Source of the DNA: an uncultured delta proteobacterium
GTDB taxonomy: Bacteria > Desulfobacterota > RBG-13-43-22
DNA: 64,000 nucleotides
Assembly: GCA_963782435.1 (NCBI GenBank)
Contig: CAWAKF010000050.1
Span: forward strand, 74,599 to 138,598
Direction: 5' to 3'
Part shown: positions 1-64,000 of the stretch, in pieces
Numbering within the stretch: position 1 is the first letter of the stretch
How the letters are laid out: every line of letters starts with the position of its first letter
Notes under the pieces: model-generated
What the model was told of the DNA's origin: nothing
The model's database searches: none
Seen by the model: only the letters and a program-made list of their open reading frames with translations
Made by a program: the position numbers and the translations under genes

Positions 1-978
1 GGCCGCCTCAACCTTGATAAACATATTGAAGAGTTGCAGTTTGATATTTTTGTGTTCGAAAATGGGCACCCCGCCCTGGACCCTTTCCTTGGCGTATTTC
101 AAAGCCTCATCAAAGGCTGCCTGGGCCAGACCGACAAAGGCCTGCCCCATCCCGCCGTTGGCATTGGTCAGGATCATCTTGGCGATGGCCGTCATCATGG
201 CCCCGTCGGTAATGACCATGTATTTTTTGGGTAATTTCACTTCCTCAAAAAAAATCTCTCCCTGGTTTAAGGCCCTTTGCCCGATCTTGTCCAAAGGTTT
301 ACCCCGAGTGATGCCGGGCAGATTGAGCGGAACCACGGCCAACCCCGTCCCTTGCATCCCTTTGGAAGGATCCAGGCAGACATGAAGGGCGGCATGGGTA
401 GCGATCGTGCCGTTACTGACCCAGGCCGATTTCTGGCCGGTCAGGATATATTCATCCCCTTTTTGTACCGCCCTGACATTGGCCGCGCACTTTGGGTCAT
501 CAAACTTGGGATTGGTCCCTAATATCCAATCCGAACCATGGTCCGGTTCGGTGATGGCCCAGCAGCCGATAATCTCCCCTTTGGTATCTTCACAATAATC
601 CCGGACCAACTGCTGCAATTCGGGTTCCGGGGACATCATGGCAAACGTAATGGGAAAACCGTTCACACCCAGACTGATGGCCAGCCCGGCATCGGCATAA
701 CCCATTTCCTGGGAAATCAGGGGACCGACCTTAGGGTCCATATCTTCGGCCATCCCGCCATATGCCTTGGGAATGCCCATCTTGTGCATACCAAGTTCCC
801 GTTGGGTTCTAATAAAATCCCAAAGCGGCGAACCCTTGGCGATCACCTCGGCCGGATCGGCCAATTTGTCCAATTTTATTCCGATCGGCCGCATGACCTC
901 CATACCGAATTTTCGCGTGGTTTCCAGCATAGCCTTGGCTTCATCACTTATCGTCAAATCCAATTCAAGATAGCCCAT
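1..978 (-). CDS. acyl-CoA dehydrogenase family protein (partial; 3' end beyond left edge)
   Basis: Absent from the ORF track because it runs off the window. Reading the minus strand from the ATG at 978 (SD GGAG upstream) gives MGYLELDLTISDEAKAMLE...EIIGCWAITEPDHGSDW..., which is ACAD-like. The frame is open to position 1. The + strand ORFs listed here are antisense artefacts. Confidence 0.85.
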   Translation of the reverse strand, partial: MGYLELDLTISDEAKAMLETTRKFGMEVMRPIGIKLDKLADPAEVIAKGSPLWDFIRTQRELGMHKMGIPKAYGGMAEDMDPKVGPLISQEMGYADAGLAISLGVNGFPITFAMMSPEPELQQLVRDYCEDTKGEIIGCWAITEPDHGSDWILGTNPKFDDPKCAANVRAVQKGDEYILTGQKSAWVSNGTIATHAALHVCLDPSKGMQGTGLAVVPLNLPGITRGKPLDKIGQRALNQGEIFFEEVKLPKKYMVITDGAMMTAIAKMILTNANGGMGQAFVGLAQAAFDEALKYAKERVQGGVPIFEHKNIKLQLFNMFIKVEAA

Positions 979-1084
979 GTTTAATCTCCTCTTTATTTTA
1001 GTTTACGCTATGTAGTGGGTAAGAATAGGTTTTTATGATTTTCCTTGTACCTCCTGCTTACCCGCAGGCCTTGTACCTCAAACC

Positions 1085-2671
1085 TTACTTGAGCTTGAGA
1101 TCCGGCATCTCCTTTTCCCGATCCCATGTCCCTTCAGTCACGCCCTGTTTTTTCATCTGGGTTTTGATGATCCTTAAGGTTTCGGTTCTGGGGATTTCTT
1201 CTACGATATCGATATACCTGGGTACCATGAAGTAGGCCATGCTCCGGGCACAATAGCGAATGAGGTCCTTCAGGTCGAGCTTGGCCCCTGCATTGGGCAC
1301 CACCCAGATCATAACCTCGTCTTCCCCCAGTTCCGAAGGGACACCGAAGGCGGCACAGACTTCTACATCCGGGTGTTTTTCAATGATGCTTTCCACCTCA
1401 AAAGAAGAAATATTTTCCCCCCGGCGACGCATGGAGTCGGTCTTCCGGTCGGTAAAAAACAGGTTACCGTCTTTATCTGCATAAAAATAATCCCCGGAAT
1501 AGACCCAACCATCCCGAACCTTTTTGTCTGAGGCCTCAGGATTTTTGTAATATTCGACTACCCTGCCCGGCCTGGCCGGTGCTCGGGTAACTAATTCTCC
1601 GATTTCTCCCTGGGGAACCGGGTTGCCCTTTTCGTCGATTAACTTCCATTCCGTGTCGCCCATCACTTTACCGACCGATCCCACGGGGGCATTGCCGAAA
1701 TTAAAAATCAACAGCCCTCCCCCATCCACGGCACCGTAGGCCTCCCAGATTTTCAGATTAAATCGTTTCTCAAAGGCCTCCCATAAGTTGGCCGGACAGG
1801 CGGCTGAGATGACTAAACGGACGGGGTTATCGCCATCATCGGGTCGTTCCGATTGCTTCATCAAAATGGGGATCATGGCCCCCAACCCATTGAACTGAGT
1901 GGCCCCGTAAAACCTGGTCCGGTCCCAAAAACGGGAAGCGGAAAATTTTTTATCCAGCCCGAAAGGCAGCCCTGCCCCCATAGCAAATCCTGAGGTCAGG
2001 CTTAAAGCATTGGCATGAAAAAGAGGCAGGGCGGTGTAAAGAATATCAGTAGGAACGGTCAAAATCTTGGCCAAACCGATCATTCGGTCAATGCCGCCGG
2101 GACCAACCCGGTTCACTACCCCTTTGGGAAATCCGGTGGTCCCTGAAGTGTACATAAGGTGGGTAATAGATTCGGGGTCTATCACATGACCCGGTGGTTC
2201 TTCAGAAGCCTCTAAAAGCGCAGTCAGATCAATTGCTCCAGCCGGCAAGGGAGCCTCAGTGGTCCGGCGGACAAAGATTTTCTTGAGGGATGCAATAGGT
2301 CGTCCGATTTCGTCCAGCTTGGAGTACAAAACATCATCCACGGCCAGGTATTTCACATCCGAGTTTTCCAGGACATAGGCCAGCCCCTCTCCCTTAAGGG
2401 CCACGTTTACCGGAACGGAATAAAACCCGGCCCGGGGAAGGCCGTAAAATAAAAAAAGATACTCCGGACAGTTCCCCATGAGAATGGCCAGGCCATCGCC
2501 GGCCTGGGCCCCTTGAGCCTTTAACCCATTGGCGGCCCGGCAGGTCCCCCGGTTATATTCCCCAAAGGTGACCTTCCGGTCTTCGTGTAAAATATAAGGC
2601 TTGTCCTCCAGAATTTTGCCGTGATAGGCAATAAGATCATAAACGTATTTCAATTGAGATTCCTCTGCCAT
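1085..2671 (-). CDS. AMP-dependent acyl-CoA synthetase/ligase
   Basis: 528 aa with the AMP-binding motif YTSGTTGFPKG. Strong SD (GGAGG) upstream of the ATG at 2671. Confidence 0.9.
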   Translation of the reverse strand: MAEESQLKYVYDLIAYHGKILEDKPYILHEDRKVTFGEYNRGTCRAANGLKAQGAQAGDGLAILMGNCPEYLFLFYGLPRAGFYSVPVNVALKGEGLAYVLENSDVKYLAVDDVLYSKLDEIGRPIASLKKIFVRRTTEAPLPAGAIDLTALLEASEEPPGHVIDPESITHLMYTSGTTGFPKGVVNRVGPGGIDRMIGLAKILTVPTDILYTALPLFHANALSLTSGFAMGAGLPFGLDKKFSASRFWDRTRFYGATQFNGLGAMIPILMKQSERPDDGDNPVRLVISAACPANLWEAFEKRFNLKIWEAYGAVDGGGLLIFNFGNAPVGSVGKVMGDTEWKLIDEKGNPVPQGEIGELVTRAPARPGRVVEYYKNPEASDKKVRDGWVYSGDYFYADKDGNLFFTDRKTDSMRRRGENISSFEVESIIEKHPDVEVCAAFGVPSELGEDEVMIWVVPNAGAKLDLKDLIRYCARSMAYFMVPRYIDIVEEIPRTETLRIIKTQMKKQGVTEGTWDREKEMPDLKLK

Positions 2672-2942
2672 ATTGGCCCTCCTATTTAACTAATTTTTTA
2701 ACCATGATTTTGGGTTGGATAAAAAAAGTCGCCTCATGTCCCCGAACAGTTAGGAGTCGGACTCGTCTGAGGGTCCGGTTGGCAAAACTGCCTCTGTTGA
2801 ATTTAATTCAAACGGACCTATAAACTACCAAAGCCTTTGCACCGCCCACAGGCTCAATGTCACAATGGAGCGGCCCAAAAAGCCGGAAAACTCTGTTTAG
2901 CCGGATCTGGCCGCTATGATTGATTGCCCTGCCCTCACTCGG

Positions 2943-3299
2943 TTATCTTCTATGCAGTTCACGGCGCGCATGACGGAGGCTGAGACGCCAAATTCCATCA
3001 GTAAACATAGCCACATCCCCTATTTGGGCTTTTCCCCGATCCGCGATTTCGATTTCGTCGTCTTCGCTCACCCTCACCCGGATACCATCCATACCCGGAT
3101 GGATGCTCTTATCAGGTGCCAAGGTCCATTGTTTCCTGCCATATCTTTCGGTTGTGATAATTAATGATATTTGAGTTTCCGTATCGTTCACGATAAGGAT
3201 CTCAGCACGCGGTGAGCGCCTGGCCTGGGTATAGGACCCAAGCGATAGGATCATGCATAGGGTGGCAAACAGTATAAGAAAAATTTGAATCTTTTTCAT
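2943..3299 (-). CDS. small secreted hypothetical protein
   Basis: 118 aa with an N-terminal signal-like MKKIQIFLILFATLCMILSLGSYTQA. SD GGAGG upstream. Confidence 0.6.
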   Translation of the reverse strand: MKKIQIFLILFATLCMILSLGSYTQARRSPRAEILIVNDTETQISLIITTERYGRKQWTLAPDKSIHPGMDGIRVRVSEDDEIEIADRGKAQIGDVAMFTDGIWRLSLRHARRELHRR

Positions 3300-3468
3300 A
3301 ACTCCATTCCTCCTCAGTTATAATTATTGTCATATGCAGTAGATCAGCTATTTAATATAAAACTCTACCCGAATCAACCAGATTCTTGTACACACCGGCA
3401 TAGTGTAATCATACTCCGGCAGGCACCCGCATTCAAAGCGTAAGATTTCCCGTCAGGTAGACAGGTGA

Positions 3469-4125
3469 TTAGGCTTTCTCCCAAATAATGACTATCACTT
3501 CACCAGGTCCGTGGACACCCAGGGTCAGGGAAAGTTCGATATCCCCTGTGCGGCTCGGGCCGGTGATGAACACTAAGTTGCTGCCGGCGGAGACTTGATT
3601 CTTAAGATCCCCGACGCTTTCCAGATACTCCTGTAAATTGGGATAGATGTCGTCAGCGCAAAGCAGGGTCAGGTGCACCTCCGGGAGCAGTGAAACAAAA
3701 GAGGGCTGACCGGGAATATTCTGCAATACCAGGGAGCCGGTGTCTGCCAGGGCGGCTTGAGCACCAGTGATTCCTACGGCGACTTTAGCCAATTCCCTGA
3801 TTTGTCCTCCCGTGTGGACTTCGATCCCGGCTTTATCCAGTAATGGCCGAATCGATGGGTTATCTTTCAGGAGATTTTCCCAGATCAGCGTATGTTTCCG
3901 GCCGCGCTCGGCAAAAATTCTGATCGTTATTTCAAAGGCTTCTTGCCGGGTGCTTACCCTGAAGGCCTTTCCGGAAAGTCTTTCAAATTCCTCGACAAAC
4001 CTCTCTATACCACCTGTGTTGCCCGGAAATTCGAGGGCCGGCGGTTCAACGGCTGCCTCAGGCAGTAAGGATTTTTTTAATCCACTCCGGATGTCATCTA
4101 ATATTTTTTGACGGGAATTACTCAT
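3469..4125 (-). CDS. lutC: lactate utilization protein C (LUD domain)
   Basis: 218 aa LutC/YkgG-like protein. It lies downstream of the lutA-lutB pair on the same strand. Confidence 0.8.
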   Translation of the reverse strand: MSNSRQKILDDIRSGLKKSLLPEAAVEPPALEFPGNTGGIERFVEEFERLSGKAFRVSTRQEAFEITIRIFAERGRKHTLIWENLLKDNPSIRPLLDKAGIEVHTGGQIRELAKVAVGITGAQAALADTGSLVLQNIPGQPSFVSLLPEVHLTLLCADDIYPNLQEYLESVGDLKNQVSAGSNLVFITGPSRTGDIELSLTLGVHGPGEVIVIIWEKA

Positions 4126-4340
4126 CTCTATCCTTCCCTAAATATTGTATAAAAAAAGAGCAAAGATAATTTTTCGGTATAAACCATGCAGGAATTATTA
4201 CCAATCGGATGTAATTCGGAAATTCACCATAAGTATAATCCTGATTCGGTTAAAAAACCATTCGGTATTTACCCTTCGGGAAAGCCGTATGATGCCGCAT
4301 CTCCTTTGTTAGCAAGGGTTCGCAGTACCATAGTACGACT

Positions 4341-5777
4341 TCACCCTTGCCGCCTCGGATCTGCGACATCCTCAGCTTTTGCAACATTTAGGTTTCGATG
4401 GCGGTGCTGGAAACTTTTTCTAAAAGGTGGGAACGCCCGGTAACGTGTCCATCCAGCGAGAGGGCCTGGCAACCAGGTCAGCCACCGTTTGCCAAAGAGC
4501 CCGCCGAAAATCCCCGCCAGCAAGGTGAGGAAGCGGTAGCGCTTGGCATCGGTAGCAACCCAACCGAACCCTTTCATGCCGGCCTTCATCCAGAAGGAAG
4601 GGGTTCCCTGCCGGACGGCTTTGTTTCTCAATCGCAATAACAGGGCGGGAAGGTCAATCCCCACCGGGCAGGCCTCTTTGCAGGCGCCGCATAAGGTGCT
4701 GGCCTGCGGCAGATCGGCAAACCCCGCGATACCACCCAGAACGGGAGAGATAACCGAACCGATGGGTCCCGTATAAACACAGCCATAGGCGTGTCCGCCA
4801 ATGCTGCGGTATACCGGGCAGACGTTCAGGCAGGCGGCGCAGCGAATACAGTAAAGAACCTCAGCCAGTTCGCTCCCCAGAGCTTGGGAACGCCCATTAT
4901 CCAAGATCACTACATGCATTTCTTCAGGCCCGTTTGCTTCTTGCTCACGCCTCGGTCCGGTAATCAGCGAGGTATAGGAGGACATCTTCTGCCCGGTTGC
5001 GCTGCGCGCCAGCAGTTGGAGCATTACCCCCAGGTCTTTGATTGTTGGAACAATCCGCTCCATTCCCATCAAGGCCACATGTATCCGCGGCAGACTGGTC
5101 ACCATGCGTCCATTGCCTTCGTTGGTTACCAAACAGACCGTGCCGGTCTCGGCCACAGCAAAATTGCATCCGCTGATACCCATCTCGGCACCCAAAAACA
5201 CTTCCCGCAGGGAACTCCGGGCAATGGCATTGAGATCAGAAATGTTTTCCGTGTAAGGCACTTTAAGCTTCTCGGCGAAAATGCGCCCGACATCTTTTCG
5301 GTTGAGATGCACGATGGGTGCTATAATGTGCGAAGGGTGGTCCCCGCTGAGCTGGGCAATATATTCCCCAAGGTCGGTCTCCACAATTGTCATCCCTGCG
5401 GCTTCCAACCGGGTATTGAGCCGGATTTCCTCACTAACCATGCTTTTAGATTTGGCGATACGCTTGACCCGTCCTGCCCGGGCAATCCGGAGGATGATTT
5501 CGCCGGCCTCATCGGCATCCTTGGCCCAGTGCACCGACCCGCCCAGGGCAGACAAGGAGGCTTCGAATTGAACCAAATAGTGATCTAAGTGGGCGATGGT
5601 GTGGGCGCGGATTTTGCGCCCGAGGTTACGCACGGCATCCGAATCAGGCAGGGTCCTTAAGGCCTCGACACGCCCGGTGTAAAATCGCTCCGCGGCGGTC
5701 TGGATATTCTTCAGCCGATCCGGGTTTTCCAGTGCTTTTTTTACACCCAGTTTGATGTTTACCGGCTGATCACTCAT
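4341..5777 (-). CDS. lutB: lactate utilization protein B (4Fe-4S, LUD domain)
   Basis: 478 aa with two ferredoxin-type cluster motifs (CIRCAACLNVCP and CGACKEACP). There is a 4-nt ATGA overlap with lutA. Confidence 0.88.
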   Translation of the reverse strand: MSDQPVNIKLGVKKALENPDRLKNIQTAAERFYTGRVEALRTLPDSDAVRNLGRKIRAHTIAHLDHYLVQFEASLSALGGSVHWAKDADEAGEIILRIARAGRVKRIAKSKSMVSEEIRLNTRLEAAGMTIVETDLGEYIAQLSGDHPSHIIAPIVHLNRKDVGRIFAEKLKVPYTENISDLNAIARSSLREVFLGAEMGISGCNFAVAETGTVCLVTNEGNGRMVTSLPRIHVALMGMERIVPTIKDLGVMLQLLARSATGQKMSSYTSLITGPRREQEANGPEEMHVVILDNGRSQALGSELAEVLYCIRCAACLNVCPVYRSIGGHAYGCVYTGPIGSVISPVLGGIAGFADLPQASTLCGACKEACPVGIDLPALLLRLRNKAVRQGTPSFWMKAGMKGFGWVATDAKRYRFLTLLAGIFGGLFGKRWLTWLPGPLAGWTRYRAFPPFRKSFQHRHRNLNVAKAEDVADPRRQG

Positions 5778-6508
5778 GGTTTCAATCCCAGGGCCAGTAA
5801 TTGGGCAATATGCATGGTCCGCATCCGGCTGCCTATTTTGCGTAGACCGCCTTCAATATGCATCAGGCAGCTAACATCACAACCCACCACCAGGTCTGCC
5901 CCGGTCGCCTCAAAAGCCGTGATGCGGTTAGTGAGCATCTGGCCGCTGATCTCAGGCATTTTGACGGAAAATACCCCTCCGAACCCACAACAGGTTTGGG
6001 GGTTTTCCTGGGGAAGGATTTCCAACCCCCGTACTTCCGCCAGGATTGCACGCGGTTGGTGGTCGACCTGCATTCCACGCAGGATGTGACAGGAGGGGTG
6101 GTAGACAACCCTGGCAGAGAAAGCGGCTCCCAGTTTTAACACCTGTAATTGATCCACCAAATACTGGGTAAACTCAAATACGCGGCCGGCCATAGCCCGT
6201 GCTTTTGGGCCATACACCAGGTCATGGTCAAACAATTCCGGGTAATGGCGCCTGATCATCACCCCGCAGGAACCGGAGGGAATGAGGATGGGTCCTTCCG
6301 TTTTGGAGAACAAATCGATATTGTAGCGCGCCATATCCCTGGCTTCGTCCCAAAAGCCGGCATTGAAAGCCGGCTGTCCGCAGCAGGTTTGCCCCTTAGG
6401 GATATGGACGGTCACCCCCAGGTGTTTCAGAACATCAACCACTCCCTGGGCCGTATCCGGAAACAGGGTGTCCAACAAGCAGGTAATAAACAGGTTTACT
6501 TTTTCCAT
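5774..6508 (-). CDS. lutA: lactate utilization protein A ((Fe-S)-binding CCG-domain oxidoreductase)
   Basis: 244 aa with two CCG-type Cys motifs (CCGQPAFNAG, CCGFGG). Confidence 0.88.
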   Translation of the reverse strand: MEKVNLFITCLLDTLFPDTAQGVVDVLKHLGVTVHIPKGQTCCGQPAFNAGFWDEARDMARYNIDLFSKTEGPILIPSGSCGVMIRRHYPELFDHDLVYGPKARAMAGRVFEFTQYLVDQLQVLKLGAAFSARVVYHPSCHILRGMQVDHQPRAILAEVRGLEILPQENPQTCCGFGGVFSVKMPEISGQMLTNRITAFEATGADLVVGCDVSCLMHIEGGLRKIGSRMRTMHIAQLLALGLKP

Positions 6509-6520
6509 GCAGGCTTTTTA

Positions 6521-7864
6521 TTAGGGTTTGAATTCGGCCAATATGGGTTTAATGATATCGAGGGCTTTGTCCGCCTCTTCCTTCGTGATGGTACAGGGTG
6601 GACAAATTTCCAATCTATTCAAACACGGTCCCTGGATACGGGTCCAGATACCCTTATCCACCAGTTTCTGCATCAGCATCCCATTCTGCTCATAAGTGAT
6701 CGGCGTTTTACTTCCCTTGTCCAATACCAGTTCAATCGCCCGGAAAAGACCACGGCCGTCAATTTGACCAACACAGGGGAGGGGCAGAAATTCGGTTTCC
6801 AGACGCTCCCGGATGTGCCGGCCTACGGCAGCCGCATTTTCAGCCACCTTATGCTTTAAATAGTAGTCTATGGTGGCAATAGAGGCCGCGCAGCAAACCG
6901 GATGGGCTGTATAAGTGAAGCCGTGCGGAAAGGGTTTCCCTTCAAAAGCAGAATAGACTTCATCACTGAAGGCCACACCGCCGAAGGGCAGAACCGCCGC
7001 GGTGATCCCTTTAGCCATGGTCATGATATCCGGTTTGAGATTCCAGTGCTCCGAGGCAAACATTTTGCCCGTCCGGCAAAAACCGGTCATCACCTCATCA
7101 ACGATTAAGAGTATATTATACTTCCGGCCTATTTCGGTTACCATGTCCCACCATTCATCCGGAGGCACAACATGGCCGCCGGAACCCAGTATCGGCTCAG
7201 CGATAATGGCTGCAATGCTTGCCGCTCCCTCCTGCTGAATCACCTTTTCCATGAACCGGGCACTTAACAAGGCGCTATCCGGACCATCACCGAACATCGA
7301 GCGATAGTCATAGTAGCTGGGAACCCGCAGATAGCCGGCCGGCGCGGGACCAAAAGGACTATGCATTCGGCCACCACCCAAACCGGTGACGTTCATAGAG
7401 TACCCACTCAAACCATGATAAGAATCATACAGGCTGATAATCTTGTATTTCCCGGCCTGTCCCTTAAAATACCAATAGGCCCGGGCCATTTTAATGGCTG
7501 TATCGGTTGACTCCGAACCTCCGCAGGTGTAGTAGAAATGTTTCAATCCTCCCGGGGTAATTTGGGCCAGCTTCTGACTCAGTTCAACGGCGTAGACATT
7601 GGTTTGCCCATAGAAGTTGGTCACATAGTCGATCTTATCCAGGGCCGCCGTTATAGCCTCGTTAATCTCCTTGACGTGATGCCCGAGATTAGAGCAGATT
7701 AACTGGGAGGCAAGGTCCATAAATTCCTTGCCCTCCGTGTCTACCAGATAGATCCCATGCCCCTTTTCGAAAACTCTCGTTATTTCCTGCCCGACCACCC
7801 ACCAGGGGTGGACCTGGTGTTCCTTATCGGCCTGAATGAGTGCCTGTGTCCTCTCGCTTGTCAT
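6521..7864 (-). CDS. class III (omega) aminotransferase
   Basis: The ORF-track protein is typical of the aspartate aminotransferase family, class III. I moved the start to the ATG at 7864 (MTSERTQ...) because AAGGAG sits 5 nt upstream. The track start at 7879 is a TTG inside that SD. Confidence 0.88.
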   Translation of the reverse strand: MTSERTQALIQADKEHQVHPWWVVGQEITRVFEKGHGIYLVDTEGKEFMDLASQLICSNLGHHVKEINEAITAALDKIDYVTNFYGQTNVYAVELSQKLAQITPGGLKHFYYTCGGSESTDTAIKMARAYWYFKGQAGKYKIISLYDSYHGLSGYSMNVTGLGGGRMHSPFGPAPAGYLRVPSYYDYRSMFGDGPDSALLSARFMEKVIQQEGAASIAAIIAEPILGSGGHVVPPDEWWDMVTEIGRKYNILLIVDEVMTGFCRTGKMFASEHWNLKPDIMTMAKGITAAVLPFGGVAFSDEVYSAFEGKPFPHGFTYTAHPVCCAASIATIDYYLKHKVAENAAAVGRHIRERLETEFLPLPCVGQIDGRGLFRAIELVLDKGSKTPITYEQNGMLMQKLVDKGIWTRIQGPCLNRLEICPPCTITKEEADKALDIIKPILAEFKP

Positions 7865-8170
7865 TTTGACTCCTTTCAAATCCCTGTGTCTTTTTAGAAG
7901 GGCTTTATTGCCCCTGTTGAATTAATTCCATATGGTGAGTAATCCAGGCCGAGTGACTTGCTATCAGGCCCGCCTGACTGTTTCTTTAAACATATTAAAC
8001 CTGTTGGCCAATCCATCCTGCTTTTGAATTTTGCCCCCCTGAAAGAATTCTATTTTTATACTAACTCATTGTTGAAAACTTGTTAAGAGAACGGGAGGGA
8101 AATAGATTCCCTCAAAGCACTTCCAAGAGGTTGTATCTTAAGTAGACAAACTGCCAAGAACCCCGGGGCA

Positions 8171-8926
8171 TCACCTCGTGGTTATGACCTTTTCTACATT
8201 TTCAATTAGGGTAAAAAAGGGCTGGATGGATTTTAGCAATTCGTCCTCGGCCTGTTTTCGTAAAGTGATATCAGTAAAAAAATTTATTGTCGCCGGGCTT
8301 CCGTCCCAATCAATCAAGTCCACCCTATCCTCAACCCATCGGATGGTTCCATCCTTTTGGATGATTTTGAAGAAAAAGACTTGAGGGAATTCCCCGTTGT
8401 TTGATTCTTTGAACAGAAGTTTATCCATCCCCCGATCATCGGTATGAATGAATTCCAACACCGGGTGTAAAGCAAGCTCCTCCTGTGAATATCCAAATAT
8501 CTCAATAAGCCTGGGGTTAATGAATTTAAATACACCCTTTTGGATCACACCGATGGCTATCGGGGCCTTTTCGATCAACCATCGATGCCTTTCTTCCGAC
8601 CTCTGGAGAGCCTTCTCCATGTGGTTGCGTTCGGTGACATCGAGAAAGGAGGCTGTAATCTTCCTGGTACCCGGAATCAAGGCCATGGTCACAAAGATGT
8701 CTTTTTCGGTTCCTTGATCATCAAGTAAGCGATATTCCCCATCCCCTGGTATGCCGTCCGAACCCGACCTGACAGCCAGAAAATGATTTTTTATTCTCTC
8801 CAAATCACTGTCAGCAACGAATTCCAACAATGATTTTTTGTTTTCGATTTCTTCCTGATGGATTCCCAGGATTTCCTCAAGTTTTTTGTTAGCCTGCACT
8901 ATATTCATTTCCTCTTCATTTAGCAC
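8171..8926 (-). CDS. PAS-domain sensor protein, C-terminal part of a frameshifted gene
   Basis: 251 aa containing PAS/PAC-like repeats. The frame upstream of its GTG reads ...GAALAVLNEEEM and joins the upstream ORF if one G is added at the run 8938-8941. Confidence 0.7.
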   Translation of the reverse strand: MLNEEEMNIVQANKKLEEILGIHQEEIENKKSLLEFVADSDLERIKNHFLAVRSGSDGIPGDGEYRLLDDQGTEKDIFVTMALIPGTRKITASFLDVTERNHMEKALQRSEERHRWLIEKAPIAIGVIQKGVFKFINPRLIEIFGYSQEELALHPVLEFIHTDDRGMDKLLFKESNNGEFPQVFFFKIIQKDGTIRWVEDRVDLIDWDGSPATINFFTDITLRKQAEDELLKSIQPFFTLIENVEKVITTR

Positions 8927-9609
8927 GGCGAGGGCTGCCCCGTCCCTTCAAAAATGGTCTGCCGGAAGTCCTCCGTCTGTCTGAGCATCTCTTCTATTTG
9001 TTGGCGTTCTGAACTTTCCAATTGAAGTCGCCGAGTTGTTTTTTCCAGTTCATCTGTTCGGTTGGATAAAAGACCTTCGAGATGAGTATGGGATCTCATA
9101 GCTTCTTCCTCTTTGTGTTTCTCTTCCGTGATATCCCAGAATATGCCCAGCAGGCCAACAACACTCCCGTTTTCATCCCGGAGAGGAGATTTGACCATGT
9201 GAACGATAGACTCATGACCGCTGATGAGATATTTGTCTTCGATAGTTTTAATCTCACCGGATTCAAGAACCCTTTTATCGTCTCCCATGAATTTTTCAGC
9301 CAGATCGGACGGAAAGAAGTCACGATCCGTGTTTCCGGCAATTTCTTCGGGTTGTTTTTTTAGCTCATCCGCATAAATCTGATTGCAGTATATATAGGAT
9401 AAATCCATATTCTTGATAAAGAGTCTCAAGGGAATATTTTCGAGGAACGTCCTGTATTTGTTCACCTTCCTCTGAAGGTCCTCAATGGTCCTCTGTTGGC
9501 TGGATTCCAATTCCTTCAATTCCACCACCAGACTGTGCAACTCAATCATTCCGGTTATGGTTTTCTCAATAGTTAAAAGCTTCTCCATTCCTTCCTCGTG
9601 TTTTTCCAT
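8920..9609 (-). CDS. PAS-domain sensor protein, N-terminal part of a frameshifted gene
   Basis: 229 aa with a coiled-coil N-terminus followed by a PAS fold. It ends ...IFEGTGQPSPC* immediately after a G4 run, and no output domain is present in either part. Confidence 0.7.
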   Translation of the reverse strand: MEKHEEGMEKLLTIEKTITGMIELHSLVVELKELESSQQRTIEDLQRKVNKYRTFLENIPLRLFIKNMDLSYIYCNQIYADELKKQPEEIAGNTDRDFFPSDLAEKFMGDDKRVLESGEIKTIEDKYLISGHESIVHMVKSPLRDENGSVVGLLGIFWDITEEKHKEEEAMRSHTHLEGLLSNRTDELEKTTRRLQLESSERQQIEEMLRQTEDFRQTIFEGTGQPSPC

Positions 9610-9862
9610 AACGTCCCCCTAAATAGATCAGTTCCTGTTATAAAAATATGATAGCCAAACTATGGTTCGGATTAGTGCTGGGAGATTTGACAACTGATAG
9701 GACATCAGACTCCCCCCAAAATCCCGCTTAGTTAAATTATATAGTTTTCTATAAAATTGTTATTGGTTAATTGGTAAAATTTTTTTAAAATAAAACCACT
9801 TGTGTTGACTACCATTTAAAGTCTTTTTTTTAAAGATTAGGCTTTAGGCGTTCAGAAAGTAG

Positions 9863-10729
9863 TCAGGTGGCTTTTCGGCCTTGCATATATAGAATCTTGC
9901 CGGATCCGGTATCTTCCAGGGCATCCTCTTCTTTCTCATTCTGGTTTCCATAATATATATTCTGAAGCTCATGGCATTGCCAGCCGATAGTCTCCAATAT
10001 TCCGAGTTCATCCAAAATGGAAGGCCCTAAGTTCTCCAGAACATTCCGGATCTCTTTATAATTGTTTTGAATGCTGAAGATGATCTGCTCAAAAGAGATC
10101 CGGCCAGCAACATTCCCTTCCCTTAAAAGGAGGTGAAGATTATTAAGCCCATTGGTAATCGCCAATAGCAAAGCCTCGATACGGTCATCAAGCCCCTGCC
10201 CCTGGACGGTCATTCTTATTCTTTTTTCTCGATCCTCCGAAAATAGCGATGATAAATACCCAAGCCGCTCCCCCACCTCCTTGATAACCTGCTCCCCTTG
10301 CTTCCTTCTTTCTGTTTCAACTTTTAATAATTCATTGGCTTTCGCCAATGCAGCCTCCTTTTCTCTGATTCGAACCTCCATATCAAGGCTCTCTTTTTTT
10401 AATAAATTCTGTGAGTGCGAGAGAAATTCTCTCAAAACAAGAAAGCATTCTTTCGTAATCTCTTCAAACTTAATACAAGAGAAATTCACCAATTCGGGCT
10501 GGGTTTGTTTAAAAATGAATCGTCCCGTAACCCAAATGGTTTTTCGTTGCAGAACTAAATGAAATAAAAACTCTCTTCGGGAAGAAAAAATCTTGTCGGT
10601 ATATATTTTCATTCCTCCCAGTCCCACATCCAGGGTGTGGGCCACAGCCCTCTTTTCTGTGAAGAAGATATAAACAGGGAGGTTAATCGGGTGTCTTGTA
10701 TGCTCTCTTCTGTCGATTAAAATAGCCAT
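9863..10729 (-). CDS. PilZ-domain protein with coiled coil and degenerate HisKA_3-like dimerisation helices
   Basis: PilZ motifs RREHTR and DVGLGG are present. The C-terminus (RIRMTVQGQG...SILDELGILETIGW) resembles NarL-type DHp helices, but Gln replaces the phospho-His and there is no HATPase domain. Start moved to the ATG at 10729 (GGTGAG 4 nt upstream). Confidence 0.65.
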   Translation of the reverse strand: MAILIDRREHTRHPINLPVYIFFTEKRAVAHTLDVGLGGMKIYTDKIFSSRREFLFHLVLQRKTIWVTGRFIFKQTQPELVNFSCIKFEEITKECFLVLREFLSHSQNLLKKESLDMEVRIREKEAALAKANELLKVETERRKQGEQVIKEVGERLGYLSSLFSEDREKRIRMTVQGQGLDDRIEALLLAITNGLNNLHLLLREGNVAGRISFEQIIFSIQNNYKEIRNVLENLGPSILDELGILETIGWQCHELQNIYYGNQNEKEEDALEDTGSGKILYMQGRKAT

Positions 10730-11417
10730 TGGACTCACCAGTTAATAATATTCCCTTTAAAGAGAAAAATTTGCAACCAAAAATTATCATGAGGCGGAGG
10801 GGAGCGGACTTAGGGGTTATCTAAAGGATGCAGGAAAATGCTGGACAGGACTTCACAAATAGAAGGGATAAAAGGGAAAAGACCAGGAGACCCTTCCTGG
10901 TTAACGTCTTCACCCACTCGTTTAGAAAAGAGATCCTGAAACTTGACGATTACAAAAAAAATCTGCATAAGAAAATGCAGGGCCATTTCTGACCCTATCT
11001 GCTCTTGGTTTGTCTTTCTTGCTTATTCTCATCTATCATCTTGTCCGCCCTGGGTAGGCCAGGACATCCTGGGGAGATCTTTTCAAGCTTCAGGGGAAAC
11101 GTACTTTCCTCACCTCCTTTGGTTTAAGGGGGCCAGAAAGAAAAGGATCTATAGTTAAGATAGAGAAATTCCTGTCCAACAGTTTCCAAAAAATCAAGTA
11201 ATTTTATTTAGTTCGTTTAATTGGGGGGGGAGTTTTGCGGCCTTCAGGGAGGACTGTATAAAATTTCTGGTTTATTTTTGAAAGAACACTGGTTCTGCCT
11301 TATTTGCTTTTTTCGTAAAAAGTATTAGTTTATTAAAGAATTATCTTTAAATGTGGAGGTAACTAATAAAAAAAAATTATTTGGGGAATTATTGCTTTAA
11401 TTCTAACCTTTGGAATC

Positions 11418-11693
11418 GTGGTTTTTTCCCAGGGCCCTGGTATGTGGGGTGGTGGTTATGGCCTGGGCTATGGAGTGCCCTTTTGGGGTAATAACAATAC
11501 CTATGGGACCTATCCAGGTCAAGGAACCCTGACCAAGCAGGATGCAGAAGCTATCGTGGGCAAGTATATCGGGGGGAATCCCAATCTGAAATCCGGTAAG
11601 ATCGAAGACAAAACGATCTATTTTGAAACCGAGATCCGGACCATGGATAATTTCCTGGTCTCTAAACTGGCCATCGACAAAAACACCGGATAG
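11418..11693 (+). CDS. PepSY-like small exported protein (start uncertain)
   Basis: The C-terminal part (TLTKQDAEAIVGKYI...KLAIDKNTG) resembles a PepSY domain. The in-frame sequence upstream (KKIIWGIIALILTFGIV) looks like a signal or TM segment but has no canonical start codon. Confidence 0.5.
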   Translation: MVFSQGPGMWGGGYGLGYGVPFWGNNNTYGTYPGQGTLTKQDAEAIVGKYIGGNPNLKSGKIEDKTIYFETEIRTMDNFLVSKLAIDKNTG

Positions 11694-11752
11694 GTTCGTT
11701 TTGGGTCGTTTATAAAAAGAGTCCAAATTTCACAAAAAGGGAGACAATAACA

Positions 11753-12370
11753 ATGAAGATAAGATTTTTGACAGGGCTGATTTTGTGTCTGGCAGCGGTT
11801 TCCGCTATCGCGGCACAACCTGATATGGCCGTTCCAAAAGGAGGTCTGCTCGTTGGCGGACCTCCCAATGCTCCCATCAGAATAGAAATTTTTTCTTGCT
11901 ATCAATGCCCCCCCTGCAGGGACTTTTATCTGGACACGATCCGGCCGCTTTTAAAGGAGTATGCCCAAGCCAATAAAGTCAGTGTTATTTATTATGAATA
12001 CCCCCTGAAGATCCACAATTATTCACGGGATACTGCCCGATATGCAGTTGCGGCGTACCGTCTCGGACAGGAACAATGGCAACGCGTAAGTGAGGCCTTG
12101 TATCTAAAACAATCCCAGTGGGCAGTGGATGGAAATGTCCAGGCTGTGGTGGAAGAAGCGCTTTCGGCTGAAGAGATGGCCAAGGTCAAACAGTTTCTCA
12201 AAGACCCGTCTATAAAGCAAACCATAGATCGGGATATAGCTGTCGGGAATGAACGCCACATTTCGGGGACGCCGACTTCTTTTCTTTACGCCAAGGGGCA
12301 GGAGGAGAAAATTGTCGGAAAGGTCTCCTACCCTCTCCTTAAAAATTATATTGATCGGATATTAAAGTGA
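11753..12370 (+). CDS. DsbA-family thiol:disulfide oxidoreductase (secreted)
   Basis: 205 aa with a signal peptide and the thioredoxin-fold active site CPPC. SD GGGAGA upstream. Confidence 0.85.
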   Translation: MKIRFLTGLILCLAAVSAIAAQPDMAVPKGGLLVGGPPNAPIRIEIFSCYQCPPCRDFYLDTIRPLLKEYAQANKVSVIYYEYPLKIHNYSRDTARYAVAAYRLGQEQWQRVSEALYLKQSQWAVDGNVQAVVEEALSAEEMAKVKQFLKDPSIKQTIDRDIAVGNERHISGTPTSFLYAKGQEEKIVGKVSYPLLKNYIDRILK

Positions 12371-12846
12371 AGATTAACTTTTTGGGGATCTTACACTGGG
12401 CCTGTCGCCTTTTTTTGGCCGGAATCTTTATCTATGCCGGTTACACGAAGTTGTCCAGTCCTTTACAATTTGCGGCCGCTGTCGAAGGATATCAACTGTT
12501 AACTCCGAATGCAGCGATCTGGGTGGCAATGATACTTCCTTGGGTGGAGATCCTATTGGGGATAGGCCTGGTACTCGGTATTCAGATACGATATATAGCC
12601 GCCATTACAGTGGCTTTTCTCATGTTTTTCGTGGGTGTTATGCTGGTAACGTATCTTCGGGGTATTGAAGCTGATTGTGGATGCTTTGGCGTTGGCGAGA
12701 AGATTTCACCTTTCACCCTGGCCCGGGACACACTCCTAATCCTACCCGCTCTGTTCTTGGCCACCCAACCCTGGATTGAATCGCGTCAATGGCTACGAGG
12801 CAAAACCGATAAAACAGAATTCGGGGCCAAGAAAAAGGATCTGTGA
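12367..12846 (+). CDS. MauE/DoxX-family membrane protein
   Basis: 159 aa with four predicted TM helices and a CGCFG motif. The GTGA start/stop overlap with the DsbA-like gene suggests translational coupling. Confidence 0.78.
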   Translation: MKINFLGILHWACRLFLAGIFIYAGYTKLSSPLQFAAAVEGYQLLTPNAAIWVAMILPWVEILLGIGLVLGIQIRYIAAITVAFLMFFVGVMLVTYLRGIEADCGCFGVGEKISPFTLARDTLLILPALFLATQPWIESRQWLRGKTDKTEFGAKKKDL

Positions 12847-13223
12847 TATTGAAAACCGGTCTGGCGGAGAAAATTTGGAAAGAGGCCCTGGTCGTGAAAT
12901 AGATTAATCCGTAAGGAAAAGTTCGGATAAACATAGAATTCTAAGCTGCCACAACCAGAGGTCCGGCCATTCCCGAGAGAAAGACGGCCGGAATCGCCGG
13001 GGCCAAAGGTCTGGTATTGATCTTTGAAAATGAGGGAGGTCGGGCAAAAGGGTCGGACCCTGGCCCTTTGCACCATCCTGGGAAACGACTAAGATAATCG
13101 GCACCCAACAAATATCATTTTTTTCCGTTGATTACTGTTCCCCAAATTGCTCTCCTCCACAAGTCTTTCACCGAGACCATTCCCCAAAAAAAAGATTACC
13201 GTTAGAACTCTTCTAAGATGGTT

Positions 13224-13332
13224 TCGCAAAAAGTCGTCACCCCGGCGAAAGCCGGGGTCCAGGGATTTGCTAATTTATTGAAGTTTCTGGATTCCGGGTC
13301 AAGCCCGGAATGACTAAAAGGGGTTTTGGCGA
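13224..13332. repeat. double-hairpin REP/MITE-like element, copy R1
   Basis: Sequence: tcgcaaaaag...gtcaCCCCGGcgaaaGCCGGGGtccagg...ctggaTTCCGGGtcaaGCCCGGAAtgac...ttttggcga. Same architecture as the copies at 28.5, 57.4 and 59.8 kb. Confidence 0.8.
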
Positions 13333-13595
13333 TATTGACTTGTTTCAACACGCAGGTTTGCTTAGCTACCCAAAGGAGCCTTTATCAGGAAACTTAGTGC
13401 TTCAGGTTACCCTTTACACCTTCCTCAGGCTATGTGGGTGAACTACCAAACTCCCACAGTCGGACTTAAACCGACAAGTCATACGTTTTACACAGCATAC
13501 CCTACTACTCGTTTAACCTGACAGACATGAAAAGTTTTAATTACCGTTCATATCCTTCTATTGAACAACTTTGGATTGACGCTTATTCGAAATAT

Positions 13596-13634
13596 GCAAA
13601 AAGGCAGAGCCAAATGGCCCTGCCTCTTTTTTTT
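13596..13634 (-). terminator. intrinsic terminator (bidirectional hairpin) downstream of the esterase gene
   Basis: Hairpin AGGCAGAGCC-aaat-GGCCCTGCCT, flanked by T8 on the + strand and TTTT on the - strand. It lies about 60 nt past the esterase stop. Confidence 0.7.
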
Positions 13635-13698
13635 GAACTGGAAACAAAAATAATTAAACTTGCCAAGAAAGTCCCAAGGCAATTTATCTTCAGATATC

Positions 13699-15511
13699 TT
13701 ACCAGGGCTTGGAAAACTGAAAAATTCCTGCTGCCTTCTGGGAATTTGGCGGCAGCGAGCTGATCGCTTTGCCAAAAGCTGCAGTGACCCCTTCTATGGT
13801 CAATTCTTCGTTCATCATCATCACATTCGCCTTATTGAAAGAGGCGTTGAAGACCAGCGACTTGGGCGCTCCCTGATCGTTGGACCATTTCTTCCACTCC
13901 GTCATGGGTGACGTCCCGTTTAGATTGTTCGGGTTGCCCGTCCAGGCGAAATTCTGGAGATACTTCATCATGGCCTGCTGAAGGTCCTTCCGGCCGGCCT
14001 CATTGGCGGAGACGAAAGAAAAGCCGAAGAGGCCCTTTTCATTCCCGAAAAAGAAAGGGATCTCTGCAGAGTGACCGGCACCGTAAATAAAATCGAAGGG
14101 AAGACGGCCCGGAACCGATTCCCCCCCACTTAAAAAGGTAGGCATACACGTTGTCCTGGACCTTGGCCAGTTCGTGGGCCACCGTATCCACATACTTGGC
14201 CTTCCAGTTTCGGCTGCCGTAGTACCCCGTGATTTCGTAAAGATCCTTGTCAGCCTGGGTAGGCAACACCTCGTTAAGGGTAAAGGCCCCTCCGCCGGGC
14301 TTCTGCTTCCCTTTAAGCATATCAAGCAAGTTGAACCATGTATATGGACCGGAAGGCACCCCGAGAGGTTTGACGGCTCCAGAAAATAGAGGCATAAACG
14401 CCTTACTCTCGTATTCGTTGCTCCCCAGAATAATCGGTACTTTATTATGTTTTCCCGCCTTTATTGTGGGCATCCAGCCTCCCGTGGGGATAACTGTTCC
14501 GTCTTCGATGCCGGGGAAAGTCGGCACCGCCCCATATTTGATGAGGGCCAGAAAGAATGTTCCGCTGTCGATAGCCTTCAGATAGGCCTTCAGTGTCCCA
14601 TTCTTTTCCATGGCTGTACGACGCTCCGCGGCCGCGGGCGCATCAATGTTTTCTTTGAGTCTGATAACCTTGTCAATATACCCATTAGCCGAGTTGAGCG
14701 CAGACGTTTTCGTTACAGTAGCCATTCCTCCACTTTGGGACATGGCCCGATGGAACAGACCCTTGCCGAGAGGTGAAACGACCAGGTTCATCACATTATG
14801 TCCACCTGCAGACTCCCCAGTAATGGTCACCTTACGGGGGTCGCCACCAAAGGACTGTATGTTTTCCTGAATCCATTTCAGCGCCTGAACATGATCAAGC
14901 GTTCCAAAGTTGCCCGAGTCGGCAAGCGGGTCCGCTCCACCCATTTGAAGCGTGGGGTGGAAAAACCATCCCAAGGGGCCAAGCCGATACTGGACATTAA
15001 CCAGGACCACATCCGACCGTTTTGCCAGGACTTTGCCATCATAGTCGCTTTCTCTGGCAGATCCGAAATTGTTAGAGCCTCCGTGAATCCAAACATAAAC
15101 CGGGAGTAGGTCTGAGTGTACAGGATTTTCGGGACGGTATATATCAACATAAAGGCAGTCTTCGCTGCTATCCGGGTCCACCGCACCAGTGCGAATCCAT
15201 TCCTCCGTTGTTAATAGTTGGGTGCACTTCATGGCCGGCTTTGTTGCCTCGCGAAGGCCGGTCCAAGGCTCGGGGTCCTTAGGGGGGGCCCAACGCAGAT
15301 GGTCTACAGGGGGGGTGGCGTAGGGAACGCCCTTCCAGATAATGGTTTCTTGGTCTAAGTAACCTTTGAGTTGACCATAGGCTGTATTTACCGTCGGGGT
15401 AATATCAACCTTGTTCGTAATTTGGGGAACTGCACAACCGGCAACAATTAAGATACAGGCCAATAGAAAAGCGGTTTTGCGTTGTAAAACATTGCTTATG
15501 AAATTTTTCAT
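13699..15511 (-). pseudogene. type-B carboxylesterase lipoprotein, frameshifted
   Basis: Lipobox LIVAGC and nucleophile motif GESAGG are present. ORF 14039..15511 and ORF 13699..14325 are the two halves of one esterase (...YAYLFKWGG / ESVPGRLPFDFIYGAGHSAEIPFFFGN). The frames switch at the C7 run 14121-14127. Confidence 0.8.
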
Positions 15512-15532
15512 GAATCTGTCTCCTTCTCCCTA

Positions 15533-15714
15533 TTAAGGTTTGCTGCTAATCTCTATAGAACAAAAACCCCGTCTCTCTCTTGAAAAACAGGGTTTCTTAA
15601 ATCTCCCCATATGCTGCCTCCCTTTAGAGTAAAGTGGCGTTGCTGGAAGACGGGTTATATTACAGATAAGACCTTTGAGTGGATTCCATTATACACGGAT
15701 TTGGGAAAAGTAAA
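15533..15714 (-). promoter_or_regulatory. promoter + structured leader + 25-codon mini-ORF + attenuator, copy A (upstream of the esterase gene)
   Basis: Extended -10 TGTATAAT (15688-15695). Conserved core CCGUCUUCCAGCAACGCC. Hairpin CUUUA-cuc-UAAAG overlaps the SD GGGAGG. ATG at 15610 and stop at 15533. Paralogous to 50268..50431. Confidence 0.55.
15561..15592 (-). terminator. intrinsic terminator/attenuator inside leader copy A
   Basis: The minus-strand RNA CCCUGUUUUU-caagag-AGAGACGGGG forms a 10-bp stem (with G.U pairs) followed by UUUUUG. It lies 50 nt upstream of the esterase ATG. Confidence 0.55.
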
Positions 15715-16020
15715 TAGGAGGTTTTTTATTACGAATTGATAAAGAATATAAAGATTTTAAGAGGAAAGAAAAAGAAGCCGGGTTGTTGCTTTCACCTACA
15801 ACTCTTGCTTGGGAGGTAGGCTAAAAATTGAGGATTACCGATGGAAATATGGAGAAATGATTGGACTGCCCCGTCCTTGTACTTGAGGTATCATCGCTCC
15901 TTTTTTGCTTATAGCCGCCTCCTTCCTCTAAGCTATCATAGAGATTGTCCTATTTTCTAATTTTTTAGCATCACCTCGTCCGAGATCCTTTAATTGAAAA
16001 GCAATACCTTTTAAAAAGGA

Positions 16021-16068
16021 AAGGCCGCCGCCCAAAGATTGGGACGGCCTTTATTCTTCTTTGTTTTT
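16021..16068. terminator. strong hairpin with T-rich tails on both strands
   Basis: AAGGCCGccgCCCAaagatTGGGaCGGCCTT, followed by tattcttctttgttttt on the + strand and tccttttt on the - strand. It lies about 200 nt downstream of the 16245 gene. Confidence 0.5.
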
Positions 16069-16244
16069 CTAATAGCCTCGGCTTAGACATTGGTTTTAAG
16101 AGGTCAAAGTGTAGGGGGGCTGTTTTTTCTTGCCAAGTGGATCGAAAAAAGGAACTGGCGGTGAAGTTAGGAAAGGGGGGTGCAAAAGTGGTCGATCCTT
16201 TGAAAAATCAAAAGGAAATTTCTTGGCGCCCCCTGCGAACTTTG

Positions 16245-16526
16245 CTAAATGGTGTCTGGACAACCACTATACGACCAATGTTCTATTACCCCTGATTCAT
16301 TCACGGTAAATGATTTTCTACAGACGTTCTGGTGGTGATTTCCCCACCGAGACTCCCAGGTTAAGATACGTTTACCATCCCTTGTATCCATTGCCCGGTG
16401 CGGTGCGCCCCAAGTGGAAACTAATTCTGACTCTTTATGACCCATCCAGGAATCCATCACAGATTTGGTTGCAGCGCAACTAACAAGGAATGTGAGACAG
16501 ACAACCACGATGATCCAGTATCTCAT
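16245..16526 (-). CDS. small lipoprotein, hypothetical
   Basis: Lipobox FLVSC. I prefer the ATG at 16526 (MRYWIIVVV...) with AAGGGGGA upstream. The track ORF extends to 16547. Confidence 0.55.
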   Translation of the reverse strand: MRYWIIVVVCLTFLVSCAATKSVMDSWMGHKESELVSTWGAPHRAMDTRDGKRILTWESRWGNHHQNVCRKSFTVNESGVIEHWSYSGCPDTI

Positions 16527-16617
16527 AAAGTCCCCCTTCGTTTTCATAATCTAACAAGTTATTATAAGGTTTCAATTTAATTAATAAAATTATAAGACAT
16601 TGCTTTTGAATGGTAGG

Positions 16618-16646
16618 AATATATAATAAGCTGAAAAGGCAGTCAA
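16618..16646 (-). promoter_or_regulatory. sigma70-like promoter
   Basis: Minus strand reads ctccTTGACT-N17-TATATT, about 90 nt upstream of the 16526 start. Confidence 0.5.
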
Positions 16647-17021
16647 GGAGAATAAAGGAAGAAAAACCAGGGGCAGCTAAGGGATTTAAGGAGGTTTAGC
16701 CCAATAAGGTTGGGACAGAAGGACCCTATTGTACGAGCAAAAGCCAAAAAGTGAAAACATAGAGTCAGACTTCTAAAAATTAGACATCCTCCCCCTTTAT
16801 GCATTCTGATCTTTCCTAATCTGAAACAATCCAGTGATTCAAGGAAACTCCGGAATCCTTATCAAGAATTTCATCATAGAATAGAAACTGGGAATCCGAT
16901 GAGTTTATTTAAGTTAAAAAAGGGCGTCATAATCAAAATAGACAATACAAAGCATGTCATTAAAGCTGTCATTCCACCTCCGAATTAGACACACGGCAAT
17001 CCCGGTGCTGACAGGGAATTA

Positions 17022-17618
17022 TTACTTTACGGCCGCCTGAAATTCATTAGACTGAATGAAGGCCAACAAGTCCTTCTGTATCTCATTGAATACCACATCA
17101 AAAGCTTCACGCGTCTTGCCCGGAGTTGAAAGCGAAAATACTCTCTCGAAGTCAATTCCTCTCTGGGTAAGCACCTTTCCATCCAGCGGATCTACAAGTT
17201 TTGCTGCAAGTTCGGCTTCTATCGTATACTTATTGCCATATCCATCACACCAAAAGCGAATCACATCAATATCCAACCTGGGAGCTTTCTTGTCGGCTCT
17301 GCCTGAGGTATTGCCGGTATGCCCCAGAACGTTTTTAGCCATCTCCCTCAAAACTACGTTAATCTCTCTTCCTTCCTCCGTTTTCAGGTCAAAAGGATTT
17401 CCGTATCCTCCGCGAAGTTTTCCTAATAATCCAAAACTCCGACCTCCATATTCTTTAAGCCGTTTGTTGTTGATGTCTCCAACCGCAACCGTCCCGCGCT
17501 TCACATCCGTTTTAGAGAGGGAATCATATTTTATATCCATTGACGGAATACACGCGCTCAAGAATGAAAGCAATGAAAATGCTAAAAACAAAAACTTTTC
17601 TTTTTTCTTCATGATCAT
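17022..17618 (-). CDS. lipoprotein, hypothetical
   Basis: MIMKKKEKFLFLAFSLLSFLSAC lipobox. Start moved to the ATG at 17618 (GGGAGAG upstream). The track ORF begins 28 codons earlier with no signal logic. Confidence 0.6.
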   Translation of the reverse strand: MIMKKKEKFLFLAFSLLSFLSACIPSMDIKYDSLSKTDVKRGTVAVGDINNKRLKEYGGRSFGLLGKLRGGYGNPFDLKTEEGREINVVLREMAKNVLGHTGNTSGRADKKAPRLDIDVIRFWCDGYGNKYTIEAELAAKLVDPLDGKVLTQRGIDFERVFSLSTPGKTREAFDVVFNEIQKDLLAFIQSNEFQAAVK

Positions 17619-17735
17619 GTTCTCTCCCTTTATGCGATTTTGAGACCGTTTTACAACAGCCAGGTAACAATGTTTTCTCAAATATTCCAAGAAATTTCTC
17701 ATTGGAAGCTTAGAGGGCCGAAGATCGTTTTCACG

Positions 17736-18134
17736 CTACTCGCGTTCAGCCCGCCACTGCCATTTCCCCTGATTCAATCGGTCTCTATAGATGCCTACCA
17801 GGACATGTCCATCTCGATGGCCACGAAACCTTTGCTCGTACTGGGGACGTGTAAAACTCACCGTCTCGTCAGTAACCTCTATGTCTTCAAGTGGTTCCCA
17901 TTTGCCCAGGACGTCGAAATATATACGACCGTGGAAGTGGTTCCCCTCCCGGTGGATGCGCAGACGGCCTTTGAAGGTGACCTCATGATGTTCCTTTGAA
18001 AAGTACTGCACCAGTCTCCATTCGCCGACAACCCAGGCGCGGTCGGCCGAAACCTCGGGGGGATAGAACTGAAATAGAATGAGGACTAGCAAGACCGCAA
18101 GATATGCCGACGCTTTCTTTTTCGGGGTAGTCAT
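17736..18134 (-). CDS. secreted hypothetical protein
   Basis: 132 aa with an N-terminal signal/TM segment (AYLAVLLVLILFQF). SD GGAG upstream. Confidence 0.6.
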   Translation of the reverse strand: MTTPKKKASAYLAVLLVLILFQFYPPEVSADRAWVVGEWRLVQYFSKEHHEVTFKGRLRIHREGNHFHGRIYFDVLGKWEPLEDIEVTDETVSFTRPQYEQRFRGHRDGHVLVGIYRDRLNQGKWQWRAERE

Positions 18135-18230
18135 AATCTCAGCTCCTTTTCGTATGGTTTAGTGATCTAGACAATGATAGTTGTTTTATCAAAGTCCTCC
18201 TCGGGCTAATAAGCTCATAGAACCGGGAAG

Positions 18231-18259
18231 AGCATAACAAAAGTAACCGACAGGATCAA
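18231..18259 (-). promoter_or_regulatory. sigma70-like promoter
   Basis: Minus strand reads ttccttcTTGATC-N17-TATGCT, about 95 nt upstream of the 18134 start. Confidence 0.45.
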
Positions 18260-18346
18260 GAAGGAAAAAAAGGGGAGAAAGACAGGGGGTTGGAGGGCTT
18301 TTTCTGGCGAAAATGGGACTATGTAGGGTTGTACTTTTCAAATTGA

Positions 18347-18679
18347 GTCGAGTAGCCCGGGGGAATTTCACCCCAGGCCCTCACAGAACCGGACGTGACA
18401 GTCTCCCGTCATCCAGCTCCTATCATCCAGTTGCCTTTTATAGCAACTTTACCTTGCTTCCTGGCTCCTCCCATCGCTGGTTGACCAAAAGGCAAGGTCA
18501 GATGATCCAACCCCTTCGCTCCATCTCCATTACAGAGACTTCACCATTACTACGAGTTGGTCCATCCCTGTGCCCCGCATCGGTACTTTCATTCTTGTGG
18601 TTTCCTCCACTTGAATTTCTCCCTTAACATCGGGACGACAGGTTCCCACGTTCCATACATGAGCCTGGATCAGGTTCGC
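18347..18679 (-). mobile_element. group II intron fragment: ORF-less, 5'-truncated copy
   Basis: Contains DVI, DV (gagctggatgacgggagactgtcacgtccggttct), a short DIV with no RT ORF, and the distal part of domains I-III. It aligns to 22352-22430 and 23740-23895 of the full-length copy. Homology stops at 18679. Confidence 0.85.
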
Positions 18680-18728
18680 TGAGTCAATCTCTTTCTTAGT
18701 TGAAATTCAGAAAGTGGCTTAATTTGTT

Positions 18729-18950
18729 TTATGCTGCTTCCTTCATGCAAATGATTTCTTTTTTCAGTGCATCACTCAGGCGATATAACTGTCTATGATT
18801 CTCAACCCTCCTTAAGCCTGATTCAATTTCCAAAAGGGCAGCAGCCACCCAGCGCTGCTTTTGAGATGAGTTCTTCCAGTAATCCACCTTGCCTGTATAT
18901 TGCCCTACCTGGGCCATGAGCGATTCGATGCAATTGGTCGTTTTAAAGCT
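18729..18950 (-). pseudogene. DDE transposase 3' fragment
   Basis: The frame reads *IGKSFKTTNCIESLMAQVGQYTGKVDYWKNSSQKQRWVAAALLEIE...; the TTNxIES box and tail resemble transposase C-termini. It is preceded by an in-frame stop, so only about 73 codons remain. The IS family is not identified. Confidence 0.4.
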
Positions 18951-19015
18951 TTTTCCTATTCATGCCATCTATTCAGGCTGAGGCTGCCCGCGGGCCTGAA
19001 GGATCTCGTAGACTT

Positions 19016-19150
19016 AGTGGGCCTGGAGGAGATAGAGGGTAGAGAGGACATGATAGGTGGCATCGTGGGCCTGGATGGCATAGGGGGTATAGATATGATA
19101 GGTATGGACATCGTAGGTAGTGAGGGTATGGGGAGTTCTTTCACGGATTG
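19016..19150. repeat. degenerate 48-bp tandem repeat (about 2.8 units)
   Basis: Units start at 19016, 19064 and 19112 (gtgggcctgga...atgataggt...catc). The units are contiguous with no spacers. Confidence 0.7.
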
Positions 19151-19194
19151 ATTATCAGTGGTGATTTAGGCTGGGGCTTGGAGCGGGGTTACTA

Positions 19195-19386
19195 TTACCC
19201 TTTCGTCATATTACTATCCACCTCCAGCCCAAAGCAGTCAGGTGCCAAAAGAGCACGGATTATTTGCAGGCGATAAATGCCTGCTTTGATGCCCAAGGGT
19301 ATACTGTAAAATTGCAATGATTGGCCATCCGTGATGCTCTGAATAAGAAAGCTTACTGGACTCGGTGGTTTGGTAATCACAATCAC
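19195..19386 (-). CDS. hypothetical small protein (weak)
   Basis: 63-aa ORF starting 29 nt after the stop of the 19415..19591 ORF. No recognisable motif. Confidence 0.3.
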   Translation of the reverse strand: MIVITKPPSPVSFLIQSITDGQSLQFYSIPLGIKAGIYRLQIIRALLAPDCFGLEVDSNMTKG

Positions 19387-19414
19387 CGGGCTCTAATAAT
19401 TAGCTAATCACTCC

Positions 19415-19591
19415 TCATTTCTTGCGGTATACGTTCAGTCCGACTTTCTCTTCCCTGTCTGGAATTGATACATTCCCCTCAGTGGAGGCAATGATGATGG
19501 TCTTTCCCGAGGACGACGGACCGAACTCTTTGGAAAGATCGACTTTGATAGTTAGGATGCCTTGTTCCACAGTCATTTCAACATTCTTCAT
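19415..19591 (-). CDS. hypothetical 58-aa protein (below the ORF-track cutoff)
   Basis: ATG at 19591 with GGTGA upstream. Protein: MKNVEMTVEQGILTIKVDLSKEFGPSSSGKTIIIASTEGNVSIPDREEKVGLNVYRKK. The composition looks protein-like. Confidence 0.5.
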   Translation of the reverse strand: MKNVEMTVEQGILTIKVDLSKEFGPSSSGKTIIIASTEGNVSIPDREEKVGLNVYRKK

Positions 19592-19788
19592 AGATTCACC
19601 TTTTCCTTAATTAGATTTGTCAAAAACTCAAAAATAAAAAGCCTCCACAAGGGTTGGACCCCTTTGGAGACTTCATATAAGAAATCTTTAAATCTCACAC
19701 TCCATTTTAATAGTTGGTCTATTAGGGGCGATGATCACCACTAATGAAAAGTTCGGTGCCTAAAACATTAAAGCCCCTATAATCAGTT

Positions 19789-19989
19789 TTAAAGCTTACG
19801 AACATTCTCAGCAGCAGGACCCTTAGCACCTTGGACAACATCGAAACTGACACGATCACCCTCGGCCAGCGATTTAAAACCTTCCCCCTGAATCGCGGAA
19901 TGATGGACGAATGCATCCTTGCCACCGTCCTGCTCGATGAAACCAAATCCCTTTGCATCGTTAAACCATTTAACTTTTCCTTCTGGCAT
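19789..19989 (-). CDS. cspA: cold-shock protein (CspA family)
   Basis: 66 aa: [33 protein letters not shown]... with RNP1 and RNP2 motifs. SD GGGAGG upstream. Confidence 0.95.
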
Positions 19990-20043
19990 CTTTAACCCTC
20001 CCTTGTTTTGTTTCTCTGTCGAGACATTTGTAATAGCGAGGTA

Positions 20044-20072
20044 AGTATGAATAATTCTTTCTGGAAATGCAA
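20044..20072 (-). promoter_or_regulatory. candidate sigma70 promoter of csp
   Basis: Minus strand reads TTGCAT-N17-CATACT, about 55 nt upstream of the csp ATG. Confidence 0.4.
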
Positions 20073-20123
20073 GAAGGTTATCATCAATCTCTCCGAGTGC
20101 TTGATATTTCTTTATCCGATGCC

Positions 20124-20360
20124 TTATTCGTCATCGCCTATCTCTCTCAGGGCCTCTCGTTGTTTTTTTAGGGGAGACGAGAGAGTATCCTCTATAAGAG
20201 TGACATGGTGGGTTACGTTCAAATTGATCCTATATCCTTTGATGATATAACTGTCCTCAGAATCAACATTATACTGCTGTAGGGCTTCCAACAGATCATC
20301 CCTGGTTCCATAGATCCCTTCCACTTCACCATTCATAATGAAAAAATATTCTTCTTCCAT
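20124..20360 (-). CDS. hypothetical protein
   Basis: 78-aa acidic ORF with GGTGA upstream. No motif recognised. Confidence 0.5.
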
Positions 20361-20633
20361 CTTCTTTTCACCGCCTATCGTTTGAGGTTATCAATAAGAA
20401 ACGTATAACCTTGACAATTAGATCTCATTGTCTGTCTAATTTTCTAAAATATCAAGCTATTCTTACAGATGATTACCGATTGAACCATTCCATTCTATTC
20501 AAGAGGGAGGTTTGAGGACTACAGGAAGCACTATCAGGCCGTCCTATGTTTTTTTGATGAAGTCCCGATTAACTCCCCAGAGCCGCCTAAAGAAAAAAGA
20601 AATTTATAAGTTGGAAGAGCCGTTTATTAAAAA

Positions 20634-22073
20634 TCATGCTATTGGCGGTCTTCTATTTGTCCAAGGCCTTGCCTTTTCAAGTTGTGCGGCTAATCGAAAA
20701 AGCGTGGCTTCATCACCGAACCGACCGACAAAATGTAAACCGATGGGAAGGCCATCCTGGGTCCAAAAGAGGGGAATCGACATGGCCGGTTGACCCGTGA
20801 TATTCTGCAAAGGTGTAATGGGTGCAAATGCACTGATACGATCCCATGCGTCTGAGGGAACTTCGCCCTCCCGAACATCAAAGGTTCCAATAGGCACTGG
20901 CGGTTGTGCCAGAACAGAAGTCAGCATCACGTCGTATTTCTGATGGAAGGCAGCGAGTTCCCGAGTCAGGCGTTGGGTCAGAATAATAGAACGCAAATAT
21001 TCCGAAGCCGTATACTTTCGTCCCTGTTCGTATAAAAACCAGGTTAATGGCTCAAAAAAATCGGGTTGAGGGGAGATCCCGGCGACCTGCATGATCATGT
21101 CAATGGTCGAAGCGCAACCAGCGTGCCAGACCGTAATAAACGCCTGCGTTAGAGCTTCTGTTTCTATGGTTAATTCAGGTGCCGCCTCTTCAACCACATG
21201 ACCCAGACTTTCGAGAAGTCTGGCTGTTTCTTCCACGGCCTGTTTACAGTCAGGATGGACAAATTCTTCCATAGTGGAATTCAAGGAATAGGCGATATGC
21301 AATTGCCCAGGATCGGTTCCAACCTCCCGAAGGAAAGGCCTCTGCTGAGGAGGTGCCCAGTAGGGATCGCCGCTGACCGGTCCTGCGGTTACATCGAGTA
21401 TAGCCGCACTGTCTCTCACCGATCGGGTAAGAACATGTTCACAAACCAGACCGGAGAGCATGTCACCGAAATCCGGGCTCAATGAATTGCGTGCCCTCGT
21501 TGGTTTTAATCCGAATACACCACAACAAGAAGAGGGGATTCGTATGGAACCACCTCCGTCGTTCCCATGAGCTATAGATACCATCCCAGAGGCTACTGCA
21601 GCGGCTGCCCCACCACTGGAACCACCGGTAGATCTCTGTAGATTCCAGGGATTCCGTGTTGGGCCGAAAAGCTTGGGTTCAGTAGTGGGTATCAATCCTA
21701 ACTCAGGGGTATTGGTTTTTCCCAATATGATTAAGCCGGCTTTTTTATATCGAATGGTCAGTTCACTGTCATGGTCCGGAATATAGTTTTTCAATAATGC
21801 CGTGCCCATGGACATCGGAATGCCCCCCAAGGTGGCGCCAATATCTTTCATGAGAAACGGTACTCCTCTAAAAGGTCCTGGCGGAATATCGCCGGATGCG
21901 GTTTTTCTGGCCTGTTCAAATATGGGGGTGATTACTGCATTTAATTTCGGATTTAACTGTTCTATAAGCCTAATAGAGTTGTCTACTAATTCCAAAGGTG
22001 TGATCTCCTTGTTTCTGATCAGGTCCGCCTGGGCCGTGGCGTCCAGCCAGCATAATTCATTTATTTTTGTCAT
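20634..22073 (-). CDS. amidase (amidase-signature family)
   Basis: 479 aa with the AS motif GGSSGGAAAAVASG. SD GGAGG upstream. Confidence 0.9.
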   Translation of the reverse strand: MTKINELCWLDATAQADLIRNKEITPLELVDNSIRLIEQLNPKLNAVITPIFEQARKTASGDIPPGPFRGVPFLMKDIGATLGGIPMSMGTALLKNYIPDHDSELTIRYKKAGLIILGKTNTPELGLIPTTEPKLFGPTRNPWNLQRSTGGSSGGAAAAVASGMVSIAHGNDGGGSIRIPSSCCGVFGLKPTRARNSLSPDFGDMLSGLVCEHVLTRSVRDSAAILDVTAGPVSGDPYWAPPQQRPFLREVGTDPGQLHIAYSLNSTMEEFVHPDCKQAVEETARLLESLGHVVEEAAPELTIETEALTQAFITVWHAGCASTIDMIMQVAGISPQPDFFEPLTWFLYEQGRKYTASEYLRSIILTQRLTRELAAFHQKYDVMLTSVLAQPPVPIGTFDVREGEVPSDAWDRISAFAPITPLQNITGQPAMSIPLFWTQDGLPIGLHFVGRFGDEATLFRLAAQLEKARPWTNRRPPIA

Positions 22074-22152
22074 TTTTTCCTCCTTTTTTTGACATTGGAT
22101 AATAAATTAAAGATATTTGAACATTTGATAAGAATTCTATTTTTGATGGATT

Positions 22153-22181
22153 AGTATAAGGAAGGAAGAATATGCGGTCAA
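22153..22181 (-). promoter_or_regulatory. sigma70-like promoter of the amidase gene
   Basis: Minus strand reads ttctccTTGACC-N17-TATACT, about 75 nt upstream of the ATG at 22073. Confidence 0.55.
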
Positions 22182-22351
22182 GGAGAATAAAATGGCAAAC
22201 GGTAAAAGGTGAGAGGTCGAGTGATCCATGGATACTCCGAAATCCTGATCAGAGTCATTCTCATTGAATGGAAAGTGGGAATCCGAGTAGTCTATCTGAA
22301 GTTCGATGTCATTGGGTTTGGGTGGGGTTTCTGGTTGAGTTGCTCTATTGA

Positions 22352-24078
22352 GTTGAGTGGGACGAAGGAATCTCACCCCCACGCTCTCCGAGAACTGGAC
22401 GTGACAGTCTCCCGTCATCCAGCTCCTATTGTCCAGCCTTAACATGAGAAAGCTGCCAATGGGCAAAAAGTCCCGGTTGCCTATGCATTATGCCCTGCAA
22501 CCAAAGAAAAGCCCGCCGCTTGTGCCCCCTCAATCTTTTGTATTTCCGAGAGGCCCACTGAACCAGAATGTTGTTCAGGTATTGAAAGGTCCGGTAAAGG
22601 GCTGACTTGCGGTAGCGTCCGTAGTAGTTGATCCATCCCCTTAATGCCGGGTTGACCATCTGGGCCAGTTCATCCAGAGATTTATCCGTGCGTCGGTGCA
22701 GTTTCCATTGCCTCATGGCATCGCCTATCGATTTTGTGGCTTTGTTGCTGATTGCAGGATTAAATCCGATGAAAAATACACCCTGGGGATTTTTCGCTTC
22801 CCGAGGCCGAAACGTATAGCCCAGGAAATTAAACTCCTGCTCAGGATATTCCCCTCGCCGATTATCATCCATACAGTAGACAATCTTCGTCTTCTGCGAA
22901 TTTAACTCCAACCCACATTCCGCCAATCGCCCTTCAATCTCCTTCCGAAGCCCTTCTGCTTTGTCTTTGCTCCGACAGTGGCAAATCACATCATCGGCAT
23001 ACCGCTCGAAAGGAATCCGAGGATACTTCCTCTTCATCCACCTATCGAACGTATAATGTAAAAAGAGATTCGCCAGCAAGGGGCTGATCACTCCTCCTTG
23101 CGGTGTCCCCTTGTCCCGATGAATCAGGCTGCCATCCCCTAATTGCACCGGAACCTTCAGCCATCTTTCGATGTTGAGAAGAACCCATTTGCAATCGGTA
23201 TGTTTCCTTACCGCCCGCATCAAAAGACCGTGGTCGATATTGTCAAAGAAACCCTTGATGTCCAGATCAAGAACCCAGTCGTATCGCCAGCACCGCTGTC
23301 GTCCAACCCCTATGGCCTCAATCGCAGACTTCTTTGGCCGATACCCATAAGAGTCCGGATGGAAATGCTCTTCCAAAATCGGCTCCAGGTATCGTTTGAC
23401 TACCGTCTGGGCAATGCGATCTGCCACCGTTGGTATACCCAGCGGCCGCGTCCCCCCATTATCCTTTGGTATATCGACCCGACGTACCGGTGGTGGGAAA
23501 TAGCTCCCTGAGGACATCCGATTCCAGATCTTGAAAAGGTTGTCTTTCAAACCCTCTTCAAACTCTGCAATGGATTGCCCATCTACTCCAGCCGCTCCTT
23601 GGTTCGCCTTAACCCGTTTATAGGCCTCCCAGACTTCCCATTTTGAAATACAAAATGGCTTTGTTTTATCCACCAGGTTCCTCCCATTTCTGGTTGACCT
23701 GCAAATAAAGCCAGACAACACAGCCCCTTCGGTCCAGTTCCATTACAGAACCTTCCTCCCTACTACAGGCTGTTCCGCCCCCGTGCCCCGCATCGGTACT
23801 CTCATTCTTGTGGTTTCCTCCACTTGAATTTCTCCCTTAACATCGGGACAACAGGTTCCCACATTCCACACCTGAGCCTGGATCAGGTTCGCGCTACCTT
23901 TATGCCGGATGCCGCCCAGGCAGTAAACAGGTTTCTCCTGGACTGATCCCGGAGTTCCGTAAGCCCCCGGTTCTGACATCATCTATTCATTTCGACACCT
24001 CAGAAGTAGTTCGCTTCCGCTCGCCTCCCTGATCTTTACCTGACAGGGTCGTTGCCCTGCCTTTTCCTTAACGCTCAC
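22352..24078 (-). mobile_element. full-length group II intron (compact, class C-like)
   Basis: 5' end GUGAGCG at 24078. The RT ORF sits in DIV. A canonical DV lies at 22391-22425 (AGC triad, 2-nt bulge, GAGA loop). DVI has a bulged A and a 3' ...CUCAAC ending at 22352. Confidence 0.85.
22426..23673 (-). CDS. group II intron reverse transcriptase/maturase (no endonuclease domain)
   Basis: RT blocks include GAAGVDGQS, PKDNGGTRPLGIPTVADR and YADDVICHC. An X/thumb domain follows, and the protein then ends. I prefer the GTG at 23673 (GGGAGG 6 nt upstream); the track start is 23721. Confidence 0.9.
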   Translation of the reverse strand: MDKTKPFCISKWEVWEAYKRVKANQGAAGVDGQSIAEFEEGLKDNLFKIWNRMSSGSYFPPPVRRVDIPKDNGGTRPLGIPTVADRIAQTVVKRYLEPILEEHFHPDSYGYRPKKSAIEAIGVGRQRCWRYDWVLDLDIKGFFDNIDHGLLMRAVRKHTDCKWVLLNIERWLKVPVQLGDGSLIHRDKGTPQGGVISPLLANLFLHYTFDRWMKRKYPRIPFERYADDVICHCRSKDKAEGLRKEIEGRLAECGLELNSQKTKIVYCMDDNRRGEYPEQEFNFLGYTFRPREAKNPQGVFFIGFNPAISNKATKSIGDAMRQWKLHRRTDKSLDELAQMVNPALRGWINYYGRYRKSALYRTFQYLNNILVQWASRKYKRLRGHKRRAFLWLQGIMHRQPGLFAHWQLSHVKAGQ

Positions 24079-24665
24079 CACCATGGCTCTTGACCATAGC
24101 AGCTCATACCGACTTTCTTTCCCTTTACCCCCCTTCTTTACTCCTTCTACTTCTTCCATGGTAACACCCCTTTCTCCCTCTCAGGAGTGTCACCCTTTTT
24201 ACCCTTCTTCTTTATCTCATGATCTGGTAGTTAGCTCACCTTTCAAAATATACCAGCTATGGGTAAATCATACTGTTGCCGTTTTTAAATCCAAAGAATA
24301 TCAAGTATTTTCATTTATTACCATTTGAAGTCTCCCATTTTATCCAAAAGGGAAATTTGAGGATTTCAGGAAGGTTTACGTACTATAATAATCTGCATCT
24401 CTAAAAAAACCGTCTCCCCCAAGTTTTTCTCCAACACATTCTGCTTTTGGTCAAGGACATGACCGATATTGAGGGATATTGGATTGAAGGTTTGAAACGT
24501 AATGGTCTGGTAGAGACGGATGTATAGATAATTAGTTGCAGGAAGGCAGGATGGCGGGCAGTTGACTCTCAAAAGGTCATTTCCGTATTTCCAGATGGGA
24601 GTTTCACAACTCAGGCCCCCAAATTACCGTGAAGGCAACGGGGACCTGAGTGATAGTAATTCTGT

Positions 24666-27020
24666 CTATTGAGTCGCCAGAGCGACTCGTACCTGTTGCT
24701 CCGCGGATACGACCTGCTCCGCTCTGGCTGGTGCCAGGTCGATCTGAACCCAGTTTACCCGACCACTAAAGCGGTTGCCCGAGACCCGAAAATCAGAGCA
24801 GATAGGCCCACCGGTCTTGTCGCCGACCATCAACCGGGCATCACCGGCGAAGGCCATTGTAAGGGTACGTTCAACCCTTCCTTCCGCTACCTTCTTGGCA
24901 TCGACAAACAGGGAAACCGTCCCCCCTTTGCCCACGCCACCACCGTCATAGGCGAACTCCATTCGGATCAGATGGCCGCCGGGGGATAACAGATCAGGGT
25001 CCTGCACCATATAAAGCTCCATACCGGCACAATTGTAAACGTAGGTGAGCTTACCCTCCTTGGCATAAAGGGCCCAACCGCCAAAATTAGCTCCTTCGGC
25101 AACGATGACTCCGCGGGCGCCCGCGACGGACACTTCCACTTCCGCCGTAACCAAATGGGTCCTGTTTTTGATGCTGACCACGGAGTGGACGTTTAAGGCG
25201 CTTCCCGGCAAGAGACGTTGAGAACGCGCCTCAATCAGTCTCGGTCGCCCGGATATTCTGGGGCTGAATCGTTCCCCGCGCCGGTCGTCTAAGGGTAAAA
25301 CATCGTGACGAGCGGCCTCGATCAGCCACAACCTCTGCAGTTCGTGCAGTTTTTCCGGATATTGCTTGGCCAGGTCTTCGGCCTGGGTCCAATCTTTGGT
25401 CGTATCATAAAGTTCCCAGTTATCGTCGTCAAAGGCCGGGCGCTGAGATTGATCCCAGGGCAGACCGTGCCTGGTCACCGCAGTCCAGCCTTTGTAGTAG
25501 ATCCCCCGGTTTCCGAACATCTCGAAATACTGAACTTCGTGCCGGTCCGGGGCTTCGGCTTCGTCAAAGGAATAGAGCATGCTAACCCCTTCCAGGGGTT
25601 TCTGCTGCACCCCGTCTACAGAGATCGGCTCAGGGATGCCTGCCGCCTCCAAGATAGTGGGCACGATATCGATGACATGATGGAATTGAGCCCGTATCTC
25701 CCCTTTGGCCGTTATCCCCTTGGGCCAATGCACCACTGTGCCGTTGCGTGTCCCGCCCCAATGGGAGGCGATCTGTTTAGTCCACTGGTAGGGCGTGTCC
25801 ATAGCATGGGCCCAACCGGCGGCGTAGTGATTATAGGCGTCGTGGCCGCCCCAATCGTCCAGACGCTTGATCAAGTACTCCGGGGTCTCAATGTCTTCCA
25901 TACCGTTGAAGTGTAGCATCTCACTAAAGGTCCCGTTGATACCACCCTCGGCCGAGGCGCCGTTATCGCCGATGATGTAGTAGACCAGGGTGTTGTCTAA
26001 AACACCCAGCCCGGCAATAGCGTCCACCAGCCTCCCGATATGGAAGTCGGTGTATTCAAAGAAGCCCGCATAGACCTCCATCTGCCGGCCTAACACCGGC
26101 TTGAGAGCCTCCGGCATTTCCTCCCAGGCAGGGATCTCAGCCGGACGTTTGGTGAGCTGGGCCTCCGGAGGGATCACCCCGAGTTCTTTCTGCCGGGCAA
26201 AGGTGCGTTCCCGCAGCTTGTCCCAGCCGTCGTCGAACTGATCCCGGTATCTGTCGGCCCATTCTTTCGGTACATGGTGAGGGGCATGGGTAGCCCCCGG
26301 CGAAAAGTAAATAAAAAAAGGTTTGTCCGGGGCCAGGGACTTCTGGGCATTCACCCACTGGATGGCCTGATCGGTCATGTCAGCCATAAAATGGTACTCG
26401 GGGTCGTCGGAGGTAGGGACAGGCGTAATCCCGTCATATATTTCAGGGTACCACTGGTTGTTTTCTCCGGCCAGAAAACCGTAGAACTTTTCGAAGCCGC
26501 TGCCGGTGGGCCAATGGTCGAAGGGACCGACAGGGCTGGTTTCCCAAACGGGTACCTCATGGCACTTTCCGAACTGGGCCGTCGAGTAACCGTTGTACTT
26601 GAGGACCTTGGCGATACTGGCTGCCGTGTTCGGAATCGAGGAAGTCGATCCGGGAGCTGCGGTAGCCAGTTCGGTGATCCCGGCCATCCCCACGCTATGG
26701 TGGTTACGCCCGGTTAGCAGTGCGGCGCGGGTGGGTGAGCAAAGGGCAGTAGTATGAAAACGGTTGTACTTCAACCCCCCGGCGGACAGCTTCTCGGCAG
26801 CCGGTGTCTTACAAGGTCCGCCGAAGGCGCTCGACGCACCGAAGCCGACATCGTCAAGGAGTATGATGAGCACGTTTGGGGCCTCGGCCGGTGGGCGAAT
26901 TGGTTTGATGGGCGGGAACTTCGCTTCCGGGTCCTTGGCATCATAAAGGACCGTCCCCAGATACGGACGATGGGGTATGGGTAGGACCGTACGTTGAATC
27001 GTGTCGCGTTTGGTTGTCAT
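24666..27020 (-). CDS. arylsulfatase (Cys-type, no signal peptide)
   Basis: 784 aa with the formylglycine motif CSPTRAALLTGR and the metal site LLDDVGFG. SD GGAGG upstream of the ATG at 27020. Confidence 0.9.
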   Translation of the reverse strand: MTTKRDTIQRTVLPIPHRPYLGTVLYDAKDPEAKFPPIKPIRPPAEAPNVLIILLDDVGFGASSAFGGPCKTPAAEKLSAGGLKYNRFHTTALCSPTRAALLTGRNHHSVGMAGITELATAAPGSTSSIPNTAASIAKVLKYNGYSTAQFGKCHEVPVWETSPVGPFDHWPTGSGFEKFYGFLAGENNQWYPEIYDGITPVPTSDDPEYHFMADMTDQAIQWVNAQKSLAPDKPFFIYFSPGATHAPHHVPKEWADRYRDQFDDGWDKLRERTFARQKELGVIPPEAQLTKRPAEIPAWEEMPEALKPVLGRQMEVYAGFFEYTDFHIGRLVDAIAGLGVLDNTLVYYIIGDNGASAEGGINGTFSEMLHFNGMEDIETPEYLIKRLDDWGGHDAYNHYAAGWAHAMDTPYQWTKQIASHWGGTRNGTVVHWPKGITAKGEIRAQFHHVIDIVPTILEAAGIPEPISVDGVQQKPLEGVSMLYSFDEAEAPDRHEVQYFEMFGNRGIYYKGWTAVTRHGLPWDQSQRPAFDDDNWELYDTTKDWTQAEDLAKQYPEKLHELQRLWLIEAARHDVLPLDDRRGERFSPRISGRPRLIEARSQRLLPGSALNVHSVVSIKNRTHLVTAEVEVSVAGARGVIVAEGANFGGWALYAKEGKLTYVYNCAGMELYMVQDPDLLSPGGHLIRMEFAYDGGGVGKGGTVSLFVDAKKVAEGRVERTLTMAFAGDARLMVGDKTGGPICSDFRVSGNRFSGRVNWVQIDLAPARAEQVVSAEQQVRVALATQ

Positions 27021-28428
27021 TTTGCCTCCTATTTTTGATTTCAGAATACTTGATCAGACCGAACATGGCCCGGGCGCATTCGCTAGGACTATTATACATA
27101 GGGATCCTGGCGATTCTCAATATTTCAGTCACCGCCTCCGAAACAAACCATCTTTGCGTCAAAACCGGTTTATTGTACTTTTGGGGTATTTGACAGAAGA
27201 GATCAAAGGCCGTCATCATGGCCTTTTTCTGTTCAAAGAAGGAAGGGGAACTGTAATTTCGGTCTGTCGGTACATTGGTGATAACCCCGTCGATATAATC
27301 AAAGGAAGCCAGCATTTCAGCCATACGAACCTCCTCCATCGTTTCCGAACCTCCGGCGGCAAAATCCACCGGATTCTTGGGCGTCGGAGCGTGGGGAGGC
27401 AAGAGCTTCCCGATTTTTAATTTATCCTCCTCGGTGAATTCAGGGGCATCAATTCCTAAAGAGGCCAAGGCATCCATGAGGGCAACCCCTTGCCCGCCGC
27501 TGCCGATAATGGCTATTCTTTTACCTCGAGGTAAGGGCTGGGTGATCAAGGCCTCGGCCATGACAAAAAGGTGTTCGATTTCAGATACCCTGATCACTCC
27601 GGTTTGTTTGCATACGGCATCAAAAATTTCATCATCACCGGCAATGGAAGCAGTATGCGACAGGGTCGCTCTAGCCCCCAAACGAGTGGATCCGCCCTTA
27701 AAGATCAGTATAGGCTTTATTTTTGAAGCCTTCATCGCCGAATCAAAGAATCTTCGGCCGTCCTTCATCCCCTCCACATATATGGCAATAACCCTGGTAT
27801 CGTCATCCTGCACCAGATAATCAAGATAGTCGGCAATCTTAAGATCGGCCTGGTTACCGATACTGACGAATTTACTCAGACCGAATCCCTTTAAAGTGGC
27901 GGCCATCGTGGCATAACCTCCAAAGGTGCCGCTTTGGCTGATAAAACCCAAGCCGCCCGGTAACGGCTGAGGCATGGACCAGGCGTTTAAGCCGACCGCT
28001 GAAGTCCAAATACCGTTCCCGTTGGGACCGACAAATCGAAGCCCCCCGGAACGAGCGATTCGGGTGGTCTCTTCTTCCAGGGCCCTTCCTTCCTCACCCG
28101 TTTCGGCAAAATCCGCCGAAATAATGACTCCGCCTTTTATCCCCTTCTTTATACATTTTTGCATGACCCCCGGCATCTGAGAGGCCTTTACAGTAAATAT
28201 AGCCAGATCAACAGGATCCGGTATTTCAAGAACGTCGGCATAGGCGGTGAGCCCGGAAATTTTTGTTTCCTTCGGGTTTACCGGATAGATCCTGCCCCGA
28301 TAATCAGAGGAAAGGATCTGACTGATAATCCGGCCTCCCCACTTACTCACCGTATTACTGGCTCCGATAATCGCTATCGATTTTGGTTTAAAAATGGGAT
28401 CAAGTTGTTCAACTATATCTTTGGCCAT
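26941..28428 (-). CDS. NDP-forming acyl-CoA synthetase, alpha-type (CoA-binding) protein
   Basis: The true start is MAKDIVEQLDPIFKPKSIAIIGAS at 28428 (SD GGAGA). The 80 N-terminal codons of the track ORF are a read-through of repeat R2. The 3' tail overlaps the sulfatase gene by 80 nt. Confidence 0.85.
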   Translation of the reverse strand: MAKDIVEQLDPIFKPKSIAIIGASNTVSKWGGRIISQILSSDYRGRIYPVNPKETKISGLTAYADVLEIPDPVDLAIFTVKASQMPGVMQKCIKKGIKGGVIISADFAETGEEGRALEEETTRIARSGGLRFVGPNGNGIWTSAVGLNAWSMPQPLPGGLGFISQSGTFGGYATMAATLKGFGLSKFVSIGNQADLKIADYLDYLVQDDDTRVIAIYVEGMKDGRRFFDSAMKASKIKPILIFKGGSTRLGARATLSHTASIAGDDEIFDAVCKQTGVIRVSEIEHLFVMAEALITQPLPRGKRIAIIGSGGQGVALMDALASLGIDAPEFTEEDKLKIGKLLPPHAPTPKNPVDFAAGGSETMEEVRMAEMLASFDYIDGVITNVPTDRNYSSPSFFEQKKAMMTAFDLFCQIPQKYNKPVLTQRWFVSEAVTEILRIARIPMYNSPSECARAMFGLIKYSEIKNRRQNDNQTRHDSTYGPTHTPSSVSGDGPL

Positions 28429-28524
28429 CGATTCTCCTAAAAAAAATAAGTCACCATACCTCCGGCAGAGCCGGAGGCTTGAAAATATTAGCCCCTCAAA
28501 GGGGCTCAAAAATAAACCCCCAAA

Positions 28525-28625
28525 CCTTTTTAGGTCGTCTCCCCGGCATAAGCCGGGGTCCAGGGTTTTCGTTAGTCCGGAAAAACTCCTGGATTCCGGC
28601 TTTCGCCGGAATGACGGTCCGGAGG
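28525..28625. repeat. double-hairpin REP/MITE-like element, copy R2
   Basis: Sequence: gtcgtcTCCCCGGcataaGCCGGGGtccagg...ctggaTTCCGGctttcGCCGGAAtgac. It lies in the 265-nt gap between two minus-strand genes. Confidence 0.8.
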
Positions 28626-28693
28626 TTGATTCATTTTCGAAGAATATCTCTGCCGGGGGATTCCCCAAAAGGAATTATCCACAGCATAATGGA

Positions 28694-30235
28694 TTATTTT
28701 TTTGCCGTCAAAGCGATGCTGGCGTAGGACTCATCAATGGCGGGCATTTTCACGAAATTTGCCCTTAATGGAAGTTTTCCATAGATGGGATGGTCCTGCC
28801 AACCATCAATACGGGCCGCCCGTTTGGCCGCCGCTTGGAGTTTTTTCCAATCGGCGCTGGTATAGAGGAACATCTCCTGCGCGGCCATGGATCCTTCGCC
28901 GTGAATGGTATCAACCTCCCAATGATTCCCGGTGTAGTCCTTGATGAGCCGCAATATCCGAATCCGGTCCTCCGTAGACACTCCGTCTTTGGCCGCCAGA
29001 TATTTATCGATATAGGGCTGAATGGCCGGATTTTTCCAATCCCGATAGGCCGGTACCGTGGTGGTCAATCCGCCCCCGATATCCTGCATGTGTTGGACCA
29101 TCTGGTGAAAATTGCTGGCATAGGTAAACTTCGAGGCATTAATGGCCATGCGATTGGGCATCATGACATCCATTCCGAATTCGGTAACCGGATCCTGGCA
29201 GGCCTGTTTTCCCAACATTTGCACCGTCTCGGTGATCATAGCCATCCAGGCCAGCTTTTTCCGGACATGAGGGACATTCTGGACGCCGTTATATTCGGCG
29301 ATCAGACTGGCCGCCCCGGTCATGGTTTCCAGGGTCCCCGTCATTTTGCAGGTGCCGAAAAGGCGGTGATAACTGGCGAAGGCATAGGCCAGGATTTGAG
29401 AGAACTCCCATTCGCCGCACATGAAAACCCGTTCCCAGGGCACGAAGACGTTATCAAAGATAATCAGAGATTCCGATGGCTGCATATGGTCCGACATGGG
29501 ATAATCGAATTCACACTCCTCCCCGTAGAGCCGGACATTCGGCTCGACCCCCAAGAGTTTGACCCCGGGCGTATTGACGGGTACGGCAAAAGCCAGGGCA
29601 TAGTCCTTGTCTGCTTCGCCGTGTGTCCGGCAAGGCAGGCAGAGCAGCTCATTCGCGCAGGGAGAGGCGCTGATGTGGACCTTGGCGCCCCGCACCACGA
29701 TGCCGTCCTTCTGCCGATCCACGATTTTCAGGTAAAAGTCCTGGTGCTGTTTCTGCTTGGAGGGATGAAGGCTTCGGTCCCCTTTTACATCGGTAATGGC
29801 GCCGGTAATGGCCAGGTCGTTCTTCTGAAGATGCTTGCGATACTGCTCAACCCGTTCCATATAACCGGTTTGCAACTTGCTGTCCATGACTTGGGCGGCC
29901 ACGGTAAAGGCGGCCAGGGCATCGGCGCCCATGCAATGCACAATCACGCCGCCACCGGACCTGATTCCGACCGTATAGCATTCCCGCCTTCGAAGAAGGT
30001 CTGCCGGGGTTTTCGGCGAGGTAAGCAAAAAATTAATATCTTCGCCATCCTCATCCTTGGTCACAAAGAGATCCCGATAATCCGGATGGTTCGGCAGGAC
30101 ATAGTCCATGCAAGCCGTTCTGATGATGGTGCTCACCGTCGGATGGGTCCGGACATCAGAGACCTTTTCGCCCAGGCACCAGACTTCCCGTCCGTCATTC
30201 AAACTTTCAAGGTACTGTTCTACTGTTTTTATCAT
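28694..30235 (-). CDS. 4-hydroxybutyryl-CoA dehydratase / HpaB-family protein
   Basis: 513 aa with an N-terminus (MIKTVEQYLESLNDGREVW...) typical of the AbfD/HpaB fold. SD GGAGG upstream. The 490-aa + strand ORF opposite is an antisense artefact. Confidence 0.82.
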   Translation of the reverse strand: MIKTVEQYLESLNDGREVWCLGEKVSDVRTHPTVSTIIRTACMDYVLPNHPDYRDLFVTKDEDGEDINFLLTSPKTPADLLRRRECYTVGIRSGGGVIVHCMGADALAAFTVAAQVMDSKLQTGYMERVEQYRKHLQKNDLAITGAITDVKGDRSLHPSKQKQHQDFYLKIVDRQKDGIVVRGAKVHISASPCANELLCLPCRTHGEADKDYALAFAVPVNTPGVKLLGVEPNVRLYGEECEFDYPMSDHMQPSESLIIFDNVFVPWERVFMCGEWEFSQILAYAFASYHRLFGTCKMTGTLETMTGAASLIAEYNGVQNVPHVRKKLAWMAMITETVQMLGKQACQDPVTEFGMDVMMPNRMAINASKFTYASNFHQMVQHMQDIGGGLTTTVPAYRDWKNPAIQPYIDKYLAAKDGVSTEDRIRILRLIKDYTGNHWEVDTIHGEGSMAAQEMFLYTSADWKKLQAAAKRAARIDGWQDHPIYGKLPLRANFVKMPAIDESYASIALTAKK

Positions 30236-30338
30236 CTTAATCCCTCCTTTTTATTTTATTAAAATGTCATGGTTGAAGAAATTGAAAGTGCCATTATCTC
30301 GATATTTTTTATACATCCTTTTTTTTTTTACCGCAATC

Positions 30339-30986
30339 TTATTGTGTACTCAACCCTGCCTGGAGTTCACCCTTGATCATAGCCAATCTGGTGACTGCAT
30401 CCGGTTCCGATAAACGTTCGAGCTCCACCCAATCGATGATGGCCGTACAGGGAAACAGGTGAGGAGAAGGGCCTACCGGACTTCCCGTATCCATTCCCAT
30501 GTCAAAGGTCTCCCCGCTTATCGAGAAGACAATCGGAACGGTACGCTCAATCCGGGAGGAGCTGACCTTAAGGCCGTCCACGATCAGGGTTGCCTGCCCA
30601 CCGGCACCAAAGCCTCCATCGTGCAGATAGACCATACTCAAATGATGTCTGCCTGCCGTCAGGTATTGAGGACCCTTGAGCACGGTCAACTCATGTCCAA
30701 ACCAGATATACAGGTAGGTACTTTGTCCGGTCTCGTCCAGGTAGAGGCTCCAGCCTGCCATGTTTCCCCCTTGACAGGCCACCACACCATGGGCGCCTCC
30801 TTTTTCGGTACCCTGATTTCGACACTGATCTCATGGGAGGCATTTTTAAGATTTATCACCGTGGTTTTGGGCAGGCGTATATGAGCGGTGGTATAACGCA
30901 TTTTCGCCAGCGATTCCCCAAGGGGCTGGGAACAGCGGCCTCGAAAGGGAACCTGGTGACAAAATCGGAATAGTTTTCTTGTTCAT
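30339..30986 (-). pseudogene. arylsulfatase C-terminal-domain paralog, 5'-truncated and frameshifted
   Basis: HIRLPKTTVINLKNASHEISVEIRVPKK / GGAHGVVACQGGNMAGWSLYLDE...AGLSTQ parallels residues LPGSALNVHSVVSIKNRTHLVTAEVEV...VALATQ of the 24666..27020 protein. The frames join if one A is added at the T5 run 30801-30805. Confidence 0.55.
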
Positions 30987-31341
30987 TCTTTTCTCCTTTT
31001 CAAATGAAGAACTACAAATTTAGTAAGGCCTTATTGGGAGGTTGGAAGAACTTAAGCTAAGGAAAAGAAACCTTCAAGGTAATAATAAGTTGGCGGAAGA
31101 AAAGTAGAAAAACCGCGAATCTGATTAGTCGATAGAGAGCTCAAAAAATTTGAGTTTTGGTTTGGTATCTGGCTGGTTGATCAATCGAATCTTTTGGTTT
31201 GAAATTAAATAGACCGGCTATTTCTTGTGAATGATATCCAAGTTACGGTTGGCTTCCGATTCGCTAAACTTGTCTGTGCTGGTGCAATTATTGAGGAACC
31301 CCTCATTCAAGGGATTTTGATCTGGCCGGATTACCTAAAAA

Positions 31342-31896
31342 TTATATTTGCGGTACGGGTTTAGACGATCCGAAAACCTGGTTTTCAAAAAAGTGAATCC
31401 ACTGATGTTTCGCTTCTGATAAAGCTTCTTGGGCCTTTTGAATTAGTGTATCACTTTTATCGCCATCGGAAGGATAAGTGGACAACCCGATACTTACGTT
31501 TAAGGCATTTTGGTTTTTAGCAGCAAATCGACTCCTGATTCTTTCTATGACTACCATGGCTGATTTGGTATCCGTATTAGGTAGAAGCAAGGCAATTACA
31601 TCTTCACCAAGATGAGCCGCCAGGTCTACCTCCTTTCGAATAGTGCTGACTATTATGGTAGTAAGGTCCTTTATGATCCGAGTTCCCGGTAAAAATCCAT
31701 GGTTTTTATGATAAATGTCGGAGGAGTCTACACCGATCATGGCCAGGGTAACGGATCGACCATTTCTTCTGGATCGTAACAATTCTCTCTCCAGGGAAAT
31801 CATAAAGAAATCACGGTTGTATATTCCAGTAAAGCTATCGATCTGGGCCATTCCGATTTCTTTGTTAGAATGGATTATTGAGTGAATTTTTTTCAT
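31342..31896 (-). CDS. stand-alone GGDEF-domain protein with degenerate active site
   Basis: 184 aa starting almost directly with FTGIYNRDFF. The position of the GG(D/E)EF motif reads HLGEDV, and there is no sensor domain. Confidence 0.7.
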   Translation of the reverse strand: MKKIHSIIHSNKEIGMAQIDSFTGIYNRDFFMISLERELLRSRRNGRSVTLAMIGVDSSDIYHKNHGFLPGTRIIKDLTTIIVSTIRKEVDLAAHLGEDVIALLLPNTDTKSAMVVIERIRSRFAAKNQNALNVSIGLSTYPSDGDKSDTLIQKAQEALSEAKHQWIHFFENQVFGSSKPVPQI

Positions 31897-32533
31897 TTAG
31901 AATGTCTCATTGAAAATTTTATTTTCGATCAACGCCAAGATGACAATTATCTCCAATTGCTATTTTTAAATGCAAAAGCCGGGCCACCAAATGACTAAGT
32001 TGGAAAATACTAATAATTATTTATAGTTAAGGTTAAAGAATGAATTTTTACAGAATAGGAATTGGTTAGGGAGGAGGCTTAAACATCAAAAAAAGGACAA
32101 ATTTTGTCCTGTTGTGGACAAGAAAAGGATTATTTCTGGAATGGTGAAGATTGGATAGGGGAATCGAAAATTTAATTTAGTTTGCCGGCAAAGAGTTTAT
32201 CTGGAGTATGAATAGTTTCGGGGAGGTCTCGGGTTGCCTGTTCTATTGATGATCTCTTGAAATGATTTCTTTTTTAAAAATAAAAAAACTTTTAGAGTTC
32301 GGGAGGAATTATAGGGATATCCACATTTTTTTCTTAACAAAATTGAATAGAGACCTTACTATAAATCTTAAAAACGGAGCCCGCCAATTAAATGGAAACA
32401 AAAATGATTCAATTATTTCAGCAGATGATTATGATCGGAAGTGATTTTACTCTTCGAAAAAAGTGAGGTAAGAACCCGGATCCAATGGATTGGCATGAGG
32501 ATATATTGCTTTATAACTTTATAAGGAGAAGCT

Positions 32534-33973
32534 ATGGATTGGACCCATGTGACTGATGTAATTGTTCTGGGATATGGAGGGGCCGGGGCCTGTACGGCCA
32601 TTGCGGCAAAGGACAAGGGGGCCGAGGTTATTATCCTTGAAAAAGCCCCATTTGGCGGAGGAAATACGGCCTGCAGCGTTGGGAATATGAAGCTGCCCAG
32701 CAATGTGGAAGAAGCGGTTGCCTATTACACGGCGCTGTCCTTCGATACCGTTCCGGACAGAAAATTTATCCGCACTTTTGCTGAGGCTATGGTCGACCTT
32801 CCCGAACGATTGCGGAATTTAGGTATTGACCTAACTCGACGTGATCGTAATACGCCGACCTTTCCTACCCTTCCTGGCGCTCAATGTATCGATCATTGGT
32901 CTGCCGGTTTGGGTGTGAGTTTGTTTAAACGTTTATCCGAAAACATAGACCGGCAAAATATTCCTGTCCTCTATGAAACTCCGGCAAAAAAAATCATCCG
33001 CGACCCTGAAACGAATAGGTTACGAGGGGTCTTGGCTGAACAGCAGGGGAAAGCCCTATGGTTAAAGGCTCGGAAGGGAATCGTTCTGGCCACCGGAGGA
33101 TATGAAAACAATTTTAAAATGCAGGGAGATTATCATTTTCCAGGGCTGAAGTTATATCCCTTCGGCACCCCTTATAATACGGGGGATGGCATAAAAATGG
33201 CTTTAGAGGTTGGTGCCGACCAGTGGCATTTTACCAGTACGGAATGGCTGGGGCCGGCTTTAAAGGGGCCAACGGAAAATTTCGGGGCGGCTTTTGCTTT
33301 CCGTCGCTCTCAGGGAAGTTTTGTCTTTGTAAATCACCACGGGAAAAATTTTATCAATGAATCATTAAACTTCAGTCACCGAAAAGATCCCCTGCCCTTC
33401 AGCTTTTTCGATCACGAAGAGGCCGAATATCCCAACAGCCCATTTTATTGCATTTTTGATGAGAGCTTTAGGCAAGGAGGTCCCCTTTATGGCCTGAAGA
33501 ATTCAAAGGTCGGGTATGTTTCCTGGCAGAATTTGGATGAATGGAGCCAGGATAATCAGGTTGAGATTGAAAAAGGGTGGATTTCAAAGGGCGAATCGCT
33601 AAAGGTCCTGGCAAAGAAACTGGGCATTGATTCCCAAGGATTACAGGAAACCATAGAACAATACAATAAGGATGCGGATTCAGGGAAGGCCAATGGCTTC
33701 GGAAGGCTTCCACAGTATATGTCGCCCATAGTGGGGCCGCCGTTTTTCGGGACGGAACTGTGTCTGAGTATCATTAATACCCAGGGGGGGCCGAAGCATA
33801 ACTGTCTTTCCCAGGCTTTGGATATGAACGGTAATCCTATCCCTCGCCTATATACCGCCGGGGAGCTGGGATCGTTTTTCGGTCACCTGTACCAAGGAGG
33901 GAGTAATCTGCCTGAAGCTCTGGCTTTCGGCCTGATCGCCGGCGAACAGGCAGCAGCGGAAATTTCCTGGTAA
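32534..33973 (+). CDS. FAD-dependent oxidoreductase (fumarate reductase/KstD-like flavoprotein)
   Basis: 479 aa with the dinucleotide fold VIVLGYGGAGACTAIAA. SD GGAG upstream. Confidence 0.85.
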   Translation: MDWTHVTDVIVLGYGGAGACTAIAAKDKGAEVIILEKAPFGGGNTACSVGNMKLPSNVEEAVAYYTALSFDTVPDRKFIRTFAEAMVDLPERLRNLGIDLTRRDRNTPTFPTLPGAQCIDHWSAGLGVSLFKRLSENIDRQNIPVLYETPAKKIIRDPETNRLRGVLAEQQGKALWLKARKGIVLATGGYENNFKMQGDYHFPGLKLYPFGTPYNTGDGIKMALEVGADQWHFTSTEWLGPALKGPTENFGAAFAFRRSQGSFVFVNHHGKNFINESLNFSHRKDPLPFSFFDHEEAEYPNSPFYCIFDESFRQGGPLYGLKNSKVGYVSWQNLDEWSQDNQVEIEKGWISKGESLKVLAKKLGIDSQGLQETIEQYNKDADSGKANGFGRLPQYMSPIVGPPFFGTELCLSIINTQGGPKHNCLSQALDMNGNPIPRLYTAGELGSFFGHLYQGGSNLPEALAFGLIAGEQAAAEISW

Positions 33974-34154
33974 AATTTTTAAGATCATCTCAAAAGTGTT
34001 GAAAATGATCCCGGGATTCAAGGCTTCAAGGAAAAATTATCTGAAAGGCTAAAAAGCATCACCAAGCCTTTTGACCTATAGTTGGAGAAAACCAAGTTAT
34101 TTAGTCACAGATTGACAAGGACGAATATAGACGGCCATCGTGTGGGCCCTCTAC

Positions 34155-35402
34155 TCAGAGCATTAGTCCCGTCTCTTCCAAATTATCTTTAATGCTTTTC
34201 AGAAAACGCCCGGCCAGGGCCCCGTCAATGATACGGTGATCGAAAGTCAGGCTGAGTGCGAGACGTGGTTCGGCGACCACCATTCCTTCGCGGACCCATG
34301 GTTTGTCAATAATGCGCCCCACGCCAAGAATGGCACTTTCCGGAGGGTTAATGATGGGAGTAAAATGGTCGATATCGTTGCTTCCCAGATTAGTAATGGT
34401 GAACGTTCCAGCCTGGAGATCATCGGGAAGCAGCCGCTTACCGGCCGCTTTTTCCGACAATTCATCCAGTTCCATGGAAATGACCCGGATCGATTTCCGG
34501 TCGGCATTTCTAACCTTGGGTACGAACAGACCCTCACCGAAATCCATAGCCACACCGACATGAATCTCCTCCCAGATTTTAATCACTTGACCATCCACCG
34601 TTGCATTGAGCAGGGGATATCGACGTAAAGCAAGAGCAGCGGCCTTGACTATGACCGCATTGTATGAAACCGGTTTGGCCTCTCCGCTCGGGGAAGAATG
34701 ATTGATCAATCGCAGATTGCGCAATTGGATTGCGGAGGCTTCGGTATGCAGGGTTAACTGGGCCTGGCTCGTCAGGCTCAGCATCATATTTTCGCTGATT
34801 ATTTTTCTTATTCCACGAATAGGGATTTCTTCAGCGGGGGTGAGAAGCTGGGCGGGCTGTCCTTCATGTTCGAAAACGTCCCTCCCTTCCACCGGCCTTT
34901 GATCGAGATCTTTTACCGCCCGTTCCACATCCTCCAGCAGGATACGCCCTCCAGGCCCGCTTCCGATAACGGTATTCAGTTCAATACCATGTTCAAGGGC
35001 CATTTTTCGTGCCACGGGTGTGGCTAAAATGCGTCCACCACTTGCTTGCGGCTGTTCACCTATTGTTTGGGATCCTCGGTCCTGCCCTTGCCCCCGGTGG
35101 ATAATGCCTTCAGGCGACTTAGATTGATTGATGGCCTGATGATCCTGTAATACCTTCCATTCAGTTTTGTCGGCGGCAATATACCCGATCACCGCTCCCA
35201 CCGCCAGTCGTTGCCCGGGTTCAACTATGGGGAGAACCAAACCCGAAGCCGGAGCAGGCACATCAAAAGTCACTTTGTCGTTTTCAATCACACATATAAT
35301 CTGTTTTTCGGAAACAAAATTTCCAGCCTCAATCACCCATTGAACAAATTTAGCTTCCTTCATAGTCAGGCCGAGCTTGGGAATTTTAATCTCTACAGAC
35401 AT
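34155..35402 (-). CDS. dihydrolipoamide acyltransferase (E2) of a 2-oxoacid/acetoin dehydrogenase complex
   Basis: 415 aa: a lipoyl domain (ENDKVTFDV), an E3/E1-binding segment, and a catalytic domain with DHRIIDG. Confidence 0.9.
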   Translation of the reverse strand: MSVEIKIPKLGLTMKEAKFVQWVIEAGNFVSEKQIICVIENDKVTFDVPAPASGLVLPIVEPGQRLAVGAVIGYIAADKTEWKVLQDHQAINQSKSPEGIIHRGQGQDRGSQTIGEQPQASGGRILATPVARKMALEHGIELNTVIGSGPGGRILLEDVERAVKDLDQRPVEGRDVFEHEGQPAQLLTPAEEIPIRGIRKIISENMMLSLTSQAQLTLHTEASAIQLRNLRLINHSSPSGEAKPVSYNAVIVKAAALALRRYPLLNATVDGQVIKIWEEIHVGVAMDFGEGLFVPKVRNADRKSIRVISMELDELSEKAAGKRLLPDDLQAGTFTITNLGSNDIDHFTPIINPPESAILGVGRIIDKPWVREGMVVAEPRLALSLTFDHRIIDGALAGRFLKSIKDNLEETGLML

Positions 35403-35480
35403 TTGTAATCCTCAACGAACCCCAGGGGAGGTTAATCGTTTACTCACCTATGGTAAAAACAGGGACCGTTATTTCGATAA

Positions 35481-36458
35481 TCATCCCTGCATCATCGACC
35501 GGAGGGCCTTGATAATGTCCGCCTCGCCGGGAAGATAGGCCGCCTCCAGGATTGATGAAAAAGGCACGGGGCAAAAAGGGGCCCCGATACGCTTAACAGG
35601 GGCGTCCAGATAATCAAAGGCCTGTTCGGCCACCATGGCGGCGATTTCGGCACCACATCCGGCAAACTTAACCGCTTCATGAACAACAATCAGACGATGG
35701 GTCTTCTTTACCGATTCCAGGATTGCAGTTTCATCCAAGGGCAGCAGACTGCGTGGATCCAGCACTTCGACACTGATCCCATCAGCTTCGGCTTTTTCGG
35801 CCGCCCTCAGAGCATGGTGAACCATAAACCCGGTGGCTACCACCGTCACATCTTTTCCCGGCCTCTTGATATCAGCCTTGCCGATGGGGATGACGTAGGA
35901 TTCTTCGGGAACTTCACCTTTCATCCCATAGAGTATCTTATGCTCCAGGCAAATAACCGGATTCTCGTCCCGGATGGCGGTGATCAACAGACCCTTGGCA
36001 TCGTAAGGTGTGCTCGGCATAACCACCTTGATTCCCGGTATATGCATAAAAAAAGCCTCCAGTGACTGGGAGTGCTGGGCCCCGGCCCCTACCCCGGCCC
36101 CAAAATTGGCGCGCACCACCATGGGGATTTTAGCCTTGCCTCCGAACATAAAGCGCATCTTGGCGGCCTGATTGAGGATCTGGTCCAGGCAAACGCCTAT
36201 GAAATCAACGAACATCAGTGAAACCACCGGCCGCAACCCCATAGCCGCCGCCCCTGTGGCAGCACCCACGAAGCCGCTTTCCGAGATAGGGGTGTCTATC
36301 ACCCGTTTGCCGCCGAATTTAGCGAATAACCCCGCAGTTGTACCAAATACTCCTCCGGCCAATCCGATATCCTCGCCGATCAGAAACACGGCGGGATCCT
36401 TTTCCATTTCCAATTCCATTGCATTTCTTATGGCTGAAGCCATATTCATCTCGGCCAT
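35481..36458 (-). CDS. 2-oxoacid/acetoin dehydrogenase E1 beta subunit
   Basis: 325-aa transketolase-like Pyr + C-terminal domains. SD GGAGG upstream. Confidence 0.92.
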   Translation of the reverse strand: MAEMNMASAIRNAMELEMEKDPAVFLIGEDIGLAGGVFGTTAGLFAKFGGKRVIDTPISESGFVGAATGAAAMGLRPVVSLMFVDFIGVCLDQILNQAAKMRFMFGGKAKIPMVVRANFGAGVGAGAQHSQSLEAFFMHIPGIKVVMPSTPYDAKGLLITAIRDENPVICLEHKILYGMKGEVPEESYVIPIGKADIKRPGKDVTVVATGFMVHHALRAAEKAEADGISVEVLDPRSLLPLDETAILESVKKTHRLIVVHEAVKFAGCGAEIAAMVAEQAFDYLDAPVKRIGAPFCPVPFSSILEAAYLPGEADIIKALRSMMQG

Positions 36459-36470
36459 AAAACCCTCCTG

Positions 36471-37436
36471 TCAGGCATATACGTCATTTAATAGGTCGGA
36501 AACATCCGGCACCGGGCTGTTCTCAGCATAGGACACCGCCTCTTCGATTTCCCTCCGGACAGCCGTTTCCAGGGCCTCCAGTCGACCATGGTCGGCGATT
36601 CCCTGTTCGATCAACTGTCGTTTGAAACGCGAGATCGGATCCCTGGAATCGGATTGCCATTCCGCAACTTCCTCTTTGGAGCGGTAAACTTCAGGATCTC
36701 CCACATAATGGCCCCGGTGGCGATAGGTGCGAAACTCCAGCATAGACGGTCCCTTTCCCTTCCGGGCCCTTTGAATGGCCTCACCGGAGGCTTCATAAAC
36801 GGCCATAATATCGTTGCCGTCCACCGAGAGTGATGGCATATCGTACCCCGCGGCCCGATCGATGATGGATTCGATACGCTGATGATCAGCCTGGCGGGTG
36901 AATTCACCGAAGCCGTTGTTTTCAACCACGAAGATGACCGGCAGATTCTTTATCGAAGCCAGGTTCATGGCCTCATGGACAGTGCCCTGGTTGGAGGCGC
37001 CGTCCCCGAAAAACGATACACTGACAGTGTCATTCTCCCGGTACCAAGCCGCCAAACCGGCTCCCACGGCCAAAGGCGGGCCACCGCCGACAATACCGTT
37101 AGCGCCTAAAATGCCGAGGTCCAAATCGGCGATATGCATGGAGCCGCCCTTCCCCTTACAATAACCGCTGGATTTGGCGAACAACTCGGCCATCATTTTT
37201 TTGATATCACCCCCCTTGGCAATCAAATGGCCATGGCCGCGATGGGTGCTGGTGATGCTATCGCTGGGCCTCAAATTGGCGCATACTCCGGTGGCCACCG
37301 CTTCCTGACCGATATACAGATGGACGAAACCGGAAATTTTTGCGGCCATCACCAGTTCCTCCAGCTTTTCCTCAAAACGGCGGATTCTCAGCATAACGCC
37401 GAGCATGGTGATCATGGTTTCTTTGGAAACATCCAT
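36471..37436 (-). CDS. 2-oxoacid/acetoin dehydrogenase E1 alpha subunit (TPP-binding)
   Basis: TPP motif GDGASNQG...NN. Start moved to MDVSKETM at 37436 (GGGAGA upstream). Confidence 0.9.
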   Translation of the reverse strand: MDVSKETMITMLGVMLRIRRFEEKLEELVMAAKISGFVHLYIGQEAVATGVCANLRPSDSITSTHRGHGHLIAKGGDIKKMMAELFAKSSGYCKGKGGSMHIADLDLGILGANGIVGGGPPLAVGAGLAAWYRENDTVSVSFFGDGASNQGTVHEAMNLASIKNLPVIFVVENNGFGEFTRQADHQRIESIIDRAAGYDMPSLSVDGNDIMAVYEASGEAIQRARKGKGPSMLEFRTYRHRGHYVGDPEVYRSKEEVAEWQSDSRDPISRFKRQLIEQGIADHGRLEALETAVRREIEEAVSYAENSPVPDVSDLLNDVYA

Positions 37437-37501
37437 AGTTCTTCTCCCTTCATCCTGTTTTTTGGGACCATGCCTTATCAAATTTATTCAACATCCCCGG
37501 A

Positions 37502-38272
37502 TTAATGGAATTCCATCCCACCATCTACATTGATAGCTTGGCCGGTAACGTGCCGGGCTTTTATCAGATAAAGAACCAGTTCGGCAATATCTTCCGGAGT
37601 CTGAGGTTCGCCTTGAGGAATCGTACTGACTTGTCGTTGCCAGGATTCCCTGGCACTCTCATCCGGTCTTTTAAAGGTTTCAGCCAGATACTCCCACATG
37701 GCTGTATAAATAATGCCGGGGCATATGGCGTTAACCGTAATGTTCGTTTTGGCCAGCTCTTTGGCCAGCGCGTTGGTGAATCCGATGACCGCAAACTTGG
37801 AGGCACAATAGGCCGACATAGTCGGAACACCGTTCTTACCGGCAATAGAAGCGATATTGATTATAGATCCCCAGGCTTGTTGGCGCAAATAGGGTATAGC
37901 GAATTTACAGCATAAAAAAACGCCTTTGACATTGATGTCCATGATTCGCTGCCAATCTTCGACCGCCATGTCTACCACAAAAGCGGACTGCACAATGCCT
38001 GCATTGTTGACGAGAATATCAATACCTCCAAATTCGTCTTCACCACGTTTTAATAATGCTTTCACCCCCGGTTGGTCGGTAACATCCACTTTTTGGGCTA
38101 TGGCTCGGCGGCCCATTTCTTCAACCTCAGAAGCAGTACCTTCAGCCATAGCCAGGTCGATATCTGCAGATATGATGTTTGACCCAGCCGCTGCAAGCGC
38201 CAGGGCAATGGCCTTGCCGAGTCCCCGACCGGCCCCCGTTATTAGGGCTCTTTTTCCTTCTAATTCGGTCAT
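37502..38272 (-). CDS. SDR-family oxidoreductase (acetoin reductase/butanediol dehydrogenase-like)
   Basis: TGAGRGLG Rossmann motif and YCASK catalytic motif. I prefer the ATG at 38272 (MTELEGKRALITGAG). Confidence 0.85.
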   Translation of the reverse strand: MTELEGKRALITGAGRGLGKAIALALAAAGSNIISADIDLAMAEGTASEVEEMGRRAIAQKVDVTDQPGVKALLKRGEDEFGGIDILVNNAGIVQSAFVVDMAVEDWQRIMDINVKGVFLCCKFAIPYLRQQAWGSIINIASIAGKNGVPTMSAYCASKFAVIGFTNALAKELAKTNITVNAICPGIIYTAMWEYLAETFKRPDESARESWQRQVSTIPQGEPQTPEDIAELVLYLIKARHVTGQAINVDGGMEFH

Positions 38273-38532
38273 CCGGTTTTGGACTCCTTTCAATTGACAA
38301 TGAGACGGTAACGTGGATTCGAATTCACCTTGGCCTCCTACTCTTTCCCTACCTCTTCCAGGCCTTTCTTGTCAACTTAACAATTAAGCAGTTTCCCATT
38401 TTTTCCATAATCAACTTTCTGATCCGCCACACGAAATATTAAAAACATCTTCGATCTTGAATTCATTGAAATGCGCCGGAACAGGGGAAATGCCTTTTCC
38501 GGTGGAAGGGCGGAGGGAGCTTCTTTACCGAC

Positions 38533-38832
38533 ATGATCGGCCCTAGTGAAGATAATCCGCCCCGGAATCGAGTCCGGGAGGCCCTGGAAACAAGGGCCGA
38601 GACCATAACGGTAGCCTATTCTCAGTGTTTCAAGATGGTCGAGGATGCAGTCAAATCCGAAGGCCTGGAGAACCCGCTTGAAGTCCTGGATTTAGAATAT
38701 CTCCCTATGAAAAAGGGCATCCCTTATTTTCTTTTTGACGAAGTCCCTGGGAAAAGTTACTATGAAACCCCAAATAACGGACCATTTTCCCCCCCAGGTT
38801 TTCTGGGAGGAAGAATGTCTGGAGGGTTCTGA
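38533..38832 (+). pseudogene. relic of the C-terminus of a CCG-domain (Fe-S) oxidoreductase, fused to an unknown tail
   Basis: The in-frame sequence from about 38470 reads CLFRWKGGGS...ETRAETITVAYSQCFKMVEDAVKSEGL. It resembles a decayed CCG motif plus its end helix. There is no N-terminal part. Its stop overlaps the next ATG (ATGA). Confidence 0.35.
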
Positions 38833-40388
38833 TGAGCGAAACATATGATGTTTTGATCAAGGGCGGCAGCGTCTATAACGGTATTTCTGAAATTCCGCAC
38901 ACGGCTGACGTGGGCATTATCCAGGATAAGATCGCCAGGATCGGTCTTCTGACCGAACCGGCGGCCAAGACCATAGATGCCCGGGGTTTGGTGGTGATGC
39001 CGGGATTCATAGACCTGCACACCCACTGCGATTCTCCTTTTATGTTGAGCCGGCGTTTCAGGGAGCAGGCGCCAAGCCTTCCCTCGGTCAAGGGTAATTG
39101 GAATTATCTGCTTCAAGGCGTCACTACAGTCGTTTCCGGTAACTGCGGCGAAGGATTCGCCGATCTAAATCAATGGTTTGATTATTTGGATAAATTGAAA
39201 TTCGGGACCAACGTCCTGCACCTCGCCCCCCATGGTCAGATCAGGACCGCCTTATTCGGTGATAATCAACCCCTTGTTCCAACGACGGCTCAATTGGAAG
39301 CCTTGAAGGCCAAGACCGCCGAAATAATGGAAATGGGGGCTGTGGGGCTGTCAACCGGACTGGTTTACGCTCCCGGGTTTCTGGCCGAGAAGGAAGAAAT
39401 CACCGAGATGACCAAAATAGCCGGCCGGTACGGGGGACTTTATACATCCCATATTCGCGATGAATCCGGCCGATTTTTAGAGGACCACGATCGGGGCCTG
39501 CTAAAAGCTCTCAGAGAAGCCATTGAAATCGGCTGTGGGGCTGAAGTCCCGGTCCATATTTCACATTTAAAAATATCCGCTCCATATGAAGGATTAAAAG
39601 CGGATCAGGTTCTTGATATTTTTGAAGGGGCTAGAGCCAAGGGGTGGGATGTCACCGCCGATCAATATCCATATCCTGCCGGATCGGCTGCCTTGACCCT
39701 TTTAGCGCCAACGCATTTTCTGAAATATGGCGGGGTAAAAGAGGAATACAAAACCAGGGATGGCCGGCAGGAGATCAGCCGGTCCGCCATTTCGCTGTTC
39801 ACCTGGCTTTCTCCGGAAAAAATATTCATCAGCGAATGCCAGGCCAACCGGGAATTTGAAGGCTTGACTCTGGCGGAAATTTCCGAAAGAGTTTCCCGGA
39901 ATCCGGAAGATGTTTTCGCCGATTTGATTTCAGCAAAAAGGCCTCCCTTGGCGGTCTTCTTTTCCCAGGACGAAAGCGCCATGCGGGAGATGATGCCCCA
40001 AAGATATGTCTTCACAGCCTCTGATGGATGGACCTGTCTGAAAGACGCCATGAAACCCCATCCCCGTTGTTACGGGACCTTTATCCGGAAAATAAAAAAT
40101 TACAGTTTGGATGAAAAAGTGGTCAGCCTTGGAGCGGCCATTCGGTCCATGACTTCTCTGCCGGCCGAGAAATTTAAAATCAGGAAGAGGGGACGGATTT
40201 CCGAGGGATATTATGCCGACCTGACCCTCTTGAATCTTGATCAGCTTTCAGATGAGGCCAGTTACCTGAATCCTCACCAATACCCCAAAGGTGTCGAGTA
40301 TGTTATGGTTAATGGAATTCTTGGAGTAGAGCAGGGTAAGCCGACCGGCCGGGAAGCCGGCAGACCGATTCGCAGAGGAGAATCTTGA
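38832..40388 (+). CDS. N-acyl-D-amino-acid deacylase (D-aminoacylase) family amidohydrolase
   Basis: 518 aa with an N-terminus YDVLIKGGSVYNG...VVMPGFIDLHTHCD typical of this family. Confidence 0.85.
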   Translation: MSETYDVLIKGGSVYNGISEIPHTADVGIIQDKIARIGLLTEPAAKTIDARGLVVMPGFIDLHTHCDSPFMLSRRFREQAPSLPSVKGNWNYLLQGVTTVVSGNCGEGFADLNQWFDYLDKLKFGTNVLHLAPHGQIRTALFGDNQPLVPTTAQLEALKAKTAEIMEMGAVGLSTGLVYAPGFLAEKEEITEMTKIAGRYGGLYTSHIRDESGRFLEDHDRGLLKALREAIEIGCGAEVPVHISHLKISAPYEGLKADQVLDIFEGARAKGWDVTADQYPYPAGSAALTLLAPTHFLKYGGVKEEYKTRDGRQEISRSAISLFTWLSPEKIFISECQANREFEGLTLAEISERVSRNPEDVFADLISAKRPPLAVFFSQDESAMREMMPQRYVFTASDGWTCLKDAMKPHPRCYGTFIRKIKNYSLDEKVVSLGAAIRSMTSLPAEKFKIRKRGRISEGYYADLTLLNLDQLSDEASYLNPHQYPKGVEYVMVNGILGVEQGKPTGREAGRPIRRGES

Positions 40389-40721
40389 AACCAATGCTTT
40401 TTTAGGGACTGGTCCGACCGATTGTCTCCCGGTTGGGAGCCTCTGTATAAGTTCGACGATACGGTCGGCTCGGTCGGCCCTTCGACGTTGTCGAACTAAT
40501 AGAAAAAGGCTCCGATTCAGGAGCTAGACCGAGCGAACCGGACATACAGATCACACGGCTACTTCTTCTGCGCCTCAAAACATCAAGAATACGATATCCT
40601 GAGTACTTCTGTCCACCTGCGGCGGATGGAGGAGGTTGAAGGAGGAGCGTCACACCAAAAACATTTAGGTCTCAAAAAACGCCGAATCCCGCCGAGGGAG
40701 GGGGGAAACAAAGAACAGCTT

Positions 40722-41630
40722 TTAAACCGGGTATAACCAATTTTTAAATCGAGTATCCTTACCACTGGTGATATTCTCGAGCAGGGAGGCCATTTTTTTT
40801 GTCACCGGTCCCGGCACTTCAGAAAGCTCCCTGTCCTCGATCCGGCGAATGGGCAGAACCTTTAAAGGACTACAGGAAAAAAACATCTCTTCGGCCTGGT
40901 TGAGCAAATCCGGTTCCAGGCGTCCTTCGAAGGTCTTAAGCCCAATGGCTTCGGCTGCCTCCAGGACCGACATCCTGGAGATACCAGCCAGCACAGTTCC
41001 CAGGGACGGGGTCATCAGCCGACCGTCCTTAACCAGAAAGAGCGATTCGGTTGAGCCTTCGGCAATAAAGCCCTGGGTGTCCAGCATCAAGGCATGCTCA
41101 AATCCACGCTTTCTGGCATCAATCCTGGCCACCATGCCATTAAGGTAATTGGCAGCCGCTTTGGCCGGCACAGGAACGGTTTGAGGATCGATCTTACGCC
41201 ATTTACTGATCGCGGCGGTTGTTGATGAGGCCTCCGCCTTTCCTTTTACAAACCCTTCTGGATCAAGTGCAAAGATGGAGACTTGCAAAGGTTCGTTTGG
41301 CGGTACGACTTCGACAGAAATTTGGGGATAATAACAGAGAATCTTTATCAGGCCCTGGTTAAGCTGATTGGCCTTCACTGTCCCAGCCACAGCCTGGCAA
41401 AATTCCACCGGCGACATTGGAAGCTCCATATCCAGAAGTCTCGCGGTGTTAAAAAGACGTCGAATGTGATCCTCAAGCCGAAAAATGGCCGGTCCGGCAT
41501 CAGTGGCATGGAAGCTTATAACTTCAAAGATGGCCGATCCCCTACCAAAGCTGTGACTCATAATGTGGACCGTGGCCTGCTGCCAGCCAACAAATTCCCC
41601 CTTCATATAAACAATACTGTTTTCAAACAT
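40722..41630 (-). CDS. class IV aminotransferase (branched-chain / D-amino-acid aminotransferase)
   Basis: Fold-type IV features. Start moved to MFENSIVYMKGEF (SD GGGAGAG). My manual count of this internal start differs by 1 nt from the ORF-track frame, so treat the coordinate as +/-1. Confidence 0.85.
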   Translation of the reverse strand: MFENSIVYMKGEFVGWQQATVHIMSHSFGRGSAIFEVISFHATDAGPAIFRLEDHIRRLFNTARLLDMELPMSPVEFCQAVAGTVKANQLNQGLIKILCYYPQISVEVVPPNEPLQVSIFALDPEGFVKGKAEASSTTAAISKWRKIDPQTVPVPAKAAANYLNGMVARIDARKRGFEHALMLDTQGFIAEGSTESLFLVKDGRLMTPSLGTVLAGISRMSVLEAAEAIGLKTFEGRLEPDLLNQAEEMFFSCSPLKVLPIRRIEDRELSEVPGPVTKKMASLLENITSGKDTRFKNWLYPV

Positions 41631-41805
41631 TTTCTCTCCCTTCCTTTTAAAAACACTAATGAAATTTGAATCCAAACGGGTTTATGGAACAACTATAGCT
41701 ATTTAGATTCCCTTGCATTGCACCTAAGAGTCTTTTGAGTAAGTGTTTATGAAATTTATAAATTACGAAAGGAAATAAGCAATAACCAAGAGGTAGTTGG
41801 GATCC

Positions 41806-42606
41806 TCAGACGAACCAGTAAAATTCCGGTCTCCTGTCTTTCAGAATATCATTAAATTCGTTGATCTGTTTATTATCAGACAGGTGGGGATCTATTTCCG
41901 AAAGAGCCAGGCAATTCTTATCAGCCGGGGCCGAGGAGAGTACCGTCCCGTCAAAAGATGTAACCTGGCTGCCGCCGGTGAATGTATTTTCTTCATTACC
42001 TCTCTTCTCTGTTCCGATCCGGTTTGCCGTTACAGCAAAAACACGGTTTTCGAGGCACCTTGTCACCATGGCCTGTTGACAATAGGGCATTACCAGGTTC
42101 GACGGGTGGGCAACCACCTGGGCCCCCTTTAATGCCAGTGACCTGACGATCTCGGGGAAGATCCAGTCAAAGCAGATCATCATTCCAATTCTCATCCCAT
42201 TGACGTTATGGACTTCCAATGGCCGGTTTCCCGGCATAAACCATTTTTTTTCTTTATTGAAAAGGTGGATCTTCCTGTAGATCCCGATTGTTTTATCCTG
42301 ATAGACCATCATTGAGGAATTGAAATAATCACTGTTCTCTTTTTCCGGGAATCCCCCGACAATGACCGCTCCCGTCAGAGACGAAATATCTTTCAGGAAG
42401 TCAAAGGTTTCACCGGGGCTGTCCGTCTCTTCAGCCAACGATTCCACTTCCTTCCGCGAAGTAAAAGTATATCCGGTAGCAAATAATTCCGGGAGCACAA
42501 TCAGATCGGCTTTGACGCCGCAGAGAAGACTGGTAATCTCCCGGAAGTTCTTGGCTTTGTTCCCGAACCGGGGGAAGAATTGAACAAACCCTATTTTCCT
42601 TTTCAT
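41806..42606 (-). CDS. carbon-nitrogen hydrolase (nitrilase superfamily)
   Basis: 266 aa with Glu (PELFATGY) and Cys (MMICFDWIFPE) catalytic contexts. Confidence 0.85.
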   Translation of the reverse strand: MKRKIGFVQFFPRFGNKAKNFREITSLLCGVKADLIVLPELFATGYTFTSRKEVESLAEETDSPGETFDFLKDISSLTGAVIVGGFPEKENSDYFNSSMMVYQDKTIGIYRKIHLFNKEKKWFMPGNRPLEVHNVNGMRIGMMICFDWIFPEIVRSLALKGAQVVAHPSNLVMPYCQQAMVTRCLENRVFAVTANRIGTEKRGNEENTFTGGSQVTSFDGTVLSSAPADKNCLALSEIDPHLSDNKQINEFNDILKDRRPEFYWFV

Positions 42607-42674
42607 TTTTCCTCTTCCTGATTGATATCACTTGTCCCTTTATTACTATAAAGTCAATCAATTTCAATCGATTT

Positions 42675-42905
42675 TCAAGTGACATGCATGGCAAAAACAG
42701 CGTCTAAGGGGCAGGCCTCAATACAGTCCCAGCATCCCATGCACATATCCTGAAATATCATGGGTTGTTCGAAAACACCGTCGATCTGCTTGATTACTTT
42801 GTGCGTGCAGGCCGTCACAGCAGCACAACGTCCTTCGCTGGGGTTGCATGTTTTGGGGTCGCATATATCGTATTTAATGGTAGCGAATGATTTCTTGGGC
42901 TGCAT
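42675..42905 (-). CDS. small 4Fe-4S ferredoxin-like protein
   Basis: 76 aa with CMGCWDCIEACP plus additional Cys residues. Confidence 0.65.
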   Translation of the reverse strand: MQPKKSFATIKYDICDPKTCNPSEGRCAAVTACTHKVIKQIDGVFEQPMIFQDMCMGCWDCIEACPLDAVFAMHVT

Positions 42906-42966
42906 AAATAGGTTATCCCATTGAGCCGGTTTTATAACGTCTTAGTCGAGCATTAAAACTTTAGAG

Positions 42967-43086
42967 CGTATTTGGGGTCAGTTATTTTAATGACAATTTA
43001 TTAAACCGGTCGTCTATCTTTATCCGATCTTGTTCTTTTTTATTCTTTGGCATTTTGTCCATCTGAAAAATCTGACCCCAAATACG
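42967..43086. repeat. perfect 15-bp inverted repeat flanking a 90-bp AT-rich spacer
   Basis: cgtatttggggtcag (42967-42981) and ctgaccccaaatacg (43072-43086). Confidence 0.75.
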
Positions 43087-43151
43087 ATAGACCCCTAAGG
43101 CTTACCCTTTTGTCTCCAACCTGGTCCGTAGGCCGGGGGTATTATGACGCA

Positions 43152-43829
43152 CTAAACAGATGGCCACTTGCCAATTGATAATACGGGAAAACCGGCATTC
43201 TCCAGATCTTGAACGATAGCATTATATTTTTCCGTTCTGATTCGGATGGCCGTGAGCCTTTTTCCATCGACGATAAACGATGGGGAAGTGATGCTGATCA
43301 CACTAACCTCATGTTCTTTAAACACCTCAAAGATTGCACATAATTCACCAGGTTTATCTTCAAGAGCGATGGTCAGACGAGTCCCTTTCTGTTTGATGCC
43401 GAATAGGTCAACCAGCAATGCCAGGGCGTCCGATTCGGTAAAAATTCCATAAAGCTTTCCGTCTTCGACAACGGGAATACAGCCAATTTTTTTATCGTGC
43501 ATCAATTCTACCGCTTCTTCGACCAGCGTGTCGGGGGAGATGGTGATTAATTTTTTCTGAGGGGTCATGAAGGATGAAACCTGAAGTTTCCCCAACAGAT
43601 AACTAATTTCGCCGACGCTTAAAGATGTGGCATCCGAAGGAGCCGCTTCCCGAATGTCTCGGTCGGTAACAATGCCAACCAGTTTATTATGATTATCCAC
43701 TACCGGCAAATGCCTGATCCCATTATCTCGGATAATTTTTCTCGCCTCAAAAAATGATGCCTCCGGATTAATCGTTACCGGATTCCTTTGGATCATTTCC
43801 CTCATAAAACCTTTGTAATTGATTTCCAT
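43152..43829 (-). CDS. CBS-pair + ACT domain protein (AcuB-like)
   Basis: 225 aa with two CBS motifs followed by an ACT-like C-terminus. SD GGAGGAG upstream. Confidence 0.82.
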   Translation of the reverse strand: MEINYKGFMREMIQRNPVTINPEASFFEARKIIRDNGIRHLPVVDNHNKLVGIVTDRDIREAAPSDATSLSVGEISYLLGKLQVSSFMTPQKKLITISPDTLVEEAVELMHDKKIGCIPVVEDGKLYGIFTESDALALLVDLFGIKQKGTRLTIALEDKPGELCAIFEVFKEHEVSVISITSPSFIVDGKRLTAIRIRTEKYNAIVQDLENAGFPVLSIGKWPSV

Positions 43830-43911
43830 GGCCTTCTCCTCCTTAGATATATTTTTATTTTTGATTTAGTTGATTCCGTTCGTGACTGTCAGTACACTGA
43901 CAATATTTCTC

Positions 43912-43962
43912 TTAATTAGTGTTCATCCGGAAATCTTGAATTTCCGGATGGAAACTAATTAA
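43912..43962. promoter_or_regulatory. 51-nt near-perfect palindrome (operator- or hairpin-like)
   Basis: TTAATTAGT-gtt-CATCCGGAAAT-cttga-ATTTCCGGATG-gaa-ACTAATTAA, in a divergent intergenic region. A related motif occurs at 47666. Confidence 0.5.
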
Positions 43963-44164
43963 TATAAGCATTTTTAAATTAAATCAAGAAATTATTAAAT
44001 CTGGTAGGGTGATACCCACTTTACCCGGTTTCCAAGATCGAGAATTTATTGTCAAATATTTTTGAAACGGATCAAACCTGCTTTTGACTCTTAAAAGAGG
44101 ACATTTCATCTCCTTAGACTTTACCCAAGGACAAAATAACTTCCCGATAAAGAAATGTCCCCAA

Positions 44165-44232
44165 TCTTGGAGGGAAATCAAGAAAAGAGTTCTTGCTTGA
44201 CGCTCTATCGCTTTTTCTCTATATTATATTCT
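44165..44232 (+). promoter_or_regulatory. hairpin + sigma70 promoter cassette, copy A
   Basis: Hairpin TCTTG/CAAGA followed by aaaagagttcttgcTTGACG-N17-TATATT. About 45 of 49 nt are identical to 55161-55210. Confidence 0.6.
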
Positions 44233-44305
44233 TACAATTATTTTTATAAAAACTTTTTTCATGAAAAAATTATTGAATTGTGATTGACAAAAGGAGGAAT
44301 GTACC

Positions 44306-45931
44306 GTGAAAAACCTTTTTTGTGCTGATCGGGTCCTTATTAATGGCAAAATACTCACCGTGGACCCCGGAGACTCAATCATTGAGGCGGTAGCTATTAA
44401 GGACGGTAAATTCCTGGCCTGCGGTTCGACTTCCGAAATTATGGAATTAACCGGCGACAGGACAGAGGTCCTTGACCTTAAGCAAAAGACCGTCCTGCCC
44501 GGGATCATCGATTCGCACACGCACCCCAGCCTGGCCGCGTCACTGGTAACGGAAATCAACTGCCGCCAACCGGGAGTTCAGAGCATTGGGGATATCCTCC
44601 ACATGGTGAAAGAGCGATCGAATGACCTTGGTCCCGGCAAGTGGGTTCGGGGTGGAAATTTCAACGATTCCAAGCTGGTTGAGAATAGGCATATCACCCG
44701 CTGGGAACTCGATGAGGCGGCGCCCAATAACCCGGTGTTCATTCTCTCGGATACCGGGCACCAGTGCCTGGTGAACAGCGCGGCCCTTGAGCTGGCCGGG
44801 ATCAGCCGTCATACTCAGGATCCTCCGGGTGGCAAAATCGACAGAGATCCGAGCAATGAACCAACCGGTCTTCTGTACGAGACAGCCACCGTGCTGGCCA
44901 CACGGGTTATTCCTCCTTATACCGTCGAAGAGTTGAAGGAAGGTTTTAAAGTGGTCCTGGGTCAGTTTTCCGAGTGGGGCATAACCTCCACCCACGATGC
45001 CAGTGGTTACAACCTGGCCATCAGGGCCTACCAGCAGCTTTTGCATGAAGGTATCAAAAAGGTCAGGATGAATCTTATGGTCAGTGTTTTTCCAAAAGAA
45101 CCGGATGGCGTTAATCTGAATGAGGCCATGACCAATCTGGGTATCGAGAGCGGTTTCGGGAACGATTGGCTGAAAGTGATGACCCTTAAGATCATGGGGG
45201 ACGGATCGGGAGCGGGCGGTACAGCCGGGGTATACGAACCACAGAACAGAGGTCCCAAAGGGCTTGGCATCATGATGACTGATCCGGAGATTATGGAGCA
45301 ACTGGTCCTTAAGGCCCATAATTCAGGCCTCCGCTGCAGTATCCACAGCATTGGAGACCAGGGCATTGACATTGCCCTGGACTGTATCGAAAATGCCCAG
45401 AAGTTGCATCCGATCCCGGATATGCGTCACAGACTGGAGCATAACAGTTGCTGTACCCCGAAACAGCTTAAAAGAATCAAGGAGCTGGGGGTAACCCCTT
45501 CGAGCAGTATTGGATATATGTATGGTCTTGGAGACCAGTATTATGAGAATTTTGGACCGGAGAGGAGCCAATGGCTCCATCCTCACAAAACCATGCGGGA
45601 AATGGGCATCATTGCCGGTGGAAATAACGATTGTCCCATAACTTTCTATTCGCCCTTTGTTCAGATGTATGCCGCAGTAACCCGAAAGACCGGCAGTGGA
45701 AAGGTGATAGGCCCGGGGGAAGCCATAACCCTGATGGAGGCAATCCGGCTCTACACCTGGAACGGAGCCTACCTGAGTAAGGATGAGGATCGGCTGGGCA
45801 GCATTGAGCCGGGGAAATTGGCGGACCTGATCGTTATCGACCGGGATATTTTAAGTCTGCCCCTGGAGGACCTCCTGGAAACCAGGGTCCTGACGACCAT
45901 CGTGGATGGAAAAACTGTTTATCTGCGTTGA
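44306..45931 (+). CDS. metal-dependent amidohydrolase (amidohydrolase-3/YtcJ-like)
   Basis: 541 aa with the PGIIDSHTHP metal motif. GTG start with GGAGG 7 nt upstream. Confidence 0.85.
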   Translation: MKNLFCADRVLINGKILTVDPGDSIIEAVAIKDGKFLACGSTSEIMELTGDRTEVLDLKQKTVLPGIIDSHTHPSLAASLVTEINCRQPGVQSIGDILHMVKERSNDLGPGKWVRGGNFNDSKLVENRHITRWELDEAAPNNPVFILSDTGHQCLVNSAALELAGISRHTQDPPGGKIDRDPSNEPTGLLYETATVLATRVIPPYTVEELKEGFKVVLGQFSEWGITSTHDASGYNLAIRAYQQLLHEGIKKVRMNLMVSVFPKEPDGVNLNEAMTNLGIESGFGNDWLKVMTLKIMGDGSGAGGTAGVYEPQNRGPKGLGIMMTDPEIMEQLVLKAHNSGLRCSIHSIGDQGIDIALDCIENAQKLHPIPDMRHRLEHNSCCTPKQLKRIKELGVTPSSSIGYMYGLGDQYYENFGPERSQWLHPHKTMREMGIIAGGNNDCPITFYSPFVQMYAAVTRKTGSGKVIGPGEAITLMEAIRLYTWNGAYLSKDEDRLGSIEPGKLADLIVIDRDILSLPLEDLLETRVLTTIVDGKTVYLR

Positions 45932-45957
45932 GCCAAACGGGGCAATGGATGAAAACC

Positions 45958-46440
45958 CTATTTAGACAACGCCCCATCGATTCTCTTTTTCGTTTCCGGA
46001 TCGAGCAGGTGCAGCTTCTCCTGCGAGAGGGATAGCCGGATCACGGCCTGTTTTTTGAACCGATGCCCGTCCGGCAGGCGGACCGTCAAATAGACTTTTT
46101 CCGGACCGATGTAACCATGTACAAGGGTATCGGCCCCAAGAAGCTCTACCTGGCCCACAGTAAACAAAATCGTGGGGGAATCCTTTGAATCGAGTTCTAT
46201 GTGCTCGGGTCGAATTCCGAGGATTACCTTTTTCCCGGCCCAACCTGGAAGGGCTAATCCGCTCAAGGAGATCCGGATATTACCGGGGAGTTCCAGCATC
46301 TGGCCGCCTTCCAGAACCGTCACTTCCCAATTGTTTTTCCTTTTGACGAAATCCCTTGGAACCGGTACTATAACAGCCTTATTAACACCTATTTGAGTGC
46401 CCTGATCAGGGCAGCAGTCCAGGGGTATACCGCCAGCCAA
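45958..46440 (-). pseudogene. MalK/UgpC-type ABC ATPase, C-terminal regulatory (TOBE) domain only
   Basis: ...VILGIRPEHIELDS...VELLGADTLVHGY...KLHLLDPETKKRI matches the C-terminal domain of sugar ABC ATPases. The Walker/ABC part is absent. Confidence 0.6.
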
Positions 46441-46556
46441 TTTAAGGATTTAAAATATTTTTCCCGTCTACCGGGTAAATTATAAAACGAACATTCAGAA
46501 ATAGGCCGGCTGAAAAAACATCAATTCTCAATCCGGTAGTATGAAAGGAGATACCC

Positions 46557-47657
46557 ATGTCAGTAGAAATTTACCAAAAAACAGCAAAAGCGCTTGCTGA
46601 ACGTGGCGGAGCTATCCCGGTCATTAAGAGCAATGAATTTGACGCTCTGCTCCGGGAACTTTTTGAACCCGAAGAAGCGGAACTGGCCTCGAAAATGCCG
46701 CCGAAACCGATATCCTCAGATGAATTCGCACGCGACTTGGGAGAAAATCCGGAGCAGGTGAAATCCATACTCGAGGCCTTGGCGGATAAAGGCATTGTCT
46801 TTACCAGGGATAAGGATGGGGAAAAGGTTTACAGCCTGATGCCGTTGCTTCCAGGTATTTTTGAACTGCAATTTACATCAGGGGTTGTCAACGACCGGAC
46901 TAAAAGGTTGGCCAAGCTTTTTGATGATTACTTTCGATTGTTCGATGAACGGGTGATGAAGCCGTTAAAAGAATCCAATGAAAAAATAGCTCTTTTCCCA
47001 TTTTCCCGTGTCATTCCGGTGGAAAAAGAGCTGCCCGGTCCTGAAACAATAGTCCATCCCTATAGCAGGGTTTCCGAATTTATCGAAAAAGCGGACGGCA
47101 TAGCGGTAAGCACCTGCTACTGCCGCCATCATGGGGAGCTTATCGGAAACCCATGTGACCGTCCCAAGGAAGTCTGCATGAGTTTCGGCCCTCAAGCTAA
47201 ATATATCGTCGAACGGGGCTTTGGCCGGGCACTCGACAAAAAGGAAGCAAGAAAGGTGCTGGATATCGCTGAGGAAGCCGCTTTGGTGCATTGTTCCAGC
47301 AACACAGGCGAATATATAACCTTTATGTGCAATTGTTGCAATTGCCACTGCGGTATTATTAAGAGCATCAAAAGCGGGATCATCCCCATGAGCGCCAACT
47401 CCGATTATATTGCGAAACTGGATGTAGAAAAGTGTACAGGATGTGGGACGTGCCTGGATCGTTGCCAGGTGGATGCCATCACCTTTGGGGTTGATGACCT
47501 TGCGGTTTTGAATGAAAACCGCTGTATCGGCTGTGGTCTTTGTGTTTCCACCTGTCCCGGTGAAGCGTTGACAATGGTGCTCCGGGAAAAGACGGCGGCC
47601 CCGCCTGCGGGCACCCGGGAACTCAGCCAGGCCATGAAGGCCTCTGTTTCGAAATGA
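46557..47657 (+). CDS. 4Fe-4S dicluster protein with an N-terminal winged-helix-like region
   Basis: 366 aa with CTGCGTCLDRC and CIGCGLCVSTCP plus additional Cys clusters (CNCCNCHC). SD GGAG upstream. Confidence 0.78.
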   Translation: MSVEIYQKTAKALAERGGAIPVIKSNEFDALLRELFEPEEAELASKMPPKPISSDEFARDLGENPEQVKSILEALADKGIVFTRDKDGEKVYSLMPLLPGIFELQFTSGVVNDRTKRLAKLFDDYFRLFDERVMKPLKESNEKIALFPFSRVIPVEKELPGPETIVHPYSRVSEFIEKADGIAVSTCYCRHHGELIGNPCDRPKEVCMSFGPQAKYIVERGFGRALDKKEARKVLDIAEEAALVHCSSNTGEYITFMCNCCNCHCGIIKSIKSGIIPMSANSDYIAKLDVEKCTGCGTCLDRCQVDAITFGVDDLAVLNENRCIGCGLCVSTCPGEALTMVLREKTAAPPAGTRELSQAMKASVSK

Positions 47658-47665
47658 ACGAGAAC

Positions 47666-47688
47666 TCCGGAAAATTTCAGTTTCCGGA
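47666..47688. promoter_or_regulatory. TCCGGAAA-N7-TTTCCGGA palindrome
   Basis: It lies directly after the stop at 47657 and 76 nt upstream of the next ATG. It is followed by tagacactaatt, as in the 43.9 kb copy. Confidence 0.45.
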
Positions 47689-47763
47689 TAGACACTAATT
47701 TACAAATATCAGGAGGAGACTGAACACGTGAGGATAATTTGATGACCGAAAGGAGAGGTTGTT

Positions 47764-49449
47764 ATGGCCAAAAAGAGCACGCCGTTGTTTGAGGTCAATT
47801 TCCAGGATTATGAGCATCAGAGTCCCTGGGTAAGGCCGGGAAGACCCTGGGAAAAACTTTATGTTGAAGGAGTCCCCAAGACCGTCCGTTATCCTGAGAT
47901 ACCCCTGCATTATCTCGGCCGGGAGACCGCCCGCAAATACCCGCACAATCTGGCCATTTATTCTATCCAGGACCAGAGGAAATACACCTATCTGGAGCTG
48001 ATGCACTATAGTGATCGGATCGCCGCCGGGCTCTCCGAATTGGGTGTAAAAAAGGGGGACGGGGTCGGTCTTTACATGATCAATTCCCCTGAATTCATTT
48101 TTTCTGTTTACGGGATCAGCCAGACCGGGGCGGTGATCGTTCCGCTTAACCCGATGCTCAAGGCCCCGGACATAGAACACATCGCCAAAGACAGCGGCAT
48201 TCTCAAAACCGTCATCTGCAGTTCCATTTTTCAACCGATTGTGGAGCAGGTCGGGAAGCAAACCCAAATAGAACATATCATCGTCCACGGTCAAAAATCA
48301 GGAGGGGCGATCAGCCTGGAAGAACTTATCGAGAATCACCCGGCCCGTCCGCCTGTAGTTGAAATCAATCCCAAGGAAGACCTCTGCGTCCTCCTCTACA
48401 CCGGCGGGACCACCGGCGCGCCTAAAGGGGTTATGATCACCCATTATAACCTGACTTCCAATGTCTTCCAGATGGCCGCCTACGAGGTAAATTTTCAAGG
48501 GGATGAAGACATCAAAGTCTCGAGCATTGATGTCCTGCCCATGTGTCATTCCTTTGGGTTTTCCCAGGTTCAGCTTAAGATATCCCTGGGGACTCTTATG
48601 ATGCTCTATAACGGATTTAATCCGGAGCAAATTATGCAGTATATCGAAATGTATCATGCGGAGAGTTTTATCGGCATACCTCTTATGTTTCAAATGTTGA
48701 TCAACGATCCGAGCTTCGGCAAACACGACCTCTCTTCCCTGGAAATGGTTGTTTCGGGCGCGGCCCCGCTGCCCGGAGAACTGGCCCGGAAATGGAAAGA
48801 AATGGTCGGCTCCAGCGTGGGACAGGGATACGGCCTCAGCGAGACCAGTCCGGCCACGCACATGAAGCCCACCTGGCTCGACCTTGACCCGGCCAGTATC
48901 GGAATCCCCCTGGTTGATACGGACGCCAAAATCGTCGATCCGGAAACCCGCTCCAGGGAGCTTTCTCCGGGCGAGATCGGGGAGCTGGTCATTAAGGGAC
49001 CACAAGTCATGAAAGGATATTGGAAACAGGAATCAAAGACCTTGGAAACAATCATAGATGGATGGCTTTATACCAGGGACCTGGCCTATATGGACGAGCA
49101 AGGCTGTTTTTATATTTCCGGACGCCAGACCGACATGATCAAGTACAAGGGCTACAAAGTGTTGCCCGATGAGGTGGAAGACGGCCTGCACAATCATCCG
49201 GCTGTCCTGGAGTGCGCCGTGATCGGACTGCCCGATCCGCAAATAGGGGAAACCATCAAGGCCTATATCGTATTAAGAGAGGAACATAAGGGCAAAATCA
49301 GTGAGCAGGACATCATCGACTGGGCAAAAAAAGAAATGGCCGGTTATAAATGGCCCCGGCTGGTGGAATTCATCGATCAGGTCCCCAGGACCGCGGTCGG
49401 TAAAGTCTTTCGCCGGGCACTAAAGGAAATGGAATCAAAAAGGTCCTGA
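47764..49449 (+). CDS. long-chain-fatty-acid--CoA ligase (AMP-forming)
   Basis: 561 aa with YTGGTTGAPKG. SD GGAGAGG upstream. Confidence 0.92.
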   Translation: MAKKSTPLFEVNFQDYEHQSPWVRPGRPWEKLYVEGVPKTVRYPEIPLHYLGRETARKYPHNLAIYSIQDQRKYTYLELMHYSDRIAAGLSELGVKKGDGVGLYMINSPEFIFSVYGISQTGAVIVPLNPMLKAPDIEHIAKDSGILKTVICSSIFQPIVEQVGKQTQIEHIIVHGQKSGGAISLEELIENHPARPPVVEINPKEDLCVLLYTGGTTGAPKGVMITHYNLTSNVFQMAAYEVNFQGDEDIKVSSIDVLPMCHSFGFSQVQLKISLGTLMMLYNGFNPEQIMQYIEMYHAESFIGIPLMFQMLINDPSFGKHDLSSLEMVVSGAAPLPGELARKWKEMVGSSVGQGYGLSETSPATHMKPTWLDLDPASIGIPLVDTDAKIVDPETRSRELSPGEIGELVIKGPQVMKGYWKQESKTLETIIDGWLYTRDLAYMDEQGCFYISGRQTDMIKYKGYKVLPDEVEDGLHNHPAVLECAVIGLPDPQIGETIKAYIVLREEHKGKISEQDIIDWAKKEMAGYKWPRLVEFIDQVPRTAVGKVFRRALKEMESKRS

Positions 49450-49722
49450 TCGTTTAAAGAAAACACCGGTTCCTTCCTATCGGCCTGTTGTGTTTTGATT
49501 TCGGTTAAAAAAATAAGGGAGACTTAGTAACTTCTGAGGAAAGCGGGACTATACGGATCTGGACTTTGCAAATTTAAGGAATAAAGAAATAAAGATGAAA
49601 CAACCCCTTCCTGCTTGGTGGCTTCACCTAAAAATGTGGAGGCCATCCATCGCAAAAATTGATGATTTCCGATTGAAAGAGTGATTAAGACTATGCTCAG
49701 CCAGAGGCCGCCTTGTGGCTGT

Positions 49723-50199
49723 CTAATCTATACAAAGATTCATGAGAAATCTTCCTCTATCAATAAATACTGATTTCCTCACGATTCCCACGTATCCGGC
49801 AGCGGGACCTGAACTACGTGTCGATCTCATATTCGCGCGGTAAACGTCTGGCATCAATTCATATATGTCATAAGTGCCGTTTTCAATCTCGAACGATCCT
49901 AATATGGCAGCGACCCTATCAAGCATCTGGTAAGTGACACCAACGCTATCCGTTTTTATCTTTGCGCACTTAATAACGACTTTTCGGTTGTTGATTTCGT
50001 ATTCATTACTCCTGGTATTCCCGGTCTTCAGGCCACCGAGTTTCTCAGCAATTATACTGGCTGTCTGCAATCCGTACTCAACCGCTCTTGCGCCACTTTC
50101 TTGCCCCTGTGGCATCGTCAATCTTTCATTTTCATGTTTTTTTTCGCCAAACGAAACCGTTTTGTTAGCCCGTTTCTGTTTCCTCTGGTTACCGCCCAA
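49723..50199 (-). CDS. hypothetical protein
   Basis: 158-aa ORF with a basic N-terminus. An alternative start is M29 at 50115. No family recognised. It is preceded by leader copy B. Confidence 0.5.
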   Translation of the reverse strand: MGGNQRKQKRANKTVSFGEKKHENERLTMPQGQESGARAVEYGLQTASIIAEKLGGLKTGNTRSNEYEINNRKVVIKCAKIKTDSVGVTYQMLDRVAAILGSFEIENGTYDIYELMPDVYRANMRSTRSSGPAAGYVGIVRKSVFIDRGRFLMNLCID

Positions 50200-50267
50200 T
50201 TTTGTTTTAATGGATATGACTACCCTTCTTTAAAAGTATTAACTTCAAATATTGATTTTTACCTCAT

Positions 50268-50431
50268 TTAAACAAAAAACCCCACCTCTCGGTTAAGAAA
50301 CGTGATTTCCTCCTCCTCCATTGGCTTGCCCTCCCTTTAGGGTAAAGGGGCGATGCTGGAAGACGGATTACCTTACCGATTTGGTCTTTGAATATAGTGG
50401 ATTATACACGATTTGGGGAAAAGAAAATAGG
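50268..50431 (-). promoter_or_regulatory. promoter + structured leader + 17-codon mini-ORF + attenuator, copy B
   Basis: TGTATAAT (50401-50408). Core CCGUCUUCCAGCAUCGCC. Hairpin CCCUUUA-ccc-UAAAGGG overlaps the SD. ATG at 50321 encodes MEEEEITFLNREVGFFV. A hairpin plus U6 lies at 50273-50305. Confidence 0.55.
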
Positions 50432-50861
50432 GGGTTTTTCTCTGGAGTGGGATCATTAAATTGGGGGGGTCCGTCAAAGAATACCGTTTGTACTCTTCCG
50501 GTTTTTTAAAAATTGAATTTAAAGGATAGCAGGAAGCAATGCTTCCGGTAGCCACCTATCTCCTTAAAATAAAACATCATTTTTTTCAATTAACCCTCCT
50601 AAAATTATAACATTTCAAATGGTTATAAATAGCTATCAAGAATTTCCCCCATTAATCTTGTCAATATTATTTGTTTTTTCGGTCAGTGTCACCTAAGAGG
50701 GAACTGATTCCGGCTATTGCAAAAAATTGTTTGATAAAAATGGGGAGATGGTAAAGAAACAACTGGGGGAAAAAAGGGGGCTATTAGTGTTTATGAGGAG
50801 TTTACTCAGACCGCAAACATCGTATCAAAAAAAATATTGAAATAATAAAGTTACCATAGGT

Positions 50862-51872
50862 TTATTTTAACTCCTTCAGTTTATTCAAAACTAACTGACC
50901 TGGATCAAAGTTGCCTTTTGCTTCCTTTAATAGACCCCCCAAAGGTATTTCCGCCCTGGCGGCATCTTTGTGCCCGCCAGCAGAGGCTCCCCATTGTTCA
51001 AAAAGTCGCTGGGCCGTTTTTCCAGCATTTCCACGAAAGCTCGCCTTTCTCAGAATAACGATCAACTTATCCTGGTTTATACCTGAGATGACGCTCCAGG
51101 TCGTTTCTGCAAGCCTAAGAAAAAAATCTGCCAGGATCACAAGAACATCGGGGTTTTCCACCTCTCCCATATAGACAAAGGATATTTTTTTAAAAAAGAC
51201 CAATTTCTCTATGGCGATTTTATAATTCGTCAGCATCTTTTTCGTCATTCCGGAGTTTTCAATCTTTTTGATGATATTCATATTTGAGTATTGATAGAGG
51301 TATCTGAAAGCACTGACATCGTTGGAGACGGAATCTCTCATAAAACTATTAGTATCTGTTTTTATACCATAGAAGAGAGCTGTAGCAAGCATCTGTGAAG
51401 GTCTAATTTTAGCCGCCTTGAGGTATTCGGTCATTATCGTTGAATTTGCGCCGTAGCTTTCTCTAATATCAATGAAACGGGCCTTAGATGCCGAATCAAC
51501 CGGATGATGATCGATGATAATATCAAAAGTCAGGTTCATAAACTGCTCATTATGGTGTGGTTGGGAATCAAGAAGACCCCATTTGGTGATTTGGGCAGGG
51601 TTCATATGCTGAATATGCTGCTGCTTGAAATTAAAGAGTTTGATGAAGGCTAAATTATCGGCTCGCTGAATGGTATTGACATGATAAATCAAAATCCTTT
51701 TTACTTTTCGCCACAATAATCTTTTTAAGGCAGCTGCACTGGCCATGGCATCAGGGTCGGCATTGATCAAAATAGCCAGTATATCATCCTGATCCAAAAT
51801 TTCTGTAAGTCGATTGTACTTTTCAGTTGAAGTAAGGGATTTCGGGAAGGGCCGTACTTTAATATTGTTCAT
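50862..51872 (-). CDS. DHH/DHHA1-family phosphoesterase (NrnA-like)
   Basis: DHH motif IIIDHHP and DHHA1 motif GGHKDAA. Start moved to MNNIKVRPF at 51872 because a TTGACC-N17-TATATT promoter lies inside the longer track ORF. Confidence 0.82.
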   Translation of the reverse strand: MNNIKVRPFPKSLTSTEKYNRLTEILDQDDILAILINADPDAMASAAALKRLLWRKVKRILIYHVNTIQRADNLAFIKLFNFKQQHIQHMNPAQITKWGLLDSQPHHNEQFMNLTFDIIIDHHPVDSASKARFIDIRESYGANSTIMTEYLKAAKIRPSQMLATALFYGIKTDTNSFMRDSVSNDVSAFRYLYQYSNMNIIKKIENSGMTKKMLTNYKIAIEKLVFFKKISFVYMGEVENPDVLVILADFFLRLAETTWSVISGINQDKLIVILRKASFRGNAGKTAQRLFEQWGASAGGHKDAARAEIPLGGLLKEAKGNFDPGQLVLNKLKELK

Positions 51873-51928
51873 ATGAGCCTGCTCCTCGGCTTCCAGTTTG
51901 ATGAGAAAATCTCTTTTTGTTACAAAAA

Positions 51929-51957
51929 ATATAAGCCAAGAAAAAGACAGGGTCAAG
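51929..51957 (-). promoter_or_regulatory. sigma70-like promoter
   Basis: Minus strand reads ctctccTTGACC-N17-TATATT. Confidence 0.5.
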
Positions 51958-52350
51958 GAGAGAGATAGGGCTATGTAAGTTGAATTTTACTTAATGAATA
52001 TCATTTGTACTCTGCCATCTTTGCTTTTTAAGAGGTTTGCGGATAGCAGGAAGAAGCCCTTATCCGATCTCCCTGTGCTCCTTTGAGATCTCCTTCCCGC
52101 CTCCATTATAAATTAATTTTCGGTTAGGGAAATGTCTCAATTACATTGGCCCTGAGGGCTACCAAGGTGTCTTTAGCCTTCAAACTGAATCTAACTTCAA
52201 CGGTAGTTAGCTATGCAGCACAACGCGGAGAAAAGTTTGCCAAAGAGAAAAACTTTCAACTGGCACTTTGAGACATACAGTTAATCAGGATCCTCCCACA
52301 TACTTCTAATATGATCTCAACGGAAAGCTTCTTGCAAAACCATCCCAACC

Positions 52351-53354
52351 TTACCGCCAGTGGACCATGGACAAGCCCGGAACCGGGGATTGGAAATATG
52401 GGATACGGGTGCCCTTGAGGCTGCCGATGTAGGCGGTGCACAGATCCCGCCCGCCAAAGGTGATGCTGGCAAACCAGGGAGCGATAGTTCCACCCGCGGC
52501 GAGCATCATCTCCGGGGTTAACCGATCTTCGATAAAGGCTTGTTCCATAGCGAGAGATGCGGCTTCGTTTCCGTCTTCCAAAAAGATGTGAAATTCCCCT
52601 TCCGGGGTAAGGAAGAAAAGCTGGTCTGACATGACCAGGGTTCCCCACAAATTTCCGAATGCGTCGAAGGCGATGCCGTCAGGGAACCCAAACGGGCCCA
52701 GTTTGGAAGGACCGAAGACCTCCCGCCTGGACAAGGAACCGTCTGCCGCCACCTTCATGCGGGAAATGCGTTGCCCGGTAGTCTCCACAATGTAGATATA
52801 TTCTTCCTTCTCATCTAGCCGGATTTCATTTGTGAACCGGAACCCGTCGGCGACGATGCGGATCCCCTTTTCATCCACCAGAGCGATATACCCGTCAGCC
52901 ACATTGGGGCTCATGGCTTTCATCCAGTTTTTTATTCGGGTGGAAACTGTCAGCCAGATCCGATTTTTCGAATCGCGGAGGACGAAATTCACCTTGCCGA
53001 TGGGCTCGCCGTCAATCTGGTCGTAGAGGGTCCGGGTTTTTCCGTCCCGCTTCATGACCTCCAGTAGGTCCGTGCCGAAGTTGGAAATCAGAATGTCTCC
53101 GTTTTCCGCAAAAGCGAGTCCGTTCGGCAGGGTTCCCTGAGTGAAGCGGATAGCGTCATCAGTCGCTCCCCGGAAGGAGGAGGCAAAGTCCTGAGTGACG
53201 ATCTCCTGCTTCCCATCCGGCATGATCTTCATCACGCCTCCCCGCGGTCGGCCACCCAGAGCGTGCCGTTTGGTTCCGCGAGAATGCATTCCGGGCGCTG
53301 TAGATCATGACCCGTATAACGAATCTGAGAACGATCGACCTGGAAGCTAATCAT
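52351..53354 (-). pseudogene. SMP-30/gluconolactonase/LRE-family protein, frameshifted
   Basis: ATG at 53354 gives MISFQVDRSQIRYTGHDLQRPECILAEPNGTLWVADRGEA*. The track ORF continues GGVMKIMPDGKQ... in another frame. The frames join if one G is added at the C4 run 53240-53243. Confidence 0.75.
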
Positions 53355-53477
53355 TGGATTTTTCACCAAGGCCACCCCCTAAAAAATAAAAACGCGTCTT
53401 AGCCCACCGGATAGAGAATAAAATGTATCCACGCGTAGTTAAACTTAATGATAAGAATTTTCTTTTTTTAGTAGGAA

Positions 53478-53506
53478 AGTTTAATTGGAGAAAATATCGG
53501 AGTCAA
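53478..53506 (-). promoter_or_regulatory. sigma70-like promoter
   Basis: Minus strand reads ttctccTTGACT-N17-TAAACT, about 120 nt upstream of the ATG at 53354. Confidence 0.45.
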
Positions 53507-53739
53507 GGAGAAAATCGGTCAAGAAAAAGAGGAAACAGGATGTTCTCAAAAAAACACAAGATAATTTGCAAAAACTTTTCCTTTCAGTCCTGATGTGTAC
53601 TTAACAGGTCGAGTAATCTGGGGAATACCCGGATCAGGAAAGGCTTCCTCATAGAAAGGAAACTTGAAGTCCGAGTAGTCTATCGTAATTTCGAGGACTT
53701 TGGGTTTAGGTGGGGGGTCAGGGAGGTTTACTTAATCGA

Positions 53740-53995
53740 GTCGAGTAGCCCGGGGGAATTTCACCCCCAGGCCCTCACAGATCCGGACGTGACAGTCTCC
53801 CGTCATCCGGCTCCTATCATCCAGTTGCCTTTTATAGCAACTTTACCTTGCTTCCTGGTTCCTCCCATCGCTGGTTGACCATAAGGCAAGGACGGATGAT
53901 CCGACCCCTTCACTCCATTCCCGTTACAGGAACTTCCACACTACTACGAGTTGGTCCGCCCCTGTGCCCCGCATCGGTACTCTCATCTGTGAGTT
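53740..53995 (-). mobile_element. group II intron fragment: second ORF-less, more deeply 5'-truncated copy
   Basis: It has DVI, DV and the same ORF-less DIV as the 18.3 kb copy. Homology to the full-length intron fades around 53987-53998. Confidence 0.85.
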
Positions 53996-54019
53996 CATCG
54001 ATTAGTCGAAAATGGTAGG

Positions 54020-54499
54020 TCACCTGTTATCGCCTCTCAGCGCATTTCTTGAGGCCCTATCCACAATTGTAAAAATTCTATCAATATCATCTTTTTGAGT
54101 TGATAGCCGATGTCCAGACACCTTAACAAATTCAAAGTCTTTTTTATCGGTCAAAGTATAAAATTGCTGATACAGCTTATAATTGTTGAGGAGCTTTTTT
54201 TTCTTTGAACGATAATTATTTAGCTCAAACCCATCACGTCGTCCCTGTAAACCCATTATGTTTTGAGAATCTGTATAAACAATCACCCTACCCTCCCAAG
54301 CTTGAATATCGCTTAGCGCCCATAATAAAGTCTCCAATTCCAATTTCGTTGAAGACGTATGCTCAAATCGCCTCACTTTCACTCTTGTCCTCAATGTTTC
54401 CAACGGAAGTCCACGTTCAGACACAGCGAGGTAAACTCCATATCCAATATTTGTCTGAATATTCACACTTCCATCTGTGAATAGCATTAGTTCAACCAT
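54020..54499 (-). CDS. rnhA: ribonuclease H (type 1)
   Basis: 159 aa with RNase HI catalytic contexts FTDGS, ELETLLWAL, YTDSQ and VSGH...D. The gene is visibly AT-rich compared with its neighbours. Confidence 0.75.
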   Translation of the reverse strand: MVELMLFTDGSVNIQTNIGYGVYLAVSERGLPLETLRTRVKVRRFEHTSSTKLELETLLWALSDIQAWEGRVIVYTDSQNIMGLQGRRDGFELNNYRSKKKKLLNNYKLYQQFYTLTDKKDFEFVKVSGHRLSTQKDDIDRIFTIVDRASRNALRGDNR

Positions 54500-54853
54500 A
54501 AAAATATTCTCATATTTTATAAATATTTTTTATCCAAACAGGTGCAATATTCTTTTTTTATCTTTTTTGAGTTAATATCATCGAAATCTTATTCTTTACT
54601 TGTGAGTAATCCCGATGATGCAATTCTACCTTCTTCCTTGATCCACATTTTTAATAGAGGATCACTGCCTTCATCCATGACTTGCCGGATTCGTTTGATC
54701 GTATTTCCACGTAATTGATGCTTTATTTGTGCATAGGAATAAAATTTTTAAATTTATGCTTTTCTTAAATATTAAATTCCAAAGATTTATCGGAATAATT
54801 AGGATTTTCTTGATGATCTCTTCTCCCCTGAAAAAATTTATTTTGACGTATTG

Positions 54854-54882
54854 ATTATAAAGTTAGGATAATACGGAATCAA
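54854..54882 (-). promoter_or_regulatory. sigma70-like promoter
   Basis: Minus strand reads ttccttcTTGATT-N17-TATAAT, pointing toward the HTH relic and the RNase H gene. Confidence 0.5.
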
Positions 54883-55141
54883 GAAGGAAAAGAGGTCTGA
54901 ATAAAAAGTTTGGTCTGATTATCTTTTTTAATTACAATTTGAACCCTTTTATTTTTCCATTAAATAGGTTGGTAAATTTCAGGAAACAATTCTCCAAACT
55001 AACCCCGCTTCCCCAAGTAAATACTCTCAGGTTGCTCAAATAATCCCATCAAAATCTCCAGATTACCGGCAGCCTTAATCAGGACTTGAATCTTTCAAAT
55101 CGAAGTCCAGTGTTTACAAAATCCTGGAAAGTAGATCCCCC

Positions 55142-55211
55142 AGTCTCTGAAAGAGACTATAAAAAGAGTTCTTGCTTGACGGTCTATCGTTGTTTCTCTA
55201 TATTATATTTC
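55142..55211 (+). promoter_or_regulatory. hairpin + sigma70 promoter cassette, copy B
   Basis: Hairpin AGTCTCT-gaa-AGAGACT followed by aaaagagttcttgcTTGACG-N17-TATATT. It lies 42 nt upstream of the aldolase ATG. Confidence 0.6.
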
Positions 55212-55252
55212 ATTGATATTATGGAACGAAACAAATAGGCAGAGAGGATCTC

Positions 55253-56041
55253 ATGAGAAAAAACACAGCACTTGCCAAATGGCGCGCCGGGGAGCAGACG
55301 ATTGGCGCCTGGTTGTCTTTGGCCAACACGCACACCGCCGAGATGATGGCCAACGCCGGTTTCGACTGGTTGTGCGTTGACCTGCAGCACGGGCTGCTGG
55401 ATTACCAGGACCTGCTGCACATGCTTCCGGCCATCTCCACCACTGCGGTGGCGCCGATTGTGCGCGTGTCCGGTAACGACCCCAAGGAAATCATGAAGGT
55501 ACTGGACGCCGGGGCCCTCGGGGTAATCGTGCCGCTGGTCAACAATCGCCAGGATGCCCTGGCCGCCATCTCGGCCTGCCGCTATCCGCCGAGTGGTATC
55601 CGCTCTTTCGGCCCCATTCGTGCTGCCCTCTACGGCGGCCGTGGTTACGCAACCGAGGCTAATGACGAGATTGCCTGCATCGCCATGATTGAAACCAAGG
55701 AAGGGGTTGAAAATCTCGAATCCATCGTAACCACGCCCGGACTGGACGCCATCTATGTCGGCCCGTCGGATCTCGCCCTGGCCCTGGGGCTGCCGGCCCG
55801 CGGGGATACGGACGATCCGCTGCACCTGGCAACGGTCGACAGGATTCTATCGAGTTGTAAACAGCATGGTCTGCCCGTAGGTATCCACACCAACGGTCTG
55901 GCCTACACGCAGCGCCGGCTTAAAGCCGGATTCAATTTCGTGACCCTTAATTCGGATGCCGGTTTTATGATGCGGGCGGTTTACTCCGACCTGGCCGCGG
56001 CGCGGGCCGCTCAGAATAAGGAGCAGGGAACCACCGGCTGA
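55253..56041 (+). CDS. HpcH/HpaI-family aldolase
   Basis: 262 aa: WLSLANTHTAEMMANAGFDWLCVDLQHG...RVSGNDP...IAMIETKEG...DAIYVGPSDL. It is strikingly GC-rich. The 213-aa antisense ORF is an artefact. Confidence 0.9.
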   Translation: MRKNTALAKWRAGEQTIGAWLSLANTHTAEMMANAGFDWLCVDLQHGLLDYQDLLHMLPAISTTAVAPIVRVSGNDPKEIMKVLDAGALGVIVPLVNNRQDALAAISACRYPPSGIRSFGPIRAALYGGRGYATEANDEIACIAMIETKEGVENLESIVTTPGLDAIYVGPSDLALALGLPARGDTDDPLHLATVDRILSSCKQHGLPVGIHTNGLAYTQRRLKAGFNFVTLNSDAGFMMRAVYSDLAAARAAQNKEQGTTG

Positions 56042-56211
56042 TTGTGAGATAGGCTCATCCGGAAATGATTTTTTCGAAAAAGCACTATCAGCGGTTAGCG
56101 GTCAGCTCTTAGAAAACCCTTTAAAAAGAGCTTGTGCGGACTGCTTATATACTAATAGCTATCCGCTCCATTCGGAACTCTTGAATATCCGGGTGGATAC
56201 GAGCTAAAAGT

Positions 56212-57219
56212 TTAAGTGGGTTGAAAATGGGGGGAATCCCGAAAGGCCTCCGGGTTGACGCAATTCGGAGGCAGCTCTCCACGGATACCGGCCAGCAGGT
56301 TTTTTGCGGCCATCACAGCCATCCTTTCCCGGGTCTTGATACTGGCACTGCCGATATGCGGGGTAATGATAACATTGCCCAAGGAAAGCAGAGGGTCATC
56401 CGGAAGGATCGGTTCGACCGCAGTTACGTCCAGTCCGGCGGCGAAGATTCGTCCAGCCCGGAGGGCCTCATAAAGGGCCCGCTGGTCCACGAGGCCTCCC
56501 CGGGCCGTGTTGATGAACACGGCATTTTTTTTCATGAGCTGAAATTCAGCCTGGCCGATGAGTCTCTCGGTGGTGGGTGTCAGCGGGACGTGAACGCTGA
56601 TAAAATCGGAGGAGGACAGCAAGTCCTTCAGTTCCGCCACATATTCCACCCCTAATTCCTTTTCCAAGGGTTCGCTTTTCCTATGCGGTCCGTGATACAG
56701 TATCCGCATGCCAAACCCCCGGGCCCTCCTGGCCATCTCAATTCCGATACGGCCCAACCCGATGATGCCCAGGGTGGCCCCGTGTACATCCTGCCCCAGG
56801 AAACCCATAGGACTCCAGGTCTTCCAATCCCCTCGCCTCGTGTACTCATGACCTTCGACTACTCTCCTTGCGGAAGCCAGGAGAAGGGCAAAGGCCAGGT
56901 CGGCCGTGGTTTCGGTTAAGACATTTGGGGTATTGCCCACCACGATCCCCCGTTTGCCGGCCTCAAACAGGTCCACATTATCATACCCAACGGCATAATT
57001 ACTGATCACCTTCAGATTGGGGGCAGCATTTATCAGGTCCTTATCGATGCGATCGGTCAGAAGGGTCAGCAGGCCCTCGGTTTGAACGGCTTTTTGGACA
57101 AGCAAGTCATAAGGTGGGGGCAGTTCCTCCGGCCATAGCTCCATATTAGTCTCGGCAGCAATCCTGTCCAAGGCTTCCTGGGCTATCCGACGGGTGACAA
57201 AAACTTTCGGTTTGGCCAT
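56212..57219 (-). CDS. D-2-hydroxyacid dehydrogenase (glyoxylate/hydroxypyruvate reductase-like)
   Basis: 335 aa with the NAD motif GIIGLGRIG and the catalytic R/E/H context (...TPHIGSA). Confidence 0.9.
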
Positions 57220-57389
57220 ACTTTTTCCTGAATGCTTTGCACATCTTAAAGAGATTAAAATAAAATTGACATAGAGGATCGGGGGCTTTATTTTTGGGGT
57301 TGTCCACCCTGCCCCGCCATGGCGGAACCAGGACAGTCCTTTTTAATTCAAGTCCTTCAGTTTCATGTCAAGATTATTATGAGATAGAT

Positions 57390-57509
57390 TCGCAAAAAGG
57401 TCGTCATTCCCGCGCAGTCGGGAATCCAGGCTTTTCGCAACCAGTTAATAATACTGGATTCCCGTTTTCACGGGAATGACAAAAACGGGCTTCCTACAAC
57501 TTTTTGCGA
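57390..57509. repeat. double-hairpin REP/MITE-like element, copy R3
   Basis: tcgcaaaaag...gtcATTCCCGcgcagtCGGGAATccagg...ctggaTTCCCGttttcaCGGGAAtgac...ctttttgcga, with 10-nt terminal inverted repeats. Confidence 0.85.
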
Positions 57510-57574
57510 GAACATCTTATGAGCCCCCTAATAACGGATCTGCCCCAATCGATACTGGTTTCGGAATAATAACC

Positions 57575-59278
57575 TTAAATGGTTATGGTGTCCAATTGAT
57601 CCCAGATCTTCTCTAGTTCCTCCGCGGGTACATCGAAAACGCTCTGAGTCGGGGCCAGGGGCTCGCTTCGGACAAATTCCGGCGCCGGATCATTGGCTTC
57701 GATAAACCCGGCCTTTTTATTGAATGCCAGTTCGTTCCTCAATGTATCACGACCGATGTTTATCAGGTCGTCTTCTTTGACATTAAGACCGAATCTGGCG
57801 TTGATTAAATCTTTTAAAAAGGTGATCAGGATCTTTTTATCCGCGGGTGCAGCCAAAATACAGTATCCCAGAGAGTCCTGCATAGCGTTTAGAATTTGGA
57901 CTTTAAGGGATCGCTCCACCTGACCTTCATTGGACATGGGATTTTCATAGGAAACCCCGGCCGTATGATCCGCGCCCATGGGACTGGTATGATAAGTGAC
58001 CCCCGTGGCCTTGGTTACCCTGGGATCGTGGGCCGGAATGGCCTGGCCTTTAAAGGCCGGAATTCTGGTAATCCCAAGCGATTTGGCCGTGGCCACCACC
58101 CCATCGGCCAGGATTCTGCCGAAAGGCGTTCCTTTTTCCACTTCATCCATGAGGGCCAGGGCCGAAGCCACATTTCCCATTTCCATTTTGCCGGCCGATG
58201 CGGCCACCCCCAGGGCACTTCCCAGCTCAATGGTATCGATTCCCAGGTCATCACAGATCCGATCGAATCCGGCTACGGCATCCGGGTCGGCAATCCCTAA
58301 ATTGGTGCCCATCAGGGCCAGGGTCTCATATTCGTAACTTGAAGTAAGGTGATTTCCGTTGGCATCATTGTAAACAACGGAACACCGGACCAGGCAACCT
58401 GGCATGCAGCCATCCATGCGGCCTTTTCTTTCCTGGTTAATCTTATCGAGGGAAGGGCCGGCCAGGGACTCAAACCCTTCGGTCGGTTCGCTGCTATAGT
58501 TTTTAGAGGGCATGCTGCCCAGACTTCTCAAGGGGACAATAATCCCAGGGGTTCCGTATTTGCTCATGCCGGCCAAAGAAGGGTCTTTTTTCAGGACCTC
58601 GGCCCAGCTCTTCAGTGCTTCCTGAAAGGCCTTGCGGTCAGCGTAAGCGATGGCCGGGGCTCCCTGGTCATCAATCACGGCGGCCTTTAGGCCCTTGGCG
58701 CTCATAACCGCCCCCAGCCCTCCTCGGGCGGCGTGTCTGGAGCAATGGCCGTCTTTGTCGGTTAGGGCTATCGTCGCAGACCTGGACTTCCGTTCTCCCA
58801 CGGGCCCGATAGAGATCATTGAAATCTTGTCATGGTATTCCTTTCGCATCCTGTCCGCCAGGTCATAGGTCTTCATGCCCCGATAGGCTTCTCCATCCTT
58901 CAGTTGGGCGCCGTCTTTGTTAATGGAAAGAATGTAGTATTTATCTGCTTTGGGCGTGCCCTCGATGATAATGGCCCGGATTCCTAATTTATCCAAATCC
59001 TGGCCGACCGGGCCTCCCGCATTGGCCTCCTTGATACCTTGGGTCAAGGGGCTTTTCCCTCCTATGGAAAGGCGGCCACAGGAAGGGGCCAAGGTGCCGG
59101 CCAGAGGTCCTGTGGCGATGACCAGTTTGGCCTGCGGTCCCAAGGGATTTGTATCAGGGGGGATTTCAGTGGTAAGGATTTTAGCGGAAAGACCACGCCC
59201 CCCTAGTATCTTCCACTCTTCCGGCAGATCTTCAAAGCGCGTCTCAAGACTACTGGTATTCACCCGTAATATCTTCAT
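57575..59278 (-). CDS. aor: aldehyde:ferredoxin oxidoreductase (tungstopterin AOR family)
   Basis: 567 aa with an N-terminus MKILRVNTSS...GGRGLSAKIL and AOR-typical length and domains. SD AGGAG upstream. Confidence 0.9.
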   Translation of the reverse strand: MKILRVNTSSLETRFEDLPEEWKILGGRGLSAKILTTEIPPDTNPLGPQAKLVIATGPLAGTLAPSCGRLSIGGKSPLTQGIKEANAGGPVGQDLDKLGIRAIIIEGTPKADKYYILSINKDGAQLKDGEAYRGMKTYDLADRMRKEYHDKISMISIGPVGERKSRSATIALTDKDGHCSRHAARGGLGAVMSAKGLKAAVIDDQGAPAIAYADRKAFQEALKSWAEVLKKDPSLAGMSKYGTPGIIVPLRSLGSMPSKNYSSEPTEGFESLAGPSLDKINQERKGRMDGCMPGCLVRCSVVYNDANGNHLTSSYEYETLALMGTNLGIADPDAVAGFDRICDDLGIDTIELGSALGVAASAGKMEMGNVASALALMDEVEKGTPFGRILADGVVATAKSLGITRIPAFKGQAIPAHDPRVTKATGVTYHTSPMGADHTAGVSYENPMSNEGQVERSLKVQILNAMQDSLGYCILAAPADKKILITFLKDLINARFGLNVKEDDLINIGRDTLRNELAFNKKAGFIEANDPAPEFVRSEPLAPTQSVFDVPAEELEKIWDQLDTITI

Positions 59279-59506
59279 AACAAACTCCTTTCTCTTTTTC
59301 TAATGTTTTAATCGGTATCATAAAATTCTTACATCAAAACTCTGAGAATTTATCTTAACATTTTTATCAAACGAGCTTTATTTGAATGCTTAGAATCCAG
59401 AAACTCCCAAATCTTTTTGAAGATTCAAACTCATTCTGAATTCTGACTCCTGGCTCCTGGATTCCAAAATTTAAAAAATTATGGGTAGATATTAAATCGA
59501 TGTTAG

Positions 59507-59746
59507 TTATCCCCCACTAACCAACGGAAAAATTCTTAACATATCTCCTTCCTTTAAGAAAGTTTTTTCGGTTACCACCACATTATTGAGAACGAGCATG
59601 TTCGGAACCTGGGTCAGACTTAATAAATCCAAAATATCGCCCGTATGCGACCCCGCGGGTACATCCCATTGATCCCCTGAAAGGTTTCTATCCGAAACCG
59701 GAATCATGGCATGAAGGACGCTTGAGATTTCAATCGTAATCAACAT
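59507..59746 (-). CDS. MoaD/ThiS-family ubiquitin-like sulfur-carrier protein
   Basis: 79 aa ending ...RIFPLVSGG*, which is a C-terminal Gly-Gly. Confidence 0.78.
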   Translation of the reverse strand: MLITIEISSVLHAMIPVSDRNLSGDQWDVPAGSHTGDILDLLSLTQVPNMLVLNNVVVTEKTFLKEGDMLRIFPLVSGG

Positions 59747-59802
59747 ATCTATTACTTCGGCAATTAAATTCTTAAAAAGGTATTCTAAAAAAAATAAAAA
59801 AA

Positions 59803-59910
59803 GTCGCTAAAAAGCTGTCTCTGTCATTCCGACGAAAGTCGGAATCCAGAAGTCTTAATAGGTTATAAAATCCCTGGACCCCGGTTTTCACCGGGGTGAC
59901 AACTTTTTTT
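59803..59910. repeat. double-hairpin REP/MITE-like element, copy R4 (inverted relative to R1/R2)
   Basis: gtcATTCCGACgaaaGTCGGAATccag...ccctggaCCCCGGttttcaCCGGGGtgac. Confidence 0.8.
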
Positions 59911-60024
59911 AGTCCATCAGTATTGATTTCCAATTGTATTAATAAGGAGCCCTTTTATATATTTTGCTGCCAGAGTAATATTTAGAAAAAAGGCGTTGAT
60001 TTTCGGGTTGATGAATCCAACATA

Positions 60025-60504
60025 CTAACGATCCCCAACCTTTGGTGGGTTGGCCTGTATCAATTCAATAATGAGGTTACTAAAACAGCTTCGGGTATCG
60101 ATATAAACCGCACTGCGCTTGGTTTGACCTTCCCTTCTGATACTGAGAATGACCTGGAATCCTTTCTCAACCATCTTGGCCGTTTCTTCTTCCAGGTCAT
60201 CTACGGTGTAGGCAATGTGTCCGATACCTTCCCCGGTTTTCTCTAAGAGCTCCTTGTGGACCGTTTCCCCCTGAAGAGGCTGGAGCAGCTCAACCCCAAG
60301 AGCCCCCACCCGGCCCATGACACCTCTGGTTCTGACCACCGGATGAGGGGTCTTGCCGTACACTAAATACTCGGCAAATTTACTGCTGTCTATCACAAAT
60401 TCCGGTTGGAAGGAGGCTGTGCCTAAGGTCTGGTAATCTTTCATTGACTTATCCAAATCCCGGACCGGTATTCCGACATGAACTAATTTCCAGTTACTGT
60501 CCAT
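60025..60504 (-). CDS. VOC-family protein (glyoxalase / methylmalonyl-CoA epimerase-like)
   Basis: Sequence: LVHVGIPVRDLDKSMKDY...GIGHIAYTVDDLE. Start moved to the ATG at 60504 (SD GGAGA). Confidence 0.82.
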   Translation of the reverse strand: MDSNWKLVHVGIPVRDLDKSMKDYQTLGTASFQPEFVIDSSKFAEYLVYGKTPHPVVRTRGVMGRVGALGVELLQPLQGETVHKELLEKTGEGIGHIAYTVDDLEEETAKMVEKGFQVILSIRREGQTKRSAVYIDTRSCFSNLIIELIQANPPKVGDR

Positions 60505-60530
60505 AAACTCTCCTCTCAAAGGGACTTTAT

Positions 60531-61430
60531 CTATTGGGAGTGCCGATTGGCATAGGTCCCGGCCGCCAATTCAACAGCGTCTGTCAACCCCGAAAGAACA
60601 AGGGCTTTATACCCTTCAAGCTTAGGCAGATAGATTTCTTCCCATACGCGATCAACCAGAAAGGAAATGTCACCCAACCGAGTTGAATTTTTGTAAAATA
60701 TCTCCATCCATTTCTCATAGAAAGAAACGGTTTCATCAAGAAAAGATAGGGCCTCCGGACCGGTGAGGCATCCGAAATGGGCCAGACAAATTCTTCTTGG
60801 CTCCAGAGATTTAATGATCCCGATAGACTTAAGGAAGTCCTTCTCGTTCCAGAAAGGGGAGTTCGGATTGGGTACGACCATATATTCCCCCCACTTCATC
60901 CCGATGGCATCCCCCACAAAGAGATTTCCGGTGTTTTCTTCCCAAATAGAAATATGATCCACCATGTGCCCGGGAGTTTCCACAATTTGTATCTTTACAT
61001 CACGGCCTACCTCTATGGTTTGGCCGTCTTGCAAAGGGAGAACCCCGTCGACATTATCGTAGGGTGCCTGATCCGTGCCGAAGCAAAGATTAAAGGATTG
61101 ATCCGCAAGAAAAGGCCCGGCTTTTTCCGAAGCGAAGACCTCAGGCGTATTATTGGTTTCTGTAGTTTTTTTTCGAAGGAACCCTATGCCCTGGGTATGA
61201 TCCCAGTGGGAGTGGGTAATGATAATCCTCTCCACCGGCCAGGCACCAAGGTCTTTCAGTTTTTCATAGATGATCTTGGCGGAATCCTTTGTGCCGGAGT
61301 CGATCAAACAGGTTCCCCCATCGCTGCTTTTAAGAATGAAGACGGCATGCCCCCTCTCCACCCCCTGGTGAACCGCGTCGATCAGATAAGTATGTCCGTC
61401 AATTTTACCTTCTTGTCGTATCATACCCAT
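60531..61430 (-). CDS. MBL-fold metallo-hydrolase
   Basis: 299 aa with the THSHWDH motif. Confidence 0.88.
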   Translation of the reverse strand: MGMIRQEGKIDGHTYLIDAVHQGVERGHAVFILKSSDGGTCLIDSGTKDSAKIIYEKLKDLGAWPVERIIITHSHWDHTQGIGFLRKKTTETNNTPEVFASEKAGPFLADQSFNLCFGTDQAPYDNVDGVLPLQDGQTIEVGRDVKIQIVETPGHMVDHISIWEENTGNLFVGDAIGMKWGEYMVVPNPNSPFWNEKDFLKSIGIIKSLEPRRICLAHFGCLTGPEALSFLDETVSFYEKWMEIFYKNSTRLGDISFLVDRVWEEIYLPKLEGYKALVLSGLTDAVELAAGTYANRHSQ

Positions 61431-61533
61431 TCAAATAATCCCCCTCTATCGATATTAATCAAAAGTGCATAATCGTAATGACATAATAAAGAGTTAACCC
61501 TCAGTGCATAAACAAATAAGACCCTGAAATCGC

Positions 61534-62151
61534 TCAACCGTATTGTTTCATGAGCTCAATGCCTTTTTTAAAGGCCTTCATATTAATCTCCAGGGCCTTG
61601 GGAAAACGTTCCTGAAGTAACGGTTCCATAGACTTTCGGTCCAACGGAAGCAAGCCGGAGCCGACGAGGGCGCCGACCAGGATCACATTGGCCATGATGG
61701 GATTGCCCAATTTACGGGCCTCTTCCGTGGCCTGGACGACCCATGTTTTTGCCGACAGGGCCGTGATGTCTTCCATGAGATTTTCCACCGGGGGGTATTT
61801 GGTCCCACGACCGGTGACATCGAGTGCCTGTATCGGTCGGGGGTTGACTATGGTAACCACATCCGGATTACCGTATTGGTTCAGCATCCGCATGGCTTCC
61901 ACCGGTTCCATGGCTACGATGACATCGGCCCGCCCTTCGGGAATAATCGGGCTGGCCTGGAAGTCTTTAGACACCCTGATATAATTGATCACCGGTCCGC
62001 CCCGCTGCTGGGCCGGATAGGTCTGTCCGAAGGTCACCCGAAAGCCTTCATTTACCAAGGCGTCACAGATAAGTTGGGAGGTAACCACGTTTCCCTGGCC
62101 GGCAACGCCGATAACAATCAGACTGAGCGGGTCTTTTATCAATGCCTTCAT
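61534..62151 (-). CDS. iorB: indolepyruvate:ferredoxin oxidoreductase beta subunit
   Basis: 205-aa 2-oxoacid:ferredoxin oxidoreductase gamma-type domain. There is a 4-nt overlap with iorA. Confidence 0.85.
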   Translation of the reverse strand: MKALIKDPLSLIVIGVAGQGNVVTSQLICDALVNEGFRVTFGQTYPAQQRGGPVINYIRVSKDFQASPIIPEGRADVIVAMEPVEAMRMLNQYGNPDVVTIVNPRPIQALDVTGRGTKYPPVENLMEDITALSAKTWVVQATEEARKLGNPIMANVILVGALVGSGLLPLDRKSMEPLLQERFPKALEINMKAFKKGIELMKQYG

Positions 62152-64000
62152 CTTGATTCACCTTCCTTTTTCGCTGCTCTTTTCTCAATCGCTCCCTGGG
62201 GGCAAATGTCGACACACAAACCACACCCACTGCAGATCACATCATCGATTTCCGATTTGCCGGTTTTTTCTTCCCATCGGAGTCCCGGGCACCGAAACAC
62301 CCGGACGCATAATCGGTTGCAGCCACAACTCTCCCCAAGACACTTTTCAGGATTCACCGACACCTCAAAGGGCCTGCTTTCCCGTCTGCCTCTTTGCAGT
62401 TCACACTCATGGCGCATGATGATGACCCGGGGGCCGTGACCTTCGTCCTGCAAAACATCGAGCAGCACCTGGGTGGTCTTTTCCAGTTCGAAGGGATCGC
62501 AAATTTCCACCCTTATACCGAGGGCGCGGCAGACATCTTCGATGGGAACGGTCTTTCCCGGGTTCCCCATGGCGGTCATTCCGACACCCGGATGGGGCTG
62601 AAAGCCGGTCATGGCCGTCGTGCTGTTGTCATAGACGACCAGAGTGAAGTCCGACCGGTTCCAGACGGCGTTGAGCAAGGCTGGAATGCTGGCATGAAAA
62701 AAAGTGGAGTCCCCCTCACCACCGATCACCGGCTGGGTGAAACCGAATTGCTTCAGTTTGCCGTAACCATCAGCCAAACCGGCCCCGCCACCCATACAAT
62801 TGCCTATTTTAGCCACAAAATAGCCGCCGGGACCGAAGCCGGCACTCATGCACCCGGCATCGCCGGTGGCGAACCCGTCCCGGCCGTCGAGTGTGAGCGC
62901 GCGATGGATGGCCCAATAACTGGCCCGGTGGGGACAGCCGGCACATAATGAACCGAGACGCATAATCACTTCTTCCCGGGAAGCGGCCTGAACTTTTTGG
63001 GCATACTCCGGATCCCGAGGCTGGTATTGGATTCCCAAAATCCGGGCAATGGCCTTTATGGCCTCATCCGGATTCAATTCTCCGTAAAAAGGGATATGGC
63101 CGGATCGCTTGCCAAAAAAATATGGCCGAGGACCCGCCGGTCCCAGACTGGCCGTGAATTCCATGACGCTCTGTTCGACAAAGGGGTGGACTTCCTCGAC
63201 AAACAATACCTGCTGTGTTTTTTGAAGAAGATTCTCAATCAATTTTTCAGGCAGGGGCCAGAGGGTGCCGAGTTTTAAAACCCCGACCCGATTATGCAAT
63301 CCGAGTATGCTGACCGCTTCCATCGTGTAGAGAAAAGAGGCCCCGCAACTGATGACCAGAAGATCCGGGGTATCGGGACCGATATAGCGGTTGAAGGGCG
63401 CTGTTTCGAATCGCTCCATGGCCCTTTTCAGTTTTTCATGCAGACGGGCATGGAGGTTGGCCTGTCCAAAAGTGGGAATCTTGGGGATCAGATCAAAGCG
63501 TGCCTTCTGTTCCCGGACAGGTAGCTCACCCAGGGTGACATTTCCCCTGGTGTGGCCGATTTTGGCCACTTCCCGCAGCATGACCAGGCTATCCAATTCT
63601 TCGGAAAGTTCATAAAGCCAGGGGATCATGTCTTTGGCCTCCTGGAAGTCTCCTGGTTCCACCAGAGGGATATCGAGCATCTTGGCAATACCCCGTGTAT
63701 CCTGCTCATTGGGACTGTTTCTCCGGCCGGGGTCGTCGGCATTGACCAGGACCATTCCGCCGCCTCCGTGCAAACCTCTTTCCATCAGATTGGCAATAGC
63801 ATCCATGGCGACGTTGGTCCCGTTTTGTTTCATTGAGGCCATGGAGCGGATCCCGGCTGTAGCCGCAGCATTGGCGTTCCACAAGGCGACGATTTCATTA
63901 ATCGACCATTCAGCATAAAGGTTCCGGCGTTTGGCGACCTCCGCCAGCCTGGGTAGTATTTCCGATGCAGGTGTACCGGGATAAGAAGCGACAAATCCCA
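62148..64000 (-). CDS. iorA: indolepyruvate:ferredoxin oxidoreductase alpha subunit (partial; 5' end beyond right edge)
   Basis: It has a TPP domain (GDSTFFH) and a C-terminal CSGCGLCVDICP. The frame stays open upstream of the track start (GFVASYPGTPASEILPRLAEV...) all the way to position 64000. Confidence 0.9.
   Translation of the reverse strand, partial: GFVASYPGTPASEILPRLAEVAKRRNLYAEWSINEIVALWNANAAATAGIRSMASMKQNGTNVAMDAIANLMERGLHGGGGMVLVNADDPGRRNSPNEQDTRGIAKMLDIPLVEPGDFQEAKDMIPWLYELSEELDSLVMLREVAKIGHTRGNVTLGELPVREQKARFDLIPKIPTFGQANLHARLHEKLKRAMERFETAPFNRYIGPDTPDLLVISCGASFLYTMEAVSILGLHNRVGVLKLGTLWPLPEKLIENLLQKTQQVLFVEEVHPFVEQSVMEFTASLGPAGPRPYFFGKRSGHIPFYGELNPDEAIKAIARILGIQYQPRDPEYAQKVQAASREEVIMRLGSLCAGCPHRASYWAIHRALTLDGRDGFATGDAGCMSAGFGPGGYFVAKIGNCMGGGAGLADGYGKLKQFGFTQPVIGGEGDSTFFHASIPALLNAVWNRSDFTLVVYDNSTTAMTGFQPHPGVGMTAMGNPGKTVPIEDVCRALGIRVEICDPFELEKTTQVLLDVLQDEGHGPRVIIMRHECELQRGRRESRPFEVSVNPEKCLGESCGCNRLCVRVFRCPGLRWEEKTGKSEIDDVICSGCGLCVDICPQGAIEKRAAKKEGESR

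Follow-up and report, generated by a model that had tools for sequence, protein, structure and literature searches.

A multi-copy predicted promoter-leader-terminator cassette found upstream of unrelated genes in uncultured Thermodesulfobacteriota

The 64 kb stretch of DNA analysed here (the window), which derives from an uncultured delta proteobacterium, carries two paralogous copies of one cassette, copy A at 15557-15726 and copy B at 50270-50585, both on the minus strand. As a first, sequence-only reading had proposed, each copy appears to combine a promoter, a leader and a terminator upstream of an unrelated gene, and with relatives included the family grows to more than 20 copies. In the explanation that we favour, at about even confidence, both regions belong to a promoter-plus-attenuator leader cassette that is multi-copy and restricted to one lineage of uncultured Thermodesulfobacteriota. 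The cassette family appears to be previously undescribed.

The mean column identity of copy A and copy B is 77% over an alignment of 268 columns, and a repeat finder independent of this alignment reports 15617-15726 and 50330-50439 as a two-copy family with 80% identity. The core CCGTCTTCCAGCAWCGCC occurs exactly twice in the 64 kb where 0.01 occurrences are expected by chance, and the paralogy claimed at the outset is borne out by all three results. The parts first read from the sequence are likewise present in both copies, namely an extended -10, an SD-like GGGAGG, a downstream ATG opening an ORF of 25 or 17 codons and a stem-loop with a T-run inside that ORF (Table 1). The region limits given earlier captured a real homology but stopped short at the upstream end, where that of copy B reaches approximately 50585, about 185 nucleotides upstream of the predicted start; nhmmer matches a 319-nt unit to 50270-50582 with an E of 1.6e-87.

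Table 1. Predicted features of the two cassette copies and the genes behind them (window positions)
Feature	Position	Strand	Basis
Copy A, -35-like hexamer TTTACT	15709..15714	minus	read from sequence; 15-nt spacer to -10
Copy A, extended -10 TGTATAAT	15688..15695	minus	alignment; conserved across promoter-bearing copies
Copy A, leader RNA (R module), predicted start to end of terminator U-run	15557..15687	minus	CM R1, 123 bits, E 8e-32
Copy A, hairpin 1, GUCUUCC paired with GGGAGAU	15601..15651	minus	RNAfold, RNAalifold consensus
Copy A, mini-ORF MGRFKKPCFSRERRGFCSIEISSKP, 25 codons plus stop, not conserved in family	15533..15610	minus	sequence, family comparison
Copy A, intrinsic terminator, 11-bp stem CCCUGUUUUUC/GAGAGACGGGG, loop AAGA, then UUUUUGUU	15559..15592	minus	RNAfold, -21 kcal/mol
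Type-B carboxylesterase lipoprotein gene downstream of copy A	14039..15511	minus	orthologues ~600 aa, PF00135
Copy B, upstream module CTTCCTG..GAGTACAAACGGTATTC	50470..50585	minus	nhmmer, alignment
Copy B, -35-like TTTTCT	50422-50427	minus	read from sequence
Copy B, extended -10 TGTATAAT	50401..50408	minus	sequence, alignment
Copy B, leader RNA (R module)	50270..50400	minus	CM R1, 125.6 bits, E 1.7e-32
Copy B, hairpin 1, (G)UCUUCCA paired with UGGAGGA	50314..50364	minus	RNAfold, -17.9 kcal/mol
Copy B, mini-ORF MEEEEITFLNREVGFFV, 17 codons plus stop	50268..50321	minus	sequence; terminator crossed in other frame than most copies
Copy B, intrinsic terminator UCACGUUUCUU/GAGAGGUGGGG, one A-G mismatch, then UUUUUUGUUU	50270..50305	minus	RNAfold, about -10 to -12 kcal/mol
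ORF downstream of copy B, 158 aa (TTG start) or 130 aa (ATG, MPQGQ...)	49723..50199	minus	ORF reading

Hairpin 1 of copy A encloses the pairings GC/GC and GCC/GGC and an apical hairpin, has a predicted stability of -11.6 kcal/mol when folded alone (RNAfold) and buries the SD-like GGGAGG (15617-15622) together with an ATG (15608-15610) that lies 6 nt downstream of the GGAGG core. Its counterpart in copy B buries GGGAGGG (50329-50335) and an ATG (50319-50321) 8 nt downstream of that core, and RNAfold predicts a weaker terminator for copy B than for copy A. The esterase gene behind copy A has its RBS, AAGGAG, at 15520-15525; its reading frame is broken, the remainder of the gene lying in 13699-14325. 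A search of the ORF behind copy B found no Pfam domain.

All promoter-bearing copies conserve the TGTATAAT box, but not the first bases to be transcribed, and the box is more conserved than its surroundings. Other copies carry TTGACT at the -35 position. A simple consensus scanner called neither promoter nor terminator. Since the candidate -35 stands at a 15-nt spacer, it is the TG-extended -10 on which the promoter is called. The terminator is called on an RNAfold hairpin followed by a U run, and across the family these hairpins range from -8 to -22 kcal/mol and mostly lie 20-50 nt from the start codon. We infer from these elements that transcription starts, terminates and in part reads through at the two window loci, for which a search for RNA-seq returned nothing. 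Contigs of related copies in two sediment metatranscriptomes span the promoter and pass the terminator at low depth; such Logan contigs cannot resolve RNA ends or exclude DNA, and their spanning may reflect either read-through or DNA carry-over.

About 23 distinct copies were found in MAG and metagenome contigs of related uncultured Thermodesulfobacteriota ("delta proteobacterium"). With exact-pattern scans, three delta-proteobacterial MAGs yielded 5 true copies and metagenome contigs another 2, and searches with a CM and nhmmer added further, more diverged copies in each of the contigs retrieved for close relatives: two each in L010, L038 and L039, three in L030, five within 17.7 kb in L033 and one in L040. 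Similar copies precede non-homologous genes within one genome in the MAG MFD03323.bin.1.124 (L004, L007 and L010) and also in L030 and L033. The full unit of approximately 270-330 nt comprises an upstream module of about 80 nt, the TG-extended -10 promoter, a leader of about 131 nt and a terminator some 10 nt past hairpin 1; in all-against-all blastn its homology ends on the right exactly at the end of the terminator U-run and on the left at around -140/-195. Past the U-run, 20-50 nt usually suffice to reach the RBS of the gene behind. The upstream module is common to six full cassettes and is also found alone. Esterase orthologues with 90% and 84% identity have a copy upstream, and no cassette was found upstream of those with 75% and 68%. 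A 321-nt unit was unmatched by blastn among the PLSDB plasmids and INPHARED phages.

The placement of the copies is strongly directional. Orientation could be judged in 21 of the approximately 23, and 19 of these point the same way as the gene that follows, one faces a convergent gene (L039 8305-8415) and one, near which no co-oriented gene lies, is ambiguous (L033 8751-8871). The terminator ends about 20-50 nt before the start codon of the esterase genes of the window and L030, a signal-peptide protein (L028), an NHL protein (L033) and seven of eight cyclase genes, and 88 nt before that of the cyclase gene of L040. Class III cyclase-TPR paralogues follow eight copies and unrelated genes the others; the proteins encoded downstream include an esterase, a hypothetical protein, cyclase-TPR, a GYD protein, a DASS permease, DLH, an NHL protein, DinB and a secreted protein, among which no functional theme was found. 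Space for a separate promoter seems to be lacking before the downstream gene, which would be expressed by read-through alone. On the favoured explanation the promoter fires, most transcripts end at the terminator as an RNA of about 130 nt and read-through is the only route to expression of the gene behind. Such dependence would mean that the cassette sets, and possibly gates, the expression of whichever gene follows, and it most likely throttles these genes.

Folded individually with RNAfold, 15 of 15 copies form hairpin 1 and the terminator, and the RNAalifold consensus is identical. Hairpin 1, with a predicted stability of -12 to -18 kcal/mol, has UCUUCCA/UGGAGGA as its closing helix, inside which the SD-like GGGAGG and the AUG are buried, and this larger structure takes the place of the short A/U hairpin CUUUA-nnn-UAAAG that had initially been put forward as the conserved pairing. 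Full copies always contain hairpin 1 and the terminator together, and neither was found alone in approximately 200 kb. In the family alignment 90.7% of cells are paired, compared with 46-60% when the partners are slid, and column shuffles pair 90.3%, which leaves no statistical covariation. A few exchanges are compensatory, at the terminator pair 73-90 (AU in 5 copies, GC in 5, GU in 5) and at the P1 pair 13-52 (CG in 10, UA in 2), the two UA copies being those in which the AUG is changed to AUA. The sequence-only reading had made further homologues with covariation one touchstone of its proposal; the homologues are plentiful and covariation is statistically absent.

A fold of this kind might be a sensor, in which hairpin 1 acts on the adjacent terminator as a metabolite aptamer or thermosensor and conveys one signal to many unrelated genes, a reading that we consider very improbable. 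The element precedes diverse genes, signalling proteins among them, as c-di-GMP riboswitches do in related bacteria, and within subfamily 1 hairpin 1 has conserved internal loops. Blocking the 5' strand in silico frees GAGGAAU, which in L008, L012 and copy B then pairs with GUUUCUC on the 5' arm of the terminator. However, this candidate antiterminator has only 6-7 bp, falls far short of the terminator in strength, is missing from copy A and contains mismatches in subfamily 2. No antiterminator is predicted in folds of full-length or nascent transcripts, in which hairpin 1 is kept, and there is consequently no sign of conditional termination. The 'core' AGCAACGCC drifts to AGUUUUGCC, AGUUCCGCC, AAUGGCAAA or GGCAACC among copies, the apical part tolerates a 148-nt insertion (a MITE that both L038 copies carry in the apical loop), covariation is absent and the family is limited to one narrow lineage. 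The initial observation that the core resembles no known riboswitch class agrees with Rfam 15, in which the whole window and six related loci match only group II intron and tRNA models at the gathering score; with the threshold relaxed to E<=10, nothing but chance matches far under the cut-offs appears for the two copies (rnk_pseudo 16 bits, FsrA 14 bits). Assignment as a metabolite riboswitch, which that reading had offered, is unlikely given the variation of the core, covariation no higher than in shuffles, and the missing exclusive antiterminator and downstream theme. The thermometer that it had offered beside it does not fit either: a classical thermometer is ruled out by the fact that the SD hidden in the fold is that of the mini-ORF instead of the regulated gene. 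Measured against ROSE and fourU elements, in which a weak, meltable helix would be expected, the downstream RBS lies outside the structure and after the terminator, and hairpin 1 has -12 to -18 kcal/mol.

The mini-ORF, initially read as part of the module, is probably a by-product without a conserved peptide. In 5 of 22 copies AUA or AGG stands in place of its AUG, its length varies from 3 to 54 codons with some versions of 3-4 codons, indels shift its frame, and copy B and L010a cross the terminator in a frame that differs from that of the other copies. A leader-peptide attenuator defined by a conserved ORF does not fit a family in which neither start codon, frame nor length is kept. Together with the metabolite riboswitch and the thermometer, this reading is weakly supported. 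A translation-gated version has a precedent in pyrBI: opening of hairpin 1, which would normally hide the SD and AUG of the mini-ORF, would let a ribosome enter the terminator 5' arm and block termination or, in the 3-4-codon versions, park on that arm. The strong SD-like GGAGG found 6-8 nt before the AUG in 17 of 22 copies would suit such gating, as would the ORF entering or ending at the terminator in every AUG-bearing copy, with the stop codon of the 3-4-codon versions about 7-10 nt before the stem. Codons 2-6 show several synonymous changes (UUU/UUC, AGG/CGG, AGG/AGA), and the terminator or U tract is weakened in three of the four AUG-less copies that still have a terminator. Against this stand the lost start codons, two of which are compensated by a change from C-G to U-A on the pairing strand and so suggest that the constraint is on RNA pairing and not on initiation. 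Both the peptide and the frame in which the terminator is crossed vary, and hairpin 1 is stable and has no known opener. Translational gating is accordingly judged decidedly unlikely.

The same parts could be assembled into a stand-alone, trans-acting sRNA family of about 130 nt resembling Qrr or csRNA, with the anti-SD-like UCUUCCAGCAACGCC as its seed and read-through as an incidental outcome. The predicted architecture would suit an sRNA, with a short RNA between a strong promoter, which conserved DNA precedes, and a strong, U-tailed terminator; GUCUUCCAGCAACGCCAC is nearly invariant in subfamily 1, the genomes hold many copies and one copy faces a convergent gene. On the other hand, the putative seed is paired within hairpin 1 in every predicted fold and is not conserved in subfamily 2, L030b, L038 and L040. 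Placement is biased towards action in cis, with a strong orientation bias to the next gene and very short spacing to its RBS, and promoter-less copies occur within strings of co-oriented genes. The depth of the metatranscriptome contigs is modest, a measure in which small RNAs are usually under-sampled. A search of the window for a trans partner complementary to GUCUUCCAGCAACGCCAC returned only the elements themselves. An sRNA family is unlikely on this evidence, if somewhat less so than translational gating.

The favoured cassette may have originated as the native leader of an expanded class III cyclase-TPR gene family, from which duplication and recombination would have carried whole or partial copies to positions before unrelated genes. 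Recombination probably also acts on the repeated units themselves: the window is without the gene block that lies between two of the copies in the related contig L030. Decay would proceed by loss of the promoter or AUG, weakening of the terminator, insertion of a MITE or the landing of a newer copy upstream of a remnant. L030a and L030b have no promoter and start immediately behind the upstream stop codon, the terminator is gone from three decayed copies in which the promoter or hairpin 1 survives (L030c, L027 16-156 and L039 8305), and in L033 an old terminator remnant lies between a newer copy and the esterase RBS. Copy A and L030b, an orthologous pair of leaders, are heavily diverged, 'core' included.

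Such turnover would also be expected of a neutral or selfish dispersed repeat whose promoter-like and terminator-like parts would, at most sites, not be under selection for regulation. The young, narrow distribution, the visible decay, nested remnants included, and the divergence of copy A from L030b all fit this account, and the same genomes carry other dispersed repeats. The near-uniform co-orientation and tight abutment to start codons would be unexpected, however, as would the conservation of the -10 box above its surroundings and the retention of hairpin 1 and terminator pairing in diverged copies, a few compensatory changes among them. A repeat of this kind is an improbable, but not a negligible, explanation of the family. 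Established classes of mobile or repetitive element were rejected in turn: MITE, Correia and REP-like repeats on ends that are not inverted repeats and flanks that are not duplicated; integron attC (VCR-like) sites on the lack of RYYYAAC...GTTRRRY core sites in the sequence read and the presence of a promoter and terminator instead; and a type III toxin-antitoxin system (ToxIN-like) on a leader without tandem repeats and diverse, non-toxin downstream genes. No terminal inverted repeats or target-site duplications that would indicate a mechanism of mobilisation were visible.

The concept of the putative mobile promoter (PMP) already exists (Matus-Garcia, Nijveen & van Passel 2012; PMC3575422), and the two window copies, with 80% identity over 110 nt before the esterase gene and an unrelated ORF, fall within its definition of at least 80% over at least 50 nt upstream of non-homologous genes. 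Like PMPs, the cassette is a highly similar promoter-bearing sequence that precedes non-homologous genes in one genome without a known transposable element; the mobilisation mechanism of PMPs is also unknown and some of them carry RNA motifs. Unlike PMPs, the cassette is long (270-330 nt) and modular with a complete structured leader and terminator, is present in high copy (several per 20 kb in some contigs) and seemingly comes from one paralogous cyclase-TPR family. Mobile attenuators upstream of unrelated genes, and attenuator regulons, have likewise been described (Naville & Gautheret 2010; PMC2965389), and the hairpins predicted here would similarly place a 5' intrinsic terminator directly before a gene. 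Those attenuators are the 3' terminators of IS elements or prophages (PMC2965389), whereas the cassette is linked to no IS, lacks inverted ends and has a promoter of its own and a second conserved hairpin.

The Correia, ERIC and REPIN elements are also short, high-copy intergenic repeats that give promoter and/or terminator activity to their neighbours, but they have terminal inverted repeats and target-site duplications and insert in either orientation; the cassette is asymmetric, has neither TIR nor TSD and is nearly always aimed at the next gene. It shares with the trp/his and pyrBI attenuators a promoter, a short ORF with a strong SD and a terminator that overlaps or follows this ORF directly before a gene, and differs from them in that start codon, frame and length are not conserved, regulatory codons are absent and a 2:3 antiterminator is not predicted. 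In the rpoS leader a hairpin that sequesters the TIR is opened by a trans factor, DsrA or RprA. The cassette resembles that leader in having an upstream pyrimidine-rich strand that pairs with the SD/AUG region in a long irregular hairpin, and differs in that the hidden SD and AUG are those of a non-conserved mini-ORF and that a partner RNA was not found in the window.

Hairpin 1 would be the only conserved element able to serve as a handle for a trans factor, whether a protein or an RNA on the conserved 5' strand. A bolder proposal, which we hold to be unlikely, is that hairpin 1 and the terminator form a new portable, factor-responsive class of attenuator or that the cassette spreads by an undescribed mobilisation mechanism, the latter being raised by its directionality and lack of inverted ends. 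If such a class exists, the conserved 5' strand of hairpin 1 would be the target of a protein, small RNA or ligand, and one uncultured Desulfobacterota lineage would have put a switch before dozens to hundreds of unrelated genes, building a regulon by copying the switch and not by evolving binding sites. If the cassette works as favoured here, it would allow the lineage to rewire many genes fast by copying a ready-made promoter-plus-attenuator, in place of evolving the regulation of each gene separately. It also contributes, from an uncultured group that has been little studied, a family of structured leaders that Rfam lacks, with a value limited by the narrow distribution and missing covariation.

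The cassette also has a bearing on gene annotation, as it explains strings of spurious "genes" of 17-54 codons and aids the annotation of transcription units in these MAGs. Downstream cyclase-like ORFs were considered as a genuine protein family of about 100 aa and rejected as fragments of split cyclase-TPR genes, which lie beside other split genes in the long-read MAG contigs. Other dispersed repeats in the same genomes comprise the upstream module, a palindromic MITE and group II introns.

The cassette is a genuine family, not catalogued before, of a general kind that is already known. Its two copies in the window, copy A upstream of the esterase gene and copy B upstream of a 158-aa ORF, are paralogous as the sequence-only reading had proposed, with a mean column identity of 77% in the alignment, and a repeat finder recovers them as a two-copy family of 80% identity. 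The core CCGTCTTCCAGCAWCGCC is confined to these two sites in the window, where 0.01 matches are expected by chance. Both copies contain the extended -10 TGTATAAT, the conserved 5' segment and the SD-like GGGAGG, and a stem-loop plus T-run lies within each of the short ORFs (mini-ORFs) of 25 codons in A and 17 in B, all of which agrees with the original description. The ATG lies 6 nt past the GGAGG core in A and 8 nt past it in B. A search of Rfam 15 gives no family match for either copy, whether at gathering scores or at E<=10.

A scan of 185,579 species genomes with one exact pattern returned 26 stretches, of which 21 are chance matches within coding DNA. The other five are true homologues and belong to uncultured "delta proteobacterium"/Deltaproteobacteria MAGs, a single MAG supplying three of them. 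A stricter pattern run on a metagenome collection added two copies. R1, a covariance model of the leader built from nine copies (window and scan homologues), detects diverged copies in every contig fetched from close relatives, including contigs with orthologues of the copy-A esterase, which brings the total to ~23 distinct copies. Local density peaks at five copies in 17.7 kb and three in 21.8 kb (L033 and L030, contigs of related uncultured Thermodesulfobacteriota, as are all L-numbered sequences with copies here; a letter suffix denotes an individual copy). The family splits into two subfamilies with the consensus sequences ...GUCUUCCAGCAACGCCACUUUACCCUAAAGGGAGGCAAGCAUAUGGAGGAAUUUAGGAAACCCCGUUUCUCAAnnGAGAGGYGGGGUUUUUU (subfamily 1) and ...UUUUCAUGGCGGCAACCUUUACAAAGGAGUGUCAAUGGAAGAAUAACAGACCCCAUUUCUC... 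(subfamily 2). The cassette is found upstream of esterase orthologues with 90% and 84% identity and is absent upstream of those at 75% (L037) and 68% (L035/L036), even with model filters off, and the unit has no blastn match in plasmid or phage collections. Judged by these comparisons, the family is lineage-restricted.

The boundaries of the unit were drawn from all-against-all blastn and from nhmmer with a 319-nt profile. Homology starts ~140-195 nt 5' of the predicted start in six copies, including copy B, and ends with the terminator U-run in all copies except among the cyclase paralogues, in which it runs on into coding sequence. The unit consists of an upstream module of ~80 nt (CTTCCTGwAmTC ... 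ArGAGTwCAAAyGGTAATC), a promoter region in which an A-tract (often after TTCCnGGAA) is followed by TTGACT-N15-TGTATAAT, and a putatively transcribed part of ~131 nt. These modules are separable. Copy A is without the upstream module, L030a and L030b are without the promoter and start right behind the preceding gene's stop codon, and L030c, L027 16-156 and L039 8305-8415 keep the promoter and leader start with the terminator absent. The upstream module may bind a regulator or may form a repeat family of its own. It also occurs alone in the window and, with further sites in L033 and L010, is a dispersed repeat in its own right that sits 5' of other promoter-like sequences and genes such as a DHH/DHHA1 gene. 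No terminal inverted repeats or target-site duplications are seen at the cassette ends or flanks. A stretch of ~60 nt 5' of copy A (..CTCAAGTACAAGGACGGGGCAGTCCAATCATTTCTCCA..) aligns with sequence upstream of the L010 copy, a likeness that falls beyond the cassette limits set by the other copies.

Coordinates of cassette copies and associated features
Feature	Sequence	Positions	Strand
Copy A	window	15557-15726	minus
Copy B	window	50270-50585	minus
Aligned regions of A and B	window	15500-15760; 50240-50480	minus
Two-copy repeat family	window	15617-15726; 50330-50439	
Copies without terminator	L027; L039	16-156; 8305-8415	
Copy of ambiguous orientation	L033	8751-8871	
Upstream module alone	window	51993-52073; 24317-24408; 20466-20532	minus
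Upstream module	L033; L010	3586-3657; 3729-3801	
DHH/DHHA1 gene	window	50862-51956	
Region 5' of copy A	window	15727-15900	minus
Similar region	L010	~860-970	
Carboxylesterase gene	window	13699-15511 (frames 14039-15511; 13699-14325)	minus
Gene block between two copies	L030	7443-10001	
Corresponding interval	window	15511-16547	
Palindromic insertion	L038	6592-6739; 9767-9911	
Same element	L030	19096-19225	
Group II intron pieces	window	13338-13477; 18347-18679; 22352-24115; 53740-54073	minus
ORF-bearing intron: D1-D4; ORF; D5/6	window	24038-24115; 22426-23721; 22352-22427	minus
Family D5 pair	window	44159-44230; 55138-55209	plus
ORFs downstream of D5 pair	window	44306-45931; 55253-56041	

The predicted leader fold of two hairpins is conserved and is obtained identically from RNAalifold on nine copies and from RNAfold on 15 copies taken singly. 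Hairpin 1 (~50 nt, -12 to -18 kcal/mol) is predicted to be closed by a helix, P1, of UCUUCCA/UGGAGGA and to contain GC/GC, GCC/GGC and a short apical helix (CCC/GGG or CUUUA/UAAAG), so that the SD-like GGGAGG and the AUG with codons 2-3 would be buried. An A-rich linker of ~10 nt leads to the terminator hairpin, whose RNAfold energy ranges from -8 to -22 kcal/mol across copies. Searched as separate profiles in ~200 kb, hairpin 1 and the terminator match only the same loci and neither stands alone, which argues that the terminator is specific to the cassette and not generic for these genomes. Standard pairs make up 90.7% of cells in an alignment of 16 copies, as against 46-60% with partners slid by 1-3 columns, but column shuffles pair at 90.3%. 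The lack of further homologues with covariation had been named as refuting; the homologues exist while statistical covariation is absent. Its lack is expected where the family is young and pyrimidines on one strand face purines on the other. A few genuine exchanges do occur. Terminator pair 73-90 is AU, GC and GU in five copies each, and the P1 pair that includes the last base of the AUG is CG in ten copies and UA in two, the latter being copies with AUA for AUG. Both L038 copies contain a 148-nt palindromic insertion in the apical loop of hairpin 1 that spares the hairpin base and the terminator; this MITE-like element (hairpin dG -61.5 kcal/mol, ends GAGAGACCTTTG/CAAAGGTCTCTC) is also present in L030.

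The mini-ORF is not conserved. Its AUG is kept in 17 of 22 readable copies and replaced by AUA in L030b, L033c and L033d and by AGG in L033a, with nothing in L030c. Where the AUG is present the lengths are 3, 4, 11, 17, 18, 20, 20, 21, 22, 23, 25, 27, 32, 32, 45 and 54 codons. Single-base indels give copy B and L010a a different frame across the terminator, and amino-acid changes follow compensatory changes of the terminator stem. A conserved peptide is excluded, as AUG, frame and length all vary. Codons 2-6 show some synonymous changes (UUU/UUC, AGG/CGG, AGG/AGA), so a role for translation as such is possible. An attenuator gated by translation is distinctly unlikely. The cassette lacks the defining features tested for three readings offered at first, riboswitch, RNA thermometer and leader-peptide attenuator; a true riboswitch or thermosensor is very unlikely. 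Readings as an attC site or a type III TA locus fail in the same manner.

Among the 21 copies whose orientation could be judged, the next gene is co-oriented in 19, while the terminator-less L039 copy faces a convergent gene and one L033 copy is ambiguous. Eight copies precede class III cyclase-TPR paralogues, and the gap between terminator end and start codon is ~20-26 nt in seven of them and 88 nt in L040. A carboxylesterase lipoprotein gene follows in the window, L030 and L033, and the remaining downstream genes encode the 158-aa ORF without a Pfam domain (copy B), a GYD-domain protein, a DASS-type permease, a dienelactone hydrolase, an NHL-repeat protein, DinB and a signal-peptide protein. 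The U run and the start codon are 20-50 nt apart in most copies, too close for another promoter to fit between them. That the copies are a neutral repeat is improbable, and the cassette differs from Correia, ERIC and REPIN repeats in its fixed orientation and in having no inverted ends. A family of trans-acting sRNAs is likewise unlikely, and the window holds no partner complementary to the conserved strand of hairpin 1. Short cyclase-like "proteins" are rejected as real proteins, being pieces of genes that are split in long-read MAG assemblies. The window carboxylesterase is split in two frames (orthologues ~600 aa), probably through an assembly frameshift and not as a pseudogene, since many genes in related long-read MAG contigs are similarly split.

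Neither promoter nor terminator is called by a simple consensus scanner. Of possible -35 hexamers, the best (TTTACT in the window copies and TTGACT in others) sits at a 15-nt spacer, so the putative promoter rests on the perfect TG-extended -10. In the candidate terminators of the window, a U run comes after an 11-bp stem in A (-21 kcal/mol) and after a stem in B (about -10 to -12 kcal/mol; both RNAfold). The best explanation, at roughly even confidence, is a promoter-plus-attenuator leader cassette, in which the TG-extended -10 would drive transcription of the leader, most transcripts would end at the terminator and the downstream gene would depend on read-through. Conditional control through hairpin 1 is possible. 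Folding of nascent transcripts gives no antiterminator; blocking hairpin 1's 5' strand in silico frees GAGGAAU, which in some copies pairs with GUUUCUC of the terminator arm, a helix of only 6-7 bp that is absent in copy A and mismatched in subfamily 2. Two sediment metatranscriptomes contain related copies inside longer contigs at a depth of 4-14, which is compatible with both read-through and DNA carry-over.

The cassette fits the descriptive criteria of putative mobile promoters, near-identical promoter regions before non-homologous genes, some with RNA motifs and of unknown mobilisation (PMC3575422), and of mobile attenuators or attenuator regulons, which are conserved 5' terminator sequences before unrelated genes (PMC2965389). 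Unlike IS-derived mobile attenuators it has no IS link and possesses its own promoter and a second conserved hairpin.

Copies also turn over, as leaders of orthologous esterase genes diverge strongly. The window leader has promoter, AUG and strong terminator, whereas L030b has no promoter and AUA for AUG, its core has drifted to AAUGGCAAA and its terminator is weak at -8 kcal/mol, and in L033 a subfamily-2 copy lies 133 nt upstream of the gene with an older terminator remnant between it and the esterase RBS. Between its BamE-like gene and esterase, L030 carries a block flanked by two cassette copies (cyclase fragment, MNT/HepT toxin-antitoxin, enoyl-CoA hydratase) that is absent between the same outer genes in the window, a difference consistent with deletion or insertion by recombination between copies.

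The window further contains group II intron pieces (Rfam), of which one looks ORF-bearing; truncated or ORF-less copies form repeat families D1-D3 in the repeat finder. A second promoter-like paralogous pair (family D5), whose members share 82% identity across 72 nt and carry TTGACG-N17-TATATT, is located upstream of two further ORFs.

Follow-up and report, generated by a model that had tools for sequence, protein, structure and literature searches.

What is the intergenic sequence at positions 18347 to 18679 of a 64,000-nt stretch of DNA from an uncultured delta proteobacterium (hereafter the window), and how did it come to share a deletion with a second sequence some 35 kb away? A preliminary description of the window had taken both for group II intron derivatives that lost their reverse transcriptase (RT) gene in a single event and were then dispersed, presumably with the help of an RT acting in trans. 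Here we call the two copies c18 and c53, after their positions. [quoted passage not shown] The parts of c18 are as follows.

18347 to 18679, minus strand: c18, 5'-truncated ORF-less group II intron copy (type A lineage), 333 nt
18499 to 18679, minus strand: 3' part of domain I (DI), DII and DIII, the DIII region containing GUAGUA
18420 to 18498, minus strand: remnant of DIV, 79 nt
18386 to 18419, minus strand: DV, 34 nt, GAGCTGGATGACGGGAGACTGTCACGTCCGGTTC, with a GAGA loop
18347 to 18385, minus strand: DVI, with a bulged A 7 nt from the 3' end (the last letter of GGGCTA, followed by CTCGAC)

The assignment of c18 was assessed with Rfam and by alignment to the RT-bearing relative at 22352-24104, and the two confirm the earlier account of it as an ORF-less copy holding DVI, DV and the 3' part of DI to DIII. 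The DV/DVI family (RF00029) matches the minus strand at 18347-18421 with 58.6 bits, at 53740-53815 with 57.5 bits and at 22352-22427 with 51.6 bits. Two blocks align with the RT-bearing copy, each at 83% identity: 18679 to 18460 matches 23892 to 23673 over 220 nt without gaps and ends at the RT start codon, while 18430 to 18342 matches 22436 to 22347 and begins 10 nt before the RT stop codon. Measured on a complete relative of 624 nt (L027 6179..5556; L numbers denote loci outside the window), c18 comprises positions 294-624, and its predicted RNA folding is far better than that of shuffled sequences (z = -5.4).

Several hallmarks of a group II intron are present in c18, namely a DV hairpin with the catalytic AGC and a GNRA-type loop, the branch-point A of DVI and an AY ending. 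The intron ends in GGGCTACTCGAC at 18347, where a 3' exon beginning TCAAT takes over, and the stem of DVI is short of one G that all relatives have. The 5' splice site, EBS2 and EBS1 are absent, the EBS lying at around 188-226 in the complete element. Neither c18 nor c53 has a GUGYG 5' splice site or a complete DI with EBS1 and EBS2; both are fragments of a group II intron member and not functional introns.

The only RT gene of the window lies 3.7 kb from c18, in the copy that had been described as full.

22352 to 24104, minus strand: RT-bearing relative, delimited by Rfam and by alignment to relatives
22426 to 23673, minus strand: intact RT/maturase ORF, 415 aa, matching Pfam RVT_1 and GIIM and NCBIfam TIGR04416 (439 bits)

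This copy is in fact incomplete, and the sole RT gene thus sits in an element without its own 5' end. Relatives extend 78 nt further 5' (GTGCG...CTTAA) than its start at 24104, so that the first 78 nt, including the 5' splice site GUGCG, are lacking; the Rfam domain I-IV family RF01999, which matches 24038-24115 over model positions 42-118 only, agrees with such a truncation. EBS1 (TTACGG) is retained, and DVI contains a C-C mismatch. The RT starts with GTG, has the YADD motif and is without an endonuclease domain. Its length is that of the RTs of five relatives, and pairwise dN/dS values are 0.15-0.18. A scan for promoters and terminators between 18.0 and 24.8 kb gave counts at chance level, with no promoter standing out upstream of the RT gene. 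The ribozyme of this copy is 83% identical to that of c18 and 78% identical to that of c53. It is not the parent of either and, since its ribozyme is only some 83% identical to c18, it may not be the cognate driver of the c18 lineage.

The solved structures nearest to the window RT are those of GsI-IIC (E = 4e-47) and the E. rectale IIC RT. The same family has a 13-nt IBS2-IBS1 target and not a IIC-type hairpin, and in Rfam its 5' part is group-II-D1D4-2. Assignment of the intron family to a class from the solved RT structures was considered and is not decisive, given the 13-nt target.

The manner in which the ORF was removed can be followed at the DIV junction. Between the two aligned blocks of c18 lie 29 nt (AAGCAAGGTAAAGTTGCTATAAAAGGCAA) that BLAST leaves unaligned to the RT-bearing copy. 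Through intermediates such as L046 (GCTTGGTGATAAGGCAAGGTTGC), this stretch aligns to the ORF start GTGGATAAAGCAAAGCC, and it is evidently to be read as the diverged first 6-7 codons of the RT (GTG GAT AAA GCA AAG CC...) together with a short loop. The DIV of c18 consists, in order, of the DIVa stem-loop, a small hairpin and CTGGATGATAG, the last of these being the former final ORF codons and stop. The deletion took out DIVb, and with it the RT gene between codon 8 or so and a point some five codons short of the stop; the hairpin GTTGCT-ATAAAA-GGCAAC occupies the place of the former 1.2-kb ORF. The preliminary description quoted the ribosome-binding-site strings exactly but had the sequence jump directly from there to DV; instead, some 20 nt of the first ORF codons, the hairpin loop and some 16 nt of the ORF 3' end were kept.

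What had been called the ribosome-binding-site region is a covarying DIVa stem-loop around the Shine-Dalgarno sequence GGGAGGA and a degenerate start codon. In RT-bearing copies, the 3' strand of its outer helix is formed by ORF codons 2-4 (CTTTAT/ATAAAG); in c18 the helix reads CCTTGC/GCAAGG, a non-coding descendant of those codons. Over 42 distinct copies, ORF-less and ORF-containing together, 91.6% of DIVa cells are paired, with two-sided changes in eight of the 11 pairs, and sliding the partner by 1-3 columns as a control leaves at most 53% paired. For the DIV hairpin the corresponding figures are 88.9% and double changes in five of the six pairs. This covariation speaks for structural selection on both DIVa and the hairpin. 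In the Ll.LtrB and TeI introns, which are known in detail, the IEP binds primarily to DIVa (PMC2882425) and, by analogy with that work, the DIVa stem-loop of the present family is expected to be its RT-binding site. The keeping of DIVa after coding was lost is as a trans-dependent element should show.

The second ORF-less copy and its surroundings are these.

53740 to 53986, minus strand: c53, second 5'-truncated ORF-less copy, positions 379-624 of the complete element, from Rfam and alignment
53629 to 53739, minus strand: 3' flank of c53; from the splice site itself onward, it shares about 70-76% identity with the sequence 3' of the RT-bearing copy (22217-22351)

An RNase H gene (54020-54499) comes to its stop codon 33 nt before c53 starts. 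This second copy does have the DIV junction of c18, with two differences between GGTCAACC and DV, and it does break off at another point, at 53985-53986 as opposed to 18679 (18677 by another reference) in c18. The two copies had been said to differ by only a few substitutions, but the actual tally is about 20 substitutions and one indel, corresponding to 89% identity without gaps or 92% (92.2%) in a MAFFT alignment of 245 nt.

The flank that c53 shares with the RT-bearing copy spans about 110 nt, and a partial third copy of it, free of any intron, is found at 16830-16915 on the minus strand. A common ancestral insertion was considered as the source of this sharing and rejected, c53 being 94-90% identical to ORF-less copies of foreign genomes and 78% identical to the RT-bearing copy. 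Most likely, two related intron sublineages entered the same site of a repeated sequence. Each of the three copies of the shared flank is followed, 140-450 nt further on, by a gene in the same orientation, and the flank yields similar peptides (..PPKP..IDYSD..FPF.E..) with no complete ORF.

Relatives beyond this genome were gathered with a 24-nt DV core in contigs representing one genome per species, and the resulting loci, at least 117 in number, were compared locally; the core itself is common to introns of many phyla. Among the matches listed, the family occurs in MAGs labelled delta proteobacterium, Syntrophales, Thermodesulfobacteriota and others. L084, in the MAG of another species, is the same as c18 from the DIVa stem to the DIV hairpin, a region in which c53 differs at one position. 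Ranked by identity to c18 among the matches listed, L084 (95.0%), L026 (93.8%) and L112 (92.8%) all stand before c53 (92.2%), and c53 gives the same pattern, with the ORF-less copies of other genomes listed at 94-90%. Since neither window copy is nearer to the other than to copies found elsewhere, the lineage is either older than this genome or able to pass from one genome to another, and it did not spread in a local event. Variants of the junction of the same type are seen, among the matches listed, in L026, L112, L107, L027, L050, L077, L046, L100 and L055, and a sister type with a CCGC/GCGG hairpin, again among those listed, in L016, L017, L021 and L116. Outside the introns, there is no synteny between the window and the loci of the relatives.

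The suggestion that further ORF-less copies, and 5'-complete ones especially, should be sought proved fruitful, with examples found in other species and in metagenomes. MAGs of other species contain at least 12 that are 5'-complete. The exact c18 junction gave no match in the metagenomes searched, while a looser pattern of junction plus DV retrieved 111 JGI metagenome contigs; by local BLAST, the copies are 5'-complete in 43 of these, truncated or interrupted in 18 and cut by contig ends in 25. Complete ORF-less members measure about 624 nt and begin with GTGCGCCACGA.

Some of these elements have themselves been invaded. A group II intron with 5' end GTGCGCC or TTGCGCC lies inside the DVI of L021 (2499), L046 (1253), L050 (5780) and L077 (887), the insertions of these twintrons being at one common DVI position in two different MAGs. 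The DVI of L084 carries a different insertion. In L039 a second partial copy directly follows the first, and two other DVIs have left fragments in front of L034.

This wider sample bears on whether c18 and c53 inherited one deletion or suffered two, their junctions being alike because DIVb is prone to deletion at its base. Loss of the ORF near this place did recur: among the matches listed, L034, L039/L040, L059, L057 and L090 are independent losses at nearly the same stem, with loops all different. The type of deletion derivative that belongs to the window's RT-bearing copy is exemplified by L034: here the ORF was cleanly removed between TGT repeats, and the matching ORF-type intron, L056, is present in the same MAG. 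Because of this recurrence, the shared position of a deletion is weak evidence. Two separate losses are nevertheless very improbable for c18 and c53, which share a lost start codon, a 1-nt deletion, the GCAAGG strand and the GTTGCT-ATAAAA-GGCAAC hairpin, have in common type-A-specific bases flanking DV and DVI that are unlike those of the ORF type, and differ at just two positions from GGTCAACC to DV. Their shared, diverged remnant points instead to common descent. A segmental duplication of one locus is another conceivable source of such likeness, and both copies are indeed intergenic, on the minus strand and upstream of a gene. The preliminary description had itself named identical flanks at 18.3 and 53.7 kb as the sign of this, but there is no flank homology on either side beyond the intron: similarity ceases about 5 nt past the 3' splice site. 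The 5' breaks differ (18679 and 53986), and each copy is equally near to copies in other genomes. With the flanks unrelated, we regard duplication as excluded for practical purposes. A single loss of the ORF in the lineage of c18 and c53, followed by non-autonomous dispersal as first proposed, is supported, and better so than in the preliminary description, by the occurrence of the same junction and diverged remnant in c18, in c53 and in MAGs of other species, as well as by the 111 metagenome contigs that match the looser pattern.

The complete copies also indicate how the lineage inserted. They occupy many different sites; by the motif at the end of the 5' exon, at least two families can be told apart (TTTCAAnCnGTAA and CTTGTAGGTGWWM), while 3' exons tend to begin TC(A/G)(A/T)T. 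Target-type sequences for the family are TTTCAAnCNGTAA followed by TC and TTTCAAACGGTAA followed by TCAAT. The loop of the EBS1 hairpin at about 220-226 (CTGGGGGC-TTACNG-AACTCCAG) is complementary to the last exon bases of its own element, examples of EBS1/IBS1 pairs being TTACGG/CCGTAA, TTACCG/CGGTAA, TTTCAC/GTGAAA, GTACAC/GTGTAC, CAATAT/ATATTG and AGCTTA/TAAGCT. Watson-Crick pairing of EBS1 averages 5.86 of 7 positions with the element's own exon and 4.55 with the exons of other elements, and a score of at least 6 of 7 is reached with the own exon in 27 of 35 elements, as opposed to 12% of non-self combinations. This correspondence, which covers the complete relatives, c18 and c53 being devoid of EBS loops and of a 5' exon junction, indicates that the lineage inserted by reverse splicing. 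Target motifs common to ORF-less (L055, L137) and ORF-containing members (L085, L096, L109) fit the use of the same machinery by both.

We propose the following origin. The ancestor would belong to a family of RT-encoding introns without an endonuclease, from which deletion of DIVb removed the RT gene and left DIVa in place. Complete members of about 624 nt would splice, and would reverse-splice into sites chosen by pairing of EBS1/EBS2 with IBS1/IBS2, the RT/maturase being supplied in trans by related introns that contain the ORF. The lineage thus probably borrows its RT from such relatives.

Sequences resembling unoccupied homing sites are found in the window within an 80-nt repeat of 74% identity on the minus strand (20448-20528 and 24297-24373): GTTCAATCGGTAA followed by TCATC at 20468-20485, and CTTCAAATGGTAA followed by TAAAT at 24313-24330. 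A target-like pattern matches the window six times against 1.4 expected, with five of the six on the minus strand.

Each of the three intron copies of the window has an exact 3' end and lacks the 5' splice site. As this site is gone, and in the two ORF-less copies EBS1 and EBS2 as well, none of the three can splice or move now, and they are immobile relics. Immediately upstream of c18 lies one further feature.

18732 to 18959, minus strand: C-terminal remnant of an IS256-family transposase, 76 aa, with no N-terminal part, from NCBIfam and tblastn

The remnant covers positions 295-337 of the 338 in profile NF033543 (E = 1e-5) and matches annotated IS256-family genes in tblastn (E = 2e-7); a Pfam search with the 76 aa gave no match. 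The break of c18 at 18679 lies about 50 nt downstream of it on the same strand. Although the timing and mechanism of the truncations are things we infer, the 5' loss of c18 is most simply tied to IS256 insertion or to deletion beside the break. Long ORFs are scarce in the surrounding region at 18.1-20.6 kb, which gives the impression of decayed mobile DNA adjoining a cspA-like gene (19789-19989); an Rfam match to the cspA thermoregulator there, at 19750-20120, falls below threshold.

The truncations could alternatively have arisen at insertion itself, through abortive reverse transcription in the manner of LINEs, the unfinished cDNA being joined to upstream DNA. The combination of precise 3' ends, 3' exons fitting TC(A/G)(A/T)T and three different 5' breaks in the three window copies would be accounted for in this way, as would the fact that the window holds no 3'-truncated fragment of the family. 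5'-truncated ORF-less copies occur elsewhere too (L016, L026, L112 and L100 among the matches listed), but the external relatives were all selected through DV, so that 3'-truncated copies cannot appear among them and an excess of 5' truncations there is uninformative. With the IS256 remnant some 50 nt from its break pointing to later rearrangement, c18 has no need of abortive reverse transcription. Nor is the 5'-exon motif found at any junction, and nothing upstream aligns to the missing part of the intron: in searches upstream of the three breaks for either of these, local alignment scores equalled those of shuffled sequence. We consider abortive insertion a possible, if rather unlikely, cause of the truncations. 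A stretch TTTCAAC..TAAG upstream of c18 was considered as a 5'-exon remnant and, scoring like shuffled sequence, is treated as chance. The good preservation of DII-DVI and the strong predicted fold (z = -5.4) might suggest, on the other hand, that the fragments still function, as part of a split trans-splicing intron or by providing DV and DVI in trans. This we find hard to credit: no 5' half of the family exists anywhere in the window, the three copies are broken at different places in domain I or II, their 3' exons are non-coding intergenic DNA, one base of the DVI stem is missing in c18, and the divergence of about 8% between c18 and c53 is as expected of decaying copies. Our preferred reading of c18 thus remains that of a dead fragment of a lineage that was mobile elsewhere.

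The window contains other repeats and intron debris. An isolated fragment of a different group II family (RF02003, group-II-D1D4-4, 71 bits) lies at 13338-13477 on the minus strand with no DV nearby, and L190 holds a stretch 88% identical to it. A short repeat rich in palindromes (..ATTCCGGGCTTGACCCGGAAT..CCCCGGCTTTCGCCGGGG..) is present at 13228-13296 and, inverted and 84% identical, at 59840-59908, as well as at 28534-28615, and looks like an element of REP or MITE type. Direct repeats in two copies are seen at 44159-44230 and 55138-55209 (82%), which contain a promoter-like TTGACG...TATATT, and at 15617-15726 and 50330-50439 (80%).

For the annotation of the window, these results mean that three intergenic stretches are dead group II intron remnants, one of them with an intact RT gene. 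More broadly, we consider the odds to be slightly better than even that the sequences represent a large, SINE-like family about 624 nt long and present in several orders of anaerobes, with a covarying RT-binding DIVa, two or more families of homing site, twintrons and several independent losses of the ORF. If that were true, non-autonomous group II introns would be far commoner and longer-lived in bacteria than the word 'rare' implies. As natural data, the dozens of complete ORF-less copies, with compensatory changes in DIVa and the EBS1 loop, reveal at the level of sequence what a non-coding intron dependent on an RT must keep, and repeated loss of the ORF at one stem indicates that autonomous introns easily yield parasites of their own RT.

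[quoted passage not shown] Those of bacteria and archaea are the subject of Simon et al. 2008 and Dai and Zimmerly 2003, both cited in PMC8919778, and genome-wide surveys already list them as a category (PMC8919778). According to a 2015 review (PMC4424553), they are rare in bacteria and nearly always found beside related IEP-encoding introns, whose IEPs may act on them in trans. The situation in the window is the same as regards such company, but where the review has 'rare', the c18 lineage is numerous in the data sampled. The same review notes that most bacterial intron copies are truncated and near other mobile DNA, and in this respect c18 is a typical truncated copy. The kind of element is therefore already known; in its breadth and abundance, and in the recurrent loss of its ORF, the lineage goes somewhat further than the accounts cited here.

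[quoted passage not shown] In TeI3/TeI4, a single DIVb deletion has the same end points in all 17 copies and is bordered on either side by what is left of the ORF; also described are changes in DIVa, families that differ in their EBS, twintrons, three copies that are mere fragments, and driver IEPs that act in trans (PMC2882425). Common to TeI3 and the c18 family are deletion of the ORF from DIVb with the same break-points among copies, remnants of the N- and C-terminal ends of the ORF, a retained DIVa and related RT-encoding introns in the same genome, here the 5'-truncated copy at 22352-24104 with about 83% identity. EBS/IBS pairing, here in the complete relatives, diverged families of target site, twintrons and 3' fragments are likewise found in both. 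The two also differ. TeI3/TeI4 are chloroplast-like (IIB1) introns with an IEP that has an En domain, and they belong to one cyanobacterial genome, whereas the c18 family has an En-less RT of 415 aa, extends over many MAGs and metagenome contigs and lost its ORF recurrently. Mobilization in trans was demonstrated by experiment for TeI3 and is proposed for the c18 family. The family would offer, besides T. elongatus, a second and phylogenetically distant system for trans-mobilization, retargeting and twintron formation.
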